64,000 nt of DNA from a virus. Shown here piece after piece: positions 1 through 64,000 of this stretch. The notes beneath the pieces were generated by a model. That model did no database searches. It was not told the origin of the DNA and saw only the letters and a list, made by a program, of their open reading frames with translations. Made by a program: the position numbers and the translations under genes. Location: IMG/VR virus record IMGVR_UViG_3300046648_000213, positions 19,210 to 83,209 of that record. The stretch is one strand, 5' to 3'. Positions within the stretch are counted from its first letter, which is position 1; each line of letters opens with the position of its first letter.

Positions 1-1503
1 GCCCCAATACACCATGCCGCGGAAGACAGCGGCGAGGTCGGCCAGCACCTTCCACGCATCCTCCTCCTGCTGCAGGTAGCAGTTGCAGGTGAAGCGCGGC
101 TCGTACGTCTTGTTTCCGGCCTCGTCGAGGAAGCCGGTCGGGACCAGCTGATCGCAGTAAGCGGCGATCGAGTACAGCTGCCACTTATCGATGTGCGTTT
201 CGTCGATGTAGTTGCCGAGCCCGTAGCGCTTGTTCGTCGCGAGGTCGTAGAAAATCCACGCCGGGTTGTCCGTCCACGCGACCTTGAAGGTGCCGTCCCA
301 CGTGCCGTTGTAGCCACGACTGGCCGGGTCATAGTTCGACGGCACCTTAACCTTGATGCCGTAGATATGGTACGAGCGCCGGGGAATTGAACTGAACTGA
401 GTTGCATCGACTCGAAGTCCGACGATCGCCGACAGCGGGTAGCGCAGCTTGGCTTCAATGACCTCGGTGTACGAGTCCCAATACAGGTCGTTCGTGACGT
501 TCGACTTCACGTTGTCCGGCGTGTCGCGCACGAGGCGGATCGACCACGGGGCCTGCCCGGTGAGCGGCATGTAGAAGCTGCGCTCGTACTTAGCTGTCGT
601 CTTGCCGGAGATCGTGTCGGTGTTCGACGTGCCAGGCACGCGCCCGCCGTAGATGTAGATGTCTCCGTTGCCGCCGGTCTTCGTGAGCCGCACCTCGTAC
701 TGGCCGTTCACGAGCGGAATGTCGATCACGCGGGCCGACTTCTTCATCTGCAGAAGGGCCGACTGCGAGCCGGAGCTCGACATGCCGGCCGAGGCGTTCC
801 CCGAGTTGGCCTCATAGGTCAACTGGATGTCGAGGTCGCTCTTGTTGATCGTCTCGGTGGTGTAGGTCACCCACTCCGTCGTTCCCACAAGCCTGTAGTC
901 AAGCTGGTACGAGACGTTTCCGTTGCCGTCCCAACCGAGCGCCACGCCGATGCCGTAGGCGGCAGACGGTGCTTGCCACTGGTATTGGTGCATGCCGGTG
1001 ACCGCGTTCGACCATGATGAGCCGACCGGCATCGGGACGAAGGGGCCTCCGCCGTTCGAGAGCTCGACGTGGTACGAGACGGACGAGCCGTGAATGTCGC
1101 CTGTGCCGGTGTCCGTTGAAGTCAGCGCCGGTACGCTCACCGTGAGCCGCACCGCGTTGGTTTCCGGATTCGTGATCGTGCGCACGAGCGGCGTCTGCGC
1201 GGACACCTTTTGTCCGACAGTGACTTCGTTCTCCGCTTCCGGAAAGCCAGCGATGTACGCCTGATCCGCCGTGCCGGTACGCACGTCGACGCGCACATTG
1301 GAGAAGTTCCACGAGCCGTCCGTCGCCTGGAGCGGCGTGTCGTCGAGATAAATGGACTGGAGGCCGTTGACCAGACCGCCGATCTCACCCTCGCTCAACA
1401 GGTCGAGCACGCGCGCGTACTCGGAGGATCGCAGCGTATTGGGGTCTTCGTTTCCGCCGCCGCCCCCGCCGCCCTTGTAGCCGATGATTCCTTTACGTGC
1501 CAA
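1..1503 (-). CDS. Tail tip / host-specificity protein J-like (C-terminal part runs off the window)
   Basis: TTG start after GGAG; translation MARKGIIGYKGGGGGGGNEDPNTLRSSEYARVLDLLSEGEIGGLVNG has the lambda J N-terminal LLSEGEI motif; follows I, K, L, M genes. Confidence 0.9.
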   Translation of the reverse strand, partial: MARKGIIGYKGGGGGGGNEDPNTLRSSEYARVLDLLSEGEIGGLVNGLQSIYLDDTPLQATDGSWNFSNVRVDVRTGTADQAYIAGFPEAENEVTVGQKVSAQTPLVRTITNPETNAVRLTVSVPALTSTDTGTGDIHGSSVSYHVELSNGGGPFVPMPVGSSWSNAVTGMHQYQWQAPSAAYGIGVALGWDGNGNVSYQLDYRLVGTTEWVTYTTETINKSDLDIQLTYEANSGNASAGMSSSGSQSALLQMKKSARVIDIPLVNGQYEVRLTKTGGNGDIYIYGGRVPGTSNTDTISGKTTAKYERSFYMPLTGQAPWSIRLVRDTPDNVKSNVTNDLYWDSYTEVIEAKLRYPLSAIVGLRVDATQFSSIPRRSYHIYGIKVKVPSNYDPASRGYNGTWDGTFKVAWTDNPAWIFYDLATNKRYGLGNYIDETHIDKWQLYSIAAYCDQLVPTGFLDEAGNKTYEPRFTCNCYLQQEEDAWKVLADLAAVFRGMVYWG

Positions 1504-2104
1504 GGGGAATGTCTCCTGCTTCGAGGCCGGCGGAGATCACTTGCGAGCCGACAACCATCTTTCCGTAGCAGAGCGGTACGGGAGAGCCTTGCGCCGTCGT
1601 ATTGACCGCGCCGGAGAACGAATAGGACGGTTGCTGATTGGCTGCGTTGCGCAACGTCGGCGCGCGGTTGCCGAGCAGCAGGGCCGAGATGCCACCCATG
1701 ACAAGTCCGACCGTGACTGCCGATACCGTCGAGGCGGACATGACCGTCGCGCCGGCGATGACCAGCGCCCCGCCCGCGCCCATCGTGCAGACGGTCAGCG
1801 CGACCGCTGCGGCGATCATCAGAATGCCGGCGACTGCGCCGCTCTTCTGACCGCGCACGACAGGCGAGATGCGGATCGTCTCCGCTCCGGTCGGGCTGAG
1901 GAACGTGTCCTCGCCGATCGGGCGGTTGTCGACGAACACGCGGTAGGAAAGCCCTTTTTGGGCGGCTTGTGCGAGGTGGGCGACGAAGCCCTTATTGTTC
2001 GCGGCGAGCGCTCGAAACGCTTCGGCCGGCGTGCGAATGTCGAATCGCCACTCCCGGCCGAACTTCTTCCCGAGCGCGCCCGACAGTTTGACTGTTCGGA
2101 GCAC
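1493..2104 (-). CDS. Tail assembly protein I-like
   Basis: LSGALGKKFG N-terminus, hydrophobic middle, SYSFSGAVNTTAQGSPVPLCYG motif; lambda synteny. Confidence 0.9.
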   Translation of the reverse strand: MLRTVKLSGALGKKFGREWRFDIRTPAEAFRALAANNKGFVAHLAQAAQKGLSYRVFVDNRPIGEDTFLSPTGAETIRISPVVRGQKSGAVAGILMIAAAVALTVCTMGAGGALVIAGATVMSASTVSAVTVGLVMGGISALLLGNRAPTLRNAANQQPSYSFSGAVNTTAQGSPVPLCYGKMVVGSQVISAGLEAGDIPLGT

Positions 2105-2125
2105 GGCCTCTCCTTATTCTTGTTT

Positions 2126-2848
2126 TTATAGAAGGCTCTTGTGGCGGTACACCCCGCGCGTCAGCCTGCGCCACGAGTCGGTGTACACCTCTCTGACCGA
2201 CATTCTATTGTAGAGGTGGTGAATGATCCAGTTGCGAGAAGCGTCGGCGTAGACCGCGCCGTGGTTCGGCGTGCGCGCACCGATCTGCATCAGAATGCCG
2301 TCGTGCTCGCGCAGATCGCTGATCGGCACCTGCACGAAGCCGGCCTCGTCCATGTACTTCAGGTACGGGTTCTCGTCTCCGGGACGCATCCACCAGTGGT
2401 CTTTGCGCGGGAAGTCCGGGAGCTTGATGCCGAGCACCTCGTCGTAGTAGTCGCGCACCAGCGCCCAACAGTCGAGCACGCCGTGATAGAAGTTGCGGCC
2501 GATCAGTGGTGCTTTCCATCCGGACGGCTGAAGGTCGAAAACCGCACCGCCAGGCCACGCCATGATGTGCCACGGCACCGCCATCTCCTCGCACGCGACG
2601 CGATCCGCGTCGGACGGCAGCGGGCTCGCGTTCGGATGCGTGTGGCAAACGGCGATGATCTCGCCTTCACTCTCCGCGCGCGCGAGCTCCTCGCCCGATA
2701 TTTCGAAGCCCTTCGTCGGATCGTACGCAACGTTCTGGCAAGCGCGGAACACCTCCGCGCCGTTGACGAGCATGACAAGTCCGCACGCCTCCTTCGGAAA
2801 CTCAGCTTCTGCGAGCCGCTTGAATTCGTTCAGGGTCTGTTCGTTCAT
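2126..2848 (-). CDS. Tail assembly protein K-like (JAB + NlpC/P60)
   Basis: EACG, HTHP-x6-SDAD (JAB), DCWALVRDYY and NHGAVY (NlpC/P60); start moved to MNEQTL. Confidence 0.92.
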   Translation of the reverse strand: MNEQTLNEFKRLAEAEFPKEACGLVMLVNGAEVFRACQNVAYDPTKGFEISGEELARAESEGEIIAVCHTHPNASPLPSDADRVACEEMAVPWHIMAWPGGAVFDLQPSGWKAPLIGRNFYHGVLDCWALVRDYYDEVLGIKLPDFPRKDHWWMRPGDENPYLKYMDEAGFVQVPISDLREHDGILMQIGARTPNHGAVYADASRNWIIHHLYNRMSVREVYTDSWRRLTRGVYRHKSLL

Positions 2849-3549
2849 CACGCTTGGTTCATGAATTGAGAGGCGGGGAATCCGCCGTACGGCAGGATCG
2901 CCGTGGCGCCCCATCGGCACTTGCACCCTGTCGGCGTCTTCGGGCACTGGTCCTTCGCCGCGTCGGTCGTCGGCTGATTGTTGATGTCATACATGCTGCC
3001 CGCGTACCCGCAACCTTCCTTACGGTAGGTGAAGGTGCAGACATTCGCGATGACCTTGCGCCCCGGCACCTTGACGCCAGTCACCTCGCTCGCCGGCCCG
3101 AGCTCAAGCTGCACGATCAGGTTGTTGTCCTTCGCCTTGCGGGTCACGAAGTAGATGTCGACCGGGTACTCAGCCGTGGGGTCCGCGTACGGATTCACTC
3201 CGCCTTCGAAGTTCACCGCGTCGAGGTACTTGTACGGAACCCGGTGCCGCGTCACCCGCGCGTTGATGTAATCGTTCAGGCTTTTGATAAGCTGGCCGAT
3301 CACGCCATCGATATTGAACAAGGTGAGCGTCGGCTGCGGCAGCCGGTTCTGGCCATCGAACTCGAAGCCTTCCGCCTGGACAGGGAAGGGCGTGTACGTC
3401 ACGTTCTGCCAAACGACCGGCTGCTTCATCTCGTTCGAGCCGGCGTAAAAGTGGAACACGTCTCCGCCGAACGACGTGCCGTCGAGCTCGAAGAGGACGA
3501 TCTCGGCCGTCGTCTCGAGCTTGCTGTAATAGTCGAGGCTCAGGCTCAT
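2848..3549 (-). CDS. Minor tail protein L-like
   Basis: LFELDG, YLDAVNF, CTFTYR..GCGY..C..GC cysteine pattern, PYGGFP C-terminus. Confidence 0.92.
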   Translation of the reverse strand: MSLSLDYYSKLETTAEIVLFELDGTSFGGDVFHFYAGSNEMKQPVVWQNVTYTPFPVQAEGFEFDGQNRLPQPTLTLFNIDGVIGQLIKSLNDYINARVTRHRVPYKYLDAVNFEGGVNPYADPTAEYPVDIYFVTRKAKDNNLIVQLELGPASEVTGVKVPGRKVIANVCTFTYRKEGCGYAGSMYDINNQPTTDAAKDQCPKTPTGCKCRWGATAILPYGGFPASQFMNQA

Positions 3550-3887
3550 GGGTTCAAGTCCTCCACGAAGGTGCCGGTGAAGGTGTTGCCGTTGAACTCA
3601 TCGAACGACACCTGCCACTGCTTGCAGGTCCACTTCCGCTGCGTTTTGCGCGGCGGTGTCCAGAGAAAGGAGACTGCCCCCTTTCTCGCTGCGAGCCATT
3701 CGTCGATCGCGTCCGCGTCCGCGTCGCTCAGCACGTTGATGGTGATGGCGTAGGTGAGCGGTGCGTTGTTGATGCCATCGGGCGCGCGCCCGATGTATCC
3801 GTCCCCGAACTTGACTTCCCTGACCGTAGGCTGCCGGGTCAGGTTCGTCGAGTAGGACGGCTTCCACGTGAAGTCGTCAGCTGCCAT
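3546..3887 (-). CDS. Minor tail protein M-like
   Basis: FTWKP, VKFGDGY..R..DGIN, SFLWTPP motifs; 113 aa. Confidence 0.92.
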   Translation of the reverse strand: MAADDFTWKPSYSTNLTRQPTVREVKFGDGYIGRAPDGINNAPLTYAITINVLSDADADAIDEWLAARKGAVSFLWTPPRKTQRKWTCKQWQVSFDEFNGNTFTGTFVEDLNP

Positions 3888-3893
3888 TTTTTA

Positions 3894-6800
3894 TTATCGT
3901 TTGTTGAGCAAGCCGCCCGGTTTCATCTCAGTGTTCAGTTGCTGCTGCACCAACTGCTTCACACTGTTCGCGAGCTTCGTCCACTGCGAGTTGTTCACGT
4001 CACCGAGTCCGCTGCCGCCGGAGGAGTCGCTGCTGCTCGACGCTCCGTTGCTGCCGCCGACGTTGATCGTGATCTGCACGTTATTCTGGTTCGCACCGCC
4101 CGAGCCGTCAACCGGGGCAAGGCTCCTCATCTGCTCCTTCGTGAATACGCCTTCACCCTGCTTCGCGATGATCGGCACCTCGTCACCGACGATGCCGCCG
4201 GTGTGGAAGCGCGGCGCACCGGAGAACAGACTGCTGCTCACCGACTTCGACGGATTGTCGGAGACGCCAACGATACCGCCGCTGTGCTTGGTGCCGACCG
4301 CCGCAGTGAACAGCGAGCTCGCCCCCATCGTGATTCCGCCGGCGATACCAGCGATCGCCTTCTCGATCGCGATCTTTGCGAGCATCTCGAGAATCGACGC
4401 GCCGAGCTCCTTCCACTGCGCCTTCTGGCCCATCACCATCCTCGTGAGGCTGTTGGTGAGGCCGTCCATTGCCGACGTCCAGACACCAGCCACCGCCTTC
4501 GCCGCGTTCTCGTGCTGGTCCTGATACTGCTGCGTCGCGCGCTGCATCTGCTCCATGACGCTGTGCTCTTGATCGTACGATGCGGCCACCTCGTCTACGG
4601 CCTGCTTCTCAGCGGTTGCACGGTTTACCTTCAGCGCATCGAGCGCGTCTTGCGCCTTCGATAGCGACAACCCCTTGGCCTTGAGATCGTTAAGGTGCTG
4701 CTCGGCCGCAGCGATCGCCGGGTTGTACTGCTGATCGACCTTGAACGTCGCGTTGGACTTGTCGGCGTCGAGCTTCGACATCCCGAAAGTGGCGCGCTTC
4801 TGCGCGGATTTTTCAGCCGCAGTGTCTCCTTTGGCGCGCAACTCGGCCGCCTGCACGCGCGAGAGGTTCAGGTAAAGTTCGTCGAGTTCCCTGTTGGCGC
4901 TCTCCGTCTGTTCGGTGAGCAGTTGAACTGGTGACTTACCGACAGCCCCGGCGCGGCGCCAGGAGTCCATCGCAGCGGTAGCTGCCTTCAGGCGCTCCGC
5001 CACACCTTCCTCGCTCAACTCAAGCTGGAGGTTGTCGATTGCCGCGTTCTTCGTCGACTTGCGCGTGAGTTCAAGTGCTTCAGTTTTTTCCTTCAGCGCG
5101 CGAATTTCCTTCTCGCCGGACTCTACCGCCGAGCCGATCTTCTTGTCCGCGCCAATGAAGTTGTCTATGGCTCGCTGGTCCTTCAACCTCTGCGCGTTGC
5201 TTTGCTCGACCTCAACCCGCGTCCGGGCATCCTTCTCCACCCGGTTGATTTCGTCCTGCGCTTCCTTATCTCGCGCAGTTGCGCGCAGCGCCTCGAGTGC
5301 TGAAATGAGCTTGCGCTCCGCTGCAATGTCGGCGGCGATGCGGCGGCTCTGGATAGCATCAGTCTGTGCGAGATACTCCCCATCCTCGAGCAGCTTCGCC
5401 TTATTCAGTTCGTCAGCGATCTTCTGCTGGTCGCGCGCGGCGGACTCGGCAAGTGTCGTCTCGTTCTTGTACGCGTCGCGCGCATTCGACACGCGGTCGA
5501 CCCAAAGGCGCTGCGCGGCGGCTGCGGCTTCCTTGTCCGCCGGCTGATGCGTTTCGGTGCCGTACTGTTGCGTACCTACCGCCGTGGCCTTCGCGTCGCC
5601 GTCTGCGGCGGCCTGCAGCTTTTCGGCCTCGTGCACTGCCGTGACGAACTTTTCACGGTCGGACTGCAGCGTCGAGAGCAGCTTCTTCGAGATTTCGTCG
5701 CTGTAGCCCTTCAACTGGCTGATGCGGTAGTCAAGGTCGCCGGCAACGTTCGCCTGCGCCATCTTTCCGTTCAGGCTCATGTCGAGCGGCTGCTTGAGCA
5801 ACTCCTCCGACTTCGCCGCCGCCGCGCGCGCGTCATTCTGCTCGCGCTCGCGTCGCTCCTTCATGCGCTGGTCGTTGATGACCCCGCCGAGCCAGGACGA
5901 ATCGCCGACCTCTGACTTTCCGTGGCCGGGGCCGACGCCGTTGGCCGGATCGAACACCTTGTTCCAAGCGTTCGCGATCGCGCTCGTCACGCCCGCCGTG
6001 TGCAGGGCAATACGGTCGAGCACGCCCTTCACGCCGAGCTCGAACGTCTTCCACCCGGACTCCTGCTTGCGCAGGCTATCCTCGGTGACGCGCTCCGCCT
6101 GCGCGTACGACGTCGCCGCCTTGATGACCATCTGGTCGAACTGCTCGTTCTCGACTCGGCCCCACTCGGCGTAGATTTTCTTGACGTTATCGATGAAAGC
6201 GGCGAGCGCGGTTTCCTTGTCGCCGCTGCTCTGCTGATAAGCGCGCAACGCGTCGTTTAGGTGCGTGCGCAGCGCAGTGAACTCCATGCTGTTCAACTGC
6301 TGCTGATGCTCGTAGTCCTTATTGCGCGAATCCACGCGCCGCGCGTCGAAGTCCTGCTGCAGATGACCGAGCGAGTCGTAGTGCGGCTTGGCCTTCTCCA
6401 TCGTGGTCGCCAGCTTGGCCTGCACATTGTCGGCGGCCAGATACACCGTGTCCTCGAGGCCCTTGAACGCCGCTGCCGTACCGGAGACGGACTGCTTGCC
6501 GTCGTCGGCGAACGCCCACCACGCGACGCCTGCCGCGACGAGCGCGCCGACGAGCAGCGACAGCCCGCCGGTCGCCGCCGCGAGAGTCGCAGCCTCGACT
6601 TCTTCGGCAGTCGCCAGCGACACGAAGCCGATCCGCACGAAGTCCAGCGCCTTGCGCAGGTTCATGAAACCCGTGACGGCGGCGCCAGCAACGTCGCCAG
6701 CAAGCATGCCGGCCTTCAGCGCGATGTACGCCTTCGCCACGGCTTCGACCGCCGGACCGGCCTTGATGAGCTCCTCGACAAGGTGTGCGACGCTCGATGC

Positions 6801-9371
6801 GGTGGAGTTGACGCCGTTGCGGAACTCAGCCGATGCAAACGTCTGCTTCAGGTAGACGGCGAGATCGTGCATGCCGCCCGAGTTGCTCTGGAACGCGGAG
6901 ATCAAGTCGGCCTGGAGCGTGTTCATCGCCTCGGACAACTGACCCTTCGTCGTGTCCTTCAATTCGGACGCGGCGCGCTGCATGAAGCCAAGGTTGTCGG
7001 AGGCGTGCAGCAGCTGCTCGTTGATGCCCTGCAGTTCCCCCTTCGCGCCCTCGAGCAGCGTCAGCAGCACCTTGCCGCCGCGCTGGCCTGCGATCTCGTT
7101 GATGAAGTTGTTCTGGCCTTGCTGCGTCTGCGTGCTCAGCTTGGCCTTCATCTCCTCGATGATTGAGACGATGCTGCGGAAGCGGCCTTCCGAGTCGTAC
7201 ATCTCGACGCCGAGCGCTTGGATCGCCTTGCGCGCCGCAGACGTGCGGCCCATCAGGTCCTCCATCATCGCGCGGATCGCCGTACCCGCCGCGGAGCCGC
7301 CGATGTTCTTCCGGCCGAGCTCCACGAGCACCGCGCCGGTTTCTTCCATCGAGATGTTGAAGCGCGACGCGATGCTCGAGGCTTGCTTCATCGACTCGCC
7401 GATCGCTTCGGGCGTTTGCCGCGCGAGCTTACCGGCCTTCGCGAACACGTCGCCGATATGCGGCAGGTCAGCGGCTGTCTCCTTGAACGCTGTCATCGAA
7501 CCGAGCAACAGATTCGTGCCAGTCTTCGCGTCCGTCTCGCCGACCTGCGCGAAGTTCATCGCCGCCGGCAGCGCGCGCAGCGAGTCCTGCGCCGACAGAC
7601 CGGCCTGCGCGAGCGTGCGCATCGCCGTCGCAAGGTCAAGGCTGCTCGCCATCATGCTGCTGGACATCTCGAGCACGCGGCGGCCGGCGGACTCCATCGT
7701 CTCGCCAGTCGCTTCCGAGATGACCTGCACGAACTTCATCTGGTATTCGAATTCGCTGCCGGCCTTCACCGCCTGCACAAGCGCGGAGGCAAGTCCGAAG
7801 CCCGCTGCCATGCCCGCCGTCTGCGTAAGCATGCCGACGCCGCCGCCGAAGCCGGAAGACAGCCCCTTGTTGAGGCCGGCCATCTGCGTGCTAACCTCAG
7901 CCGCCTGGACGCGCTGCAGGCGCAGAGCCTCAGTGTGCTCGACGGTGGCCGCAGTCCCCTTGGCCTGTGCCGCTGCCTCCTGCTCGAGCTCGATGCGCAG
8001 CTGGTGGACGTTCGCGGCTGCCGCTACGGCTGCCGATCCGTAGCGCGCGATCGCCGCTTCTTCGGAGACGCCGCCCGCCATCGCGAGGCCGGCCGACTCC
8101 GCCGTGCGCAGGCGCGAGCGCGGGGAGGAGGTCGCGAAGGACGCATTCCTGAACGCGTCCGCGTCCGCCATCTTCTCCGCGGCCCACCGCTCGTTCTGCA
8201 ACATCAGATCGAGCGCCTGCTTCTGCGCCGCGAGGCGCTTCTCGTCCGACCAGCGCTCGCGCTGCGCGAGCATATCGAGCGCCTGCGCTTGCGCCTCGAG
8301 GCGCTTCTCCGCGCCCCAACGTTCCTGCTGCGCCATCAGGTCGACAGCTTCGACCTGCGCTTTGATGCGCTTCTCTTCGGACCAGCGATCCCGCTGCGCG
8401 AGCAGGTCCAGCGCCTCAGTCTGAGCCTGAAGGCGCTTCTCCGCGCCCCAACGCTCCTGCTGCGCAATAAGGTCAATGGCTTGATTCTGTGCCGAGACGC
8501 GCTTCTCAGCGGACCAGCGCTCGTTCTGCGCGATCACGTCGAGCGCTTCGAGTTGCGCCTGAAGGCGCTTCTCTGCGCCCCAACGCTCCTGCTGCGCCAT
8601 AACGTCGATGGCTTCGTTCTGCGCGGCGATGCGCTTCTCAACGCTCCATCGCTCGTTCTGCGCAATGACGTCCAGCGCCTCGAGTTGCGCCTGCAGGCGC
8701 TTCTCCGCGCCCCAACGCTCCTGCTGTGCGAGCAGGTCGAGGGCTTGTACCTGTGCCTGAATGCGCTTGTCTTCCGACCAGCGCTCCTGCTGCGCCAGCA
8801 CGTCAAGTGCCTCTACCTGCGCCTGAAGGCGCTTCTCCGCGCCCCAACGCTCCTGCTGCGCCATGACGTCTAGCGCCTGCATCTGGACGCGAATCTTCGC
8901 CTGCTCGCCGGCCTCAAGCGCGGCAAGTTCCACCTGCTGCCGCTGGTCCGCACCCTCGAGCGAGTTATAGACGTTCGCGCCGGTGCGCCCGAGCACGCTG
9001 TTGCGCGCGTTCAGGATGTCCGCGCGCTGCTTGGCGATCGCTTCGAGCTTCGCGTTGAGGTTGGCCTGCGTGCGAAGCTGCTCATCGGCAGCCTCCGTCG
9101 CCGCCTTCGCTTCGGCCTTCGCCGACGCCGCGACGCCCGACGCCCGCCGCTCGGCAGACGCGAGCACCGATTGCGTCATCGCATCGGTCGCTTGCGTGAC
9201 TTCCACCTGCGCGGTGCGCGCGGCGGTCGCCGCTTCATTGCCGCTCACGCGAACGGCGTTCGCGAGGAGGGCAGAGGCGGAGGTGATCTGATCGGTGAGG
9301 CCCTTGACCGACTCCTGAAGCTGCTTCAGGGCCGATACGTCTGCCTCGATTTTGAGGGTGAGTTGCGACAA
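3894..9371 (-). CDS. Tape measure protein
   Basis: 1825 aa Ala-rich helical protein between chaperones and M; TP901-like core (GGSAAGTAIR); C-terminal FHTGGIVG..EGVFT. Confidence 0.93.
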   Translation of the reverse strand: MSQLTLKIEADVSALKQLQESVKGLTDQITSASALLANAVRVSGNEAATAARTAQVEVTQATDAMTQSVLASAERRASGVAASAKAEAKAATEAADEQLRTQANLNAKLEAIAKQRADILNARNSVLGRTGANVYNSLEGADQRQQVELAALEAGEQAKIRVQMQALDVMAQQERWGAEKRLQAQVEALDVLAQQERWSEDKRIQAQVQALDLLAQQERWGAEKRLQAQLEALDVIAQNERWSVEKRIAAQNEAIDVMAQQERWGAEKRLQAQLEALDVIAQNERWSAEKRVSAQNQAIDLIAQQERWGAEKRLQAQTEALDLLAQRDRWSEEKRIKAQVEAVDLMAQQERWGAEKRLEAQAQALDMLAQRERWSDEKRLAAQKQALDLMLQNERWAAEKMADADAFRNASFATSSPRSRLRTAESAGLAMAGGVSEEAAIARYGSAAVAAAANVHQLRIELEQEAAAQAKGTAATVEHTEALRLQRVQAAEVSTQMAGLNKGLSSGFGGGVGMLTQTAGMAAGFGLASALVQAVKAGSEFEYQMKFVQVISEATGETMESAGRRVLEMSSSMMASSLDLATAMRTLAQAGLSAQDSLRALPAAMNFAQVGETDAKTGTNLLLGSMTAFKETAADLPHIGDVFAKAGKLARQTPEAIGESMKQASSIASRFNISMEETGAVLVELGRKNIGGSAAGTAIRAMMEDLMGRTSAARKAIQALGVEMYDSEGRFRSIVSIIEEMKAKLSTQTQQGQNNFINEIAGQRGGKVLLTLLEGAKGELQGINEQLLHASDNLGFMQRAASELKDTTKGQLSEAMNTLQADLISAFQSNSGGMHDLAVYLKQTFASAEFRNGVNSTASSVAHLVEELIKAGPAVEAVAKAYIALKAGMLAGDVAGAAVTGFMNLRKALDFVRIGFVSLATAEEVEAATLAAATGGLSLLVGALVAAGVAWWAFADDGKQSVSGTAAAFKGLEDTVYLAADNVQAKLATTMEKAKPHYDSLGHLQQDFDARRVDSRNKDYEHQQQLNSMEFTALRTHLNDALRAYQQSSGDKETALAAFIDNVKKIYAEWGRVENEQFDQMVIKAATSYAQAERVTEDSLRKQESGWKTFELGVKGVLDRIALHTAGVTSAIANAWNKVFDPANGVGPGHGKSEVGDSSWLGGVINDQRMKERREREQNDARAAAAKSEELLKQPLDMSLNGKMAQANVAGDLDYRISQLKGYSDEISKKLLSTLQSDREKFVTAVHEAEKLQAAADGDAKATAVGTQQYGTETHQPADKEAAAAAQRLWVDRVSNARDAYKNETTLAESAARDQQKIADELNKAKLLEDGEYLAQTDAIQSRRIAADIAAERKLISALEALRATARDKEAQDEINRVEKDARTRVEVEQSNAQRLKDQRAIDNFIGADKKIGSAVESGEKEIRALKEKTEALELTRKSTKNAAIDNLQLELSEEGVAERLKAATAAMDSWRRAGAVGKSPVQLLTEQTESANRELDELYLNLSRVQAAELRAKGDTAAEKSAQKRATFGMSKLDADKSNATFKVDQQYNPAIAAAEQHLNDLKAKGLSLSKAQDALDALKVNRATAEKQAVDEVAASYDQEHSVMEQMQRATQQYQDQHENAAKAVAGVWTSAMDGLTNSLTRMVMGQKAQWKELGASILEMLAKIAIEKAIAGIAGGITMGASSLFTAAVGTKHSGGIVGVSDNPSKSVSSSLFSGAPRFHTGGIVGDEVPIIAKQGEGVFTKEQMRSLAPVDGSGGANQNNVQITINVGGSNGASSSSDSSGGSGLGDVNNSQWTKLANSVKQLVQQQLNTEMKPGGLLNKR
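8172..8880 (-). repeat. 11 x 22-aa (66-bp) tandem repeat within the tape measure gene
   Basis: Unit ALDxxAQxERW(G/S)xEKRxxAQ, alternating WG/WS. Confidence 0.9.
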
Positions 9372-9449
9372 ACGGCCCCCTTCTTATTGTTTTTTTAGGC
9401 GTTTTATGTTCCGCATTATCCTTTCCGGAGCATAAAAAAACCAGCCCGA

Positions 9450-9790
9450 TTAGGGGCTGGTTTTCTTCGAAGCGGTGAACTCCATGTACGCCGCGTCGAG
9501 CCTTCGCACCACGCGGAGCAGACGGAGCCGTTCATCGGCCGTGTAGTCCCCGAGCAACTGAACGTAGGCAAGCACTTCTGAGCAGGGTATCGGCCCGATC
9601 GTCATGCCTATTTGTCGGCTTGGATTCAGGTCGTAAAACGCCTCCAGAAAGTGCCTGTTCTGCTGCTGCAGGGTCGGCCGATCAACGAGCGCCTTCGGCT
9701 TGATACCGCTCACCTCGTAGACCTCGAGCAGGGTCGGGTACTGGTCCCCCCACTCGAGCTCCCAAAGCAAGCAGTCGATCAGTTTTTTTC
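9450..9790 (-). CDS. Tail assembly chaperone T-part (reached by -1 frameshift)
   Basis: -1 frame from the slippery site reads KLIDCLLWELEW into ORF 9450..9770. Confidence 0.8.
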
Positions 9791-10174
9791 GGCTTCGGCC
9801 TCAGCTTGCGCGCGGAAGTTTTCGAAGTTGTCGGAGTGCTGCGCGACCACGCGGCGGAAGTCCTTGTGATTCAGGACCAGGCGCGCGTTCTCGAGGCTAT
9901 ACGGCAGGGTCTTGCCCTTGTACTTCAGGCCGTCCCAACCCTTCAGCAGCGTCTGCGCCATCACCTCGACCATGATCTCGTCCGACTTCGCGTCAGCGGT
10001 GTCGTCGCCCTTGTCGAGCACGGCCTTGTTCTGCTCGACCAGCTTCGCCAGCAGCTTCGAGTACGCGCGGCTATTCGAGCGCGCGACGCGGATCGACGCG
10101 CCTTGGCCGAGATCGACGCGCGCGCCGTTCTTCTCGAGGTCTTCGTTGGTGGCGAAAGATGCAAAGATGTCCAC
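9779..10174 (-). CDS. Tail assembly chaperone G-like
   Basis: 131 aa between tail tube and TMP; LLKGWDGL..YSLENA..L motif. Confidence 0.85.
   Translation of the reverse strand: MDIFASFATNEDLEKNGARVDLGQGASIRVARSNSRAYSKLLAKLVEQNKAVLDKGDDTADAKSDEIMVEVMAQTLLKGWDGLKYKGKTLPYSLENARLVLNHKDFRRVVAQHSDNFENFRAQAEAEAEKN
9782..9788 (-). other. Programmed -1 ribosomal frameshift site A AAA AAC
   Basis: GAA AAA AAC TGA at the end of the G-like ORF; X XXY YYZ pattern. Confidence 0.8.
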
Positions 10175-10211
10175 GGTGTTCCTTTGTCGTTGTGGTTATG
10201 AGAACGGGCGG

Positions 10212-10240
10212 AGTATGTCCCGTACAGCTAAATATGTCAA
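10212..10240 (-). promoter_or_regulatory. Sigma70-like promoter upstream of chaperone/TMP genes
   Basis: TTGACA-17bp-CATACT. Confidence 0.65.
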
Positions 10241-10251
10241 TCAGGGATACA

Positions 10252-10279
10252 GAAAATGCCGGGTTTCCCCGGCATTCTC
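10252..10279 (-). terminator. Intrinsic terminator after tail tube gene
   Basis: GAATGCCGGG-GAAA-CCCGGCATTTTC stem with U-rich tail. Confidence 0.7.
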
Positions 10280-10289
10280 AGTTTGCTGC

Positions 10290-11252
10290 TTAGGACACTG
10301 CGCCGATGCGATCGATGATGATCGTGTGGCCGCTGGTCGGATCGAGCAGCGCCTGGTAGGGCAGGGACACCATCACGTCCTGATCCAGCGCGCCGGCGTT
10401 GATCTTGCCGTCCGAGTACTTCATCTTCGGCAAGGTGAACGTGTAGCCGTTGCCTGCGCCGTCGAGGGCCTTGAACGACAGGCTCGTCGAGGTGTTGTTC
10501 AGGAACTTGTCGTACAGCGCGCCGTCAGCGAAGTACACCTCGAGCGTGCCGGTCACCTTCAGCGTGCCCGACGCGACGCCGGCCGTGCCGAACACGCCGA
10601 CCGCATCCTGCGCGCGCACCGCGTTGTCGAGGTCCAGCTTGAGCGACTTCACGAACGTGTTCGCGAGCGCAACGCCGCCTTCGAGGATCGTGCCGACACC
10701 CTTCACGCAGTTCATCGTGTCGTTGGTGTGCGAAGCCGTCAACGTGCCCGGAAGCGTCGTCGCGGTTGTGCGCACCGAATCCTTGCCGGTGAACTCGAAA
10801 GAGCCAGTCAGGATCGACCCGGACTTCAGGTCGAGCGACATCTTCGAGGCGACCATGCCGCGGTACGCGAATACCTGGTTGACGTCGGAGAACGCCTTCT
10901 CGAGCGTGAACGAGCGCTGCGTCGTGCCATTCACGAGGCGGCCGGACGTCTGCACAGGATTGTTCGTCGTATCCCACGTGCCTTGGAGCGCCGCCTGCAT
11001 GAGCGCGTCGTACTCGAGGAACGAGAGCTCGAAGTTGAAGCCGCCGGATGCGTCGGCGCCAACCTGAATCAGATCGGTGATCTGGCGGTCGGGGCGGATT
11101 TCCTTGCTGCTTTCGGTCTTGAGCTTGAATGCGAGAGACTCGCCCGTGAAGCGCAGCGCGCTGCCGTTGCCGGCGATCGGGGTCTGACCGAAGACCGTTT
11201 CCTGAATGTAGCTCAGCTGTGCGCGTGAGCTCGTGGAAAGCAGATTACTCAT
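10290..11252 (-). CDS. Major tail (tube) protein
   Basis: LSYIQETVFGQTP, LRFTGESL, SFTLEK; 320 aa; position. Confidence 0.85.
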   Translation of the reverse strand: MSNLLSTSSRAQLSYIQETVFGQTPIAGNGSALRFTGESLAFKLKTESSKEIRPDRQITDLIQVGADASGGFNFELSFLEYDALMQAALQGTWDTTNNPVQTSGRLVNGTTQRSFTLEKAFSDVNQVFAYRGMVASKMSLDLKSGSILTGSFEFTGKDSVRTTATTLPGTLTASHTNDTMNCVKGVGTILEGGVALANTFVKSLKLDLDNAVRAQDAVGVFGTAGVASGTLKVTGTLEVYFADGALYDKFLNNTSTSLSFKALDGAGNGYTFTLPKMKYSDGKINAGALDQDVMVSLPYQALLDPTSGHTIIIDRIGAVS

Positions 11253-11313
11253 GGGGGCTGTCTCCCTCTTATTGTTATCGATGTGCTTCTATTTTGCGCC
11301 GAATCTACTACAT

Positions 11314-11724
11314 TCAGCCTCTGTCGTCAAAGTAAAACCTGAGCATCAGAGGCTGCTTGTACCAACCCGGTCCCGGCACGGGAGACAAGGGTTGTCCCTG
11401 CTGGAACGTGATGCCGCCGAGCATCGCGCCGCGCAGCAGGCGGTCGACGAAAGTCAGCATCTCGTTCCCTTGTTTAGTTCCCGCGCCGACCTTCGTGAAC
11501 GCCTCGCAGTGCAGGTATCCGTGATACCGCCACGTCGGGCTCGCGTTCATGTCGACCTGATGCGAGTCGTGGTACTTGATGAATACGTTCATGAACGGAT
11601 TCGGCTCGGTCGCGAGATCGACGTTGCCGACGTTCTCGAACTGGAGCTTGAACTCCGGGAATTGCGCAGTCCAGGCGGTCTGCAGTGCCGCGGCGATCGC
11701 GCGGCGCGCGTCATCGAATGTCAT
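11314..11724 (-). CDS. Tail terminator-like protein
   Basis: 136 aa directly upstream of the tube gene. Confidence 0.65.
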   Translation of the reverse strand: MTFDDARRAIAAALQTAWTAQFPEFKLQFENVGNVDLATEPNPFMNVFIKYHDSHQVDMNASPTWRYHGYLHCEAFTKVGAGTKQGNEMLTFVDRLLRGAMLGGITFQQGQPLSPVPGPGWYKQPLMLRFYFDDRG

Positions 11725-11725
11725 C

Positions 11726-12280
11726 TCACACCCCTGCCGGCAACTCGAAGTCGCCGAACGTCATGCGTGCCCGCTGCAGCCGGCTCGCGTAGTTGCTGTC
11801 GATCTGCACGTCGCCGTACAGGTTCGCAGCGCGCTCGAGCATATGCCCCGGAAGGTTAACTGGACGCAGGAATCCGTCCGGACTGCTCTCGATGCGCGCA
11901 ACATAATCGTCGGTGAGCGCGTTGACGATGTACACCGCCGGCAGGCTCAGCCCATCATCGAACTTCACTTCGTCCGGCTTGCTGCTGTTCTGCCCTGCCG
12001 CGTAGTCAATCGCCTCTGCCTCACCCTTGTGCAGCGGATCGACGCCCTTGTCTCGCGCGCGTGTGACAAGTGTCGGGTCACCGCCGCCTACCTCCGGCGA
12101 GCCGACGCTGTACTTCCAGTTCATGACGACCGTGCCCTGATACTGCGGCGTCTCGAGCGCGACGAAACCGAACACCTTGATCGTGTAGCCGCGGAAAACG
12201 GCTTCGACCTCATGCAGGGTTTCTTCAAACCATGCGTTGAGGCCGTTGGAAAACTCGATCGGGTTCGTGATCCGGATCAT
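11726..12280 (-). CDS. Neck/tail completion protein (HK97 gp10-like)
   Basis: ETPQYQG...NW, VYIVNAL..Y..RIE pattern; synteny; start MIRITNP. Confidence 0.6.
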   Translation of the reverse strand: MIRITNPIEFSNGLNAWFEETLHEVEAVFRGYTIKVFGFVALETPQYQGTVVMNWKYSVGSPEVGGGDPTLVTRARDKGVDPLHKGEAEAIDYAAGQNSSKPDEVKFDDGLSLPAVYIVNALTDDYVARIESSPDGFLRPVNLPGHMLERAANLYGDVQIDSNYASRLQRARMTFGDFELPAGV

Positions 12281-13122
12281 GCACGCCGCGCATGCAGCAG
12301 CCAGCACTCGTCGGCGCTTGTGAAGTCGAGCACGCGCCACGCCGCGCCGTCGATGGTGACGTTCTCGTTCTGGACAGGCTGAGCCATATCGAGCTTTCGA
12401 ACCATCACGGCAAGGTCCCCGCGCGAGTAGCTGTCGGAGTCCGCGTTGCGGTACTGGTAATTGTTCTGGAAGCGCATGACGACGGCCGGCATCTGCACGC
12501 TCGACCCCGGCGACATGACGTCGTTCACGGCATCGTACGCGCCCTTCGTCGCGTAGCCGATCGTCTTCACGCCGTAGCCGGCGTCCATCTCGATCCCTTC
12601 GACAGCGAGGAAGCCGGCGGCGGACCAGTAGCGGTTGTTCGTGTAGTAGAGGATGCCGTTGAGCGTGACGAACATACCGGCCACGACAGTCTCATGCTCC
12701 GGGAAGTAGAGCGTTGCCTGACTCCATTGATTCGAGTCGGTCGTCGCGTCCTTCAGGTCCTTCACCCACACGAGGCCGCTGTAGGCCGACGTGCCGCCGC
12801 TTCCGGACAGCAGCTGCGCGGTGGTTTGCGCCAACGCGAGGCCGTCCGCCCGCTGCACCGGATACTTGTGTCGGATCGGCACGTTGCGGAAGTCATCCAC
12901 ATTGCACCGCCCGAGTATCCAGTGCTCCCCATTTGCCGTGAGCACGCCGCGCGCCGGCATGACGACCTCCGGGGAAAACGAGAACACGCGCCGCGTGTTC
13001 ATCAGACCATCGCGCTTCGAGTCGTCGTAAACGTCCATCTGGCCGTAGATCGGCTTTCCGGGCGTGTACGCGTCGAGGAAGACGGTCGAGTCGAAGTGCG
13101 AAGCGGCGCGTGAGAGTTTCAT
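12277..13122 (-). CDS. Head-tail joining / head closure protein
   Basis: 281 aa beta-rich ORF in the connector block. Confidence 0.55.
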   Translation of the reverse strand: MKLSRAASHFDSTVFLDAYTPGKPIYGQMDVYDDSKRDGLMNTRRVFSFSPEVVMPARGVLTANGEHWILGRCNVDDFRNVPIRHKYPVQRADGLALAQTTAQLLSGSGGTSAYSGLVWVKDLKDATTDSNQWSQATLYFPEHETVVAGMFVTLNGILYYTNNRYWSAAGFLAVEGIEMDAGYGVKTIGYATKGAYDAVNDVMSPGSSVQMPAVVMRFQNNYQYRNADSDSYSRGDLAVMVRKLDMAQPVQNENVTIDGAAWRVLDFTSADECWLLHARRA

Positions 13123-13610
13123 CAGCCGGTCACCGGGTCATAGGTGGGAACACCGCCGGCAACGTACGTCTGGATCGCGTGGCGGGTCACGGTCTTACCG
13201 TTGAACTCGGTCACTGCGTCCTGAACGAGCACCTTCAGGCGGTTGTATTCGTCCATCAGCACCTGCATCGTCAGCGTGAACGGAGCAGCGGCGTCGCGAG
13301 CGACGGAGGCTTTGCCGTCCGCGATCTGCTTCGGAGCGCCGAGCGGCAGCGTGCTGCGCAGCTGCATGCCGACCACAAACGGCACCCACAACCGGACCGC
13401 TTCGAACAGGTTCTGCTCCGCATCGATGCGCTCCTCTTCGGCTTTCTCGGCAATGTACATGTACGCGACCAGCGCACTCTGCGCGCGGAGCTCTGCCTTC
13501 ACGGAGAACAGCAGGTACTCCGCGCCGAGCGCGTTGTCCTCGAGCTCGTCGTCATCCATGCCAAGGGCAAGTCGGATCGAGTCGTAGCTCGTCAGGTCCG
13601 AGAGTTGCAT
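13122..13610 (-). CDS. Head-tail adaptor-like protein
   Basis: SYDSIRLALG N-terminus, helical; position after capsid. Confidence 0.6.
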   Translation of the reverse strand: MQLSDLTSYDSIRLALGMDDDELEDNALGAEYLLFSVKAELRAQSALVAYMYIAEKAEEERIDAEQNLFEAVRLWVPFVVGMQLRSTLPLGAPKQIADGKASVARDAAAPFTLTMQVLMDEYNRLKVLVQDAVTEFNGKTVTRHAIQTYVAGGVPTYDPVTG

Positions 13611-13619
13611 GCCGGCTCC

Positions 13620-13964
13620 TTACGCGAGGGCCAGAATGCGATGGTCAAGCTGGTGCACGAGCCACTCGTCGGCGACGACGGTTTCGGGCGTGCCGGCGCG
13701 GAACCAGTGGCCTTGTCCATTGTTCGCGAACGGGTTGCGCAGGTCGCCGTAGTTCGACTTGACCGTCACCTCGTCGCCGACCGACACGCCGTGCTTCGAG
13801 CGCGCGGCCACGAGCGACGCAGCGTTTGCTGCGCGCGCGGCGTCGACGCTTTTCTCGATCGCGTCCGGCGCCGGTGCGCCCGGTGCGCCAGCGCCCGGTG
13901 CGCTCGCAGCTTCGACTTCGCCGATGTTCTCGGGCGCTTCTTGCGCCGCAGTGGTCTTTGCCAT
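13620..13964 (-). CDS. Hypothetical virion-associated protein
   Basis: Ala/Pro-rich N-terminus; typical position after capsid gene. Confidence 0.6.
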   Translation of the reverse strand: MAKTTAAQEAPENIGEVEAASAPGAGAPGAPAPDAIEKSVDAARAANAASLVAARSKHGVSVGDEVTVKSNYGDLRNPFANNGQGHWFRAGTPETVVADEWLVHQLDHRILALA

Positions 13965-13995
13965 CTTCAATCCTTGTCTGGTAGTTCAACGAACA

Positions 13996-14018
13996 GAGAG
14001 CAGGACGCGCCTGCTCTC
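13996..14018 (-). terminator. Hairpin / probable terminator
   Basis: GAGAGCAGG-5nt-CCTGCTCTC. Confidence 0.55.
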
Positions 14019-14023
14019 GGGGC

Positions 14024-14116
14024 TCAGCGCACGGGCGGCTTGAGCGGGGGCTTCGGTGCCGGGGACTGCTGCACTGGATGACGCCAGGGCGAGTTCGGCA
14101 AGGGCTTCTCGGTCAT
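14024..14116 (-). CDS. Small Pro-rich protein, 30 aa (MTEKPLPNSPWRHPVQQSPAPKPPLKPPVR)
   Basis: GGAGG RBS 5 nt before ATG; below the ORF-track cutoff. Confidence 0.6.
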   Translation of the reverse strand: MTEKPLPNSPWRHPVQQSPAPKPPLKPPVR

Positions 14117-14129
14117 CGCGACCTCCGGT

Positions 14130-14237
14130 TTAGATTCCGGGTGTCGGACTCGTATTCGGGCCGAGCGGCTTCGCCGGCTTAGCCGGCGGCATCTGCTTGA
14201 CCGGGATACGGTTCGGCGCGGCGGGGTTGCTTGCCAT
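14130..14237 (-). CDS. Small Pro-rich protein, 35 aa (MASNPAAPNRIPVKQMPPAKPAKPLGPNTSPTPGI)
   Basis: GAGGAG RBS before ATG; below the ORF-track cutoff. Confidence 0.6.
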   Translation of the reverse strand: MASNPAAPNRIPVKQMPPAKPAKPLGPNTSPTPGI

Positions 14238-14265
14238 GTCGTTCTCCTCGGGAGTTTCAGCGAAA

Positions 14266-14286
14266 GAAGGGGCCATCGGCCCCTTC
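14266..14286 (-). terminator. Terminator after major capsid gene
   Basis: GAAGGGGCC-GAT-GGCCCCTTC followed by TTT. Confidence 0.7.
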
Positions 14287-14296
14287 ACTCAGGTGC

Positions 14297-15484
14297 TTAC
14301 TGGAGCACCAGCACGTCGAACGCGTCGTCGAACATGCGGTAGGCGACTTCGCCGAAGTCCCAGCGCAGCGCTTCCGACTTGCTCATCACGTACTGCTCGA
14401 CCGCGCTGTACGAAGCCTGCGCGTTGCGCACGCGGCGGATCGCGTAGCGGCTGTCGATGCCCATGATCGTGCCCGTGGGGATCACGCCGTCTTCCAGCAG
14501 GAAGATGTTGACGTTCTGCCACTGCGGGTTCTGAACGTGCGGCAGCGGGTTGATACGCGGCGAGTTCGGATCGTCCTGAACGATCACCGGGCGGCCGGTG
14601 CGGTTCTCGATCGCGAGCGCGGTCTTCAGGTCGCAGAAGACCCAATCGATGTGGCGCTTGCGGAAGTTGCGGCGCAGCCAGCTGACCCACGCGAGTTGCG
14701 TGAGGTTGCCTGCCGTCGTGATCGACGAGTCGAAGTCCGAAGCCTTCGAGGTGGACAGAGCAGCGGAGCCCATGTCGATGTCGCCGTTCAGGAACGACTG
14801 GATGTAGCCGTCGACGAGGTATGCCTGCTGGAATTCAGCCTGGCGGCTCATCGCCATCGCCACGAGGTCGAGCGTCGTCGCCTTCATGGCTTCGAACGAC
14901 ACCTGCAGACCGAGCGAGAACGTCGGAATCTTGCGCGCGACGTCGCTGATCTTGATGCCGATCATCGATGCCGGCTCGGACAGCTGAGCGATCGGCTGCG
15001 CGACCGTGCCGTTCACGTTCGAGTAGTCGAGCAGCGGCTGTTCGAAGCGGTTGCTGTTGATCGAGTCGTCGACCGCGACAAGCTGGTTGAACAGGCCGAC
15101 GTACGACGAGTAGTCGTTGTGCAGCGCGCTGTCGATCGCTTCGAGGAACACGGCCGGGAAGATGATCCGCGAGGCCGGTTGCGCTTCTTGCACGATCACG
15201 CCAGCTTGCTTGCCTTCGAGGGCGTTGAAGTTGAGCTCGGCACCGCCGTTCACGATGTCGTGCATCGTCGGCGGCTTGATGCCGGCCGAGCGATTGGCCT
15301 TGAAGAACAGGCCGCACGATGCCATGAACTGTTCGAAGGCCGTACCATCGCGATCCGCGTTGGTCTGGTACTTCGCGTTCAGGTACTGAGGCACGGTCAT
15401 GTTGCGTGCTTCAGCTTCCTTGTAAATCGTCACGTCCAGCTTGACGTCCTGACGTGCGCCTTGTGCATCGATAAAGACCGGCAT
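14297..15484 (-). CDS. Major capsid protein
   Basis: About 395 aa after protease and decoration genes, followed by a terminator; start MPVFID with AAGGAG RBS. Confidence 0.85.
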   Translation of the reverse strand: MPVFIDAQGARQDVKLDVTIYKEAEARNMTVPQYLNAKYQTNADRDGTAFEQFMASCGLFFKANRSAGIKPPTMHDIVNGGAELNFNALEGKQAGVIVQEAQPASRIIFPAVFLEAIDSALHNDYSSYVGLFNQLVAVDDSINSNRFEQPLLDYSNVNGTVAQPIAQLSEPASMIGIKISDVARKIPTFSLGLQVSFEAMKATTLDLVAMAMSRQAEFQQAYLVDGYIQSFLNGDIDMGSAALSTSKASDFDSSITTAGNLTQLAWVSWLRRNFRKRHIDWVFCDLKTALAIENRTGRPVIVQDDPNSPRINPLPHVQNPQWQNVNIFLLEDGVIPTGTIMGIDSRYAIRRVRNAQASYSAVEQYVMSKSEALRWDFGEVAYRMFDDAFDVLVLQ

Positions 15485-15557
15485 ATCCGCTCCTTGGTTT
15501 TTGTTGTTGTGCTTCACGGTCCCTTTCGGGACCGTTGTCAGAGCTCGGTGCTGCTGC

Positions 15558-16007
15558 TTACCAGATGAATTCGATCAGCGCCTGCGCGCCGTCGATCGAA
15601 CCACCGGAGATCGTGCGCCACGGACGGATGCCGGGCGCGGTCGGCGTGGCCGACGCCTTGACCTTCGGAGTTCCGGTGAGCTTCGTGCCGCGCGCGACCG
15701 GCGTGCCGGCCACGACGAAGTTGCCGAAAGCAACCGGGCCTTCCAGCGTCACTTTGACGCGAATGTCTTCCTTCGCCACGGTGCCGAAGCTGTAGCCGTC
15801 GATCGTCGCCGGCTCGACTGCGGTCAGCACGCCTTCGATCGGGTCGCCTTCGGCGCACAGGCCGTAGGTGTCCGGAGCGACAAGTTTGACGAACTTGCCG
15901 ACGTCAGCGTCCGTCAGGCCGCCGCCGTTCGCCACGGTGTCCGTGCCGAGCTTGGCCGAGAAGGTGCTGTCGACCGGAACGGTCGGTTGGAACGTGAACT
16001 TTGCCAT
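15558..16007 (-). CDS. Head decoration / cement protein
   Basis: 149 aa Gly-rich beta protein between protease and capsid (DVGKFVKL, GDPIEGV). Confidence 0.7.
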   Translation of the reverse strand: MAKFTFQPTVPVDSTFSAKLGTDTVANGGGLTDADVGKFVKLVAPDTYGLCAEGDPIEGVLTAVEPATIDGYSFGTVAKEDIRVKVTLEGPVAFGNFVVAGTPVARGTKLTGTPKVKASATPTAPGIRPWRTISGGSIDGAQALIEFIW

Positions 16008-16013
16008 GCTGGA

Positions 16014-16595
16014 TTACCCCTTTTTCTGGTTGAAACGAGTGGCCGCGACTGCTGCACGACGCACGTCCGAGGCAACAGCAGGAGCTTCCGCTTCGGCAGG
16101 CTTCGTGACTTCTGCTGCGACGCCGCCGACCTTGAACTTCTCGACGAACTCGCCGCTCAGGCGCTTGTGCTCGCCGACCAGTGCGACGCCGCTCATGGCC
16201 GACAGGTCACGCTTCGAGCCGCCGAGCGCGACGTGCATGTTGTGCACGGCGCCGCGCGCGATCTCTTCGAGAGCGGCATGCGTATCAGCTTGAGCGGTCA
16301 GTTGCGCGCGGGCTGCGGCCAGTTCGACGGCGCCTTCGGCGACCTTCGCGTTCGCAGCCTGGAGTTCGCCGCGCAGGAACGCGACGATTTCCGAGTCGCC
16401 TTGCGTGGCGACTGCGGGAGCAGCGGCGGCGGCGGCAGCGGCGGGCGCGGCGGCGGCAGCGGCTGCTGCGACGGCTGCGGGATCGGGGGTTTCGGTGGTT
16501 GCGGCAGGGGTTTCAGCGACCGCGCCAGCAGCTGCTGCTGCGGCACCGCCCGCGGCGAGCGCCGCGATTTCCTGTTCCGTCAGGGTCTTTTTCAC
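16014..16595 (-). CDS. Nested in-frame scaffold protein (Nu3-like)
   Basis: AT-rich patch with AAGGAGG RBS before an in-frame GTG; TTGACA-17-AACAAT just upstream (16623-16651). Confidence 0.7.
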   Translation of the reverse strand: MKKTLTEQEIAALAAGGAAAAAAGAVAETPAATTETPDPAAVAAAAAAAAPAAAAAAAAPAVATQGDSEIVAFLRGELQAANAKVAEGAVELAAARAQLTAQADTHAALEEIARGAVHNMHVALGGSKRDLSAMSGVALVGEHKRLSGEFVEKFKVGGVAAEVTKPAEAEAPAVASDVRRAAVAATRFNQKKG

Positions 16596-17486
16596 ATGCC
16601 CCTCCTTATTATTATGGGCCGAATTGTTGAACTGAAAGGGAGAATTGTCAACGCCTTTTTGCTGCATTTGCGCAAGAACTTCGTCGAAAGTAGCGACTCC
16701 ATCGACAAGTCCTACTCCAACTGCGGCCTCGCCGACAAATTCTCGCCCCTGAGCCATCGTGCTGTCCGCTTTCGCGTACGTCACGCCGCGCGCGTCGGCG
16801 ACGTGCTGCACGAAGACGCTGTACACCGCGTCGAGGCCGGCCTGCCACTGCGTGCGCGCCTCGTCGGTGAATGCTTCCATCGGATGCCCGAGCGCCTTGT
16901 ACTTGCCGGCGCGCATCACCGTCGCCTTGACGCCCATCTGCTCCATCATGCCGGTGCGCTCGGTGTGCACGTTGATGACGCCGACCGAGCCGACGTCCGC
17001 CGTGTCGCTCGCGTAGATTTTGCTGGCCGAGCTTCCGAGCCAGTACGCCGCCGACGCCATCACGCCGTCCGCGTACGCGATGATCGGCTTGTGCTTGCCG
17101 ACCATCTGGATGAGCTTCGCCGTATCGCTCACGCCCGACACTGCGCCGCCGCCCGAGCTCACGTCGAGCAGGATCGACTTGATGCTCGAGTCCTTCGCGG
17201 CTTCCACCAGCGCGGAGCGAATCTCCGGATAGCCCGTCGTGCCCATGTACGAGTTCATCCAGCTACGGTCGCTGTTCGTGAGCGGGCCGCGGATCGAGAT
17301 CACGCCGACGCTGCCTTGCTTCGAGAGCAGGCGGCTGCTCGGGTCTTCGTCGTCGTAGCTGTAGCCGAGCTTCTCGGCAAGTTGCACCTGCTCGGCCGCG
17401 CTCATGCGCGCGACGCGCTCGTATGCTTCCTGCACGGCGATCAGCGCCGCCTCGCGGCCTGCCCAATGCTGTTCGTCAAAAATCAT
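16014..17486 (-). CDS. Prohead protease (S49 family) fused to scaffold
   Basis: LLDVSSGGG, ASAAYWLGS, VGSVGV S49 motifs; Ala-rich C-terminal scaffold. Confidence 0.92.
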   Translation of the reverse strand: MIFDEQHWAGREAALIAVQEAYERVARMSAAEQVQLAEKLGYSYDDEDPSSRLLSKQGSVGVISIRGPLTNSDRSWMNSYMGTTGYPEIRSALVEAAKDSSIKSILLDVSSGGGAVSGVSDTAKLIQMVGKHKPIIAYADGVMASAAYWLGSSASKIYASDTADVGSVGVINVHTERTGMMEQMGVKATVMRAGKYKALGHPMEAFTDEARTQWQAGLDAVYSVFVQHVADARGVTYAKADSTMAQGREFVGEAAVGVGLVDGVATFDEVLAQMQQKGVDNSPFQFNNSAHNNKEGHVKKTLTEQEIAALAAGGAAAAAAGAVAETPAATTETPDPAAVAAAAAAAAPAAAAAAAAPAVATQGDSEIVAFLRGELQAANAKVAEGAVELAAARAQLTAQADTHAALEEIARGAVHNMHVALGGSKRDLSAMSGVALVGEHKRLSGEFVEKFKVGGVAAEVTKPAEAEAPAVASDVRRAAVAATRFNQKKG

Positions 17487-17495
17487 GGTGTCTCC

Positions 17496-19193
17496 TCACT
17501 TATTTTTCGGGTCGTTCTTCGGCGATCCCTTCGGCGCCTGCGGAGCCTTCGATTTGCCGCTCGAGTTGTTCGTCTGCTCCTGAACACCGCCATTGGCAGC
17601 CGACCCGTTGTACGGGTTGCCGCCGCCCGGTGCGTCCATGCCGCCCTGCGCCATCGTCTGCGAGCGGAATCCGGTGCCCGACAGCGGCTTCATGCCTGAC
17701 GGCGGCAGCGCGCCGGTGAGCTCGATCGACGCTTCCTCGTCGGTCAGCATGCCGAGACTCAGGAGCTCGAGCACGCGCGACTGCTTCATCGAGCGGAAGG
17801 ACTCGAGCTCGAGCTTCGGCCGCAGGTCGATCGACGCGAACTTGAACTCGACATAGACGTCCTGGCCGAACAGGCGCACGGCCAGCGTCAGGATGCGCGA
17901 CAGGATCGCGTTGACCTTGTTCTGCACGGCCATCGCGTTCTTCATGAACATCATCGTCTCGGACGATGCGATGTTCTGCGAGCCCTGTCCGTGTCCAAGA
18001 ATCGAGGGCAAGGTCTTCGCGCCGGTCGCCATCTTCGCGTCGAAGATGTCGTTGAGCACCTTCCACTCGGCGTCGAGGTTGGTGTTGCCGCCGGTGAGGT
18101 AGTCGATCTCGACCGTATCGAAGCCGACGATCGCGTCCTCGGGGTTCAGGCCGTTCACCATGTCCTCGATCTGCGACACAGTGTCGGAGACGTACTGCTT
18201 GAACTTGTCCTGATCGTGGAGGATGTCCGGCGGCACCGACAGCTTGAACTTCTCCTGATCGATCGACGCGTGCAGGCGCGGGTGAATCGCGCGCTTGATG
18301 ACGCGCCACAAGTCGTTCTGGAATTCGCTCGAGGCAAGCACCGACTGGACAGCGGATTCGATGGGGCTCGAGGGGTAGGGCTGCGTCAGGTCCTGATCCA
18401 GCGACTCGTAGAAGAACGTCGGGATGTTCAGGTCGATCCGCTGGCCGACGATGTACTGCTGCGGCTGCAGCGATACGTTGTCCGGCTCCTGAATGAACTT
18501 CAACTCGGGCACGTTCAGCGGCACGATGTTCGCCGGCAGGCGCGTCTTGTCGAGCACGAGCTCGGCGGAGCACGCGCCATACAGCACGACTTCCTTAGCA
18601 AGCTGCTCGGAAATCGCCATGATCGAATTCGTGTTCGAGAATCCGGCGCTGTAGTCGGGAACGTAGTTGAAGCGCGCGAGAATCTGCGCGAGAAGGCCCA
18701 TCGCTTCGGTGTTGACCGTCCCATCGGCGCGGTTGCGCACGACGGCCGTCCATTCGTCGGTGATCGCCGTGTGGATCATCGCGAAGACAGCAGCAGACAA
18801 GTCCGGCGATGCCGCCGCGAGGTCGCGAATGACCTGCCAAGTGGCGACGCCGCCCCGGAACGTGGTGATGTCGGTCTGATAGAGCCGACGATCGGTCTGA
18901 GGGAGCCAGTTTCCAGTCGGTTTGGCCGTGCGGACATAGGACGGCAGCGACGTTTGACCGGGCTTCGCCTTCAGCGGCTTCTGCTGAGTGAATCCCGCCT
19001 CATTCGTAACGCTCCCGCCCGTGCTCCCGCCCGGTTTAGCTGCCGCCTTCCGTTCGGCCCGCCCTTCGCGTGTGGAAGCACCGCTTCCAATGAGGGCTTT
19101 AACTGGCACCGGCGCGCGTTCTGCGTCTACTTCGGTGCCTCGGCCGAACAGGGACGACAACCTGGCCTTTATTTTTGTTGTTATTTCGGCCAT
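17496..19193 (-). CDS. Portal protein
   Basis: 565 aa between terminase and protease; SSPIESA, LPSILG, LGMLTDEEA. Confidence 0.85.
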   Translation of the reverse strand: MAEITTKIKARLSSLFGRGTEVDAERAPVPVKALIGSGASTREGRAERKAAAKPGGSTGGSVTNEAGFTQQKPLKAKPGQTSLPSYVRTAKPTGNWLPQTDRRLYQTDITTFRGGVATWQVIRDLAAASPDLSAAVFAMIHTAITDEWTAVVRNRADGTVNTEAMGLLAQILARFNYVPDYSAGFSNTNSIMAISEQLAKEVVLYGACSAELVLDKTRLPANIVPLNVPELKFIQEPDNVSLQPQQYIVGQRIDLNIPTFFYESLDQDLTQPYPSSPIESAVQSVLASSEFQNDLWRVIKRAIHPRLHASIDQEKFKLSVPPDILHDQDKFKQYVSDTVSQIEDMVNGLNPEDAIVGFDTVEIDYLTGGNTNLDAEWKVLNDIFDAKMATGAKTLPSILGHGQGSQNIASSETMMFMKNAMAVQNKVNAILSRILTLAVRLFGQDVYVEFKFASIDLRPKLELESFRSMKQSRVLELLSLGMLTDEEASIELTGALPPSGMKPLSGTGFRSQTMAQGGMDAPGGGNPYNGSAANGGVQEQTNNSSGKSKAPQAPKGSPKNDPKNK

Positions 19194-19251
19194 GCAACTC
19201 CCCTTTGCGTGTGCAAGAGTACAGAAAACTCGGCACGTTTACAAGTAACTT

Positions 19252-20949
19252 CTAGGTATTTTTGCCTTCAAACGGCGATTTATGGGCGGATTTTACTCGG
19301 AACTTGTGCAAACTGACCGGAATTATTGCGCCGTTCTGTGATACACCCCGCAGACGCGCTGCGGCGTAGCAATACTGGAGGGCATGGTGGAAGTGGTCGA
19401 TGCCCTTGGCCGACTTCTTCCAGACGAACGCCATCTCGTTGTCGGACGTGAATTCCTTGATGCGCTTCATGTCCATGCAGTGCTTCATGAGCTCTTCTTT
19501 GTTCTCGTCCTCGAAGAACGTGATGCTGCCGCCCCGGATGAAGTCCATCAGGCTGTCGAACGCCTTGTTCCGGTTGATGTTGACCTGCCGGACCGCCTCT
19601 TTACCCGCGTCTTCGTCCTTCTCCTGCGCGCGCAGCTTGAAGATTTCGATGTCTTTCGTGTTCGTGTAGATGCCGCCGTACAGGTTGACGAACCAACCCT
19701 GCAGGCGCATGAGCAGGTCGGTGTACGGGTACGAGTCCATCACCGCCATCGCGACGCGATACTCGGCGCAGAACTGCTTGAACTTCTCCTCGAACTGGCC
19801 GAGCGGCACGCGCGCGGTCTTCACGACGGTCATGCGCCCGGTGTAGTCGACGCCGGCGATCACGAAGTGGCAGGTCATGCCCATGTCGACGCCCATCACG
19901 GTCGTTCCGAATGCCGGCGGCTCGCCGCGCACATAGCAGCGCTCGAAGTCATCGAGCGTGAGGCTCGTCTCCTTGTCCTCAGCGGGCAGCCCGAGGTTGA
20001 AGTTGATGAAGTCGACGTAGCGGTCGTAGCTGGTGCTCGCCTGGATCAGGAAGGGCAAGCTGATGATGTTCGGCGCGTCGAACGGCGTGATCTGGAAGCC
20101 GGCAGCGATGTGCTTGCTCTCGCTGTTCATGATGACCCACTCGCGGTGCGCGGGCAGCAGCGACGGTTCCTTGCCGCACTTCGGGCACTCGAGCCACGCC
20201 TCGCTGAAGCGCAGGCGGCCGATCGTCTCCTTCGTGATCGCGCGCATGTCGTCGAAGAAGTCGGGGATGCGCACGTGCTGGAAGTAGTCCGGCACGAAGT
20301 AGTGGTTGCAGTGGCAGCACTTCACCATGTTCCACTTCTGGCGGCTCGACTCAAAGTGTTCGGAGATGCCCCAACCCTCGACGGTCGGCGTCGACCACTT
20401 GAACTTGAACTTGTACTTCGAGTGCGTCAGGCGCGACTGGTAGTTGGACATCACCTCGCTGTCGGAGAAGTCCACCTCATCGTTGAAGATCGCGTCGGCC
20501 GGCACCGAGATCGCGGCGCTGGCGCCCTTCGTGCCCTTCACGTAGAGGAAGCTGTTGTTGAAGCGCTTGACCTCGCTGTTGTCGGTCGACGTGTGCAGGT
20601 TCGCCTTCATGATGGGCGACTCGTCGATCACCGTGTCGACCCGCGTCTTCGTGAACGTGCGCGCGAAGCCGGCGGTGGGCAGCGTGTAGATCGTCGTGAA
20701 GCCGGGGATCATGTTGCACAGGGCAAGTGCGTAGCGCGCGGCGAGCTCGGAGATTCCGATCTGCGAGCACTTGCGCACGACCTTCTCCGGCGATGGGTCG
20801 CGCAGCACCGCTTCCTGATACTCGTGGTCGAGGAAGCTGTAGTTGCCGCCGCGGATCATCGTGTTGACGGTGAGCCATTCCGGGATTTTCTCGAGGCCCC
20901 ACGAGTTCAGTAGAACTGTGCGCAGCCGCTCCATGTGAAGGTCGAACAT
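19252..20949 (-). CDS. Terminase large subunit (lambda GpA-like)
   Basis: KCSQIGISE Walker A variant, DEVD, STPT, CCHC/CPKC zinc motifs, GVDMG nuclease motif. Confidence 0.93.
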   Translation of the reverse strand: MFDLHMERLRTVLLNSWGLEKIPEWLTVNTMIRGGNYSFLDHEYQEAVLRDPSPEKVVRKCSQIGISELAARYALALCNMIPGFTTIYTLPTAGFARTFTKTRVDTVIDESPIMKANLHTSTDNSEVKRFNNSFLYVKGTKGASAAISVPADAIFNDEVDFSDSEVMSNYQSRLTHSKYKFKFKWSTPTVEGWGISEHFESSRQKWNMVKCCHCNHYFVPDYFQHVRIPDFFDDMRAITKETIGRLRFSEAWLECPKCGKEPSLLPAHREWVIMNSESKHIAAGFQITPFDAPNIISLPFLIQASTSYDRYVDFINFNLGLPAEDKETSLTLDDFERCYVRGEPPAFGTTVMGVDMGMTCHFVIAGVDYTGRMTVVKTARVPLGQFEEKFKQFCAEYRVAMAVMDSYPYTDLLMRLQGWFVNLYGGIYTNTKDIEIFKLRAQEKDEDAGKEAVRQVNINRNKAFDSLMDFIRGGSITFFEDENKEELMKHCMDMKRIKEFTSDNEMAFVWKKSAKGIDHFHHALQYCYAAARLRGVSQNGAIIPVSLHKFRVKSAHKSPFEGKNT

Positions 20950-21042
20950 CTCCGTGTCCTTTTTGTCGTGTGGTAAAGTCCGCTCTCCACTGCCGCATCT
21001 CCCTTTACGGATGCAATCGTTGGCAAAACGAGTGGCTTTTCA

Positions 21043-21072
21043 GGCCGGACGCTCAATACGTCCGGCTTTTTT
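21043..21072. terminator. Intrinsic terminator hairpin
   Basis: GCCGGACG-loop-CGTCCGGC followed by a T run on the plus strand. Confidence 0.6.
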
Positions 21073-21404
21073 TATTCCCCGAGCGCTCGGCTCAGGGAGT
21101 CCGCGGAAGCGGTCTTTGCGGCTTTCAGGGTCCTGGAAACGCTCACCTCATGAAGCCCGGTCGTCATCTCTGCTGTGACGACGTGCAGCCTCTCGTTCTC
21201 CCCGGCGTACCGTAGGGCAAGGTCGTGCAACGTGGCGATCAGGTGGTCCTCAGTGTTCGCGGCGTTGTCGCGCACGCGGTATAGCGCGAGTTGCAGCCGC
21301 TCGGACTGCGCGGCCGAGAGCTTGAAGTCGTTGAGCATGTCGTCTCCATATTCTTGTTGTTCTGAGCGCGAGGAAGACGGCGAATGTGAAGCAGGCCCCG
21401 CCAA
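21072..21404 (-). CDS. Hypothetical protein (start probably internal, MLNDFK)
   Basis: ORF in operon; GGAG before internal ATG. Confidence 0.5.
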   Translation of the reverse strand: MAGPASHSPSSSRSEQQEYGDDMLNDFKLSAAQSERLQLALYRVRDNAANTEDHLIATLHDLALRYAGENERLHVVTAEMTTGLHEVSVSRTLKAAKTASADSLSRALGE

Positions 21405-21489
21405 TGCACAGCGCGAATATCAGCAGCGCGACGGCGACCAGCAGCACCAGTCGGACCATGAGCACGAGGAGGGCGATCTCGAACGGCAT
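21250..21489 (-). CDS. Small membrane protein
   Basis: Very hydrophobic first 40 aa; start overlaps upstream stop. Confidence 0.4.
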   Translation of the reverse strand: MPFEIALLVLMVRLVLLVAVALLIFALCIGGACFTFAVFLALRTTRIWRRHAQRLQALGRAVRAAATRAIPRARQRREH

Positions 21490-21704
21490 CAGAAGGCCGG
21501 CACCTTGTGCGGTGAGACGCTGCCGTCGTTGTGCAGGATCGCGGTGCGCAGCACGACGTTCAGCTGATTGACGAGCTCCTGCTGCAGGCGCTCGTCCATC
21601 GGGATTTCGTTGATCGCGGTGGTCACTTGCGCGATGCCGCGCGCGATCTCGAAGCGCCGGCCGCGCCGCGCGTCGTTGGTCTGAATCTGCTCGAGGGTCA
21701 TCAT
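21489..21704 (-). CDS. Hypothetical protein
   Basis: ATGA overlap with upstream gene. Confidence 0.6.
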   Translation of the reverse strand: MMTLEQIQTNDARRGRRFEIARGIAQVTTAINEIPMDERLQQELVNQLNVVLRTAILHNDGSVSPHKVPAF

Positions 21705-22156
21705 TTGCGGTCCGCTGCTGCTTTGATGAGCGCGTAGTGGCGCTCGTACGTGGCGAGGAACTTCTCCTTGAGCTCGGGCGTCTCGGACTCGAGCGTTTTG
21801 ATGAGGGCGGCTTCCATTGCCTTCACGCGCTCGGCGTCGTACATCTCGGTCTGAATCTTGGACAGCTGCCCGAGGATCGTCGTGATCGAGTTCGCGACCT
21901 GCGCCTTCTGATTGGCCGGCGTGCCGCCGTCATTGATGACGTCATCGAGCATGCCCTTCACCTGATGCAGCTGGAGGACGAGCTCCGCCTCCATGTCGAT
22001 GTCGGCCAGCTTCGTCGGGGGCAAGTAGGAGTCGATCTGCGCGCGCAGCTTGAGGAGCTCGGAGAGCGTCATGTGCTCGAACATGAGCGTCGGCGTGCCG
22101 CGCGCCGGCGGCAGCGGGTCGCGCTGCATCTCCTCGACCTTTTTCTTGTTCAGCAT
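21701..22156 (-). CDS. Putative terminase small subunit
   Basis: Helical coiled-coil protein of about 150 aa upstream of TerL; assignment by position. Confidence 0.5.
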   Translation of the reverse strand: MLNKKKVEEMQRDPLPPARGTPTLMFEHMTLSELLKLRAQIDSYLPPTKLADIDMEAELVLQLHQVKGMLDDVINDGGTPANQKAQVANSITTILGQLSKIQTEMYDAERVKAMEAALIKTLESETPELKEKFLATYERHYALIKAAADRK

Positions 22157-22500
22157 TGCCGTCCGCTCCCATCGCACACGCGGCAGGCGCTGTTTGCGTA
22201 AAGCGGAAGGCCGTCGACGAGGGCTTGGCGCTCGAAACGTGTGCCGCCGCACGCAGCGCAGGCCACAAATGGCTTGCCAGCTTCGTCTGCTGCTTGATCG
22301 ATGACATGTTTGGCGCTGATTGCGGCCAATACACCTTTCAGAGAGCGCTCAGCGGCATGGCGAGAGACTCTTTTGGCGTGAATTTGGTGCGGAGAAGCCT
22401 GGACACTGCCAATGTCGCCCACGATTGGGGCAACACTGTCCATTGAAGGGTCGAAGTCAGGCTCGAGGAGCGCCTCGTGACCGTGGAAGTTGTCTTCCAT
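22150..22500 (-). CDS. Hypothetical Zn-ribbon protein
   Basis: CAAC...CRVC pair; overlaps neighbours in operon. Confidence 0.45.
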   Translation of the reverse strand: MEDNFHGHEALLEPDFDPSMDSVAPIVGDIGSVQASPHQIHAKRVSRHAAERSLKGVLAAISAKHVIDQAADEAGKPFVACAACGGTRFERQALVDGLPLYANSACRVCDGSGRQC

Positions 22501-22855
22501 CTTGTTCTTGTCCCAATGTCTTGACCATCCGATAGACCTGTCGAGTGGAAACCTCCAACTCTTCGGCAGCTTTCTCTATGGTCATGGTGCCTTTCAGCAC
22601 TCTAATTATTGTTTGGCGCTGAACTTGACGCTTTTGGGCGACCCTCTCTCGGTCTAGGACCTTCTGAGATGGAGCTCTCGTCAAATTTCTAGCCTTCATC
22701 AACCTGCTCAAATGCCGCTCAGTGACACCAAGCATTCTAGCCGCTTCTGTGCGGCTTATCTGCTTGGTCGAATAGGCTTCCAGTACCGAGTCCCGTTGTT
22801 TTTCTTCTTCTGCCGAGAGTGCCCCGATTGCTGAGCCTTGCGGCTTTTTAGTCAT
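22457..22855 (-). CDS. Tandem helix-turn-helix DNA-binding protein
   Basis: Two HTH units: ISRTEAARMLGVTERHLSRL and MTIEKAAEELEVSTRQVYRM. Confidence 0.75.
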   Translation of the reverse strand: MTKKPQGSAIGALSAEEEKQRDSVLEAYSTKQISRTEAARMLGVTERHLSRLMKARNLTRAPSQKVLDRERVAQKRQVQRQTIIRVLKGTMTIEKAAEELEVSTRQVYRMVKTLGQEQDGRQLPRSRGAPRA

Positions 22856-23044
22856 GGCCCGGATTGTGGACGACATGGCAGGAATGGGCAAGTCCCTTTT
22901 TTCCGAGAATGTCAAAAAGTTCTGGAAAATGTCGGAAATTTCGTAGGGGAGAGGGACCCGGCGCGTCGGCGCAATGGACAGGGAAAGCCACCCCGTCAAA
23001 GCCCCTAAACGGTCTTTGGCGCGCGCCGTGCGATGGAAAGCGTC

Positions 23045-23272
23045 ATTGTCCATTGTCCCAATGATTCTAACGACTCAGACGGCGCACACGGCGCACACAA
23101 TGGACACTGACAGCACATAGGACAGTGGATAGGACATAGGCACTGGCAGTGTCCATTGTCTAGGCACTGGCACTGGCACTGGCACTGGCACTGGCAGCTG
23201 TCACTGCAATGGACACTGGCACTGGCACCGATCGTTAGCACTGGCATAGGCACTGGCACTGTCCATTGTCAT
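23045..23272. repeat. GGCACT hexamer tract mixed with TGTCCA/TGGACA half-sites
   Basis: 5 tandem GGCACT at 23163-23192 plus further copies; TGTCCATTGTC x3. Confidence 0.85.
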
Positions 23273-23352
23273 TAAGGGTGAAAGTTGCGATGTCCGGGAA
23301 AAATTCAGGTGAAACGGGGTAGTGTCTTTATAAAATAATTTGAATATACCTA

Positions 23353-23381
23353 TTGCTAATGGGATTATCAGTCTTTAAAAT
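23353..23381 (+). promoter_or_regulatory. Strong rightward sigma70 promoter with AT-rich UP element
   Basis: TTGCTA-17bp-TAAAAT preceded by TATAAAATAATTTGAATAT. Confidence 0.75.
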
Positions 23382-23412
23382 AGAGCCTGTAGTTGGTAGT
23401 TAGCTGTAGGCG

Positions 23413-23475
23413 GGATTAGGCAAAGCGCCTAGTCCATGCGGGCGAAAGCGCCGCGCGCCGTGTTCTCTAACAATT
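23413..23475 (+). promoter_or_regulatory. Twin-hairpin leader plus boxA-like sequence (putative antitermination element)
   Basis: GGATTAGGC/GCCTAGTCC and GCGGGC-GAAA-GCGCCGC stems, then TGTTCTCTAACAA. Confidence 0.5.
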
Positions 23476-23557
23476 TAGCCGATTTACTTACCTTGCATTA
23501 GGCATGCCCTAATGTAAAGGGCATGCCATAACTCAACTTTTATAGGAAGTTTCAGAT

Positions 23558-24412
23558 ATGGCACGCAAAGCTCAAAACGCAGCAGCAGCAGCAGAAACGA
23601 ACGCAGCAGCAGCGGATAACGCGGCAGCAGCAGAAACGAACGCAGCAGCAGCAGCAGCAGCAGCAGCGACGGATTATGACAGCGCACAGTATGTCAGTGC
23701 TACTGTCATTGATATGCTTGTGGCAGTGTCCGAAAATAAGGTAGCAATGGATGCTAACGAAAAGACCCTTAAAGGGTTGATTCCGAAGATTCCGAAATTG
23801 TCTACTGCCCTTTCTCTTATCAATAGCGCAATTGACCGCGCATATGGTTTGCAGGAAGAAACGGCATACTTGGACGAAAAGGGTAATACCTGCTACAAAA
23901 CGCGGCACGTTAAATTCTGCACTTTGCGCGCGTGCACGATGCTTGTGCAGTGGCATAAGGAAGTGGAGAAAAAGGACGTTAAGGTAAAGGCCAAGTTTGT
24001 AGGCAACAAGGCTTACAAGTTTGAAATTACCGAAAAGGAAAAGGAAGAAACGCAAAGCGCACCGTCCGAAGTGTCAGAGGAAGAAAAGGCACGACGCGCG
24101 GAATTTGCAGCAGCAGAAACGCAAAGCGCAAAAATCCTTGCTCTGTTCAATGTGGCGCGTTCTATCGGTATCCCTGCTGATATGGTGGATACGTGGGCAG
24201 CAGACATTGACCAATGGCAAGCGGTAGAAAACCAGCGCAAGGCAGCAGAAGCGCAAGCGGCAGCAGTGGCAGCAGCAGCAGAAGCAGCGCGCGCAGCAGA
24301 GAACGCGGCAGCAGAAGCAAAGCTTGCAGCAGAAAAGGCAGCAGCTACGCGTAACCGCAAAACGCGCGACGCGGCAGCAGCAGCAGATAAGCAAGGTGAG
24401 TTGATCGGCTAA
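23558..24412 (+). CDS. Ala-rich hypothetical protein, first gene of the early arm
   Basis: 284 aa; GCA-codon poly-Ala repeats; own promoter, RBS and terminator. Confidence 0.8.
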   Translation: MARKAQNAAAAAETNAAAADNAAAAETNAAAAAAAAATDYDSAQYVSATVIDMLVAVSENKVAMDANEKTLKGLIPKIPKLSTALSLINSAIDRAYGLQEETAYLDEKGNTCYKTRHVKFCTLRACTMLVQWHKEVEKKDVKVKAKFVGNKAYKFEITEKEKEETQSAPSEVSEEEKARRAEFAAAETQSAKILALFNVARSIGIPADMVDTWAADIDQWQAVENQRKAAEAQAAAVAAAAEAARAAENAAAEAKLAAEKAAATRNRKTRDAAAAADKQGELIG

Positions 24413-24417
24413 ACCCT

Positions 24418-24460
24418 AAACCCCTAAACCCTTAAACGGTTTAGGGGTTTTGCCTTTTTC
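24418..24460 (+). terminator. Intrinsic terminator
   Basis: AAACCCCTAAACC/GGTTTAGGGGTTT stem with T-rich tail. Confidence 0.75.
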
Positions 24461-24462
24461 AT

Positions 24463-24757
24463 TGTCCAATTTATCGATTGGACAGCGAAAAACGCATAAC
24501 CTGATTTTTCAGTGTCTTTTACACTGGCTTAGAGCCCCGCGCGGGGCTGTCCAATTGGACAGCCTATAGCGCGGGGCTCTATCGTTTTGTGTTTCGTTTT
24601 TTGCTGGCTGTCCAATTGGACAGCCGCGCGCGCTGCTGTCTTTTGCTGGCTGTCCAATTGGACAGCCGCACGGCGCGCGCTGCTGATGCGCTGATGCGCT
24701 GCTGATGCGCTGATGCGCTGCTGATGCGTTGATGCGCGGCACTGTCCAATTGGACAG
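24463..24757. repeat. Cluster of CTGTCCAATTGGACAG palindromes with a GCTGATGC tract
   Basis: Perfect 16-mers at 24547, 24608, 24650, 24742; split copy at 24463-24484; (GCT)GATGC repeats at 24680-24735. Confidence 0.92.
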
Positions 24758-24790
24758 CCGCGCCTTTTAACTTTGATAGGGAGTTTTGCT

Positions 24791-25003
24791 ATGCGCCGTT
24801 TCTTTAGCTGGCTGGAATTTTGGGTTTTTGTTCTGGCGTCCGCCGGTGCCTTTTGGGTGTTCCTTTTCGCCACGTTGGTATTTCCAGACGTGCTGACCCG
24901 TTATCAGGTCTGCTGCACTTTGGCACTGGTCCCGACCTGTGCATGTGCCGCTTTCATCCAATTTCTGATTATCAAGGATGAGGAGCGCCGCTATGGTTGG
25001 TAA
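24791..25003 (+). CDS. Small membrane protein (2 TM)
   Basis: GGGAG RBS; two hydrophobic segments. Confidence 0.65.
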   Translation: MRRFFSWLEFWVFVLASAGAFWVFLFATLVFPDVLTRYQVCCTLALVPTCACAAFIQFLIIKDEERRYGW

Positions 25004-25259
25004 GAATCCGGCGCTTCTCGAATTGGACATTCAGACACTGAATGTTGAGGCTATTCATTTGCGCGCTGACTTTGAGGCTCTGCGTGCCAAAACGATGAAT
25101 GAGCTATCCAGCGTTATGCCGACGCTGCGAGATGTGACGCGCGCGCTCGAACGCCCGACGCTCACTGACGAGAAACGCCTGATGTTGGCTGAAGTGCTGG
25201 CGCAACGTCTGGACGTTGTTCAGGACGTGATCGACAAGTTGGCAGCAGCGAAGAGATGA
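24993..25259 (+). CDS. Hypothetical coiled-coil protein
   Basis: GAGGAG RBS; overlaps upstream stop. Confidence 0.65.
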   Translation: MVGKNPALLELDIQTLNVEAIHLRADFEALRAKTMNELSSVMPTLRDVTRALERPTLTDEKRLMLAEVLAQRLDVVQDVIDKLAAAKR

Positions 25260-25338
25260 GAGCGAAACGCGCTTCGGCGCGTCTGCATGTGAGGCATGCA
25301 CTGACGAGCTCAGACAACTTTGATTGGGGAGTGTCCAA

Positions 25339-25689
25339 ATGGACATTGGAAACGCACAGCGCCGCGCGCTCGGTATCACGGGCGATTCTATGTGGATGCA
25401 GCTTGGCATGACCGAAGCGCAGTTCCTTACCGCGCAGAAGCAGCACGCGCGAGATCGTGCGGATCGCTCGGCAGGCGAGCGGGCCTACAAGCTGGATCGT
25501 TACGAGGTGTCCGCGCCGATCGGCCGCATGCGCACGATGCTGCCTATCCTCAGCACGAGCGACAAAGCGACGGCGGTCGAGTTCTACGAGTCCGGCAAGC
25601 ACCTGGGCTACGAGAAGAACTGGCCGGACGATCCGAAGCCACGGCAGCTGTCGAAAGGGCAGCTGCGCAAGCTGCGTAAGCGCCACTGA
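25339..25689 (+). CDS. Hypothetical protein
   Basis: GGGGAG RBS; ATG lies inside a TGTCCAAATGGACA palindrome. Confidence 0.65.
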   Translation: MDIGNAQRRALGITGDSMWMQLGMTEAQFLTAQKQHARDRADRSAGERAYKLDRYEVSAPIGRMRTMLPILSTSDKATAVEFYESGKHLGYEKNWPDDPKPRQLSKGQLRKLRKRH

Positions 25690-25690
25690 C

Positions 25691-25830
25691 TGAGTTCGCA
25701 TCAACTCAACTGAGTTGATTCGATCTCACCTCATATGTATTGGGCTCGACCCGATTCATATGACGTGAGATCATCTCGCGCCTGCTCAACTCAACTGAGT
25801 TGATACCAACTTAACTGAAACCGAATGGAG
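25691..25830. repeat. 5-bp periodic YSR-NN tract forming a long inverted repeat (tract 1)
   Basis: 28 pentamers; TCAACTCAACTGAGTTGA at 25701 and 25786; inner stem GATCTCAC/GTGAGATC and TCATATG/CATATGA. Confidence 0.8.
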
Positions 25831-25835
25831 TTTGT

Positions 25836-26051
25836 ATGAACACGAAAAATCTGAACGGCCTGACCGACGTCCGCCACATCTTGACCGACGCTCGCGGGAA
25901 GTTGGAAGAGGCGCGCGCACGGCGCCGCCACGCTGTCGCATACACGATCGTGTGCCTGGGCATCGTCGGCGCGCTGTGCGCCACCATGTTCACGCCGCAG
26001 AATGCGCACGCCGCGCGCTCGCATCATTCGAGCGTGCGGTCGCATCACTGA
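25836..26051 (+). CDS. Small membrane-anchored protein
   Basis: GGAG RBS; one TM segment. Confidence 0.6.
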   Translation: MNTKNLNGLTDVRHILTDARGKLEEARARRRHAVAYTIVCLGIVGALCATMFTPQNAHAARSHHSSVRSHH

Positions 26052-26071
26052 CTGTCCAATTGGACACTGAC

Positions 26072-26097
26072 AAAGCCGGCGCAATGCCGGCTTTTTT
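26072..26097 (+). terminator. Intrinsic terminator
   Basis: AAAGCCGGC-GCAAT-GCCGGCTTTTTT. Confidence 0.8.
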
Positions 26098-26670
26098 GCT
26101 TTTCTGCTCTCTGTCAATACCCTGAAAAATATTTTTCCGGGTCTTTTTGACACACCCCTCTGACTGACATTTCTTGCCGTTCGGGACCGAAACCGAATCG
26201 AGTCCGCAAAATTTGACAAAATCCTCCGCATGTGCATCAACCCCGAAAAACACAAGCCCTTGTGTTTGTAACTGTATGCCGACCTTAATTACTCTTTTCG
26301 AGTTTGGCAGCCGCTCTCCCTTACCAGACAAGAGTTTGAACCCTTCTATATTCAAATTATTAGTTAAAAAAGTAGGGTATGAGGGGGGTAAGCTCAAGTG
26401 CCTTAAAGACCGAGGACTTTCTCGTATGTGCTTGATCTAACAGGGAAAAATATTTTTCCTCACTCAGATTTTTGCTCTCTCGACCTTGGCGAACCCCCAA
26501 GGGGGTACTTTTCGGCAAGTCATTAAACAGTTGCTGTAAGTCCTTGATTTACAATGGACATTTCAACCGTGTGGCGTAACTCACACAGTCAAGTCGAAAA
26601 CCATTGACTTTTGAAAACCACCTCAAAATCGTCGCTTTCCTCAATACAATCAACCACTTACGTCGAAAAA

Positions 26671-26857
26671 TCGATGCATGGGTGTTGTAAATCGATGCAT
26701 GGGTGTTGTAGCTCGATGCATGGGTGTTGTGGGGTCGATGCATGGGTGTTGTGACCTCGATGCATGGGTGTTGTGGGTCGATGCATGGGTGTTAGGCCCC
26801 TCGATGCATGGGTGTTTGCCTATTTTTTGTGCAAAAACGGCTCGATGCGTGGGTGTT
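26671..26857. repeat. Iteron-like array A (TCGATGCATGGGTGTT x7 plus 1 variant)
   Basis: Copies at 26671, 26692, 26713, 26735, 26757, 26778, 26801, 26842; 21-23 bp period; IHF-consensus AATCAACCACTTA at 26648. Confidence 0.9.
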
Positions 26858-26994
26858 GCGCGTGTTCTTTTGCACACGACGTTTTCTGTCTGAAATAGAC
26901 GTCCCTTTTGGCGGAAAATGTCGTACAATCTCAGCCTGAATCGCAAAACGTCTTCAACTAGAATTGAAACCGAAAGGTGTATGGAGAAATTTCA

Positions 26995-27240
26995 ATGACT
27001 GACAATGCTTCGATGAGCCCGATCGAGCGCGCCGTGAACATCATCGGCGGCCCGAGCGAAACGGCACGCAAGATGACCCTCGCCACCGGCAAGCTGTTCT
27101 CGCCGAGCGTGGTTTGGCATTGGGTAGCGAAAGATCACGTGCGCGTGGAATTCCTGACGGCGCTGTCCAGGCTGAGCGGCATTCCGGTGCTCGAGTTCGT
27201 TGACCACCTCGCCTACACGAGCGAGAAGGCGACCGTATGA
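26995..27240 (+). CDS. Cro/YdaS-like HTH regulator
   Basis: AVNIIGGPSETAR...SPSVVWHW...LSRLSGIP pattern; 81 aa. Confidence 0.75.
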   Translation: MTDNASMSPIERAVNIIGGPSETARKMTLATGKLFSPSVVWHWVAKDHVRVEFLTALSRLSGIPVLEFVDHLAYTSEKATV

Positions 27241-28106
27241 TCGTTGCGCCAATCGAGAAGGTGATCCCGTTCCGGTACGCGCCGGACACAATGGACGGCC
27301 TCTTCGAATGTCTCACTGTCCAATTGGACAACGAGATCATCGTCCCGGCGCGTGCGCTGTTCGAGGTGCTCGGCACGGACTGGCCGACCTCGCGCAAGAT
27401 GCTGCTCGGGCGTGGCGTTGAATTCCGCAAGCATCCGGTGAAGGCGGGCAGGCGCGTGGGCCTGGTCGATTGCATGACGCTGCCCGACGTGACAGCCGCG
27501 CTCGACAAGATGAACCCGAACAAGGCACCGTCCGACGAGCTCAAGATGCGCCGGCATCTGTTCAAGGTCGGTCTGGTGCGCGAGATCGAGAACGGTTGGG
27601 GATTGAATATCGCTGCAAAATCCGCGGACCCGGACACGATCATAGTGACGGACACGTTGGACGGCGCGGACCTGTTCCGGCGCGACGCATCGCGGCTCGG
27701 CATGCATCCGAACCACATCGGCGCCGTGGTGCGCACGGGCGGCTTTATCGAAGTCGTGAAGCCGCAGGTGGCGACGCGCGTGAAGCGCCTGATGCAGCCG
27801 AAGGGCGCACCGGACTCGTTCGTCGAGATCATCGAGCAGCGCGCGTCGCGCGAGACGATCCAGCTTCCGCTGGACGCTTACGCACCGGGCGAGCTCGAGC
27901 GGCGCATGCGGGACGCCAAACCCATCGTGCCGGCGGACATATTCGAGCGTAAGGCGTCGGACGACCCACTTGCCCAACGCCGTGTGTTGCCGCGCCGGCC
28001 GGACGTGATCGACCTGAACCCGACGCTGGACGATATGAATCCGGACCGGTGGAAGTTCGTGATGCTGCCGGAAACCGTTGAGAAGAAGGTGTGGGACTGT
28101 GAGTGA
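27237..28106 (+). CDS. Antirepressor-like protein (P22 Ant N-terminal-like domain)
   Basis: VPARALFEVLGTDWPTSRKML and CMTLPDV..L..MNPNK resemble the P22_AR_N pattern. Confidence 0.55.
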   Translation: MIVAPIEKVIPFRYAPDTMDGLFECLTVQLDNEIIVPARALFEVLGTDWPTSRKMLLGRGVEFRKHPVKAGRRVGLVDCMTLPDVTAALDKMNPNKAPSDELKMRRHLFKVGLVREIENGWGLNIAAKSADPDTIIVTDTLDGADLFRRDASRLGMHPNHIGAVVRTGGFIEVVKPQVATRVKRLMQPKGAPDSFVEIIEQRASRETIQLPLDAYAPGELERRMRDAKPIVPADIFERKASDDPLAQRRVLPRRPDVIDLNPTLDDMNPDRWKFVMLPETVEKKVWDCE

Positions 28107-28173
28107 ACACTGACCAGCTTGCGAGGCTGGTCAGTGTCCATTTGGACACTGCAACCTACGTTGGAAGTCACAT

Positions 28174-28557
28174 ATGGAGGTAACTATGCTCGAAGCGCTG
28201 CGCACTGTGCGCCGCCTCACGGACGAAGGGATGAAGCGCGAGATCGCTGAAGCGCTCGTCGAAGAGATCAATGCGGGGATGAAAGACAACCTCGTAACGA
28301 AGTCGGACCTGAAGACTGAACTTGCCCTGCTGCGTGCCGATATTAAGGCGGACCTCTCGGAGCTCAAGTCGGAACTCGTCGGCACGCGCTCCGACCTGCG
28401 TGCTGAGATCAGGGAAGGGAAGAGCGATTCGCGCTCGTACATCGACGGCGTGCTGTCTGACTTCAAGACGGCGATCACGGTGCGCGTCGCGTTCCTGATG
28501 GTCGCGCAGCTTTTCGCGATGGCCGGGATCGGCATGTATCTGAAGCACGGCGGCTGA
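28174..28557 (+). CDS. DUF1640/CCDC90-like coiled-coil protein with C-terminal TM
   Basis: L..EGM....AEAL, LVTKSDL, heptads, hydrophobic tail. Confidence 0.65.
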   Translation: MEVTMLEALRTVRRLTDEGMKREIAEALVEEINAGMKDNLVTKSDLKTELALLRADIKADLSELKSELVGTRSDLRAEIREGKSDSRSYIDGVLSDFKTAITVRVAFLMVAQLFAMAGIGMYLKHGG

Positions 28558-28558
28558 C

Positions 28559-28693
28559 ATGCTTGCGTGGATTCTCCGCCGCCGCTACTACGCGTTGCGG
28601 TATAGCGCACATGTGACAGGCGATCCGATCGTGGCTAACGCCGCCGATATTCTGGAGGCGCGGCTCGACCGCCTGCTAGTCGCTCACGACTAG
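28559..28693 (+). CDS. Small hypothetical protein (44 aa)
   Basis: ATG 2 nt after upstream stop; ends before terminator. Confidence 0.4.
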   Translation: MLAWILRRRYYALRYSAHVTGDPIVANAADILEARLDRLLVAHD

Positions 28694-28722
28694 CCTCAAC
28701 ACAATCTGTAGTGCAATTTCAC

Positions 28723-28744
28723 AGCCCGCTTCGGCGGGCTTTTT
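28723..28744 (+). terminator. Intrinsic terminator
   Basis: AGCCCGC-TTCG-GCGGGCT-TTTT. Confidence 0.85.
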
Positions 28745-28786
28745 CGTGTCCAAATGGACAACAACTTTAATCGGAGTAGAACAAAA

Positions 28787-29503
28787 ATGAACAAGCACTT
28801 TCGCGTCTTCCACGCTCCCGAAACCTTCGACCCGAACAACATGGGTCCGGCGCAGCAGTACGATTGCATGGCGATCGACGAGACGGCTGCGCGTCAGCAG
28901 GTGAACGCCAAGTTCCCGAAGCACGAGATTCGCATCGTGTTCGAACGCAACCGGTTCAAGGATGCGCTGTTCATCCAGTCGGCGTGCAACCCGGTGGCGA
29001 TCACGACCGCGCTGGCCGACGCGATGCGCATGTGCCGCGCCGAGAACATGGACACGTCGGCGATCTGCAACGACCCGGCCGTGCGCCTCATCGTGCACCA
29101 GCTTGCCCACCTGACGAACCAGTACGAACTCACGAACTCCATGAGCGCGTACAGCCATGCGACGCAGATGTGCGAGCTCGGGCAAGACGGCAAGCAGTTC
29201 CGTCTCCCGAAGAAGCTCCCGATGCTCGACCTTAGAAAGGAAGAGGCGGGCGGCGGCCAATACATCTATGCCTGCGCCTGGGCGACGGCCAGCGGCGGAT
29301 CGTGCGACTGGTGGTATCGCCAGCAAGACGCGTGGGACCACGCGCAGTCGCTGGCACTGAATGAGAACTTCTCCGACACCGAAGTCTGCTTCTTCGAGGT
29401 GATGGTCGACACGTCGACGGTCATGCGCGGCAACGTGGTCGACGTGCTCGACGGTGCGTATGCAGACCACCTCGCGAAGCACACGGTGGCAGCTGATGCC
29501 TAA
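28787..29503 (+). CDS. Hypothetical early protein
   Basis: GGAG RBS; phage codon usage. Confidence 0.75.
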   Translation: MNKHFRVFHAPETFDPNNMGPAQQYDCMAIDETAARQQVNAKFPKHEIRIVFERNRFKDALFIQSACNPVAITTALADAMRMCRAENMDTSAICNDPAVRLIVHQLAHLTNQYELTNSMSAYSHATQMCELGQDGKQFRLPKKLPMLDLRKEEAGGGQYIYACAWATASGGSCDWWYRQQDAWDHAQSLALNENFSDTEVCFFEVMVDTSTVMRGNVVDVLDGAYADHLAKHTVAADA

Positions 29504-29657
29504 GTTCAAGGTCGGGCAGACCGTGCGCTACATCAGCTACGGCGTCGAGAAGACGGAAGTGATCGTCCGCATCGGCGAGCGTAGCGGAATCCTTTTCTTC
29601 TCCGGCGGCAGGTTCCTGTATCCGGAGAGCGTTATCGAAATCGTGGAGAAGTCATGA
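29496..29657 (+). CDS. Small SH3-like hypothetical protein
   Basis: PKFKVGQTVRY start; overlapping junctions. Confidence 0.6.
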   Translation: MPKFKVGQTVRYISYGVEKTEVIVRIGERSGILFFSGGRFLYPESVIEIVEKS

Positions 29658-29908
29658 ACGAACAACAAATGCTGGAACTGCTGCGCGCCACGGTGCGCGC
29701 CAAGCTCGCTTATTGGGACGAACTGCGCAAGCTCGAGCTCGCGCTGACGAACGGCGGCGAGTTCAGCGACAAGGCGAACGACCAAGTGATCGCGGACATC
29801 GACACACTTGCCGCCGGCCTGCCGCTCGACAACAACACCGACGCGATCACGAGTGTCCATTTGGACAACCTGAAGCACGCCGTCGCCGAACATCCGATCG
29901 AGGACTGA
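29654..29908 (+). CDS. Hypothetical protein
   Basis: GGAG RBS; ATGA overlap. Confidence 0.7.
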   Translation: MNEQQMLELLRATVRAKLAYWDELRKLELALTNGGEFSDKANDQVIADIDTLAAGLPLDNNTDAITSVHLDNLKHAVAEHPIED

Positions 29909-29909
29909 C

Positions 29910-30506
29910 ATGAGCACGAACATCACCGTCATGCCGACAATGGACATGACCAGCGACGAGCGCCACGTCTTCTACGCGGTCGAATGGCTCACGGACGATG
30001 GACACCATGCCGTCGACGTCTATCACTACGAGGAAAGCCGCGACAGCCACGCCAAGGGGCTGAGCAAAGCGAAGGTCGTGGTCTACGACATCGTGTGCCC
30101 GTTCAGCGCCGGCCAGGAGGAAGCGGAAGACTTCGCCCGCGACAACGCATACCTGAAGCAGCCGGCCGCCGTGCATCAGGCCGACCGCCGCGAGATGGAG
30201 ATCGCGATCGTCACGAAGCTCGTCAACACGGCGATCCACCTCGGCTACGAGGTCAGCGTGTACGACGGCGAAGCGTGGCCGATCAAGCACAGCACCTTCG
30301 CGCTGAACGTGCTGGCCGAGATGTTCGCAACCTCTGAAGAGTCGCTGCACTTTCACAGCGGCAAGCGCTACATCGGCGTCGTCGATCTCGTGTACGGCAA
30401 CGAGGGCTGGACTGTGATCGCCGACAACACGGAAAGCGCAGAGATGACCGCCATCCTCGCGCCGGCCGAAGAACTTGCCCGCCAACTGGAGTTTGAAAAC
30501 GCATGA
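29910..30506 (+). CDS. Acidic hypothetical protein
   Basis: Operon packing; GAGG RBS. Confidence 0.75.
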   Translation: MSTNITVMPTMDMTSDERHVFYAVEWLTDDGHHAVDVYHYEESRDSHAKGLSKAKVVVYDIVCPFSAGQEEAEDFARDNAYLKQPAAVHQADRREMEIAIVTKLVNTAIHLGYEVSVYDGEAWPIKHSTFALNVLAEMFATSEESLHFHSGKRYIGVVDLVYGNEGWTVIADNTESAEMTAILAPAEELARQLEFENA

Positions 30507-30895
30507 ACCCGATCAAGATCACGCTCGAGACGGAACTGGACGACAGCTGGATGCAGGAGATGTTCGCGATGATCGATATAGGAGTCGCGTATTGGGCGAC
30601 GCCCAACGTCGAGCGCTTCGTCGACTATCGCGAGACGAACGGCGACCGCACGGTCGCGCTGCACATCATCGAGGATGAGGTCGTGCGCGGCCAGGATCAC
30701 CCGCGCGAGCTCGCTATCGACGCAGCGGTAATCAACCGCGGCATCGAGCGCATCCTGCAGGGCGATGTGCACGCATACCCGGACGAGATCGGCGAGATCG
30801 TCAAGTCGCTGAACACCGGCGAGAACCTGATCGGCGCCGAACTTGCCGACACGATCGTGCAGGCCGGCCTGTACGGCGAACTCATTTGGGGGTGA
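30503..30895 (+). CDS. Acidic hypothetical protein
   Basis: ATGA overlap; C-terminal ADTIVQAGLYGELIWG. Confidence 0.75.
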   Translation: MNPIKITLETELDDSWMQEMFAMIDIGVAYWATPNVERFVDYRETNGDRTVALHIIEDEVVRGQDHPRELAIDAAVINRGIERILQGDVHAYPDEIGEIVKSLNTGENLIGAELADTIVQAGLYGELIWG

Positions 30896-30896
30896 C

Positions 30897-31316
30897 ATGA
30901 AGCTGTTCATGATGTGTGGCCGCATCAGCGGTTGGGATGACGATCTCGCGATGCTTGTGGCAGCTGAGGACGACGCCGAAGCGTGCGCCAAGTTCCGGCG
31001 CGAGCTTCTCGACATTGACGGAAGCCAGTGCCCGCCGGACTGCGAGGAGCCGGAGCTCTACATCCACCAGACCGATCTCGTCGGCGCGATCATGCCGGAC
31101 GGCAAGGTGCAGACGTCGTTCGGCGGGGGCGCGGCGCCGGAGCCGGAACCGAAGCACTTCACGGTGCAGATCACCGAGTCGAGCCAGTATCAGGTCGATA
31201 TCCTGTGGCCGACGCGCGAGGGTGTGGAGGACGAAGCGCGCCGGCTGCTGGTCGAAGGCGGAAAGGACGCGTTCCTGACCGATTGCAACGAACTCTCGAT
31301 CAAGGTGCACGAATGA
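30897..31316 (+). CDS. Acidic hypothetical protein
   Basis: Operon packing. Confidence 0.7.
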   Translation: MKLFMMCGRISGWDDDLAMLVAAEDDAEACAKFRRELLDIDGSQCPPDCEEPELYIHQTDLVGAIMPDGKVQTSFGGGAAPEPEPKHFTVQITESSQYQVDILWPTREGVEDEARRLLVEGGKDAFLTDCNELSIKVHE

Positions 31317-31735
31317 AGGTCAAGACGAAGGACCTGAGCGGCGCTGCGCTCGACTACGCCGTCGCGACGTGCGAAGGACTTCCGCTGCGTCTCGATCCTA
31401 TGGGTTTTCGCAGGGACGCGCCAAAGTCGTCGCAAGCCGGATGGTGGGTGTGGGACGAGAAACCCGGCGTGTTGAAGATGGTCACGCAGTTAGTCGGGAA
31501 GGACTATTCGCCTTCGACAAATTGGGCGCAGGGCGGGCCGATCATCGAGATCAAGCGCATCGACGTTATCTCGGACCCGAACGGATCGGCCGGCTGGATG
31601 GGGCGCAACTATGTCGACTGGCGAGAGGTCCAGCGTTTCGGCGCGACGCCGCTTGAAGCAGCGATGCGCTGCTACGTGAGCGCCACGTATGGCGAGGAGC
31701 TCGACATCCCCGACGAACTCATGGAGAAAGCATGA
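31313..31735 (+). CDS. DUF2591/NinX-like phage protein
   Basis: DLSGAALDYAVA, YSPSTNWAQGGPII, TPLEAAMRCYV motifs. Confidence 0.75.
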   Translation: MKVKTKDLSGAALDYAVATCEGLPLRLDPMGFRRDAPKSSQAGWWVWDEKPGVLKMVTQLVGKDYSPSTNWAQGGPIIEIKRIDVISDPNGSAGWMGRNYVDWREVQRFGATPLEAAMRCYVSATYGEELDIPDELMEKA

Positions 31736-31899
31736 AGAAGTTCACCGTGACGATCGAGGAGGTGATCCGCCACACGCTCACCGTCGAGGCTGACAGCGAA
31801 GAAAAGGCGAGCGAGATCGCAATGGACACTCTCCTCCAGCAGGGCGAGGACGCATTCAACTCGTCCATCGAAGACCGCAGCGTCTACATGGTGCTCTGA
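31732..31899 (+). CDS. Small acidic protein (DpnD/PcfM-like)
   Basis: FTVTIEE......VEADSEEKA pattern. Confidence 0.55.
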   Translation: MKKFTVTIEEVIRHTLTVEADSEEKASEIAMDTLLQQGEDAFNSSIEDRSVYMVL

Positions 31900-32093
31900 T
31901 GTGGCAGATACGACACGCACACACGATGGAGGACCTCGGGACATACGTGACGACCAATGCGGCGCTCGCCGCATTGAAAGCCGATGGGTTTCGGGTCTAC
32001 GCAACAATCCGCACGAAGGGAGTTATCTACGTCGTGCCTGACGAAAGGAAGAAGAAAGATGGCAACGAAGACGGAAGTGAAGCTGCACAGTGA
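31899..32093 (+). CDS. Hypothetical protein
   Basis: TGATG overlap. Confidence 0.5.
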   Translation: MWQIRHAHTMEDLGTYVTTNAALAALKADGFRVYATIRTKGVIYVVPDERKKKDGNEDGSEAAQ

Positions 32094-32298
32094 CGGCGCG
32101 CTCTCAATCATGGAAGCGCACGACAAGGCAGGGATCGCGTACTGGTTCAACGCGATGGGGCACGAGCGTCGCTCGGGGACGGTGCTGGCGATGTTCGTCG
32201 ACGGCGACCAGGCGGACATGGAAATCACCCTGTGGCCGAACGGGACGTGGGACGCTAAGACGCGAATCGTCGTGGGTGATGAGGTGACCGGGGAGTAA
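32059..32298 (+). CDS. Hypothetical protein
   Basis: AAGGA RBS before MATKTEV. Confidence 0.6.
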   Translation: MATKTEVKLHSDGALSIMEAHDKAGIAYWFNAMGHERRSGTVLAMFVDGDQADMEITLWPNGTWDAKTRIVVGDEVTGE

Positions 32299-32339
32299 GA
32301 AAGCCGCTGTCCAATTGGACAGCACGACTTACGGAGGAA

Positions 32340-32609
32340 GTGATGCTTCACGAATACAACGGCTATTACGACTGCAAGGTTGTGAAGGTGTACGCGGAGA
32401 ATCAAACTGAGGCGTTGCGACTTGCCATTGCGGCAATCAACCCGCCGAAGCGCAAGGCATACATGGTCGGCGTTGCGCTGACCCGGTGGAACGTGGAGCT
32501 CCCTTCTGACGAGGAGAAAGAGAGTGAGAATGAAATTCAGCGAGATTCTCGACGAGTATCTCGACCTGCGCGAAAAGGGTCCGGACGAGAGTTCGGGCTA
32601 CAGCGATAA
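32340..32609 (+). CDS. Hypothetical protein
   Basis: GGAGG RBS directly after a palindrome. Confidence 0.6.
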   Translation: MMLHEYNGYYDCKVVKVYAENQTEALRLAIAAINPPKRKAYMVGVALTRWNVELPSDEEKESENEIQRDSRRVSRPARKGSGREFGLQR

Positions 32610-32685
32610 GGCGTACTACACGCGAATGAACGAACTTAGCGAGGCGATGGACATGCTCGCGCCGGGGGAGATCACCTTCGAATGA
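32530..32685 (+). CDS. Small hypothetical protein (51 aa)
   Basis: MKFSEILDEYLDLR; ATGA overlap with next gene. Confidence 0.5.
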   Translation: MKFSEILDEYLDLREKGPDESSGYSDKAYYTRMNELSEAMDMLAPGEITFE

Positions 32686-32957
32686 AGTGGATTGAACTCA
32701 TCACGAAGCTGCGCGCCGAGCCGCGCGCAGCGCACGTGTTCGTGGTCAGCCCGCACAACCAAGCTGACCTGCATCCGGTCGGCACCGTGCGCAGCGTGAT
32801 CGAACGGCTCGGCATTCTCGAAGAGACGCCGCTCGAGCGCGTGCAGATCGTCACCGACGAGCGGCGCGGCGAGTATCGCTGGATCAAGTCGGTGCTCAGC
32901 TGGCGCACCGGTGTCACCGAAATCCCATGTAACTCGGTGTACCTCACCGTCGAGTGA
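32682..32957 (+). CDS. Hypothetical protein
   Basis: Operon packing. Confidence 0.65.
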   Translation: MKWIELITKLRAEPRAAHVFVVSPHNQADLHPVGTVRSVIERLGILEETPLERVQIVTDERRGEYRWIKSVLSWRTGVTEIPCNSVYLTVE

Positions 32958-33027
32958 ACACCAGCTTGCCCTGCGGGGCAAGCTAGTGTCCATTTGGACA
33001 CTGCATCATCAACCTACGGAGGAAGTG

Positions 33028-33429
33028 ATGAGCAAAGTATTGAGCGAGCGCCGGAAGGCGGACCGCGAAGAGATGGCGAAGCGCGTCGAGGCGCTGCTGA
33101 ACGAGCTCGGCGTGGCGTATGAGCGCAGCGAGCACGACCGCGAGATCAACATCGACGTGCACGGCCCGCGCGGCCTGTGCGTGCTGGTCGACTTCGACGG
33201 CGCGTCGTGGCAGCCGGACGTCCATGTGCTGTCGTGGCATATCCGCGAGCGCGGCGCGCAGCTGAGCGACGCGCGCTTCGGCGGCAACGTGAACCCGCAT
33301 CACAAGGCCAAGGCGACCTACGTCGCGTATGGATTCGACAACCTGATGTACAGCCTGCGCCGCGGCCTCGAGCTCGCGATCAGCGGCAAAGCATTCCTCG
33401 ACTACGAAGAACAACAAAAGGCGGCCTGA
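33028..33429 (+). CDS. Hypothetical protein
   Basis: GGAGG RBS after hairpin plus palindrome. Confidence 0.75.
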   Translation: MSKVLSERRKADREEMAKRVEALLNELGVAYERSEHDREINIDVHGPRGLCVLVDFDGASWQPDVHVLSWHIRERGAQLSDARFGGNVNPHHKAKATYVAYGFDNLMYSLRRGLELAISGKAFLDYEEQQKAA

Positions 33430-33431
33430 CA

Positions 33432-33926
33432 ATGGAAACCCCCTTCAAGAAGAAGCTCTTCCTCTCCGAGTCCGAACACGTTGGCGTCGGCCTGCTGCTG
33501 AAAGCGCCAGGCGAGCAGGTGATCTGCGAGTTCGATCAGACGCCCGACATGGCGTTCCATGCCGAGTACGTGAAGGACGCGGTGAACGCGTACCCGGACC
33601 TGCTTGCCGAGCGTGAGCAGTTGAAGGCCGTGCTGATGCACGCGATCGAGCAGCAGAAGCAGGCGCAGCGCGTGCACGAGATCATCGCCGATCTCGCGTT
33701 CGATCTCGGTCACAGGTGGCGCGACATGCCGGTCGCAAGCTGCCAAGGGATCATGGATCACGTCGGCGGCTCGCGCGGCTTGATGGACTGGCTCGTCGGC
33801 TGCGCGCACGAGTTCGACACGCTGTGGGAAGCGAAGCCGGAGGACGAGCAGGAAGACTACATCGGCGAGGTCGATGCGTTCGCGAACAGGAAGTTCGCCG
33901 AGCTCAAGCTGGAGGCGCTCGCGTGA
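33432..33926 (+). CDS. Hypothetical protein
   Basis: Start METPFK after upstream stop. Confidence 0.7.
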   Translation: METPFKKKLFLSESEHVGVGLLLKAPGEQVICEFDQTPDMAFHAEYVKDAVNAYPDLLAEREQLKAVLMHAIEQQKQAQRVHEIIADLAFDLGHRWRDMPVASCQGIMDHVGGSRGLMDWLVGCAHEFDTLWEAKPEDEQEDYIGEVDAFANRKFAELKLEALA

Positions 33927-34555
33927 AGACCCACTTCAAGATTGTCGTGATCGACGAGACGGATCACTGGATCGATGACATCCAGAAGCGCGCCGGCGCC
34001 GTGTGGGTTGCGTACATGTTCGACTCGCTGCGCCACGTGCACGCCTGCGAGATCACGCCGTCGTACGAACTGTGGCCACTCTACGCGACGGCGTGGAACC
34101 GCACCGGAAACGATGAGGTCGACGAGGAGCTCGAGTCGGAGATCATCCAGTGGGTCGGCAGCGACGTCGAGTATCACCACGTCAGCAGCATCGAGCGGCT
34201 GCCGGCCGCGCGCTTCTACGACTGCGGCGAGGAAGAGCACGATGACGACGAGACGTGGGAAGAGATTCGAGAGCGAGTCGAGGACCACTATCGCGGCAAC
34301 GTGGCGATCCAGTTCCCGGCAGGCTATGACGGCCCACCGCCGCCGCCCGTGCTGCACGAGTACGCATTCGACGTGAAGCTGTTCGCGTCGCTGCGCGTGA
34401 AGGCCGCCACGGAGGAAGAGGCGCGCGAGAAACTGCGCTCCGCGCTCGATTGTGCCGATACACACTTCGGGCAGTTGGACGGCGAGCCGCTGACGGCGGA
34501 AGCGTCGATCGACGGTGAGCCCGAGCTATATGAAATCGATGGAGAACCAACGTAA
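33923..34555 (+). CDS. Acidic hypothetical protein
   Basis: GGAGG RBS; GTGA overlap. Confidence 0.7.
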   Translation: MKTHFKIVVIDETDHWIDDIQKRAGAVWVAYMFDSLRHVHACEITPSYELWPLYATAWNRTGNDEVDEELESEIIQWVGSDVEYHHVSSIERLPAARFYDCGEEEHDDDETWEEIRERVEDHYRGNVAIQFPAGYDGPPPPPVLHEYAFDVKLFASLRVKAATEEEAREKLRSALDCADTHFGQLDGEPLTAEASIDGEPELYEIDGEPT

Positions 34556-34914
34556 TGCAGAAAATCGAAGCGGTAAAGACCAGCGACGGCCGGCTGTTCG
34601 AGACGAACGAAGAAGCCGCCAAGCACGAGATCGAGGTCGCTGTGCCGGCGCGCATCGACGAACTCTGGAACGAGTACATCGCGCAGCGTGATCGCCCGCA
34701 CCTGCACAACGTGAAGGAGTTCGTCCTCACGGCGGCAGAGGACCTGAACCGGGTCACGGCTACGGTGAAGCGCGCGAAGCAGGTGCTCGAGCCGAGCCGC
34801 CAGCAGTTCGAGGCAAAGCGCCAGGGACACACGTACTGCAAGCACTGCGACAGCGCGATAGCCTCGCATGAAAAGATTGAAGGCAAGTGGTATTGCCGAA
34901 AGGAGAACCTGTGA
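34555..34914 (+). CDS. Hypothetical protein with C-terminal Cys motif
   Basis: TSDGRLFET; CKHC...C. Confidence 0.7.
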   Translation: MQKIEAVKTSDGRLFETNEEAAKHEIEVAVPARIDELWNEYIAQRDRPHLHNVKEFVLTAAEDLNRVTATVKRAKQVLEPSRQQFEAKRQGHTYCKHCDSAIASHEKIEGKWYCRKENL

Positions 34915-35177
34915 GCAGGGAAATTCAGCTGTATTCCCCGAGCGGCAAGCGCATCGTGGGCACCGCCGAGACGATCCCCGGCGTGGCCTCGGTCGCGTAC
35001 TTCGAGCGCGACGAAAGCGGTGAACTCGTGCCGGTGCACGGCGGCGGCACCGACGTGAATTGGGACGGCCAGGAGACGATGCTCGGCGCCGACGATCAGA
35101 TCATCGTCGTCGACGAGGACGACGTGGAGTGGTCGCTCTCGGACTGCAACGAGGCAGAGGAAGAGGTCGAGGAGTGA
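34911..35177 (+). CDS. Acidic hypothetical protein
   Basis: AAGGAG RBS; GTG start. Confidence 0.7.
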   Translation: MSREIQLYSPSGKRIVGTAETIPGVASVAYFERDESGELVPVHGGGTDVNWDGQETMLGADDQIIVVDEDDVEWSLSDCNEAEEEVEE

Positions 35178-35323
35178 AGCACCTTGCCTGTGTGCTGTTG
35201 GGCGCGGCGCTGGTGGTCGCGCTCGACTACGTGACGGAGCGCGCCGCGGATCACCCGGTCTGCGAGCGCGTATCGGTTCAATCTACCGAGTGTCCAACTG
35301 GACACTCAAGCAAGCGCGTGTGA
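35174..35323 (+). CDS. Small secreted/membrane peptide
   Basis: KHLACVLLGAALVVAL hydrophobic N-terminus. Confidence 0.45.
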   Translation: MKHLACVLLGAALVVALDYVTERAADHPVCERVSVQSTECPTGHSSKRV

Positions 35324-35670
35324 GGTCAACGAATGATGCTGTGCGGACGTTGTGGGCAAGCTGGAATCGAATGGAAAGGTCCCCTGAGCGCCCTAACCCA
35401 TACAGAATGCCCACACTGTGGCGGTAATAATTGCCAGCAGGAAACAGAACCTGACGATGATCGAAAGGCAACGGACACAATTCCGTAATGTGCTGGTAAG
35501 TATCTGACGCGAAAACGGAAATTCTTTCGAGACCGTCGTCTGATCTGACGTAAATTTCCGATTGGGACACCTTTTGTCCATTACGCCCAGTTACAATGGC
35601 TCCCACTTTTACCTAATAGAGGCAGTAGAAACTGCCGCATTTGCCGGGTGTCCGTAAAGGGATTGTAATA

Positions 35671-35919
35671 ATGTTCAGCTACACGTATGCGAAGGGTTTC
35701 GTCAAGTGTCTGGAAGAAGTCGGCAAGCTCGGCCACAACATCGGGGCCTGCAAGGAGATCGCCAACCTGACCTTTGGCGAGGATGTATTGGAGACGCGGG
35801 CTGTGAAGGACAAGGTGTATATCCGGTTCACCGATCGCTCCGCCGTGGAGTGCTCACCGACCGAAGCAGGTGAGCGCTTCGTCGCGATGGACCCGCCGGC
35901 ACCGCCGACGTATCACTGA
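35671..35919 (+). CDS. Hypothetical protein
   Basis: Isolated ORF followed by a terminator. Confidence 0.6.
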   Translation: MFSYTYAKGFVKCLEEVGKLGHNIGACKEIANLTFGEDVLETRAVKDKVYIRFTDRSAVECSPTEAGERFVAMDPPAPPTYH

Positions 35920-35934
35920 GTAGCAGCACCGTTC

Positions 35935-35962
35935 AAAAAGGCCCGCTTTTGCGGGCCTTTTT
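35935..35962. terminator. Bidirectional terminator
   Basis: AAAAAGGCCCGC-TTTT-GCGGGCCTTTTT. Confidence 0.85.
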
Positions 35963-36027
35963 CATGTCCCAACAGGACGAAAATGTCATAGAATCCTTCA
36001 CCACAAAAACAATAAAGGTGAAGAGCC

Positions 36028-36252
36028 ATGAGAAGTGCACTGAGCATGCTTGCCGCAACCGCACTGGTGATGTCCGGCGCGTCCGCGACAGCGTTCAACG
36101 ACCCGAGCAGCGCGTTGTTCGGCCAGTGGGGCACAGCACAGGCTCCATTTAGCCGCAGCGCGCGTCGGCCAATTCGAAACAAACGCGTGGAGTTGCGCCG
36201 CCAGCGCGAGAAGATGGCAGCAGCATCCCGCAAACGAAACCGACTCAAATGA
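36028..36252 (+). CDS. Small basic hypothetical protein
   Basis: RBS; Arg/Lys-rich C-terminus. Confidence 0.55.
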   Translation: MRSALSMLAATALVMSGASATAFNDPSSALFGQWGTAQAPFSRSARRPIRNKRVELRRQREKMAAASRKRNRLK

Positions 36253-36644
36253 GAATTCTGTTCAATGACCGTGTGGGCAAAGAGTGCCGCACCTGCTGCA
36301 CCCGCCCGCGCGTCATCGACACCAGGCCGACCGATACCGGCTACGTCTATCGCCGCATGAAGTGCGAGTGTGGGCAGGAGCGGACGCTGGAGATTCCGAT
36401 GTCCCTGTACGAGGGCATGGAGAAGCAGATCGCCGACCTGAAGGCACAGAGCGCCAACATGCAGCGCGAGATCGCTCGCATGGAAGCGGAGGCGGCAGCA
36501 ATGAGCGACATTCACGCCACGCTCAAGCGCGTGGAGGCTGCGGTCACGCAGGTGCCGGAGAAGCCAACCTTGCTGATCGACGAGCCGGTGCCGCGCATGC
36601 CGCCGCCGCGCCACGTCATCGACCGCCGCTCTATGAGCATCTGA
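36249..36644 (+). CDS. Zn-ribbon (NrdR/Ogr-like N-terminus) coiled-coil protein
   Basis: CRTC...RVIDTR......YRRMKCECG..RTLE. Confidence 0.6.
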   Translation: MRILFNDRVGKECRTCCTRPRVIDTRPTDTGYVYRRMKCECGQERTLEIPMSLYEGMEKQIADLKAQSANMQREIARMEAEAAAMSDIHATLKRVEAAVTQVPEKPTLLIDEPVPRMPPPRHVIDRRSMSI

Positions 36645-36709
36645 ACGAGACATTTAATGTCCCAACCGGGCTGTCCAATTGGACAGCCCTTTTACTTTAA
36701 GAGGAAGTT

Positions 36710-37240
36710 ATGGCAGCACATGTGACCCTGCACGACGACATCATCGACTCGCGCGACATCGAATCGCGCATCGACGAGCTCGAGGCCCTGAAGGAAGCAG
36801 TCGACGACGCGAAGGAAGCCGTCGACGAGCGGCGCGCGGAGCTCGTAGAGGAGTTCGGCGGCGAAGAGGAAACCGACCTCCGGCCGCGCGAGTGGGCGGA
36901 CTTCTGCGATGCGGACGAGGAACTCAAGGGCCTCGTCGAAGCGCATGCCCGAGCGGATCAGGAACTCATCGACGAGATGGACAGCGACGAGGAGCTCGAC
37001 CAGCTGCTCGAAGTGCGCACGGAAGTCGACGGCTACAGCCGCGAGTGGCGGCACGGCGTGACGCTCATCAACGACGACTACTTTGAGCGGTACGCCGAGC
37101 AACTTGCCGATGACCTCGGGCTCATCAGCAACACAGCGCAGTGGCCGGCGACCTGCATCGACTGGAAACAGGCTGCGAAGGAACTGCAGAGCGACTACAC
37201 GTCAGTAGAGATCGGATCGGAGACGTACTGGTATCGGTAG
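36710..37240 (+). CDS. Highly acidic protein, ArdA-like antirestriction candidate
   Basis: Very D/E rich; FERYAEQLADDLG...IDWKQAAKEL..DY resembles the ArdA C-terminal pattern. Confidence 0.5.
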   Translation: MAAHVTLHDDIIDSRDIESRIDELEALKEAVDDAKEAVDERRAELVEEFGGEEETDLRPREWADFCDADEELKGLVEAHARADQELIDEMDSDEELDQLLEVRTEVDGYSREWRHGVTLINDDYFERYAEQLADDLGLISNTAQWPATCIDWKQAAKELQSDYTSVEIGSETYWYR

Positions 37241-37292
37241 CAATTTCATGCTCGTTGAAAACACATGAACAAAACCTAACCAGAGGGTCAAC

Positions 37293-37799
37293 ATGCAAGC
37301 TGTACATGCGTTAAATTCTGTGGCCGATTTCACATCGAAAGCTGTGATCTCGGCCAGCGTGATGCAAGTAGATCGTAATCCTGACGAGCCGTGGCAGGGG
37401 AGCGACAAGAACCATTGGCGCATCGAATTGCAGCACCGCGATCGCTCGATGGTTCTCTGGATGTCAATGGACCGCTCGATGGTAGAGCGCAACGTGAATG
37501 GCAAGTGGGTCCGCCAGTTCACGCGCGACGAACCTCAGACGGACCTTCAGCGCATGCTCTGGCGCAACCGATACCGCGAGGCCCGACCAACGGCCGAAGA
37601 GGTATTGAAGCTGGTGCGGCGCAACGCGGCACGCGCAACGAAAGCGATCAACTTCGGCGGCTGGCTTGCCGGATGCGGGTACGAAAACGACCCGCGCGCG
37701 AACCGTGAGGTGTATCGAGCCTGCTTGAGACAGGCCGATGAGTTGTATTTGATGCTCGGCTCGAACCTCTACAGAGAGTTGCTCGAGCTCGATGCGTAA
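37293..37799 (+). CDS. Hypothetical protein
   Basis: GAGG RBS. Confidence 0.7.
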   Translation: MQAVHALNSVADFTSKAVISASVMQVDRNPDEPWQGSDKNHWRIELQHRDRSMVLWMSMDRSMVERNVNGKWVRQFTRDEPQTDLQRMLWRNRYREARPTAEEVLKLVRRNAARATKAINFGGWLAGCGYENDPRANREVYRACLRQADELYLMLGSNLYRELLELDA

Positions 37800-37811
37800 C
37801 TGAAAAGGAAA

Positions 37812-38162
37812 GTGAAAGTGTCCCGCTATACCGAACTGAAAGAACAGCACGAAAAGCTCACCCTCGAACTGCAGGCCGCATTCGAGGAAGAGAAGAAGCA
37901 GGCGATCGACGAGATCAAGGCCATGATCGACACGTACAGCATCACGGCTTATGACCTCGAGATCGAGGTGAAGGCGAAGAAGCTGCCGCCTGGAAAGAAG
38001 ACGCACAGCACGTTCGCCGTGAAGAAGCCGCGCATCACTGTGCCGCCGCTGTACCGCGATCCGGAAAGCGGCAAGACGTGGAGCGGGCGCGGTCGAGAGC
38101 CGCTCTGGTTGGAAGGTAAGCGGGACGAGTTCCTCATCAAGCAGCAAGAGCAGCCAGCGTAA
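37812..38162 (+). CDS. H-NS family nucleoid protein
   Basis: N-terminal coiled coil plus YRDPESGKTWSGRGREPLW DNA-binding motif. Confidence 0.92.
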   Translation: MKVSRYTELKEQHEKLTLELQAAFEEEKKQAIDEIKAMIDTYSITAYDLEIEVKAKKLPPGKKTHSTFAVKKPRITVPPLYRDPESGKTWSGRGREPLWLEGKRDEFLIKQQEQPA

Positions 38163-38214
38163 GAATCGAGGGTGTCCAATTGGACACCCTCTCAACTTTA
38201 AGTGGAGTATAAAA

Positions 38215-38922
38215 ATGACATTCGAAATTAGGGGTCCTATTTACGGCGGCGAGATCATCGAGGTCGAAGGCTTCCGCTTCCGCATCGAGGTCGAGCAGGA
38301 CGAGTTCATGGGTCCGCCGTGGGAAGAGCACGACGGCCACGGGATCGTGAGCGAGTGGACGTCGCGCGACAAGCGTCCGGGCGAGTGGATTATCAACTCG
38401 GACCGCTTCAGCAAGCGCTTCTACGACTTCGCCGGCACGATGAAGAAGGCGAAGAAGGAAGGTTGGGGGCTCACTGAAAAGGCGAAGGCCGAGCTCATCG
38501 AACGGCTGAGCCGCAAGCGCATCATCCGTCTGCGCAAGCCGATCGAGAAGTTCGTCGGCCCGCTGGTGAACCCGATCCGATACGTCAGCGTGCTGGAGCG
38601 CCCCGGCCGCGACCCGAACAAGCCGCTGACGCGAGGCGAGATCACTGAGGAGGCCGTGCGCCGGGACTACGAGCACCTGCGAGGTTGGTGCAACGATCAC
38701 TGGCAATGGCAGATCGTGTCAGTGATCCGCCTCGAGGACGAGGAGGGCAGCGAGGAGGAGCACGAGGACGGCACCAGCTTCAGCCTCGGCGGCGTAGAGA
38801 ACTCGGACGACGCCTATGTGAAGGAGATCGTCTATGAGCTCCTGGACGAAGCTCTCCACGTGCTGAAGAAGGAGCGCAACGAGCGGCAGTATTGGGCCGA
38901 GCGCGACGTCGAAACGGTGTGA
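38215..38922 (+). CDS. Hypothetical early protein
   Basis: GGAG RBS after a palindrome. Confidence 0.8.
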   Translation: MTFEIRGPIYGGEIIEVEGFRFRIEVEQDEFMGPPWEEHDGHGIVSEWTSRDKRPGEWIINSDRFSKRFYDFAGTMKKAKKEGWGLTEKAKAELIERLSRKRIIRLRKPIEKFVGPLVNPIRYVSVLERPGRDPNKPLTRGEITEEAVRRDYEHLRGWCNDHWQWQIVSVIRLEDEEGSEEEHEDGTSFSLGGVENSDDAYVKEIVYELLDEALHVLKKERNERQYWAERDVETV

Positions 38923-39000
38923 GTCTCTAGCCTGCAGCCCCGCGTGCGGGGTTGTGGGGTAGCGGCATTCCGCCGCACCTAACTTTCAACGGGAGTCACA

Positions 39001-39483
39001 ATGGACATCACTATCAACTCTTGGCGCGACCTCGAGCAGTTCGGAATCAACGCCCTGACCGGCGAGTCGGACAAGCTCGGCCAGCGCATCCTGTGCGACT
39101 TGTCTGCCCGCGGCGTGGCCGCGATCGGCGAGTATCTCGGCATGGAGCCCTCGGGCCTCTCGCCCAACTGGAATTCGAAAGTCGGCGAGGAGCCGGCCGT
39201 GGCCTCGATTCTGTTGCCGCGCGACTACACGCCGCTCGCTATGTTCCTGCTGCTCGGCGTGGCGCGCGTCCCGTATATCGTGACCATGAACGGGTCGATG
39301 ATCGGCACCGACCGTAGGCAGTATGCGGACGAGAATGACAAGGCGATTGAGGAGCTCGTCAGGCGCAGCCCTGACGAGCCGTCGATCGGCTGGCGCCTGC
39401 CCTACAGCGTCATCCGGAACCCGCTGCCGGCCGACGCATTAAGTATTCGCAACATTCACGGGTTTACCGGACGGACCAGCTAA
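39001..39483 (+). CDS. Hypothetical protein
   Basis: GGGAG RBS. Confidence 0.75.
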   Translation: MDITINSWRDLEQFGINALTGESDKLGQRILCDLSARGVAAIGEYLGMEPSGLSPNWNSKVGEEPAVASILLPRDYTPLAMFLLLGVARVPYIVTMNGSMIGTDRRQYADENDKAIEELVRRSPDEPSIGWRLPYSVIRNPLPADALSIRNIHGFTGRTS

Positions 39484-39615
39484 GCCGGTCGGAAGGTAAG
39501 TTTCGGGCTAAGGTCGGCTTAGGCGCCAAACTCCGTGCGGTAGCACTTGTCAAAGTTTTATATGGCTGAGCTACAATCTGGGTCGGCAAAATAAAAGCCA
39601 AACTTACTTTGGAGG

Positions 39616-39942
39616 TTGGAAATGTTCTGCAACTACGGTCAGTTGCCGCCCGAGAAGCAAGAGTTGGCACAGGAAAAAGTCTTCGAAGACCTGGTGGAAG
39701 CGGTAGTGACACGGGGTTTGCGTTTCAATGACTGTGCTAACGGCAGCAATCTGCAATTCAAGATAGACCGCGCATGGGAACGAGTTTCGAACCTAGACGT
39801 TGATGCCGAAGATCAACCGGAATGGGTACGACATTTGGTCGCATCAGAGTGTGAGGTCGAACTTAAAGCGATCGCCGTTCAGACAGCCAAGGATGCAACG
39901 TATATCTCAAACGAGACTGTCATCAATTTAGATCAGCTTTGA
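39616..39942 (+). CDS. Hypothetical protein (lower GC)
   Basis: GGAGG RBS; AT-rich upstream region. Confidence 0.65.
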   Translation: MEMFCNYGQLPPEKQELAQEKVFEDLVEAVVTRGLRFNDCANGSNLQFKIDRAWERVSNLDVDAEDQPEWVRHLVASECEVELKAIAVQTAKDATYISNETVINLDQL

Positions 39943-40008
39943 TTGTCCAATTGGACAGCAACTTGAACCCCGCCATGTGCGGGGTTTTTTACTTTAGAGG
40001 AAGTGAAA

Positions 40009-40854
40009 ATGCAAAACGCCAAACGCGCAAAGATCGACGAAACCGCAAAGCGCATCGTCGAGCAGGACGTCTACTACTGCGTCTCGTATCTGGTCAGGGG
40101 ACTTGCCAAGCTCGAGGGCATGCTCAAGTACGCGCAGATGACGGAGATCGGCCTCGACCCCGATGAACTGCGCGGCGTGCTCATTCAGGACGACTGGCAG
40201 TCGGCTGCTGAAGAGCAGGGCTGGGCGATGGGCGAAGACGAGGTGATCTCGAAGGCCGGTGAGGAGAACACCTACACCGACTGGCAGGACCTCTGCAGCA
40301 ACGAGAACATCGACCCGCACACGACGGAGGCTTACGAGCACTGGATCGTGAGCGACTGGCTCGCCAAGAAGCTCGAAGACAAGGGCGAGATGATCGTGCG
40401 CGACATGATGGGCCTGACGATTTGGGGGCGGCCGACGACCGGCCAGGCGATCTACATGGACTACGTGATGCAGCGCATCGCGGAAGACCTCAACGGCCCG
40501 CCGGGACTGACGCTGATCCTGATCGATCCGTTCAACCGCAAGGTAACGAAGATCGAGAGCGAGACGCCCGAGCTCGACCTGCACGAGACGTACAAGCTGC
40601 TGGACGTCAACCTCATCACGTCGGTCGGGCTGCCGAACGGCGACGTGATCTACGTCGATGACGAAGGGCTGCTGATGAACGACTTGTCGAAGCAGGGCTT
40701 CTTCCAGTACGAGGGTCATCCGGAGCCGCTGGCCGGCAAGGGTCTGATCGTCGGCAGCGACGGCAAGGGCGGCAACGCTTCGGCGAAGACGACGCTCGAC
40801 GAGGCGGTCGCGAAGACGAAGTGGATGCTGTACGTTTCCGGCAACGAGCAGTAA
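40009..40854 (+). CDS. Two-domain protein with C-terminal DUF3846-like domain
   Basis: LILIDP...IYVDDEGLL...PLAGKGLIVG. Confidence 0.7.
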   Translation: MQNAKRAKIDETAKRIVEQDVYYCVSYLVRGLAKLEGMLKYAQMTEIGLDPDELRGVLIQDDWQSAAEEQGWAMGEDEVISKAGEENTYTDWQDLCSNENIDPHTTEAYEHWIVSDWLAKKLEDKGEMIVRDMMGLTIWGRPTTGQAIYMDYVMQRIAEDLNGPPGLTLILIDPFNRKVTKIESETPELDLHETYKLLDVNLITSVGLPNGDVIYVDDEGLLMNDLSKQGFFQYEGHPEPLAGKGLIVGSDGKGGNASAKTTLDEAVAKTKWMLYVSGNEQ

Positions 40855-40912
40855 AAAGGTGAGAGGGAAGTCCCCCTCTCTATCTGTAAAATATAGGACA
40901 ACTTAATAGGAA

Positions 40913-41653
40913 GTGAACATGCAAGAAAAATTGTTGGTCGAAGGCGTCGAGTACGTGAGCGATTCCTGCTTCGTCTACGGGGACTACGGCGGTGCCGGTT
41001 CGCTCGGTGTAGCGAACGTGCGGCACCTGAAAGAGAACTTCGACTGGATGGGGATCGGCATGAGCCAGATCGAGCCGGAGAAGTTGGCCGGCGAGTTCAA
41101 GTACCGCCTGCGCTACTACGGCGTCGACGAGGTGCAGGCGCACCTCGAGACTGGCGACCCGCTGCCTGATGTGCTGCTTGCGGAGGGACAGTTCGGCTCG
41201 GTGCAGGCGTGGCTGCGCGCCGACGCGGAAGGTGCTGACGAGATCATGGCAGCGATGGCAGACTATCCGGTGCTCGACGATCAGGAGCTCAGCAAGGTCG
41301 AGATGGAGTGGGAGCAGGAGGCGTGGGACGGTTGGCTGCGCTCCGATCTCATGAAGACGCTCCGATACGACTACTTCGACGAGGCGGACGAGGACGAGGA
41401 CAAGTCGCTCGAGGAGCGCGCCGACGAGCAGCTAACCGACGCGCAACTGTTCGAGGCGTACCGCGCCGCGATGGACGAGTGCAACGTCTATCCGACGCCG
41501 GAGCTCAACGGAGTGCACATCCCGGTCGAGCGCATCGCCGGGTCGTTCGGCGTGCACGTCGTCGAGGCGCTCAAACTCGACAATCACCTGCGGGCGCGCG
41601 AGATCGCCCGCGAGGCCGGCCAACTGGAACTCAACTTAGAGGAGGTAAATTGA
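40913..41653 (+). CDS. Acidic hypothetical protein
   Basis: DYPVLDD...VE.E...EAW motif; RBS. Confidence 0.75.
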   Translation: MNMQEKLLVEGVEYVSDSCFVYGDYGGAGSLGVANVRHLKENFDWMGIGMSQIEPEKLAGEFKYRLRYYGVDEVQAHLETGDPLPDVLLAEGQFGSVQAWLRADAEGADEIMAAMADYPVLDDQELSKVEMEWEQEAWDGWLRSDLMKTLRYDYFDEADEDEDKSLEERADEQLTDAQLFEAYRAAMDECNVYPTPELNGVHIPVERIAGSFGVHVVEALKLDNHLRAREIAREAGQLELNLEEVN

Positions 41654-42111
41654 CATTTTTTCCAAACGGGACAACAATCGAGCCTTCGATGTATTCCCCG
41701 CGCGAGCCGAGCGCCTACAGCGTTATGTGGGACGGCGCACGTTGGGGGTACGGAGCGCACGAATGGTTCCGGGACGACGTTCCGTACTGGAACCTCTTCT
41801 GGCTTAGCTGCGCGGGGCTCGAGGCCCTGCTCGACTGGCCGGAAGATCGCGGCGGCGAAGTGCCGACGTTCTCGCCTCTCATGAACTGGACGAGGCAGAC
41901 CGTCGAGCAGCGGGTCAATGGGCAGAAGCTGCGGCGACTGCTTGTCGACCTGACGCCGCCGCAGTTCGTCAGCTTCGTGGGGATGCACAAGCACTCGCAC
42001 CTGACTGTCGTCCGGGAGATGGGCGCGGCGTGGATTCAGACGATCACCGACCGCAGCCGGCTCTACGCGCCGCGGCAGGGGTTGGACTGGAAGTCCTTGG
42101 GCATCGGATAA
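41650..42111 (+). CDS. Hypothetical protein
   Basis: GGAGG RBS before TTG; terminator follows. Confidence 0.6.
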   Translation: MTFFPNGTTIEPSMYSPREPSAYSVMWDGARWGYGAHEWFRDDVPYWNLFWLSCAGLEALLDWPEDRGGEVPTFSPLMNWTRQTVEQRVNGQKLRRLLVDLTPPQFVSFVGMHKHSHLTVVREMGAAWIQTITDRSRLYAPRQGLDWKSLGIG

Positions 42112-42120
42112 GAGAACGGA

Positions 42121-42141
42121 CAGCGCCTTCGGGCGCTGTTT
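42121..42141 (+). terminator. Intrinsic terminator
   Basis: CAGCGCC-TTCG-GGCGCTG-TTT. Confidence 0.7.
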
Positions 42142-42159
42142 CCACATAAAGGCCGACCG

Positions 42160-43587
42160 ATGACACCCTATGAATTGGTGACGTACCGCTACAAGCTGCC
42201 CTTCCCCCTTTACCCCTATCAGGTCGATGCCGTAAACGACCTGTCGCCTCGACCGCGCGTCGGCTTCTACGCGGAGGTCGGCACCGGCAAGACGGCGATG
42301 TCGACGGTGTGGGCGCTGTACAAGACGCTGACCGAGAGCGCCGTGCACATCGTGCTGATGCCGCCGATCCTGATGATGGGTTGGAAGCGGTGGCTCGACA
42401 AGATTCCCGGCGTGAAGAGCGTGCTGTACCGCGGCACGCCGAAGCAGCGAAAGCTGATCGAGCTCGACGCGGACTTCGTGCTGATGTCGATGGACATCTT
42501 CAAGATCGACTTCGAATACCTGTCGCACATGTTTCAGCACCGCAACGTCAGCCTGATCGTCGACGAAGCGACCAGCGTGAAGAACTCGAAGTCGCAGAAC
42601 CACAAGCGCGTGAACGAGTTCTCGGCCGGCGGCAACCTTGCCCTGCTGACCGGGACTCCGCTCTCGACGCCGTGGGACGCCTACGGCTACTGCAAGTTCA
42701 TCGCCCCCGGCACGTACAGGAACCTGCGGCAGTTCGAGCGCGTGCACGTAGCCGAGACGGACTTCTTCGGCAAGGTCACGAAGTGGGGCAATCTCGAGCT
42801 CATGGCCGACAACATGAAGATCAATGCGGTCCGGATTCTGAAGCGCGAGGTGCTGCAAAACTTGCCGGAAGTGCAGTATCTGCCGATCCCGTATGAGCTC
42901 ACCGGTGAGCACATCAAGCTGTACCGGCAGCTGTGCGACGAGCAGCTTCTGATTCTGGAGGACGGCGGGAAGATCGACGCGACCGGCGAGTCGAAGATGT
43001 ACCATCTTTCGCAGCAGATCATCTGGAACCCGGACCACTTCAGCGGCAAGCCGGAGACGCGCGCGTCGGGCTTCGACGTGCTCGATCAGGTGCTCGAGCA
43101 ACTGGACACTGCGTCGGAGAGCGGCGAGAAGCTGCTCATCTACGCGAACTACAAGATGACGATCCGCGGCCTGCTGAAGTACCTGGCGCCGCTCGGCGCC
43201 GTCGCCGCGTACGGCGAGGTGCCGCGCGCGCAGCAGGACCGGAACGTCGACCGGTTCATGTCAGACCCGACGTGCCGCGTGCTGATCGCTCAGCCGCTGT
43301 CCGCCGGCGCGGGCCTGAACCTGCAGGAATGCTGCGGCAACGTGTTCTTCCCTGAGATGCCGGTCGTGCCGAAGGACTTCGCGCAGGCTGTCGGCCGCGT
43401 CGACCGGGACGGACAGATTAGAAAGGACGTTCGAATTTTCCTGCCGCAGGCGATGCGCACGATCCAGATGGAACTGGTGGATCGCCTGATGGATAAGGAC
43501 TGGCTGGTCGGGAAGGTGCAGCGGCAGGCGGTCGATCTGCGCACGGCGATCTTCGGCGGCTCTGTCTCAGAACTGCAACCGGCTTAG
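42160..43587 (+). CDS. SNF2-like superfamily 2 helicase
   Basis: VGTGKT, VDEA, LTGTP, GAGLNLQ, QAVGRVDR. Confidence 0.92.
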   Translation: MTPYELVTYRYKLPFPLYPYQVDAVNDLSPRPRVGFYAEVGTGKTAMSTVWALYKTLTESAVHIVLMPPILMMGWKRWLDKIPGVKSVLYRGTPKQRKLIELDADFVLMSMDIFKIDFEYLSHMFQHRNVSLIVDEATSVKNSKSQNHKRVNEFSAGGNLALLTGTPLSTPWDAYGYCKFIAPGTYRNLRQFERVHVAETDFFGKVTKWGNLELMADNMKINAVRILKREVLQNLPEVQYLPIPYELTGEHIKLYRQLCDEQLLILEDGGKIDATGESKMYHLSQQIIWNPDHFSGKPETRASGFDVLDQVLEQLDTASESGEKLLIYANYKMTIRGLLKYLAPLGAVAAYGEVPRAQQDRNVDRFMSDPTCRVLIAQPLSAGAGLNLQECCGNVFFPEMPVVPKDFAQAVGRVDRDGQIRKDVRIFLPQAMRTIQMELVDRLMDKDWLVGKVQRQAVDLRTAIFGGSVSELQPA

Positions 43588-43654
43588 TGTCCAACTGGAC
43601 ACTGCGTATAATCCGACGCCAGCAAGGCATCGTAACTTACAACGGGAGTTTCAA

Positions 43655-44149
43655 ATGTATCTCACAGAAGAAGAGATCAAGGCCGACTTGATCCGCCAGA
43701 TGCCAGAACGAGAAAGAAAGTCCTTCGGGTCCTTCGGCCACCTGCGGGTCGAGGCGATCTTTAAGGACCGCGTGTTCGTGGTCTATCGCAGCAACGGCAA
43801 GTCCTCCGCGCCGGACATCCTGACCACGATCCGCGTGCAGGAAGTCCACGCCGACAACGAAGGCGCGAGCACGGTGCTGATCGACCAAGGCACCGGCGAC
43901 ACGATGCGCGTCGCGTATCAGCCGGAGCGTCTGTTCCATTACCCGATCTTCGTCTCGCTTCCGCTGCACATGCGCATCCAGTTTCAGGCGCGCACGACAG
44001 GCGAGAGCGCATGGATCGGCACACTTGCCTTCGCGCTGCTGGTCAAGACGAAGAACAAGTCGGATTTCCACTCGGCGGGCAACGTGTACGTCGAGACGCC
44101 GAACGACTTCAAGACGAAGTTTCCGAATATCACCGGCCTCACCTTCTGA
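43655..44149 (+). CDS. Hypothetical protein
   Basis: GGGAG RBS; TATAAT at 43607 just downstream of a palindrome. Confidence 0.75.
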   Translation: MYLTEEEIKADLIRQMPERERKSFGSFGHLRVEAIFKDRVFVVYRSNGKSSAPDILTTIRVQEVHADNEGASTVLIDQGTGDTMRVAYQPERLFHYPIFVSLPLHMRIQFQARTTGESAWIGTLAFALLVKTKNKSDFHSAGNVYVETPNDFKTKFPNITGLTF

Positions 44150-44161
44150 TAGGGGAATCGC

Positions 44162-46999
44162 ATGTTCTTCTACTATCAGAACGAGGGCGGCGAAGAGGCG
44201 TGGCACGAGGCCCTGCTCGCGAAAAAGGAAGACCTGATCGCGACGAAGAAGCCGCGCTACGCGACCGTGCTCGGGCTCGTTCCCCTCGTCTCGAACGACA
44301 TGACGCGCGAGGAGCTCGACGCGATCAAGTACAAGGGTCCCTTCTACGTTGATTGGGACGCCGAGTCACTGGACACCGCCATCGAGCAGTTCCAGAAGTT
44401 CCTGCGCAACCTCGAGAAAGAGGACATCAACCTCAACTCGCTGTACCTGTATGCGTCCGGCGGGCGCGGCTTCCACCTTGAGATGCCGCAGGAGGTCTTC
44501 CTCGAGAAGAAGAAGATACCGGCCACGGGCATGACGCACCTGCCGGCCATCTACAAGGAGATGGTCTACGGCTGCTACGTGGACACGATCGACTTGCGCG
44601 TGTACACGGCGCGGCGCGGGCGCATGTGGCGCGTGATGAACGTGCAGCGGGAGAACGGCAAGTTCAAGGTGCCGATCACCGTCGAGGAAGCGTTCGACAT
44701 GACGCCCGAGCTCTACGCAGAGCTCGTGGCCGCGCCGCGCACGATCCCGCCGCGCGCCACGCCGGAGATGAACAACGCGTGGGGCGTGCGCTTCGCCAAG
44801 GCTGAGACGGCTGTGCGCGAAGGGCTGAAGAAGCGGGCGAAGAGCAGCAAGGATGCCGAGCTCCTCGCGCGCTTCAACGGCGAGGTGCCGGCGTCGATCC
44901 AGACGCTGATGAACGGCGATCACGTCAAAGACGGCGCGGGCTTCCACTCGATCGCGATGCAGATTGCGATCGTGTGCACGTCGCTCGGCAAGACGGCCGA
45001 CGAGATGCTTGCCATGTGCGAGGGGCTCATCAAGAAACACGAGTCCGATTCGTTCCGCTACAACTCGCCGGCCAAGCGCCGCAACGAGCTCGTGCGCATG
45101 TTTCAGTACGTGGAAGGCAACCCGTGCTACTCGTACAACAAAGGCGCGATCAAGGTCCTGCTCACCAAGGAAGTGAACACGCTCGACCTCGACGGCGGTA
45201 ATGAGTCGACCGGCGAGGTGATCGAAGAGGGCGATCCGGAAGACGATCAGGGCATGCTCGGCGGCGTCTTCATGACCGATCGCGGCGTGTTCCGCCGCAG
45301 CACGGAGCACGGTGTGCTGCGCCTGTCGGACGTGGGCTTTCGTGATGTCGTCGTGCTGCAGTCGGCCGCCTCGAAGAACGTCGTCGGCTACGAAGCTGAA
45401 GTGCTGGCGCTCGGTTCGTCGCGCGGCCGGCAGTTTCTGGACATGCAGGACCTCACGAGCCGCGCCAAGTATCAGCCGTTCTGCATGAAGAACATGGGCG
45501 TGACGCAGACGAACGACGCGCAGGTAACGTCGGTTGCCGCGCTACTCCGGGATAACGCAGTGAAAAATAAAAAGGTTACCTATCTCGTGAGCCGCGAAGG
45601 GCTGGACTTCGTGCAGCGTCCGGACACGACGGAAGACATTCTCGACGCGATTTGGGTCGGGAGTGATGGGGTGTTTTCGTACGACCCGCAGGTGGACTAT
45701 CGGCATCGCGGCTCGCCGTCGCCGGAAGGCACGTACAAGTCGGACCTGATGCTTGCCCCGGCGTTCGAGAACACGGAGCACATGCGCAAGGTCGTGCACT
45801 GCTTGCTGAACATGAACACCGACTACACGGTCGGCTGCATGCTCGGTTGGGCTGTGTCAGCGTTCCTGCGTCAGATGTTCCAGCGCGTGTTCGGCCAGTT
45901 TCCGCTGCTGCATCCGTTCGGGCAGGCGGGCTCGGGCAAGTCCACGATCACGGAGCTCGTCGCGCACCTGTTCTATTACCGCTCGGCGCCGTTGATCTTG
46001 CAGGTGTCGAGCGTCGCGACGACGCAGTTCGCGATCACGACGGCAACGTCTGCGTCGGCGAGCATGCCGCTCATCATGGAGGAGTATCAGCCGCGCTCGA
46101 TGCCGCCGAAGCGTCACCCGTTCCTGCTCGACCTGTTCAAGAACGCCTGGAACATGGGCACGTACTCGAAGGGCGGCATGAACACGGAGATCGGCGGCAG
46201 CTTCCGCGACATCCGGACGTTCTCGCTGAGCGCGCCGATCATCTACATCGGCGAGGCGAAGGAAACGCACACGGCGGTGTCGGAGCGCACGATCGCCGTG
46301 CCGCTGCAGAAGTCGAATCTGAATGGCCGCCGCGAGTACGCCGATTTTCTGGCCGAATACGACACGGACATCGGTGTGTTGGGCAAGCTGATCGCGCACA
46401 GCGCGATGGCGGTATCGCTCGACGGCTTCAAGGAGTTCGCGAAGGAGCGACTTGCCGAAGCGCGGCAAGCGTTTCCGAAGGCGAGCAACCGACCGCAGTA
46501 CAGCATGAGCGTCGTGCTAACCGGCCTCGACTTCCTTGCCGATGTTCTCCGGCAAGCAGTCGGCACCGAGTTCGACGAGCGCCTCGCGCAGATTCGCAAC
46601 GCGGTGATCGAAGAGAACCGGGACTTCTCTCAGTCGCACGTGATGGCAGAAGCAGCGAAGGTGCTGAACATTCTGTCGCTGATGTCACGTACGGAGGAGC
46701 CGGACAGCGAGTACGGCCTGCGCTTCGGGCGCGAGTTCGTCTTGCATCCGAACGGCGATCTCGAGCTCAAGATGCGCGAGTGCTTCTTCAAGTATGTGGC
46801 ATGGGCACGCCGCAAGGGACAGCAGCCGCTGTATGACGACGAGCAGTCGTTCATCATCGGCCTGTCGCACTACGGTCCTGTCAAGGATCGCGTGTGCGTC
46901 ACGAGTCCGCTGAAAGATAGCGGGCTCACGAAGGTCTTCCGCTTCTCCGGAAGCGAGTTGACCGAAGAGGGCGTCGAGGAGTTCGCCGCCGTCGAGTAG
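44162..46999 (+). CDS. Primase (AEP-like) - P-loop helicase fusion
   Basis: DWD and SGGRGFH primase motifs; GQAGSGKST Walker A; IMEE Walker B. Confidence 0.85.
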   Translation: MFFYYQNEGGEEAWHEALLAKKEDLIATKKPRYATVLGLVPLVSNDMTREELDAIKYKGPFYVDWDAESLDTAIEQFQKFLRNLEKEDINLNSLYLYASGGRGFHLEMPQEVFLEKKKIPATGMTHLPAIYKEMVYGCYVDTIDLRVYTARRGRMWRVMNVQRENGKFKVPITVEEAFDMTPELYAELVAAPRTIPPRATPEMNNAWGVRFAKAETAVREGLKKRAKSSKDAELLARFNGEVPASIQTLMNGDHVKDGAGFHSIAMQIAIVCTSLGKTADEMLAMCEGLIKKHESDSFRYNSPAKRRNELVRMFQYVEGNPCYSYNKGAIKVLLTKEVNTLDLDGGNESTGEVIEEGDPEDDQGMLGGVFMTDRGVFRRSTEHGVLRLSDVGFRDVVVLQSAASKNVVGYEAEVLALGSSRGRQFLDMQDLTSRAKYQPFCMKNMGVTQTNDAQVTSVAALLRDNAVKNKKVTYLVSREGLDFVQRPDTTEDILDAIWVGSDGVFSYDPQVDYRHRGSPSPEGTYKSDLMLAPAFENTEHMRKVVHCLLNMNTDYTVGCMLGWAVSAFLRQMFQRVFGQFPLLHPFGQAGSGKSTITELVAHLFYYRSAPLILQVSSVATTQFAITTATSASASMPLIMEEYQPRSMPPKRHPFLLDLFKNAWNMGTYSKGGMNTEIGGSFRDIRTFSLSAPIIYIGEAKETHTAVSERTIAVPLQKSNLNGRREYADFLAEYDTDIGVLGKLIAHSAMAVSLDGFKEFAKERLAEARQAFPKASNRPQYSMSVVLTGLDFLADVLRQAVGTEFDERLAQIRNAVIEENRDFSQSHVMAEAAKVLNILSLMSRTEEPDSEYGLRFGREFVLHPNGDLELKMRECFFKYVAWARRKGQQPLYDDEQSFIIGLSHYGPVKDRVCVTSPLKDSGLTKVFRFSGSELTEEGVEEFAAVE

Positions 47000-47026
47000 C
47001 AGTAATTTGTGCTGTACCCCGCAGAC

Positions 47027-47052
47027 AACGGCAGGTAACCCCTGCCGTTTTT
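47027..47052 (+). terminator. Intrinsic terminator
   Basis: AACGGCAGG-TAAC-CCTGCCGTT-TTTT. Confidence 0.8.
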
Positions 47053-47093
47053 TGTGGATAAACGTTGACATTTCCGGCCATTCGGGACATACT
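47053..47093 (+). promoter_or_regulatory. DnaA box adjacent to a sigma70 promoter
   Basis: TGTGGATAA (47053-47061), then TTGACA-17bp-CATACT. Confidence 0.75.
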
Positions 47094-47166
47094 GCCCTCC
47101 GCTGGAAACAACACAAGAAGAAGTAGTAACGCCAACGATACTGACCAACCGTAAAGGAAAAAGAAA

Positions 47167-47952
47167 ATGGCACTCCGTAAGAACGCAACCACCGAAGCCG
47201 CAGCAAAGCCCGCATTCGAAGACATCGACGGCGACACGGCAGTCGTCGAGCAGGTCCACGCGCCGGAAGCCGGCGAGTCGACCGCAAAGCCGGAAGCAGA
47301 AGCTGCACCGGCCGCTAAAGCTGCCACGGAAGCGAAGACCACGGCTGTTGTTCCTGCCGCCGGCCGTGCACTCGCGAAGGCTCAAAAGCTGGAAACCGTG
47401 CTCGTCGATCTCGAGAACGCGATCCCCAAGCTGGACTTCGGTGTGATCCCGCGTCTGGTCGCGACCCAAGGGTCGTTCCAAGACGCAGACGGCAAGTCGC
47501 TCGGCGACGAGTTGAACTTCACCCTCGTGTCCTTCAACAATCAGTTCATCGTCAGCCCCGGTGATGATTCGGATGCTGCGAAGGAATTCGTGGCGTACTC
47601 GACTGACGGCAAAGTCATCGACGAAACCGGCGAACTGGTCACCGACTACGTTCGCAAGCTGAAGGATGACGAGGGCTACGAAGACGCAGCGTGCAAGCAC
47701 TACGTCGAGCTCGTCGGCATCCTCAACGGCTCGGCGAAGGACAGCGAGTACGAAGGGCAGCTGGTGATGATCTCGCTGTCGCCGCAATCGCGGAAGCAGT
47801 TCGAGGGTTACCGCCTGCAGCGCTCGGTGCAAATCCGTATGGGTCGGATCGACGCCGAATCCCACGGCTCCGAGAACCTCAAGCTCAACGCTGAGAGCAA
47901 GAAGATGGGCAACAACACCTTCACGCTCGTGAAGTTCAAAGCAGCCGAATAA
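47167..47952 (+). CDS. Putative single-stranded DNA-binding / replication protein
   Basis: Acidic 261 aa, own promoter and terminator, next to primase; function by context only. Confidence 0.45.
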   Translation: MALRKNATTEAAAKPAFEDIDGDTAVVEQVHAPEAGESTAKPEAEAAPAAKAATEAKTTAVVPAAGRALAKAQKLETVLVDLENAIPKLDFGVIPRLVATQGSFQDADGKSLGDELNFTLVSFNNQFIVSPGDDSDAAKEFVAYSTDGKVIDETGELVTDYVRKLKDDEGYEDAACKHYVELVGILNGSAKDSEYEGQLVMISLSPQSRKQFEGYRLQRSVQIRMGRIDAESHGSENLKLNAESKKMGNNTFTLVKFKAAE

Positions 47953-48018
47953 GCGACAGCTGCCGCCAGATGAAGGGGACCGAAAGGTCCCCTTCTGCAT
48001 AAGTAGAGGAAGACCATC

Positions 48019-48216
48019 ATGAACTCGAAGAAAGCGAAGAAGCTGCGCAAGGTCCTGAAGGCGAGCGCACTCCCTGAAGTGCAACTTGTCCAGAACCCGG
48101 CGACCGGCCAAATCCGCACGGGGCGCTGCAAGCGCACGCTGTACAAATTCCTGAAGGCACGCATGGACGTGCCGTTCGACCAAGCCCTCACACAAGCGGC
48201 ACGGAGATACGCATGA
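48019..48216 (+). CDS. Small basic protein
   Basis: MNSKKAKKLRK; GAGG RBS. Confidence 0.65.
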   Translation: MNSKKAKKLRKVLKASALPEVQLVQNPATGQIRTGRCKRTLYKFLKARMDVPFDQALTQAARRYA

Positions 48217-48890
48217 GGTTTTTCGTACTGGACACCGAAACAACCGGCGTCGGCAAGGATGACCGTCCCTGCCAAGTAGCGTGGATCGAAGTCGACGAGC
48301 AGTTGAATGAACTGCGCCGCGTCGAATCGCTGATCGATCCGCAGAAGAAGATTCCGCCCGGTGCGTCCGGCGTGCACGGCATCACGGACAAGGACGTGAT
48401 GGATGCGCCGACGATGGAGGAGTTCCTCAGTGATGTGCTGTACGACCCGTTCCACCCGCGCCAGGACCCGATCGTGATGATCGCCTACAACGCGCAGTTC
48501 GACCGCCGCATGATGGACGGCACGATGAACTTCGTGGACCCGGTGTGCTGCGTCATGCGCCTAGCGAAGAAGTTCATCGAGAGCGACGACTACAAGTTGC
48601 AGACGATCAGCTACGTTTGCGACGTTGAGCGTGGCCCCGCGCACGCGGCGCTCGGCGACGTCATCACGACGCTGAACGTGCTGCGCTGGATCATGAATGC
48701 AACGGGCCACACGCTGCACGAACTGATCGAGATTTCCCCGCAGCCGTTAAACGTCGCCACGATGCCCTTCGGCAAGCATCGAGGCACGCCAATGGCCGAG
48801 CTCCCGCGTAGCTACATCTCGTGGGCGCTGAACAACATGACGGAACTGGACCCCGACCTCGAGGCGTCCCTCCGCGCACAACTTGCCTGA
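48213..48890 (+). CDS. DEDDh 3'-5' exonuclease (ExoX-like)
   Basis: LDTETTG, AYNAQFD, HAALGD; C-terminal MPFGKHRG domain. Confidence 0.92.
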   Translation: MRFFVLDTETTGVGKDDRPCQVAWIEVDEQLNELRRVESLIDPQKKIPPGASGVHGITDKDVMDAPTMEEFLSDVLYDPFHPRQDPIVMIAYNAQFDRRMMDGTMNFVDPVCCVMRLAKKFIESDDYKLQTISYVCDVERGPAHAALGDVITTLNVLRWIMNATGHTLHELIEISPQPLNVATMPFGKHRGTPMAELPRSYISWALNNMTELDPDLEASLRAQLA

Positions 48891-48905
48891 CACTGGACAC
48901 TGACA

Positions 48906-49556
48906 ATGGAAAACACACTGAACCACGCGGACTACCGCGACGAAGTTTTGAAGACTGAGAGCAAGCCGGCCGAGCTCAACTTCGGCCCCGCAGTGCTACT
49001 GACGGCGCTGCACCTCGCCGCTGATGTGGCCGATGTCATGGATCAGGTCAAGCGCGCGATTTACTACGGTCGCGACATCGACACGGAAAAGATGCTCGCC
49101 GCGCTGAAGAGCGCGCGCGATGCGGCGCATGCGCTGATCTCTCCTATTGCGTTGGGCACCTACCGTGGCGCCAATGATGCGGCCGATCTGCCGACCCACT
49201 TCCTGCCGGAAGATGCAGCGCACCTTACGCCGGAGAACGTCAACCTGCGGCTGTTGCACGCAGGCATTGGCCGCTTCACGGAGTCCGGCGAGTTCCTCGA
49301 AGCGCTCATTCCGATGCTGATCGGCGGCTCGCTGGACAAGCTGAACCTCCTCGAGGAGATCGGCGACGGCGCGTGGTACGACGAGATCGGCCTTGACGAA
49401 CTTGGCTACAGCCGCGAGCAGTGCAACTTCGTCAACATCAAGAAGCTGAACGACAAGAAGACCGGCCGCTACAGCAAGGGCACTTTCGACCCGAACGCTG
49501 CGCTCAATCGCGACGTCGACGCAGAGCGCGCGCTGATGGCGGCGGCTGCGGAGTAA
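48906..49556 (+). CDS. MazG-like nucleotide pyrophosphohydrolase
   Basis: ESGEFLE...EEIGD..WY...NIKKL...RY. Confidence 0.75.
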   Translation: MENTLNHADYRDEVLKTESKPAELNFGPAVLLTALHLAADVADVMDQVKRAIYYGRDIDTEKMLAALKSARDAAHALISPIALGTYRGANDAADLPTHFLPEDAAHLTPENVNLRLLHAGIGRFTESGEFLEALIPMLIGGSLDKLNLLEEIGDGAWYDEIGLDELGYSREQCNFVNIKKLNDKKTGRYSKGTFDPNAALNRDVDAERALMAAAAE

Positions 49557-49560
49557 GCGC

Positions 49561-50523
49561 ATGAAGCCCCTCTTTCAAGCGGTGCTGCACGCGGTCGACG
49601 CAGCCGGCGGGGATTGGGGAACGTTGCGGAACGAGAGGGTGAGGGGCGTCGAATGGGAACGCCCTTCTTTCTGGTCGCGCCGCACGGTGCAGGGCGTTGC
49701 GATTCAAGACTATGCCCGTGTCCAACTGGACACTGGCATCGACACGGTGGCGGACGTCTACGAGTCGTTCGTCGCAGGCTACATCGATAGCGACAAGCTG
49801 CACGGCACGGACCCGAGTCTGTGGGTTTCGAACCAGCTTGGACTCACGCAGTACGACCGGCGCTGGCTCTTCCCGTGGAATCACCGGCGCAGCGCGCTCA
49901 GCCGCATCGCGCTGTACCAGCACCTGCTGGTGATCGCAGGGCTGATCGCGCAGAACTTCGCGGCGCGCGTCGAGCACATCAGCGAGGCGTCTTTCGTTGT
50001 GCACGCGGCAGACCTTGGCATGCGCTTTGGGCTGTCGCACGGGCAGTACGTGTCAAACCTCAGCACCGACGCGCGCAGGCCGCTGGCGAGCCTGTCCGCG
50101 GTTCCTGACGTGACATACGTGCGGCGCGGCCGGCTGTCGAAGTCGCGCGATGGCACGGCGTACGACGCGCTGAAGCAGTTCGTGACGACGCGGCGCTCGG
50201 TGTTCAGGGAGCCCGACGCGGTGATCGAGGCGCTGACGCTGATGCGCTGGCGTGATCGCCAGAACATGATCCCGCGCTTCTTCATGAACGACGGCGATCC
50301 ACGCGGGCCGCTGCTGGAAGCACTTGCCAAGGCGTCCGAGTTCATGCAGCACGAAGACCCTGTGCAGTACCTGTATCACCTGCTGGTCCCCCGTTTCATG
50401 CAGATGCCCGAGTTCCGGCAACGGTTCTCGACCCCGTACAAACCCATGCAGCAGCCGATCTCTGATCGCATGCAGCAAAAGTTCCGTGACGCGCTCCGCG
50501 CGATTGCGAGCGAAAGAAAGTGA
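49561..50523 (+). CDS. Hypothetical protein
   Basis: 320 aa ORF in operon with RBS. Confidence 0.7.
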   Translation: MKPLFQAVLHAVDAAGGDWGTLRNERVRGVEWERPSFWSRRTVQGVAIQDYARVQLDTGIDTVADVYESFVAGYIDSDKLHGTDPSLWVSNQLGLTQYDRRWLFPWNHRRSALSRIALYQHLLVIAGLIAQNFAARVEHISEASFVVHAADLGMRFGLSHGQYVSNLSTDARRPLASLSAVPDVTYVRRGRLSKSRDGTAYDALKQFVTTRRSVFREPDAVIEALTLMRWRDRQNMIPRFFMNDGDPRGPLLEALAKASEFMQHEDPVQYLYHLLVPRFMQMPEFRQRFSTPYKPMQQPISDRMQQKFRDALRAIASERK

Positions 50524-50711
50524 CGCAAGACGATCAAGACGAGCTCAAGCGCCGCCTGGCTATCGAGGCGCTCCGTAAGGAACATCGCGGAGTGATGAAC
50601 AGAATAGCCAGCGGGAAGACGACAGCCGACGACGCAGCATTCGTGAAGATGCTCTTCAACATGATGCTGCTACAACAACAGATGCTGGAAAGTAGAAAGG
50701 CCAACGATTGA
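50520..50711 (+). CDS. Small hypothetical protein
   Basis: Overlapping junctions. Confidence 0.55.
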   Translation: MTQDDQDELKRRLAIEALRKEHRGVMNRIASGKTTADDAAFVKMLFNMMLLQQQMLESRKAND

Positions 50712-51583
50712 ACATGACGAACAACATCAAGGGACGAATCCTTTCGTTCTTCGCGCCGGACAAGCGCGAGAGCAAGCCCGTGCACGATCGGTTCATTGAG
50801 CCGAAGGTGTTCCTGATCGCGGAGACGCGCGTCGTGCCGGACGGCATGGACGAGTTCTTCCTCGAGCAGGGCGTGCCCGAGTGGGATACCGATGCGGCGA
50901 GCGACGCCGAGTACTTGACGGAAGTGGCGGGCAAGCTCTGCTACCAGTCGTTCTCGACCGAGCTCAACAAGAATCTGACGCGCGTCGGCGCGCGCAACAA
51001 CCACGACTACATTCAGGACGGCCTGATCTCGACGAAGCACGGTTCCGTGCTCGAGCACGCCAACGTGACGTTCGTGCTCTACAACGTGAGCCGCGTGCTC
51101 ACGCACGAACTCATCCGTCACCGCCCCGGCGCAGCGTACAGCCAAGTCTCCGGCCGCTACGTGCGCAGCGATCGCATCAGCGCGTTCCTGCCGAGCGTGC
51201 TGAAGTCGAAGCCCGAAGGCGTGCAAGTGTTCGCTGACACGTTCTCGATCATGGAGCAGCAGGTGCGCAAGCTCGAGGACATCTACGGCATCAACGAGAT
51301 GACCGGGCGCGATCAGTTCGCGCTGAAGAAGGTGCTGACCTCCGCGTTCCGCCGCATCGTCGGCAACGGCCAGTCGAATCACATCATGGCGACGTTCAAC
51401 CTGCGCGCGCTGCGGCACGTGATCGAGAACCGCACGAGCCGCCACGCGGAGGAGGAGATTCGACTTGTCTTCGGCAAGGTGTACGACCTGATCGAGCGTC
51501 GCTACCCGGCGGTGTTCGCCGACGCGAAGATCGAGCTCGTCGAAGGGCTGCGCGAGATCACGTTCACACACAGCAAGGTATAA
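50708..51583 (+). CDS. thyX: Flavin-dependent thymidylate synthase
   Basis: HGSVLEH, SRVLTHELIRHR-x5-SQVSGRYV, NLRALRH, HAEEEIR. Confidence 0.95.
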   Translation: MNMTNNIKGRILSFFAPDKRESKPVHDRFIEPKVFLIAETRVVPDGMDEFFLEQGVPEWDTDAASDAEYLTEVAGKLCYQSFSTELNKNLTRVGARNNHDYIQDGLISTKHGSVLEHANVTFVLYNVSRVLTHELIRHRPGAAYSQVSGRYVRSDRISAFLPSVLKSKPEGVQVFADTFSIMEQQVRKLEDIYGINEMTGRDQFALKKVLTSAFRRIVGNGQSNHIMATFNLRALRHVIENRTSRHAEEEIRLVFGKVYDLIERRYPAVFADAKIELVEGLREITFTHSKV

Positions 51584-51593
51584 GGAGAAAAAC

Positions 51594-52169
51594 ATGAGCC
51601 TTCTGATTGGAATTCACGGCAAGGCGCGCGCCGGCAAGGACACGGCAGCCGCGCATCTGGTGCGCAACTATGGCTTCGTGCGCACGGCATTCGCTGATCC
51701 GCTCAAGCGCGCCGCGCGCGAGATGTTCGGCCTGACGCACGAGCAGACGTACAGCGACGAGCTCAAGGAAGTGATGATCCCCCATTGGGGGTACTCGCCG
51801 CGCCAGCTGTTCCAGCTGCTAGGCACGGAGTCGGGCCGCGAGGTGTTCGGTGAAGACATGTGGCTGCGCCGGTGGGCGATCGACGCCGACCGCATCGCGG
51901 ACGAGGGCAACCACATCGTCGTGACGGACGTGCGCTTCGCGAACGAGGCGGAGATGATCCGCAAGCGTGGCGGCGTCATCGTCCACCTGCTCCGGCCAAT
52001 GGACAACGGCCTCGGCCGGCAGGCATTCCACGCGTCCGAGCGCGGCCTCGAAATCGAAGCTGAGGACGTCATCATCCAGAACAACGGTTCCCTCGAACTG
52101 CTGTACTCGCGCGTCGACATGCTCGTCGCGGAAACCCTGCACCGCAGCGCGGAGGTGGCCTATGTCTGA
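51594..52169 (+). CDS. Deoxynucleoside monophosphate kinase
   Basis: GKARAGKDT, FADPLK, PRQLFQLLGTE, DVRFANE, HASE. Confidence 0.92.
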   Translation: MSLLIGIHGKARAGKDTAAAHLVRNYGFVRTAFADPLKRAAREMFGLTHEQTYSDELKEVMIPHWGYSPRQLFQLLGTESGREVFGEDMWLRRWAIDADRIADEGNHIVVTDVRFANEAEMIRKRGGVIVHLLRPMDNGLGRQAFHASERGLEIEAEDVIIQNNGSLELLYSRVDMLVAETLHRSAEVAYV

Positions 52170-52464
52170 ATTCGAACGTAACGCCGACCCGCTGGACATC
52201 GCGGCCGACAACGCTGAGCGCATCCTGCAGTCGGACCTGCACCGTCAGCGCCAGGAAGCGGCGCGCTCACTTCACCCTGCATGGCGCCGGGAACTTGCCG
52301 TTAACCCGGAAGCCGACATTACGGTGGACGTCGCCAGCGCCGCGTGGAACATCTGCGTGGACTGCGACGAGGACATTGAATCGGGGCGCGTGAAAATGCG
52401 CTTCGCCCGCTGCATCTCGTGCCAAGGCGTGCATGAGCGCCGCGGCAAACTGCTTGCCCGCTAA
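52162..52464 (+). CDS. TraR/DksA C4 zinc-finger protein
   Basis: ADPLDIA N-terminus; CVDC..I...R.....RCISCQ. Confidence 0.85.
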   Translation: MSEFERNADPLDIAADNAERILQSDLHRQRQEAARSLHPAWRRELAVNPEADITVDVASAAWNICVDCDEDIESGRVKMRFARCISCQGVHERRGKLLAR

Positions 52465-52478
52465 CTTACGGAGGAAGT

Positions 52479-55400
52479 GTGAAACAGAATTTCCATTGGG
52501 TCCTGTTGGACGTACGCAACATCGTCTGGACCGGCCTGCTGGTCGGCAAGGATGAAGAGAACGGTCAGATCGTCTCGCATCCGAACCCGGAGAAGGCGGC
52601 CGAAGGCAAGACGGTGCTGGTCAATTCGTGGCAGCACGGATTCGACAACGCGATCGACTATCTCGTCAGCGTGATGGATCAACTCGGCGTCACGCCGATG
52701 AACCTGATCGCGGTCGAAGACGGCGAGGGCGGCAAGAAATTCCGCGAGGAACTGTACCCCGAGTACAAGGCCGGCCGCGACGACAACCGTCCGCAGGAAG
52801 CCTACGAGCAGTTCAACATCTGCATGGACAAGCTCCGCGAGGTGTTCTACGAGCTCGGCATGATTCAGGTCAAGCAGAAGGGCATGGAAGCGGACGACGT
52901 GATCGCCTACCTTGCCCGCAACCTGCAAGGCCACAAGACGATCGTCTCGACGGACGGCGACATGCTGCGCCTGATCGACGCGACGACCGACGTCATGAAC
53001 GGCTTCAACATCAACGAGCCGAAGTATGGTGTCTGCCCGTTCGAGTTCACGACCCTGTACAAGGCGCTCGTGGGCGACAACGGCGACAACATCAAGGGCG
53101 CGAAGGGCTTCGGCCCGAAGGCGTTCATCGAGCTCTTCGTGACGTTCGAGGAAGAGGGCCTGCGCGCGCTCGAGCATCTGATCGTCGACCGGCAGCTGGA
53201 GCGCCTGGCTGAGGACGTCGCCGAGCTCAAGGTCCTGCAGAAAATCATCGACTCGAAGGATTCGGTCTACGTCAGCTACGACGTCGCGCGCCTCTACCCC
53301 GAGCGCGTGAACCGCCCGCGCGTGCCGTGGCAGGTGAAGGCCGGCATGGTGCAGACGTTCGATCCGAAGCGCCACGACGACCGGCTGAAATCGTTCTACG
53401 GTCAGTCTCGCCTCGTGCACGCCGGCAACTATGACGCGGCGCTGCGCTGGTTCAAGTCGGTCGTCGCCGCCTCGCCGGCGGTCGCACTGGACATCGAAAC
53501 CTCGACCGACGATGAGTCGGATGAGTGGCTCGAAGCGAAGTCGCGCGCCAAGGATAAGGACAGCGACGACAAAGGCGTCGACGTGTTCGGCTCCGAGCTC
53601 TGCGGTTTGGGCGTGACGTTCGGCAGCAACATGCAGTACTCGTTCTACCTGACGCACAACCACCTTGAAACGCCGTCGACGAAGAACCTTTCGCTCGAGC
53701 AGGTGCGTCAACTTGTCGAAGCGATCCCCGACGACAAGAACATCACCGTGCACAACGCACAGTTCGAACTGCCGGTGCTGTTCAATGCGTGGGGCAAGGA
53801 GTGGCTGGCCGCAGGCAAGGGTTGGCGTGGCTTCCTGCCGCGCGTCGAGGACACGCGCATCAAGGCGTCGTATGTCGACGAGAACCGCAAGCACAACCTC
53901 AAGGGTCTGTCGCTCGACATCCTCGGGTATCAGCAGACGACCTACGCGGAAGTGACGCAGGGCCGGAAGATGCACGAGATGACCGCGGCCGAGACGTTCG
54001 GCTACGGCACCGACGACACGATCTGCACGGCGGCGCTCAACAATTACTTCAACTTCATCATGTGCCTCGAGCACACGATCGACGTCTATTACGACGTCGA
54101 GGTGAAGTCGCAGTATCTGAGCGCGAAGGGTTTCCTCGACGGCTTCAACCTGTCGATGGAGAAGCTGCTCGAGCTCGAGCGCGCTGACGATGCGATCTAC
54201 GACAAGTCTTGGGAAGACCTGCGCTCTTTCCTGATCGCGAAGGGTTGGGAGGGCACCGTGTGCCCAAAATTCACGCCGGAGATCAGCCCTGCCGAAATCA
54301 AGACGGCGCACCTGCTGGTCACCGGCCGCCCGCTGGAAACTCAGGTGCGCACGCCGAGCAAACTTGTCACGCTGATTGAGCACAACGGCGAGGAGCTCCT
54401 CGCCCGCCTCGTCGACCAGTGCATCAAGGGCGACCCTTCGGGGTTGAATGATCTCGTCGCCTCGCGCTTCTCCGGCGAGCCCGAGATCAACCTCGGCAGC
54501 CCGAAGCAGATCGGCGACCTGCTGTACACGACGGTCGGCCTGCCGGTGCGCCTGCGCAACCCGCCGACCGAAGCGATGCGAGCGAAGGGTATCCGTGAGG
54601 GCTCGCCCCGCACGGACGACCTGACGATGCTCTACGCGCTGAAGATGGACGCGGAGTCGCTGTCGGAAGACGCGACTGCAGCGCTGAAGGCGATCCAGTC
54701 GATGAAGACGATCGAGACGAAGCGCAAGATGTTCTACAAGCCGTACAAGTATGTGCGGCACTGGAAGGACAACCGAGTGCATCCGGGTATCCAGCAGTCG
54801 GCGACGAACACGCGCCGGCACGTTGGCTATGACCCGAACGTGCAGCAGATGCCGAAGCACAAGAAGTACGAGACGATGGAGAAGCCTCGCTTCCGCGAGG
54901 TGATGATGCCGCACCATGCGAACGCCGTCGTCGTCTCGCTGGACTTCTCGGCTCAGGAACTGCGCATCATCGCGAAGGGCTCCGGCGACGCGAACATGAT
55001 CTCGTGCTATGTCGGCGAGAACAAGCGTGACATCCACTCGATGACCGGAACAGGTATGGCGAACAAGCGGGGATTCCCCGACTGGTCGTATGAGGACTTC
55101 GTAGCAGCTGTGAAGGACGAAGCTCACCCGAACCACTACGACGCGAAGGACCTGCGCGCGAAGGCCAAGCCGGTGAACTTCTCGACCGAGTACGGCGCAA
55201 TGGCCGGTACGGTCGCGGAGAAGCTACTTGTCTCGGAAGAGGAAGCGCAGACGTACATAGACGCGAAGGAGGCGATGTTCCCTGTTTCGTACGACTGGAA
55301 GAAGGGGCTCATCAAGGAAGCGCGCAACACCGGGCGGTCGTACACGATGCTCGGCGCGGTGCGCCACCTCGAGGAAGCGATGTTCCGCTCGGACAAGTGG

Positions 55401-55787
55401 ACGGCGCGCAAGGCCGAGCGCCAGGCGGTCAACGTGCACATTCAGGGCTCCGCCGCCGAGCAGACGAAGCTGTCTATGGGCCGCGTGTGGGATAGCGGCG
55501 TACTGTTCGATTACGACTGCCGCTTCATCGCACCGATCCACGACGAAATGGTGTTCTCGATCAACGTCGACCATCTGGTGCCGGCGCTTCGCCTGATCCA
55601 CGCCGCGATGACCGCCGATTACGCGGGCATGTCGGCAACGCTGCCCATTGTGTCGGAGATCAGCTTCGGGCCGAACTTCGGCGAGCAGCATGAGGTTGGG
55701 GATCACGTCGACGAAGCGCGCATCTACGCTACGCTGGCGAAGTTGGGATTCAAACAATTCGAAAAACAAGAGGAGATGGCAGCGTGA
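52479..55787 (+). CDS. Family A DNA polymerase with 5'-3' and 3'-5' exonuclease domains
   Basis: EADDVIA, LVGDNGDNIKG (5' nuclease); DIET; DFSAQELR, KPVNF...YG, IQGSAA, IHDE. Confidence 0.95.
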   Translation: MKQNFHWVLLDVRNIVWTGLLVGKDEENGQIVSHPNPEKAAEGKTVLVNSWQHGFDNAIDYLVSVMDQLGVTPMNLIAVEDGEGGKKFREELYPEYKAGRDDNRPQEAYEQFNICMDKLREVFYELGMIQVKQKGMEADDVIAYLARNLQGHKTIVSTDGDMLRLIDATTDVMNGFNINEPKYGVCPFEFTTLYKALVGDNGDNIKGAKGFGPKAFIELFVTFEEEGLRALEHLIVDRQLERLAEDVAELKVLQKIIDSKDSVYVSYDVARLYPERVNRPRVPWQVKAGMVQTFDPKRHDDRLKSFYGQSRLVHAGNYDAALRWFKSVVAASPAVALDIETSTDDESDEWLEAKSRAKDKDSDDKGVDVFGSELCGLGVTFGSNMQYSFYLTHNHLETPSTKNLSLEQVRQLVEAIPDDKNITVHNAQFELPVLFNAWGKEWLAAGKGWRGFLPRVEDTRIKASYVDENRKHNLKGLSLDILGYQQTTYAEVTQGRKMHEMTAAETFGYGTDDTICTAALNNYFNFIMCLEHTIDVYYDVEVKSQYLSAKGFLDGFNLSMEKLLELERADDAIYDKSWEDLRSFLIAKGWEGTVCPKFTPEISPAEIKTAHLLVTGRPLETQVRTPSKLVTLIEHNGEELLARLVDQCIKGDPSGLNDLVASRFSGEPEINLGSPKQIGDLLYTTVGLPVRLRNPPTEAMRAKGIREGSPRTDDLTMLYALKMDAESLSEDATAALKAIQSMKTIETKRKMFYKPYKYVRHWKDNRVHPGIQQSATNTRRHVGYDPNVQQMPKHKKYETMEKPRFREVMMPHHANAVVVSLDFSAQELRIIAKGSGDANMISCYVGENKRDIHSMTGTGMANKRGFPDWSYEDFVAAVKDEAHPNHYDAKDLRAKAKPVNFSTEYGAMAGTVAEKLLVSEEEAQTYIDAKEAMFPVSYDWKKGLIKEARNTGRSYTMLGAVRHLEEAMFRSDKWTARKAERQAVNVHIQGSAAEQTKLSMGRVWDSGVLFDYDCRFIAPIHDEMVFSINVDHLVPALRLIHAAMTADYAGMSATLPIVSEISFGPNFGEQHEVGDHVDEARIYATLAKLGFKQFEKQEEMAA

Positions 55788-56278
55788 TTAACTTCCTGAA
55801 GAAACTGTTCCGTGGCAAAAAGAGCGACCCCATTGTTGTCGGTTATCAACCTCTTCCGCGTACGAAGATGGCTCCACCACCTATGCCGCGCGTTGCGCCG
55901 GCGCGCAGCAACTCGAGGCCGAGCGCCTTCGCCGCACCGTACGGCCGCGCAGCGGCTCCTCGGTCGGGCGCAACTTCGAGCAGCACGCCGCGCCGGACTG
56001 AATCCAGTTCGGACGACTTGTCCAATCCGCTGAACCCGATGAGCCCGTTGAGCCCGCTCAGCCCGATGAACCAGCTGAGCGCGAGCAGCGCAGTGTCCGA
56101 GCCGTCGCACCGCTCGAGCCACTGTTCGTCGCACAGCAGCCACGACACGTCGAGCAGCACGACTCACAGTAGCCACGACCATTCGCCGTCGCACAGCAGC
56201 CATGACTACAGTTGCTCGAGCAGCAGCGATAGCGGTAGTAGTTACGACTCGAGCAGCGCCTCGGTGAGCTCTGACTAG
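55784..56278 (+). CDS. Ser/His-rich low-complexity protein
   Basis: NPLNPMSPLSPLSP repeat; SSHD/SSSD tail. Confidence 0.65.
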   Translation: MINFLKKLFRGKKSDPIVVGYQPLPRTKMAPPPMPRVAPARSNSRPSAFAAPYGRAAAPRSGATSSSTPRRTESSSDDLSNPLNPMSPLSPLSPMNQLSASSAVSEPSHRSSHCSSHSSHDTSSSTTHSSHDHSPSHSSHDYSCSSSSDSGSSYDSSSASVSSD

Positions 56279-56317
56279 TAAGAAAGTCCGCACAGTGCTA
56301 CAGTGCTGACACTCAAG

Positions 56318-56355
56318 AAAGACCGGAAGGGCCTCCAAGCCCTCCGGTCTTTTTT
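56318..56355 (+). terminator. Intrinsic terminator
   Basis: AAAGACCGGA..GGGC/GCCC.TCCGGTCTTTTTT. Confidence 0.75.
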
Positions 56356-56384
56356 CGAGTCCTACATGTCCCAAAACTACAAAA

Positions 56385-56879
56385 ATGTCAATCATGACGT
56401 TCATCACCGACAACATCAAAAAGAGCATCGCGTCACGGGGTAAGGACGCAGAGGCCGACGTAAAGGCAGTCTTCAGTGCGATCTCAGCCAAGGTCGCGGA
56501 GTTCGACTTCGAGCGCATCGCCGACGCGCGCGCGGCAGGCGGGCGCATGAAGGCCACGACTGCGGACTTCCAGTACTTCCGCCCCGGCGCGCATGGCGTG
56601 TGCGAGGTGAAGGAAGTCAAGCATGACTACCGGCTTCCGCTAACTGAAGAGCGCCGCAAACAGATCAATCGCATTCGCCGCCGTGCGCTCGCCGGCGGCG
56701 AAGTCATTTTTCTGGTCAAGCACACGACGTCGGGCCTCTGGCGCCGCGTGCCACTTGATGTGTTGGTGACGGAAAAGCAGAAGCCGTCCATTGATCTGAG
56801 CGACCTTCCGACGCACAAGACCTGCAAGGAAGCGCTCTCGGAGGTGCCGGGCATGAAGCTGCTCGCCACCTTCGCTTAA
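56385..56879 (+). CDS. Holliday junction resolvase-like PD-(D/E)xK nuclease
   Basis: RGKDAE, ADF, CEVKE motifs. Confidence 0.7.
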   Translation: MSIMTFITDNIKKSIASRGKDAEADVKAVFSAISAKVAEFDFERIADARAAGGRMKATTADFQYFRPGAHGVCEVKEVKHDYRLPLTEERRKQINRIRRRALAGGEVIFLVKHTTSGLWRRVPLDVLVTEKQKPSIDLSDLPTHKTCKEALSEVPGMKLLATFA

Positions 56880-56893
56880 CTTAGGGAGTTCTC

Positions 56894-57979
56894 ATGACCC
56901 GTTTGATTCTGAACGACACGCACTTTGGAGTTCGACGCATGGCCGGCACGACGCCGGTCACCGCGCACACGCTGAAAAAGAACCTTGTCTCTCGCTGCAC
57001 CGATTTCCTCGCCGACCACACCGGCCTCGATCTCATCTTCAACGGCGACCTGTTCGATCAATACAACGTCGCGATGTCCGACGTGCTCGACGTCTATCGG
57101 ATGCTTGCCGATTGGCTTGTGGATTCGCCCGACCAGACCCTCGTGCTCGGCAAGGGTAACCACGATCACTCGAAGGACTCGTCGCAGGTGTCGAGCCTCG
57201 AGTTCCTCGCGACTGTCCTGATGGGCCAGTTCCCTGACCGCGTGCAGTACGTGACCGAGCCGAAGCTGATCTTCCCCGGCATGTGGATGATCCCGCACAT
57301 GGTCAACCAGGAGGCATTCGACGTGACGCTGCGCCAAGCCGCGCAACTGTCGAACCACACGATCCTCGTGCACGCGAACTACGACAACGGCTTCGCGGTC
57401 GAGTCGGACCACTCGCTGAACGTGTCGGCCGAGCAGGCCGAAGCGATCCGCGCGAACGGCAACAAGCTGATCTTCGGCCACGAGCACCAGCAGCGCTGGC
57501 TGAAGAAACAGGGCATTTTCATCACCGGCAACCAGTGGCCGTCGAGCGTGGCCGACTGCCAGAACAACCCGAAGGGCGTGAAGTACGCGCTGATCGTCGA
57601 CGAAGCTGAGAGCGAGCCGATCCGCGTGCAGACGTGGGAAGAGCTCGGCAGCTACGTCGACGTCGACTGGCGCGAGCTCGGCATCACGGACCTGACCGGC
57701 GTCGACTTCATCCGTGTGTCCGGCGAAACGCATCCGGAAGAGGCAGGCGAGGCGCTCAACGCTATCGCCAAGCTGCGCCGCGATCATCCGGCGTTCGTCA
57801 TCACGAACGCGACGAAGGTCGCCGGCCAGCAGGCAATGGAAGACGCCGTGCTCAGCGTCGATGCGATCCGCGAGTTCAATGTCCTCGAGTACCTGTTCGA
57901 ACAGCTGAGCGTGGAGCAGGTGCAGGTCGTGAAGGCGCTGCTCGAAAAGTCGCAGGTCCGTGACGAGGTGCCGGCCTGA
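56894..57979 (+). CDS. Mre11/SbcD-like metallophosphoesterase nuclease
   Basis: DTH, GDLFD, GNHD, GHEH. Confidence 0.9.
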   Translation: MTRLILNDTHFGVRRMAGTTPVTAHTLKKNLVSRCTDFLADHTGLDLIFNGDLFDQYNVAMSDVLDVYRMLADWLVDSPDQTLVLGKGNHDHSKDSSQVSSLEFLATVLMGQFPDRVQYVTEPKLIFPGMWMIPHMVNQEAFDVTLRQAAQLSNHTILVHANYDNGFAVESDHSLNVSAEQAEAIRANGNKLIFGHEHQQRWLKKQGIFITGNQWPSSVADCQNNPKGVKYALIVDEAESEPIRVQTWEELGSYVDVDWRELGITDLTGVDFIRVSGETHPEEAGEALNAIAKLRRDHPAFVITNATKVAGQQAMEDAVLSVDAIREFNVLEYLFEQLSVEQVQVVKALLEKSQVRDEVPA

Positions 57980-58332
57980 TGCCGATGCCAGAAACATTCG
58001 ATCCGATCCCGGAGAACGCCGCCGACTTCCGAACGGCGTTCATCACGCGGCACGGGTATGAGCCGAACCTGCAGGACAGCTTCGAGGCCGGAATGCTTGT
58101 CGGCATCCTCCGGTCCGAATGGACCTTCGAGACAAGAATCAGCGGCGAGCGCGGGCTGCGCCAGATATGGGAAGAGCGGGCTCACGAATGGTGCGACAAG
58201 TACTTCGCGCTGCTGCGAAAAATGACAGAGGAACGAAATGCTAAAAGAACTGAACACGACGAACTTCCGCAAGCTGACGAACAACACGATCACGTACACG
58301 CCGGGGCTGAACGCGATCCGCGCGCCGAATGA
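57979..58332 (+). CDS. Hypothetical protein
   Basis: TGATG overlap; fills the gap between nuclease subunits. Confidence 0.55.
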   Translation: MPMPETFDPIPENAADFRTAFITRHGYEPNLQDSFEAGMLVGILRSEWTFETRISGERGLRQIWEERAHEWCDKYFALLRKMTEERNAKRTEHDELPQADEQHDHVHAGAERDPRAE

Positions 58333-60379
58333 AGGCGGCAAGACGACGAGCCTCGAGGCGTGGGCGTACCTCTTCTTCGGCGTGAAGGCATGCCGCAACT
58401 CGCTCGAGGAGGTCGTCACGTGGGGCCAGAAGGTCGGCACGCTGAAGGTCGAAGGGCGCTTTGAAGTCGCGGGCGTCGAGTACTACGCGAAGCGTTCGAA
58501 GTCGGGCGCTGAGATCAACTACGTGGACGCCGCTGGCGCCGAGCAGAACGTCACCGGCCAGAGCGAGTGCACGGCGTTCATCGAGCGCCTTATCGGCGTC
58601 ACGAGCAAGAATGTCTCGCGCCTGCTGTTCGCAAGCCAGAACGAAATCCGCGGCGCGCTCGAGGAGGGCGCACCGGCGACGATGGCGCTGATCGAAAAGC
58701 TGGCTGACTTCGAGCAGATCGACAACGTGCTCACGCTGATCCAGTCGAACCTCGTCACCGGCAACACGGCGACCGCCGAGTCGAACGTGGCGCGCGCGAC
58801 CGAGCAGATCGAGGCGCTCGGCCCGGTCGTCGCGCCGGATTTGAAGGCGGACCTTGCCCACCTCCAGACGTTGACCGACGCGGCGACCGCCGCTGGCGAC
58901 GCGATCGCAAAGCACGAGGAAGCGCTCGAGATCGCGCGCGCCGGATTCACGATGGTGAAGACGGCGGCCGACACTGCGACGCGCCTGAGCCAGCAGCAGA
59001 ACAAGCTGATGAAGAAGATCGAGGACGATCGCGAAGCGGCAGCTGCCGCGCGCGCCGTCGCTGGCACCGCGCCGCTGCAGGAAGAGATCGACGGCGTGCG
59101 CGAGCAGATCGCGTTCGCGGCCGATGTCGAGCGCAAGCTGAAGGTGTGGAATCGCTTCGTCGCGCTCTCCGAGAGCTACCCGGAAGCGTATTGGGACGAG
59201 GGGCGCGAGGCGCTCGCTGCGGAGATCACGAAGACCCGCAACGAGATCACCGCGCTCGACGGACAGAGCAACGAGGCGCATTCGAACATCCGAGTCGCGC
59301 AGGCGACGCTCATCAAGGAAACGGCGTGCGGGCTGTGCGGCAAGGACTTGTCGGCCGTGCCGGAAGTCGTCGAGAAGAACGCCAAGCAGGAAAAGATCAT
59401 CGCCGACGCGCGCGCCGTCATCGCAGCGAACGGAGCGAAGATCGCCGACCTGCGCCAAGACCTGAAGGACCTGCTCGATGTGCAGGAGGCGGGCACCGTC
59501 TACACGAACTTCGCCGACTCGAACGAGGAACTGGTCGCTGCCGACCACCAGTTCGTGCCGGCGAAGCTGTCGTGGAAGGCAGAGCAGATTCCGACCGTCG
59601 TCGACGCGGCCGAGCTCCGCGCGAAGCTGACGAAGCTGGAGACGGCGACGCGCATGGCGGCGGCGTCCGCCGGCCGCGTGCAGGAGCTCGAGCGCAGCAT
59701 CGCGGCGGCGACCGCCGAGCTCGATAGCGTCAGCGCCGCGATGCTCACCGCGAACGCGCAGGCTGCCGGACTTGAGGACGCGCAGCGCGCGCTGCAGACG
59801 GCGCTCGATGCGGTGAACGATGCGCGCGGCGCGCACCAGCGCGCGCAGCAGGCGTTCTTCGCGGCAAAGGGCGACATCGACGTCAAGCGCCTCTCGTACG
59901 AGACAGCGAAGGCCACGCGCGCCCGCCTGGACACCGACCTGAAGGAGGCCAAGGAGCAGCTTGCCCAACTCGCCTTCAACAACGCGCTGCTCAAGCGCGT
60001 GCGTCAGGCCCGCCCGATCATCGCCGACAAGTTGTGGGGCATCGTGTTGACCGCCGTGTCGCTCTACTTCTCGACGATGCGCGGCGCGCAGTCGAGCGTG
60101 ACGAAGGACGCGGACGGCTTCAAGGTCGACGGCCACGCGGTCGAGTCGCTCTCCGGCTCGACACTGGACATCCTCGGCCTCGCGATCCGGCTTGCGCTCA
60201 CCCGCACGTTCCTGCCCAACGCGCCGTTCATGATCCTCGACGAGCCGTCCAGCGGCTGCGATGACGATCGCACGGCGGCGATGACCGGCTTCCTCGTGAG
60301 CGCCGGCTTCCCGCAGATTCTGCTCGTGACGCACAAGAGCATGGACGAGGCGGCTGCTGCGAACCTCGTGCTGATCTGA
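58238..60379 (+). CDS. Rad50/SbcC-like ATPase
   Basis: PNEGGKTT, SQNE Q-loop, CGLC zinc hook in coiled coil, LSGS, ILDEP, VTH. Confidence 0.92.
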   Translation: MLKELNTTNFRKLTNNTITYTPGLNAIRAPNEGGKTTSLEAWAYLFFGVKACRNSLEEVVTWGQKVGTLKVEGRFEVAGVEYYAKRSKSGAEINYVDAAGAEQNVTGQSECTAFIERLIGVTSKNVSRLLFASQNEIRGALEEGAPATMALIEKLADFEQIDNVLTLIQSNLVTGNTATAESNVARATEQIEALGPVVAPDLKADLAHLQTLTDAATAAGDAIAKHEEALEIARAGFTMVKTAADTATRLSQQQNKLMKKIEDDREAAAAARAVAGTAPLQEEIDGVREQIAFAADVERKLKVWNRFVALSESYPEAYWDEGREALAAEITKTRNEITALDGQSNEAHSNIRVAQATLIKETACGLCGKDLSAVPEVVEKNAKQEKIIADARAVIAANGAKIADLRQDLKDLLDVQEAGTVYTNFADSNEELVAADHQFVPAKLSWKAEQIPTVVDAAELRAKLTKLETATRMAAASAGRVQELERSIAAATAELDSVSAAMLTANAQAAGLEDAQRALQTALDAVNDARGAHQRAQQAFFAAKGDIDVKRLSYETAKATRARLDTDLKEAKEQLAQLAFNNALLKRVRQARPIIADKLWGIVLTAVSLYFSTMRGAQSSVTKDADGFKVDGHAVESLSGSTLDILGLAIRLALTRTFLPNAPFMILDEPSSGCDDDRTAAMTGFLVSAGFPQILLVTHKSMDEAAAANLVLI

Positions 60380-60395
60380 TCTCGGGAGCGCCGCA

Positions 60396-60548
60396 ATGAC
60401 ACGCGACGAGATTGAGCAGGCAGTGAAGGAAGCGTATATGGAACTCAAGCGCATTCGCGCGAGCGGAAGCAGCCAGAAGGCGGTACTCATGGCCCGCTCT
60501 AAGCTGCGAGCCGCCTATGCAAAGCGTCGGCGTGCGCAGATGAACTGA
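60396..60548 (+). CDS. Small basic protein (50 aa)
   Basis: GGGAG RBS; MTRDEIEQAVKEAY. Confidence 0.55.
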   Translation: MTRDEIEQAVKEAYMELKRIRASGSSQKAVLMARSKLRAAYAKRRRAQMN

Positions 60549-60620
60549 GACGAGTTGGACCGGACTTGATCCGGTTCTGCTCACATCAACTGAACTGAAT
60601 CGGAGTGGACTGAAATGAAA
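60541..60620. repeat. 5-bp periodic YSR-NN tract (tract 2)
   Basis: tgaac tgaga cgagt tggac cggac ttgat ccggt tctgc tcaca tcaac tgaac tgaat cggag tggac tgaaa tgaaa. Confidence 0.75.
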
Positions 60621-60998
60621 CAGGCTCAACTCGACAAACTTCAACCGAACGTGGGCGACGAGGTGATGCTCGTCGAGCAAGCAGGCTCGAGCACGTTCTA
60701 CACGAAGGTCGTCGTCACGCGGGTGACGGCCACCGGCGTCTTCGATGCGAAGGGTTTCCGCTTCAACGAGGACGGCAGCGAGCGCTCGCCACACCCCGGC
60801 ACAGGCATCAAGAGGCACTGCGAGTGGGTGACGACGGCGAACGAGCAACTTGCCTTGCAGACGGCGATCTTCAAGGTGTCGCGCGAGCTCCCGTTCCTGA
60901 AGCTGCGCTCGGCGTCGAAGGAAGGGGTAAGGGAATTTTTGGACGAGGTGCAGAAGCGCACCGATAGACTGAAGGAGTTGGTAGATGCGACCCGATAA
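60615..60998 (+). CDS. Hypothetical protein
   Basis: GGAG RBS; VTRVTAT..RFNEDG.E. Confidence 0.7.
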   Translation: MKQAQLDKLQPNVGDEVMLVEQAGSSTFYTKVVVTRVTATGVFDAKGFRFNEDGSERSPHPGTGIKRHCEWVTTANEQLALQTAIFKVSRELPFLKLRSASKEGVREFLDEVQKRTDRLKELVDATR

Positions 60999-61545
60999 AG
61001 CGAAGCTGTTCATGGACAACGCGATGTCCATTGCGGCGCACAGCAAGGACAAGTCGACGAAGGTCGGCGCGCTGATCCTTGACGAGAAGCGGGGATTCGG
61101 CCCAGGCGGCTACAACGGCATCCCGCGTGGGCTGAACGACAACCTGCCGCACCGGCACGACCGCAGCGGCCCGAAGTACCGATACTTCGAGCACGCCGAG
61201 CGCAACGCGATCTTCGCCGCCGCGCGCGCCGGGTATCCCACGGACGGCTGCACGATGTTCGTGACGATGTTCCCGTGCTGCGATTGCGCCCGCGCGATCA
61301 TTCAGGCCGGCATTGTCCAACTGTACACGCGCAAAGCGGACCCGGCCGCGACGAACTGGACGGAGAGTTTCACCGCGTCGCGCGAGATGCTGATCGAGGC
61401 CGGCGTGAAAATCACGTACCTCGACGAGGCGGGCAACCTCTGGTTCGATCCGCCGTACAGCATCAAAGTGCGGCTGCCGCAGCGCTCGTGGAGCGACCCG
61501 GCCTTCACCGGCGTGGAGTTCCCGGCCGGCAACGAACTGATCTGA
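60985..61545 (+). CDS. dCMP deaminase
   Basis: SKD.STKVGA, GYNG, HAERNA, PCCDC. Confidence 0.93.
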   Translation: MRPDKAKLFMDNAMSIAAHSKDKSTKVGALILDEKRGFGPGGYNGIPRGLNDNLPHRHDRSGPKYRYFEHAERNAIFAAARAGYPTDGCTMFVTMFPCCDCARAIIQAGIVQLYTRKADPAATNWTESFTASREMLIEAGVKITYLDEAGNLWFDPPYSIKVRLPQRSWSDPAFTGVEFPAGNELI

Positions 61546-61572
61546 GTTCAATTTAATTGAACTGAATTTACA
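61538..61572. repeat. 5-bp periodic tract 3 with AGTTCAATT-T-AATTGAACT inverted repeat
   Basis: tgatc tgagt tcaat ttaat tgaac tgaat ttaca. Confidence 0.6.
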
Positions 61573-61578
61573 TAATAA

Positions 61579-61815
61579 TTGTTAACAAACAAAATGAGCA
61601 AAGTACAACACGCCAAGGATTCACAGGGGTTTCAGGAGAAACCCGTACACCCGCGGTGCGGGGACTGCCAGCACTTCAGCAGCGAGGTTGAGCGCTGGAC
61701 GCCTTCCTGGTCGAAGACTGAGTACGTTCGCGAGCACACGCTGCGCTGCACACTTGGCGGTTTCAAGGTCGGCAAGTCCTCAGTCTGCAGCAAATTCGCG
61801 CGCAAGGAGGCATGA
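61579..61815 (+). CDS. Small Cys-rich protein
   Basis: CGDC.HF...RC.LGGFKV....C. Confidence 0.7.
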   Translation: MLTNKMSKVQHAKDSQGFQEKPVHPRCGDCQHFSSEVERWTPSWSKTEYVREHTLRCTLGGFKVGKSSVCSKFARKEA

Positions 61816-62204
61816 CAATGGACACGATCACAAACGAGCAGCGTGAATTCGAAGCGCTTTTCCCGATGCCCAAACAATGCGAGCGGTGCGGAGACGGTTA
61901 CGTTGCCACCGGCTACAGCGCATGGGACGCCCATAACTACGTCCACATGTGGAATGGCTGGAAGGCCCGCGCGAAGACCAAGCGCCTTGCCGAGGCCCCT
62001 ATCACCAATCCGAACGACGTAACCGACGAATTCGAAGCCGAACTGCGTCAGCTGAAGGACGACGCTAAGGCGCTCGTTGCGCGCGCCGAGCGCGCCGGAC
62101 TGAACATCGAGATCGTCCGCGTGGCGTCCTGGCCGTGGGAAGTTGGCAGCCACAAGCCGGAGATCACGTTCTGGCCGCTGCGGAAGTTCACGCGGCCTCA
62201 GTGA
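61812..62204 (+). CDS. Hypothetical protein
   Basis: AAGGAGG RBS. Confidence 0.7.
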   Translation: MTMDTITNEQREFEALFPMPKQCERCGDGYVATGYSAWDAHNYVHMWNGWKARAKTKRLAEAPITNPNDVTDEFEAELRQLKDDAKALVARAERAGLNIEIVRVASWPWEVGSHKPEITFWPLRKFTRPQ

Positions 62205-62457
62205 GCGTCGGGCTGCTCATCAGCTTGGCTAACCCCGGAAAGTAGACGTCGCAGCGCTCGCTCCAGGCTGGCGACGTGCGCCTCGGGCAGTCTGCGAGCT
62301 CGCCGGCAAGGTCGGTCATTGCGAAGTCTGCACCGAGCCGCGCTACGAGCTTTGCCAGCTGATAGCGGCCCCGCCTCTCGCACCGCGTGCAGGCGAGATC
62401 GATGTGGCTGGCGCGTGTGGCGACTTCACCGAGTGGGACCGCCCCTTCCCGTTTCAT
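62188..62457 (-). CDS. Small Zn-finger-like protein
   Basis: CTRCERRGRY....L...CP....C. Confidence 0.6.
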   Translation of the reverse strand: MKREGAVPLGEVATRASHIDLACTRCERRGRYQLAKLVARLGADFAMTDLAGELADCPRRTSPAWSERCDVYFPGLAKLMSSPTLTEAA

Positions 62458-62466
62458 GGTCGCGCC

Positions 62467-62715
62467 TTAGTAGTTGCTGTCGAGCCAAGCCTTCGCCCAC
62501 GTGATCGCGCGGTCGTTGGCCGCCGTCTCCGTGTCGAAATAGCCGATATCGAAGAAGTGGAAAATCTCGCCCTCGTCTTCGTCTTCCCACGGGCCGCGCT
62601 CGACTTCAACCCAAGCGTGCCAGAGGAAATTTTTGCACTCGGGAAACGACCTGATCGTCCATTCGCGATGCTCTACTTTTGCTGACGGCTGCTTCAAGGT
62701 GCCCTCCGGAGTCAC
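62467..62715 (-). CDS. Small acidic hypothetical protein
   Basis: GTGA overlap with rep stop. Confidence 0.6.
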   Translation of the reverse strand: MTPEGTLKQPSAKVEHREWTIRSFPECKNFLWHAWVEVERGPWEDEDEGEIFHFFDIGYFDTETAANDRAITWAKAWLDSNY

Positions 62716-63548
62716 GCGGCCTCAATGACCTTGGCGTCGCGCTTCTTCTTTACGGTGACGAGGTAGGAAGGGCGCGGCCCGATGGTGTAGCTGTCCAGGA
62801 ATTCAGGCACGAGCTCATCGAGCGCGTCCTTCAGCTTGGCACGGAAAAGGCGGGGGTTCTTCTGCTTGCTCCCGCAGAGCCCGAGCAACGTCTCTGCCTT
62901 GTACGGCAGAGGAACCTTGTGGGTCGAGTAGAAAGCGTGCAGCCACTTGGCGAGGCCGGACAGCTTGAAGTGTCGTGCCCAATCGAGCAGCGTCATCTCG
63001 TCGCCGGTGAGAATGTTGGCAAGGCTAGGGTCGAGGACGATCGTGAACTCTCCTCTTACGTCGTCGTCGTGGTGGCCCTCCTCCAGCAACTTGCTGATGA
63101 GGTGGGAACCATACACCTTTCGGCGCTTCTGTCCGGTGATCTCGACGTACACGGTGCCCTCCAGCAGCCGGCGGTATGACGCTCGCAGTCGTTCGTAGGA
63201 GAGGCACGATCGGTCCCATCCAAGCCCGTTGATAGCGTTCAGCCCCGTGACCTTGACGACCTCTCCGAACGGCGACGTGCGCGCATGGTGGCACAGCTGC
63301 ATGAAGACGAGGTGGTCGTCCTGATCCAACTGCTTGCCGGTATAGCGAATCTCGACATCCTGCAGAGACTGGACGACCTCGTTCTCCAAGTTTCTGCGGG
63401 GCTTTCGCTTGTCGAGCACCGCGAACAGCGCGCTGTTCACGAGGCTCTTCGACATACCGCGAACCCTGTCATCCCACAGAGAAAGCTGCTTCGGGCGATT
63501 AGTGAACTCCGCTTCAAGCTGGCGCGCGCGATCGAGGGCGGTCTTCAT
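62712..63548 (-). CDS. Plasmid replication initiator, TrfA family
   Basis: NSALF, YTGKQLDQDD..VF, LAKWLHAFYSTH..P.P.....L..LCGS, LKDALDEL; adjacent iterons. Confidence 0.88.
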   Translation of the reverse strand: MKTALDRARQLEAEFTNRPKQLSLWDDRVRGMSKSLVNSALFAVLDKRKPRRNLENEVVQSLQDVEIRYTGKQLDQDDHLVFMQLCHHARTSPFGEVVKVTGLNAINGLGWDRSCLSYERLRASYRRLLEGTVYVEITGQKRRKVYGSHLISKLLEEGHHDDDVRGEFTIVLDPSLANILTGDEMTLLDWARHFKLSGLAKWLHAFYSTHKVPLPYKAETLLGLCGSKQKNPRLFRAKLKDALDELVPEFLDSYTIGPRPSYLVTVKKKRDAKVIEAA

Positions 63549-63593
63549 GATGTGGGCAAGGTGTCGAGTAACGTCAATCGTAGCAAAAAGGGA

Positions 63594-63740
63594 TTCGTGG
63601 ATTGAGGAACATTATTCGTGGATCGAGGAACACTTTTCGTGGATTGAGGAACGGTCCGTTCGTGGATTGAGGAACACTTTTCGTGGATCGAGGAACGCTT
63701 TTTCGTGGATCGAGGAACGCTTTTTCGTGGATCGAGGAAC
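63594..63740. repeat. Iteron array B (TTCGTGGATYGAGGAAC x7), probable oriV
   Basis: Copies at 63594, 63615, 63636, 63659, 63680, 63702, 63724; 21-23 bp period; IHF-like AATCAGCCGCTTA and AT-rich tract downstream. Confidence 0.92.
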
Positions 63741-63846
63741 ATCTGATGATTTGAATATCGCTGAAAATCAGCCGCTTAACGCTGAAATTCACAGGAAATA
63801 AGCAGTTTATAAGCATTCTCTTTATTAAAACCGTCCCCTGCCCCAC

Positions 63847-64000
63847 ATGAACCTCTACGGCTACGAAGTCCCGCCCGCTGTCGAAGCCGGCGCCCTCGCC
63901 CTCATGCGCGAACATCAGACGTTTCCAACCGCCCTGCTCTGCGGGTACTTCCGCGGGACCCTGCCCTCGCACGGCTACCGCGGCATCTACATGAACCGCA
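63847..64000 (+). CDS. Partial hypothetical protein
   Basis: Open frame MNLYGYEVPPAVEAG running to the window end. Confidence 0.45.
   Translation, partial: MNLYGYEVPPAVEAGALALMREHQTFPTALLCGYFRGTLPSHGYRGIYMNR

Follow-up and report, generated by a model that had tools for sequence, protein, structure and literature searches.

Pentamer-periodic tracts at six loci of a TrfA/iteron phage-plasmid as possible DNA docking arrays for a ParG-like ribbon-helix-helix protein

The omega heptad arrays of the Gram-positive plasmid pSM19035 have a 7-bp step, and we know of no copy of the omega unit inside a coding gene; the centromere sites of phage N15 are scattered over its genome. In type Ib partition systems (PMC3130281, PMC3074162), arrays of ~90-100 bp made of short degenerate boxes, both direct and inverted, are found upstream of the par operon, where they are coated by dimers of ribbon-helix-helix (RHH) proteins and double as operators. 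The order given for TP228 is the array, then a small Walker ParA gene, then a small RHH gene, with cooperative coating of the arrays by RHH dimers and a double role as centromere and operator (PMC3130281), and the centromere of pCXC100 consists of nine 9-bp repeats, the periodicity of which was first noticed from the sequence alone (PMC3074162). A periodicity of five is known from the VIPR repeats of phages (10.64898/2026.04.26.720920), defined as 9-16 pentamers with a G-containing fixed motif (GGY or NNNGG / YNNNG / NNNNG) and hypervariable NN, to which 10.64898/2026.10.21.760802 adds non-canonical units of GAC, CAC, WGT or TGH followed by NN. A VIPR system further comprises a gene for Vipr, a protein of RAMP fold, next to the arrays, a structured and conserved 3' tail behind each tract, and discrete RNAs of ~100 nt that co-purify with Vipr.

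The window, that is, the whole stretch of DNA that was analysed, comprises 64,000 nucleotides (positions 19,210 to 83,209) of the virus record IMGVR_UViG_3300046648_000213; coordinates are those of the window unless they are given as genome positions. Tract B (25691..25830; PWM match 25686-25840) occupies the gap between the stop codon (TGA, 25687-25689) of a 121-aa ORF (25324..25689, plus strand) and the RBS (GGAG, 25827-25830) of a 71-aa ORF with a hydrophobic stretch (25836..26051, plus strand, ATG at 25836). The small operon that holds it is closed by an intrinsic-terminator-like hairpin with a T run (26072..26094, plus strand); tract B itself was considered as an intrinsic terminator and rejected, the T run being absent after its stem. 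A contig of the Logan assembly matches 25200-26100 with 0 differences, and as it derives from a single public run, possibly the source sample, it is a check on the assembly and not independent biology. This run, of DNA from a rhizosphere metagenome, is the only one listed for the stretch, and the listing includes 0 RNA runs. A blastn search with the tract B region gave 0 matches among 50,697 phage records. The 121-aa protein is without a family match, has 0 relatives in an IMG/VR search, and retrieved nothing usable from the ESM Atlas; PHROGs and Pfam searches on neighbouring ORFs were mostly empty, and when three unassigned ORFs were searched by sequence against the PDB, no match had an E below 0.19.

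The strict 5-bp register that a sequence-only reading had claimed for this gap, 28 pentamers of the form Y-S-R-N-N from stop codon to RBS, is borne out. Counted from 25691, position 1 is Y in 28/28 pentamers, position 2 is S in 27/28 and position 3 is R in 26/28, the full triplet being kept in 25 of the 28, and the entropies of positions 1-3 are 0.68, 1.18 and 1.15 bits versus 1.88 and 1.85 bits for positions 4-5. The Fourier power at period 5 over the 140 nt is 8.23, above all shuffled controls (n=20,000, dinucleotide-preserving; mean 0.72, sd 0.42, maximum 3.51; 0 reach 8.23), with powers of just 0.14-1.03 at periods 2-4 and 6-11; there is no period-10 substructure (0.16 at period 10 versus 8.23 at period 5). 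When the entire 83,209-bp record was scanned in 140-nt windows, tract B was one of only four regions with a period-5 power above 7.0, the next best value being 2.9.

Within tract B are two copies of a core in the same orientation: B1 (25701..25725, plus strand, TCAAC TCAAC TGAGT TGATT CGATC), which holds the 11-bp palindrome CAACTGAGTTG, and B2 (25786..25810, plus strand, TCAAC TCAAC TGAGT TGATA CCAAC), 85 bp or ~8 helical turns past B1. Both begin with the 18-mer TCAACTCAACTGAGTTGA (25701 and 25786), which had been reported to recur exactly 17 pentamers apart and to enclose a further stem; the spacing is indeed 85 nt, and the stem is an inner inverted repeat (25722..25772), unique in the genome, with two arms of 23 nt (25722-25744 and 25750-25772) that are 87% complementary around a 5-nt loop. 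No exact match to the 18-mer was found in IMG/VR. The 3' arm agrees with the core and flank of tract D at 16/23 positions, so the arms of tract B look like degenerate, inverted copies of the core.

Tract B is largely self-complementary. Folded as RNA, 25685-25840 is predicted to form a single long hairpin of -57.6 kcal/mol (shuffles -32.2 +/- 3.7 kcal/mol; z -6.83; 0/200 fold as well), in agreement with the hairpin proposed earlier, and a transcript, if made, would contain a predicted duplex of ~48 bp. This long hairpin can be traced to the layout of the tract, in which the two cores, 85 bp from each other on one face of the DNA, enclose two inverted degenerate copies, and the same symmetry would follow from a layout of DNA sites. 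The stability of the fold favours a role at the RNA level, in which the tract would be transcribed within its operon, the hairpin would act as an RNase III-type processing or stabilising stem (an RNase processing stem was the third possibility of the sequence-only reading), and the pentamer leader as far as the RBS would be bound by a TRAP-like protein with a 5-nt footprint, tuning translation of the downstream gene. A hammerhead-ribozyme candidate 370 nt upstream of tract B, which suggests processing of the operon mRNA, is in keeping with such a role, which we consider improbable, however: the hairpin does not include the RBS of the 71-aa ORF, a TRAP homologue was not found, and the folds of tracts A, C and F, site E and the strand symmetry of the grammar, described below, also count against it. 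The hammerhead candidate was obtained with Rfam in E-value mode, together with chance-level miRNA-type matches over tract B (MIR5565, 21.4 bits); at gathering thresholds Rfam reports nothing in the window.

The pentamer grammar of tract B belongs to a family of loci and is not a local accident. When a pentamer PWM is scored as the sum of 8 units, only six loci in the 83-kb record (A, B, C, D, E and F), all with the consensus T-S-A-A-C, rise above 19.1, the maximum of 20 shuffled genomes; their scores range from 19.3 to 36.5, and four of them are the sole period-5 outliers of the record. The main tracts score on both strands (31.7-36.5 on plus, 22.1-33.6 on minus) because T-S-A is its own reverse complement, a strand symmetry that would be expected of sites in duplex DNA read by a protein with two-fold symmetry, and which counts against an RNA-level element. 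The core, ~24 bp long (TSAAC TSAAC TGAGT TGANT CGAY), is present in four copies at three distant loci (B1, B2, D and E), with the same orientation and similar flanks in 4/4 copies. Its 11-bp palindrome, SAACT-G-AGTTS, was found 4 times where 0.095 copies would be expected, and none of 200 shuffles held more than 1. When the six loci were locally aligned in pairs, nothing emerged beyond the core and matches 18-81 columns long, and no conserved 3' tail common to the tracts was revealed.

No T-S-A-A-C array was detected in any of 190 related loci, consisting of DNA-polymerase relatives in IMG/VR (80), JGI/ENA metagenomes (79) and GTDB genomes (18) together with 13 ParA loci; the best PWM score among them was 17.8, below 19.1, the shuffle maximum of the phage's own genome. 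Two close relatives, P0001 (with a 96% identical polymerase) and P0122 (with a 79% identical RHH protein), are known from proteins alone. Such an absence from relatives is what a young lineage-specific expansion would produce, and it could be taken with the shortness of the local similarities among tracts and the dominance of a few words among the units (TCAAC x4 and TGAGT x3 in tract B) to mean that what is seen is a pentanucleotide repeat in decay, or a small selfish repeat element dispersed among the intergenic gaps, with no function at present. We regard this as quite unlikely, since the register of tract B is kept over 28 diverged units with 0 indels, the palindromes are nested in that register, the orientation of the core is uniform, and site E is kept at the expense of the worst codon usage of the gene in which it is found.

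Every main tract is located between co-directional plus-strand genes, where it spans the gap between a stop codon and the RBS that follows, and the genes preceded by arrays are a ligase gene, parA, and the 71-aa, 127-aa and 78-aa ORFs. Tract C (60541..60650), which includes a small hairpin, begins at a stop codon and continues over the RBS and the beginning of the 127-aa ORF. Tract F (61523..61587), a short array with the palindrome TGAGTTCAATT-T-AATTGAACTGA, lies between a dCMP deaminase gene and the 78-aa ORF. Tracts A and D are outside the window: tract A (genome positions 57-191) has a promoter-like site inside it and is just downstream of the first iteron array, and tract D (genome positions 1549-1717), with its copy of the core, extends as far as the start codon of parA. 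C, F, A and D, four of the six loci, are within ~5.2 kb around a trfA-iteron-parA module, and tract B is 43 kb from the par genes. The consistent course of the main tracts from stop codon to RBS on the coding strand, the mostly forward orientation of the boxes in tracts A and C, and the fold of tract D, which is better than that of shuffles (z -4.0), are all features that an RNA-level element could explain, but the folds of tracts A, C and F are not exceptional (z -1.1, -2.1 and +0.3), so that folding surpasses shuffles in only 2/5 tracts (B and D). The idea that arrays had been imposed on the coding starts at tracts A and C was dropped, the first 12 codons of the genes after tracts being ordinary (ranks 77, 32, 25, 72 and 5 of 93).

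Site E (388..427, plus strand; core TGAAC TGAAC TGAGT TGCAT CGAC) is situated inside a tail gene of 1190 aa that is encoded on the minus strand; it is antisense to that gene and distant from any plus-strand gene start and any RBS. It coincides with the worst codon-usage window of that gene (12 codons; rank 0 of 1179) and is among the five lowest places genome-wide (19,356 windows), with a GC3 of 0.25 versus a gene mean of 0.86. This codon cost and this position indicate that the DNA sequence itself is under selection at site E, which counts against a role of the family as an RNA-level element.

Much of this evidence also bears on the suggestion that the tracts are guide-like noncoding RNAs with a constant triplet and a variable dinucleotide, which the sequence-only reading had offered as one of three possibilities and which found no support. 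Guide RNAs of a divergent VIPR-like system, with a protein filament as the reader, would account for the period of 5, for three low-entropy positions followed by two high-entropy ones, and for the occurrence of the element in a phage; the unit TGA/NN would fit the reported non-canonical unit TGH/NN (10.64898/2026.10.21.760802), some VIPR arrays are described as interspersed with hammerheads (10.64898/2026.04.26.720920), as tract B has a candidate hammerhead nearby, and true VIPR loci exist in distant relatives of the phage (L144 and L152). This explanation is nonetheless highly improbable. C is as frequent as G at position 2 of tract B (15 and 12 of 28 units), which therefore has no fixed G, whereas the published alternative motifs (NNNGG, YNNNG and NNNNG) all contain one. 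Position 4 is not hypervariable, being A in 43/78 units pooled over four tracts. The tracts do not share a 3' tail, in contrast to the L144 VIPR array with its repeated ~85-nt tail; they overlap promoters, RBSs and gene starts, tract B is self-complementary, and site E is inside a coding gene. At the sequence level, an HMM of type II Vipr (121 sequences) had a best E of 0.4 against the 1171 six-frame ORFs of the genome, compared with 1.9e-49 for the control, the Vipr of L152; single-sequence Vipr phmmer searches of the genome ORFs had a best E of 3.4, and the Pfam RAMP, Cas7 and DevR models had 0 matches in the genome. Equally improbable is a variant in which the tracts would be transcribed as scaffolds of a new period-5 RNA-protein filament, sister to VIPR, with a Y-S-R/NN unit and no fixed G, cores that would serve as processing or loading handles, and a partner that is not Vipr-like by sequence.

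The genome is that of a TrfA/iteron phage-plasmid. A plasmid replication initiator of the TrfA family (62712..63548, minus strand), around which tracts C, F, A and D are arranged, adjoins ~seven 21-bp iterons (63594..63742), and past the iterons, across the end of the record, are tract A, tract D, a parA-like gene and an RHH gene. The parA-like gene (genome positions 1706-2359, outside the window) encodes a 217-aa Walker-type protein (AAA_31 4.9e-14, MipZ 2.1e-11, CbiA 6.7e-10, VirC1 3.1e-4) with a KGGVGKTT P-loop right at its N-terminus and without an N-terminal HTH domain. Tract D is directly upstream of it and contains a sigma-70-like promoter (TTGAAT-16-TATACT). The next gene (genome positions 2350-2679, outside the window), which overlaps the end of parA, encodes a 109-aa protein that profile comparisons identify as a probable ParG-like RHH protein with a C-terminal RHH fold: a profile of its family (60 relatives) matches the RHH domain of the Mnt repressor with an E of 0.0038 (0.36 for the single sequence), 8/60 relatives match RHH families (Arc 3/60, NikA-like 2, HicB 2, RHH_1 1), and in the ESM Atlas it lies nearest to clusters of the partition determinant, ParG and RHH families. 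The absence of a recognisable partner protein, stated earlier, was a consequence of the limits of the window, the parA-like and RHH genes being just outside it. The features of type Ib partition that are present are the small ParA, the RHH gene after parA and the promoter-overlapping repeat array upstream; the repeat step of 7-9 bp is absent, the step here being 5 bp.

The explanation that we tentatively prefer, although we would give it somewhat less than an even chance, is that the arrays are double-stranded DNA docking sites for cooperative binding by the ParG-like RHH protein, acting as a dispersed centromere and as operator sites. The 5-bp T-S-A-A-C boxes, direct and inverted, are arranged round the ~24-bp core, and a small dimeric DNA-binding protein may use the cores as nucleation points for cooperative spreading across the degenerate boxes. 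The binder would most likely be the 109-aa protein encoded directly after the parA-like gene; the six loci would serve as dispersed centromere-like partition sites, and those that overlap promoters or gene starts would double as operators. Of the three early readings, the one that fits best is that of an array with half-turn spacing to which a polymerising protein binds, the strand-symmetric grammar, the palindromic cores, the parA promoter and site E having since been added to it, with the binding itself remaining putative.

Several observations run against the docking of an RHH protein. A step of 5 bp is shorter than any that we could document for an RHH array (8 bp for ParG, 9 bp for the ParB of pCXC100 and 7 bp for omega), and one dimer per 5-bp box would require coating on alternate faces of the DNA. 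In IMG/VR the RHH protein has a single homologue (50% identity over residues 42-98), which is encoded beside parA and a TrfA-like rep gene and is accompanied by an intergenic region in which CTTGAT boxes are repeated 16 bp apart, not 5; these boxes do give its locus TTGA/TCAA letters in common with the arrays. ParA relatives (<=43% identity) have other types of repeats, with a period of 5 upstream in 0/13. Tract B is far from the par genes and contains no promoter detectable by a simple scan, and the position of the main tracts between co-directional genes, ending at an RBS, would also fit a role at the RNA level.

The arrays could also be DNA-level sites for some other protein or purpose, such as a phage regulator, a replication or origin factor near the iterons, or a host nucleoid protein, an explanation to which we assign a low probability. 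The evidence for duplex DNA (strand symmetry, site E and the palindromic core) applies equally to any such binder, tract A has its promoter-like site and its place next to the first iteron array, and tract B is followed after ~840 bp by another iteron array, an orphan (26671-26816). A candidate phage transcription regulator, a two-HTH protein, is encoded at 22457-23053 on the minus strand. Another operator family, TGTCCANNTGGACA, is already dispersed in the genome in 18 perfect copies, so that dispersed regulator sites are habitual for this genome. On the other hand, D, at parA and the RHH gene, is alone among the arrays in having an obvious pair of cognate genes; site E, being in a late tail gene, is hard to explain as a promoter operator; and no other candidate binder was found by Pfam or PHROGs (38 distinct proteins). 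Host sites of the IHF, FNR and LexA types, compared by eye with consensus sequences, did not fit.

If docking by the RHH protein is correct, no centromere/operator array with a step of half a helical turn (5 bp) would have preceded this one, and its RHH protein would coat alternating faces of the DNA; within a limited search of the literature, little of it aimed at 5-bp centromere repeats, such a step is not known to have been described. It would also provide those who study plasmid partition with a compact, testable system of a 109-aa protein and 25-bp cores. A more general caution is that period-5 tracts of phages are now read as VIPR guide RNAs, whereas the strong signal found here is most likely a property of duplex DNA; the features that discriminate between the two are strand symmetry, palindromic cores, promoter overlap, the presence of one copy within a gene, and the lack of any gene for Vipr.

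Several known systems come close to these arrays. The parH and OF arrays of TP228, bound by ParG, resemble tract D in position and make-up, but their unit is a 4-bp box with a 4-bp AT-rich spacer, giving an 8-bp step (PMC3130281), whereas the step here is 5 bp without an AT-rich spacer, and they form a single locus, whereas there are six loci here, up to 43 kb apart and one of them inside a gene, with binding that is putative. The pCXC100 centromere is similar in that its short and weakly conserved repeats follow one another unspaced ahead of a par operon of type Ib with an RHH ParB, and differs in its 9-bp step, in having only direct repeats, and in being a single locus (PMC3074162). The omega protein of pSM19035, an RHH protein that acts on runs of short units before several different operons as both global repressor and centromere binder, offers a further likeness, since the arrays here also precede several genes (compare 10.1101/2022.05.29.493902). 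The VIPR vrRNA arrays (10.64898/2026.04.26.720920) are likewise phage-borne and of period 5, with three constrained and two freer positions, but the arrays here lack a fixed G, a Vipr (by profile) and a common tail, overlap promoters and gene starts, and have a copy in a gene, and tract B is self-complementary. The plasmid-prophage N15 resembles this genome in having several separate partition sites (IR1-4) and not one array, but it is of type Ia (PMC7205306): its ParB (SopB) is a large HTH protein and its sites are single palindromes, in place of an RHH protein and pentamer arrays. If the preferred explanation holds, the six loci would be the type Ib equivalent of phage N15's multi-site centromere, with one site written into a tail gene against its codon preference.

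The tract between the TGA stop codon (25687-25689) of the ORF at 25324-25689 and the GGAG (25827-25830) preceding the ATG (25836) of a 71-aa ORF, here called tract B (25691-25830), reads as 28 pentamers over the 140 nt from 25691: Y is found at position 1 in all 28, S at position 2 in 27 and R at position 3 in 26. Y-S-R is complete in 25 of the 28, which bears out the strict 5-bp register from stop codon to ribosome-binding site (RBS) described in the sequence-only reading, and entropy is 0.68-1.18 bits at positions 1-3 as opposed to 1.88 and 1.85 bits at positions 4 and 5. The period-5 signal does stand above shuffled controls, with a Fourier power of 8.23 against a maximum of 3.51 in 20,000 dinucleotide-preserving shuffles, and all other periods from 2 to 11 reach at most 1.03; the pattern is far beyond chance. 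The repeat pair 17 pentamers apart was confirmed as an 18-mer at 25701 and 25786 (85-nt spacing), enclosing the further stem as an inverted repeat with 23-nt arms, and the expected hairpin was recovered as a single long RNA fold of -57.6 kcal/mol (z -6.83). The tract matches base for base in an independent assembly of the sole public run that contains the stretch, a run that is possibly the source sample.

The genome-wide periodicity scan suggested in the same reading was run over the whole IMG/VR source record (83,209 bp, of which the window covers 19210-83209; rated complete by CheckV), and tract B (genome 44897) is one of four regions above 7.0, the others being at genome 59, 1568 and 79728; nothing outside these four exceeds 2.9. 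A pentamer matrix built from the tracts (consensus T-S-A-A-C), with scores summed over eight units and the maximum of 20 shuffled genomes as threshold, detects only six loci in the whole record: tracts A (genome 57-191) and D (genome 1549-1717), both outside the window; site E (genome 19597-19636, window 388-427), which is within a gene; tract B (genome 44895-45049, window 25686-25840); and tracts C (genome 79750-79859, window 60541-60650) and F (genome 80732-80796, window 61523-61587). The minus-strand matrix score nearly equals the plus-strand score, a consequence of T-S-A being identical to its reverse complement. Similarities among the tracts are only short and local; what recurs is therefore a grammar and not one sequence copied several times. 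No comparable array was found in 190 related loci, so the arrays appear to be lineage-specific.

An 11-bp palindrome, SAACT-G-AGTTS, is present in four copies (0.095 expected), one each in D and E and two in tract B, with its central G on the plus strand in all four. These cores and their flanks align as five pentamers, TSAAC TSAAC TGAGT TGANT CGAY. The inner arms of tract B occur once in the genome, and the 3' arm is identical to the core and flank of D at 16 of 23 positions; by this likeness, tract B is readable as core, inverted degenerate copy, degenerate copy and core in a single register, which explains both its period and its hairpin.

According to the accessible text of the discovery preprint (10.64898/2026.04.26.720920), the vrRNAs of the phage guide-RNA system VIPR comprise 9-16 units of the form YNNGG, in which NN is hypervariable, carry a conserved 3' tail, adjoin the gene for the Vipr RAMP protein, and retain a G in all alternative units; the accessible text of a later preprint (10.64898/2026.10.21.760802) adds non-canonical units including TGH/NN, with a Vipr-like fold always nearby. 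That the tracts are guide RNAs of this kind, an earlier suggestion that found no support, is highly improbable, given that their units have no fixed G, that they have no tail in common, that tract B is self-complementary, that the tracts overlap promoters and a coding gene, and that the genome lacks Vipr, RAMP and Cas7 matches at the sequence level. A type II Vipr profile (the SUSP1-locus Vipr and 120 relatives) had no match among the 1171 ORFs of the genome (best E 0.4), nor did Pfam RAMP, Cas7 and TRAP models match the genome. The same profile did match (E 1.9e-49) an ORF starting at L152:2994 (+) in a distant polymerase relative, ~530 bp from a period-5 tract of AGC/GCT-type units (L152:2401-2460), so this is a VIPR locus, possibly with a non-GGY unit. 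In another distant polymerase relative, an 86.5-kb metagenome contig, a classic GGY/NN period-5 array truncated by the contig end (L144:22700-22997), downstream of a ribonucleotide-reductase small-subunit-like gene and with at least two copies of a conserved ~85-nt tail, is a VIPR-type vrRNA array.

By rough gene calls, the structural genes form an arm on the minus strand and the early genes one on the plus strand; because one ORF continues across the ends of the record, the map is either circular or permuted. Pfam matches include a family A DNA polymerase, SNF2 helicase, SMC-like ATPase, large terminase, S49 protease, dCMP deaminase and TrfA-family initiator (62712-63548). Beside the trfA-like gene are ~7 copies (about 6.8-6.9) of a 21-bp iteron (63594-63742); a different 21-bp array (about 6.8-6.9 copies, 26671-26816) has no adjoining initiator and lies ~840 bp downstream of tract B. 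Past the window end, the order is tract A, an ATP-dependent ligase-like gene (assigned from motifs seen on visual inspection of its translation), tract D, a 217-aa parA-like gene (product matching AAA_31, MipZ and CbiA) and an overlapping 109-aa ORF. The 109-aa protein is a predicted ribbon-helix-helix (RHH) protein: it matched Mnt at E 0.36 in a single-sequence search, a profile of 60 of its 133 relatives (E up to 0.001) finds the Mnt RHH domain (E 0.0038), members of its family match Arc, NikA-like, HicB and RHH_1, and its neighbours in the Atlas fall in partition, ParG and RHH clusters. This gene order corresponds to a type Ib partition cassette, here carried by a phage-plasmid. Within tract D, a terminator-like hairpin is followed by a good promoter-like sequence, TTGAAT-16-TATACT, ahead of parA, and tract A has a promoter-like TGGACT-17-TATCAT; a scan of tract B for promoter-like sites found none. 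The early arm also holds all copies of the palindrome TGTCCA-NN-TGGACA (18 perfect and one with one mismatch, 0.10 expected, 24548-49732; e.g. 24548, 25332, 26053), two of which flank the small operon holding tract B; these are probably operator sites for another regulator, arranged in the manner of stoperators. The divergent regulatory region separating the two arms contains ~16 copies of a 6-bp tandem repeat, GGCACT (23163-23261, 73% matches).

The most telling locus as to DNA or RNA is site E, which occupies the antisense strand of a minus-strand tail gene of 1190 aa, away from any gene start on the plus strand. Codon usage there is worse than in any other 12-codon window of the gene (rank 0 of 1179), GC3 is 0.25 where the gene averages 0.86, and site E is among the five lowest places of 19,356 windows genome-wide. 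The DNA word is thus maintained at the expense of coding preference, as suits a site in duplex DNA but hardly a leader of mRNA. Duplex DNA is likewise indicated by the strand symmetry and by the palindromes in the cores; together with the codon cost at site E, these support the earlier idea of a protein-binding array. Other 12-codon windows of extremely low GC3 (0.08-0.25) in called genes, at 33839 (genome 53048), 16724 (genome 35933), 39799 (genome 59008) and genome 5795 (outside the window), may mark other DNA signals embedded in genes, or may reflect mistakes in the rough gene calls.

Action at the RNA level, as a processing stem or mRNA leader, is a possible alternative: every main tract has co-directional genes on both sides and runs up to an RBS, the folds of tracts B and D are far more stable than those of mononucleotide shuffles (z -7.1 and -4.0), and a hammerhead candidate is found 370 nt upstream of tract B, but the folds of A, C and F are not exceptional against shuffles and the RBS after tract B sits outside the stem. 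The type II hammerhead ribozyme candidate (25260-25319, plus strand), in a 64-nt gap separating two ORFs, is the best Rfam match in the window at 33.4 bits, below the gathering score of 37 (E 0.0064 over 67 kb and all families, 2.9e-5 in a local search), and has three stems with CUGANGA, GAAA and the GUC cleavage triplet intact. After A and C, the matrix matches reach into the following ORFs by 30-45 nt, but the first codons there are not unusual, and no inference was drawn from the overlap.

Tentatively, the six loci may be dispersed docking arrays of 5-bp boxes for the ParG-like RHH protein, a reading to which we give somewhat less than even weight; the 5-bp step would turn each dimer to the face opposite its predecessor, so that dimers on the same face would be 10 bp apart. 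Half that weight goes to arrays of this kind serving another DNA-binding protein. The RHH protein has a single homologue in IMG/VR, encoded on a 39-kb contig (L195:2755-2905) together with a divergent parA, a further small ORF following parA and a TrfA-like rep. This module resembles the present one and suggests a plasmid-maintenance cassette common to phage-plasmids; its CTTGAT boxes have the letters TTGA in common with the present arrays, but are spaced 16 bp apart. Among known partition systems, as described in the accessible parts of the sources, ParG of TP228 is an RHH protein that coats ~100 bp of degenerate 4-bp boxes with 4-bp spacers, direct and inverted, which lie upstream of parFG and double as operator and centromere (PMC3130281); the RHH ParB of pCXC100 binds nine unspaced 9-bp repeats (PMC3074162); and the plasmid-prophage N15 has four separate IR sites (PMC7205306). 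To the extent of these descriptions, the present arrays agree with such sites in position, length, degeneracy and mixed orientation, but differ in their 5-bp step and dispersed placement.
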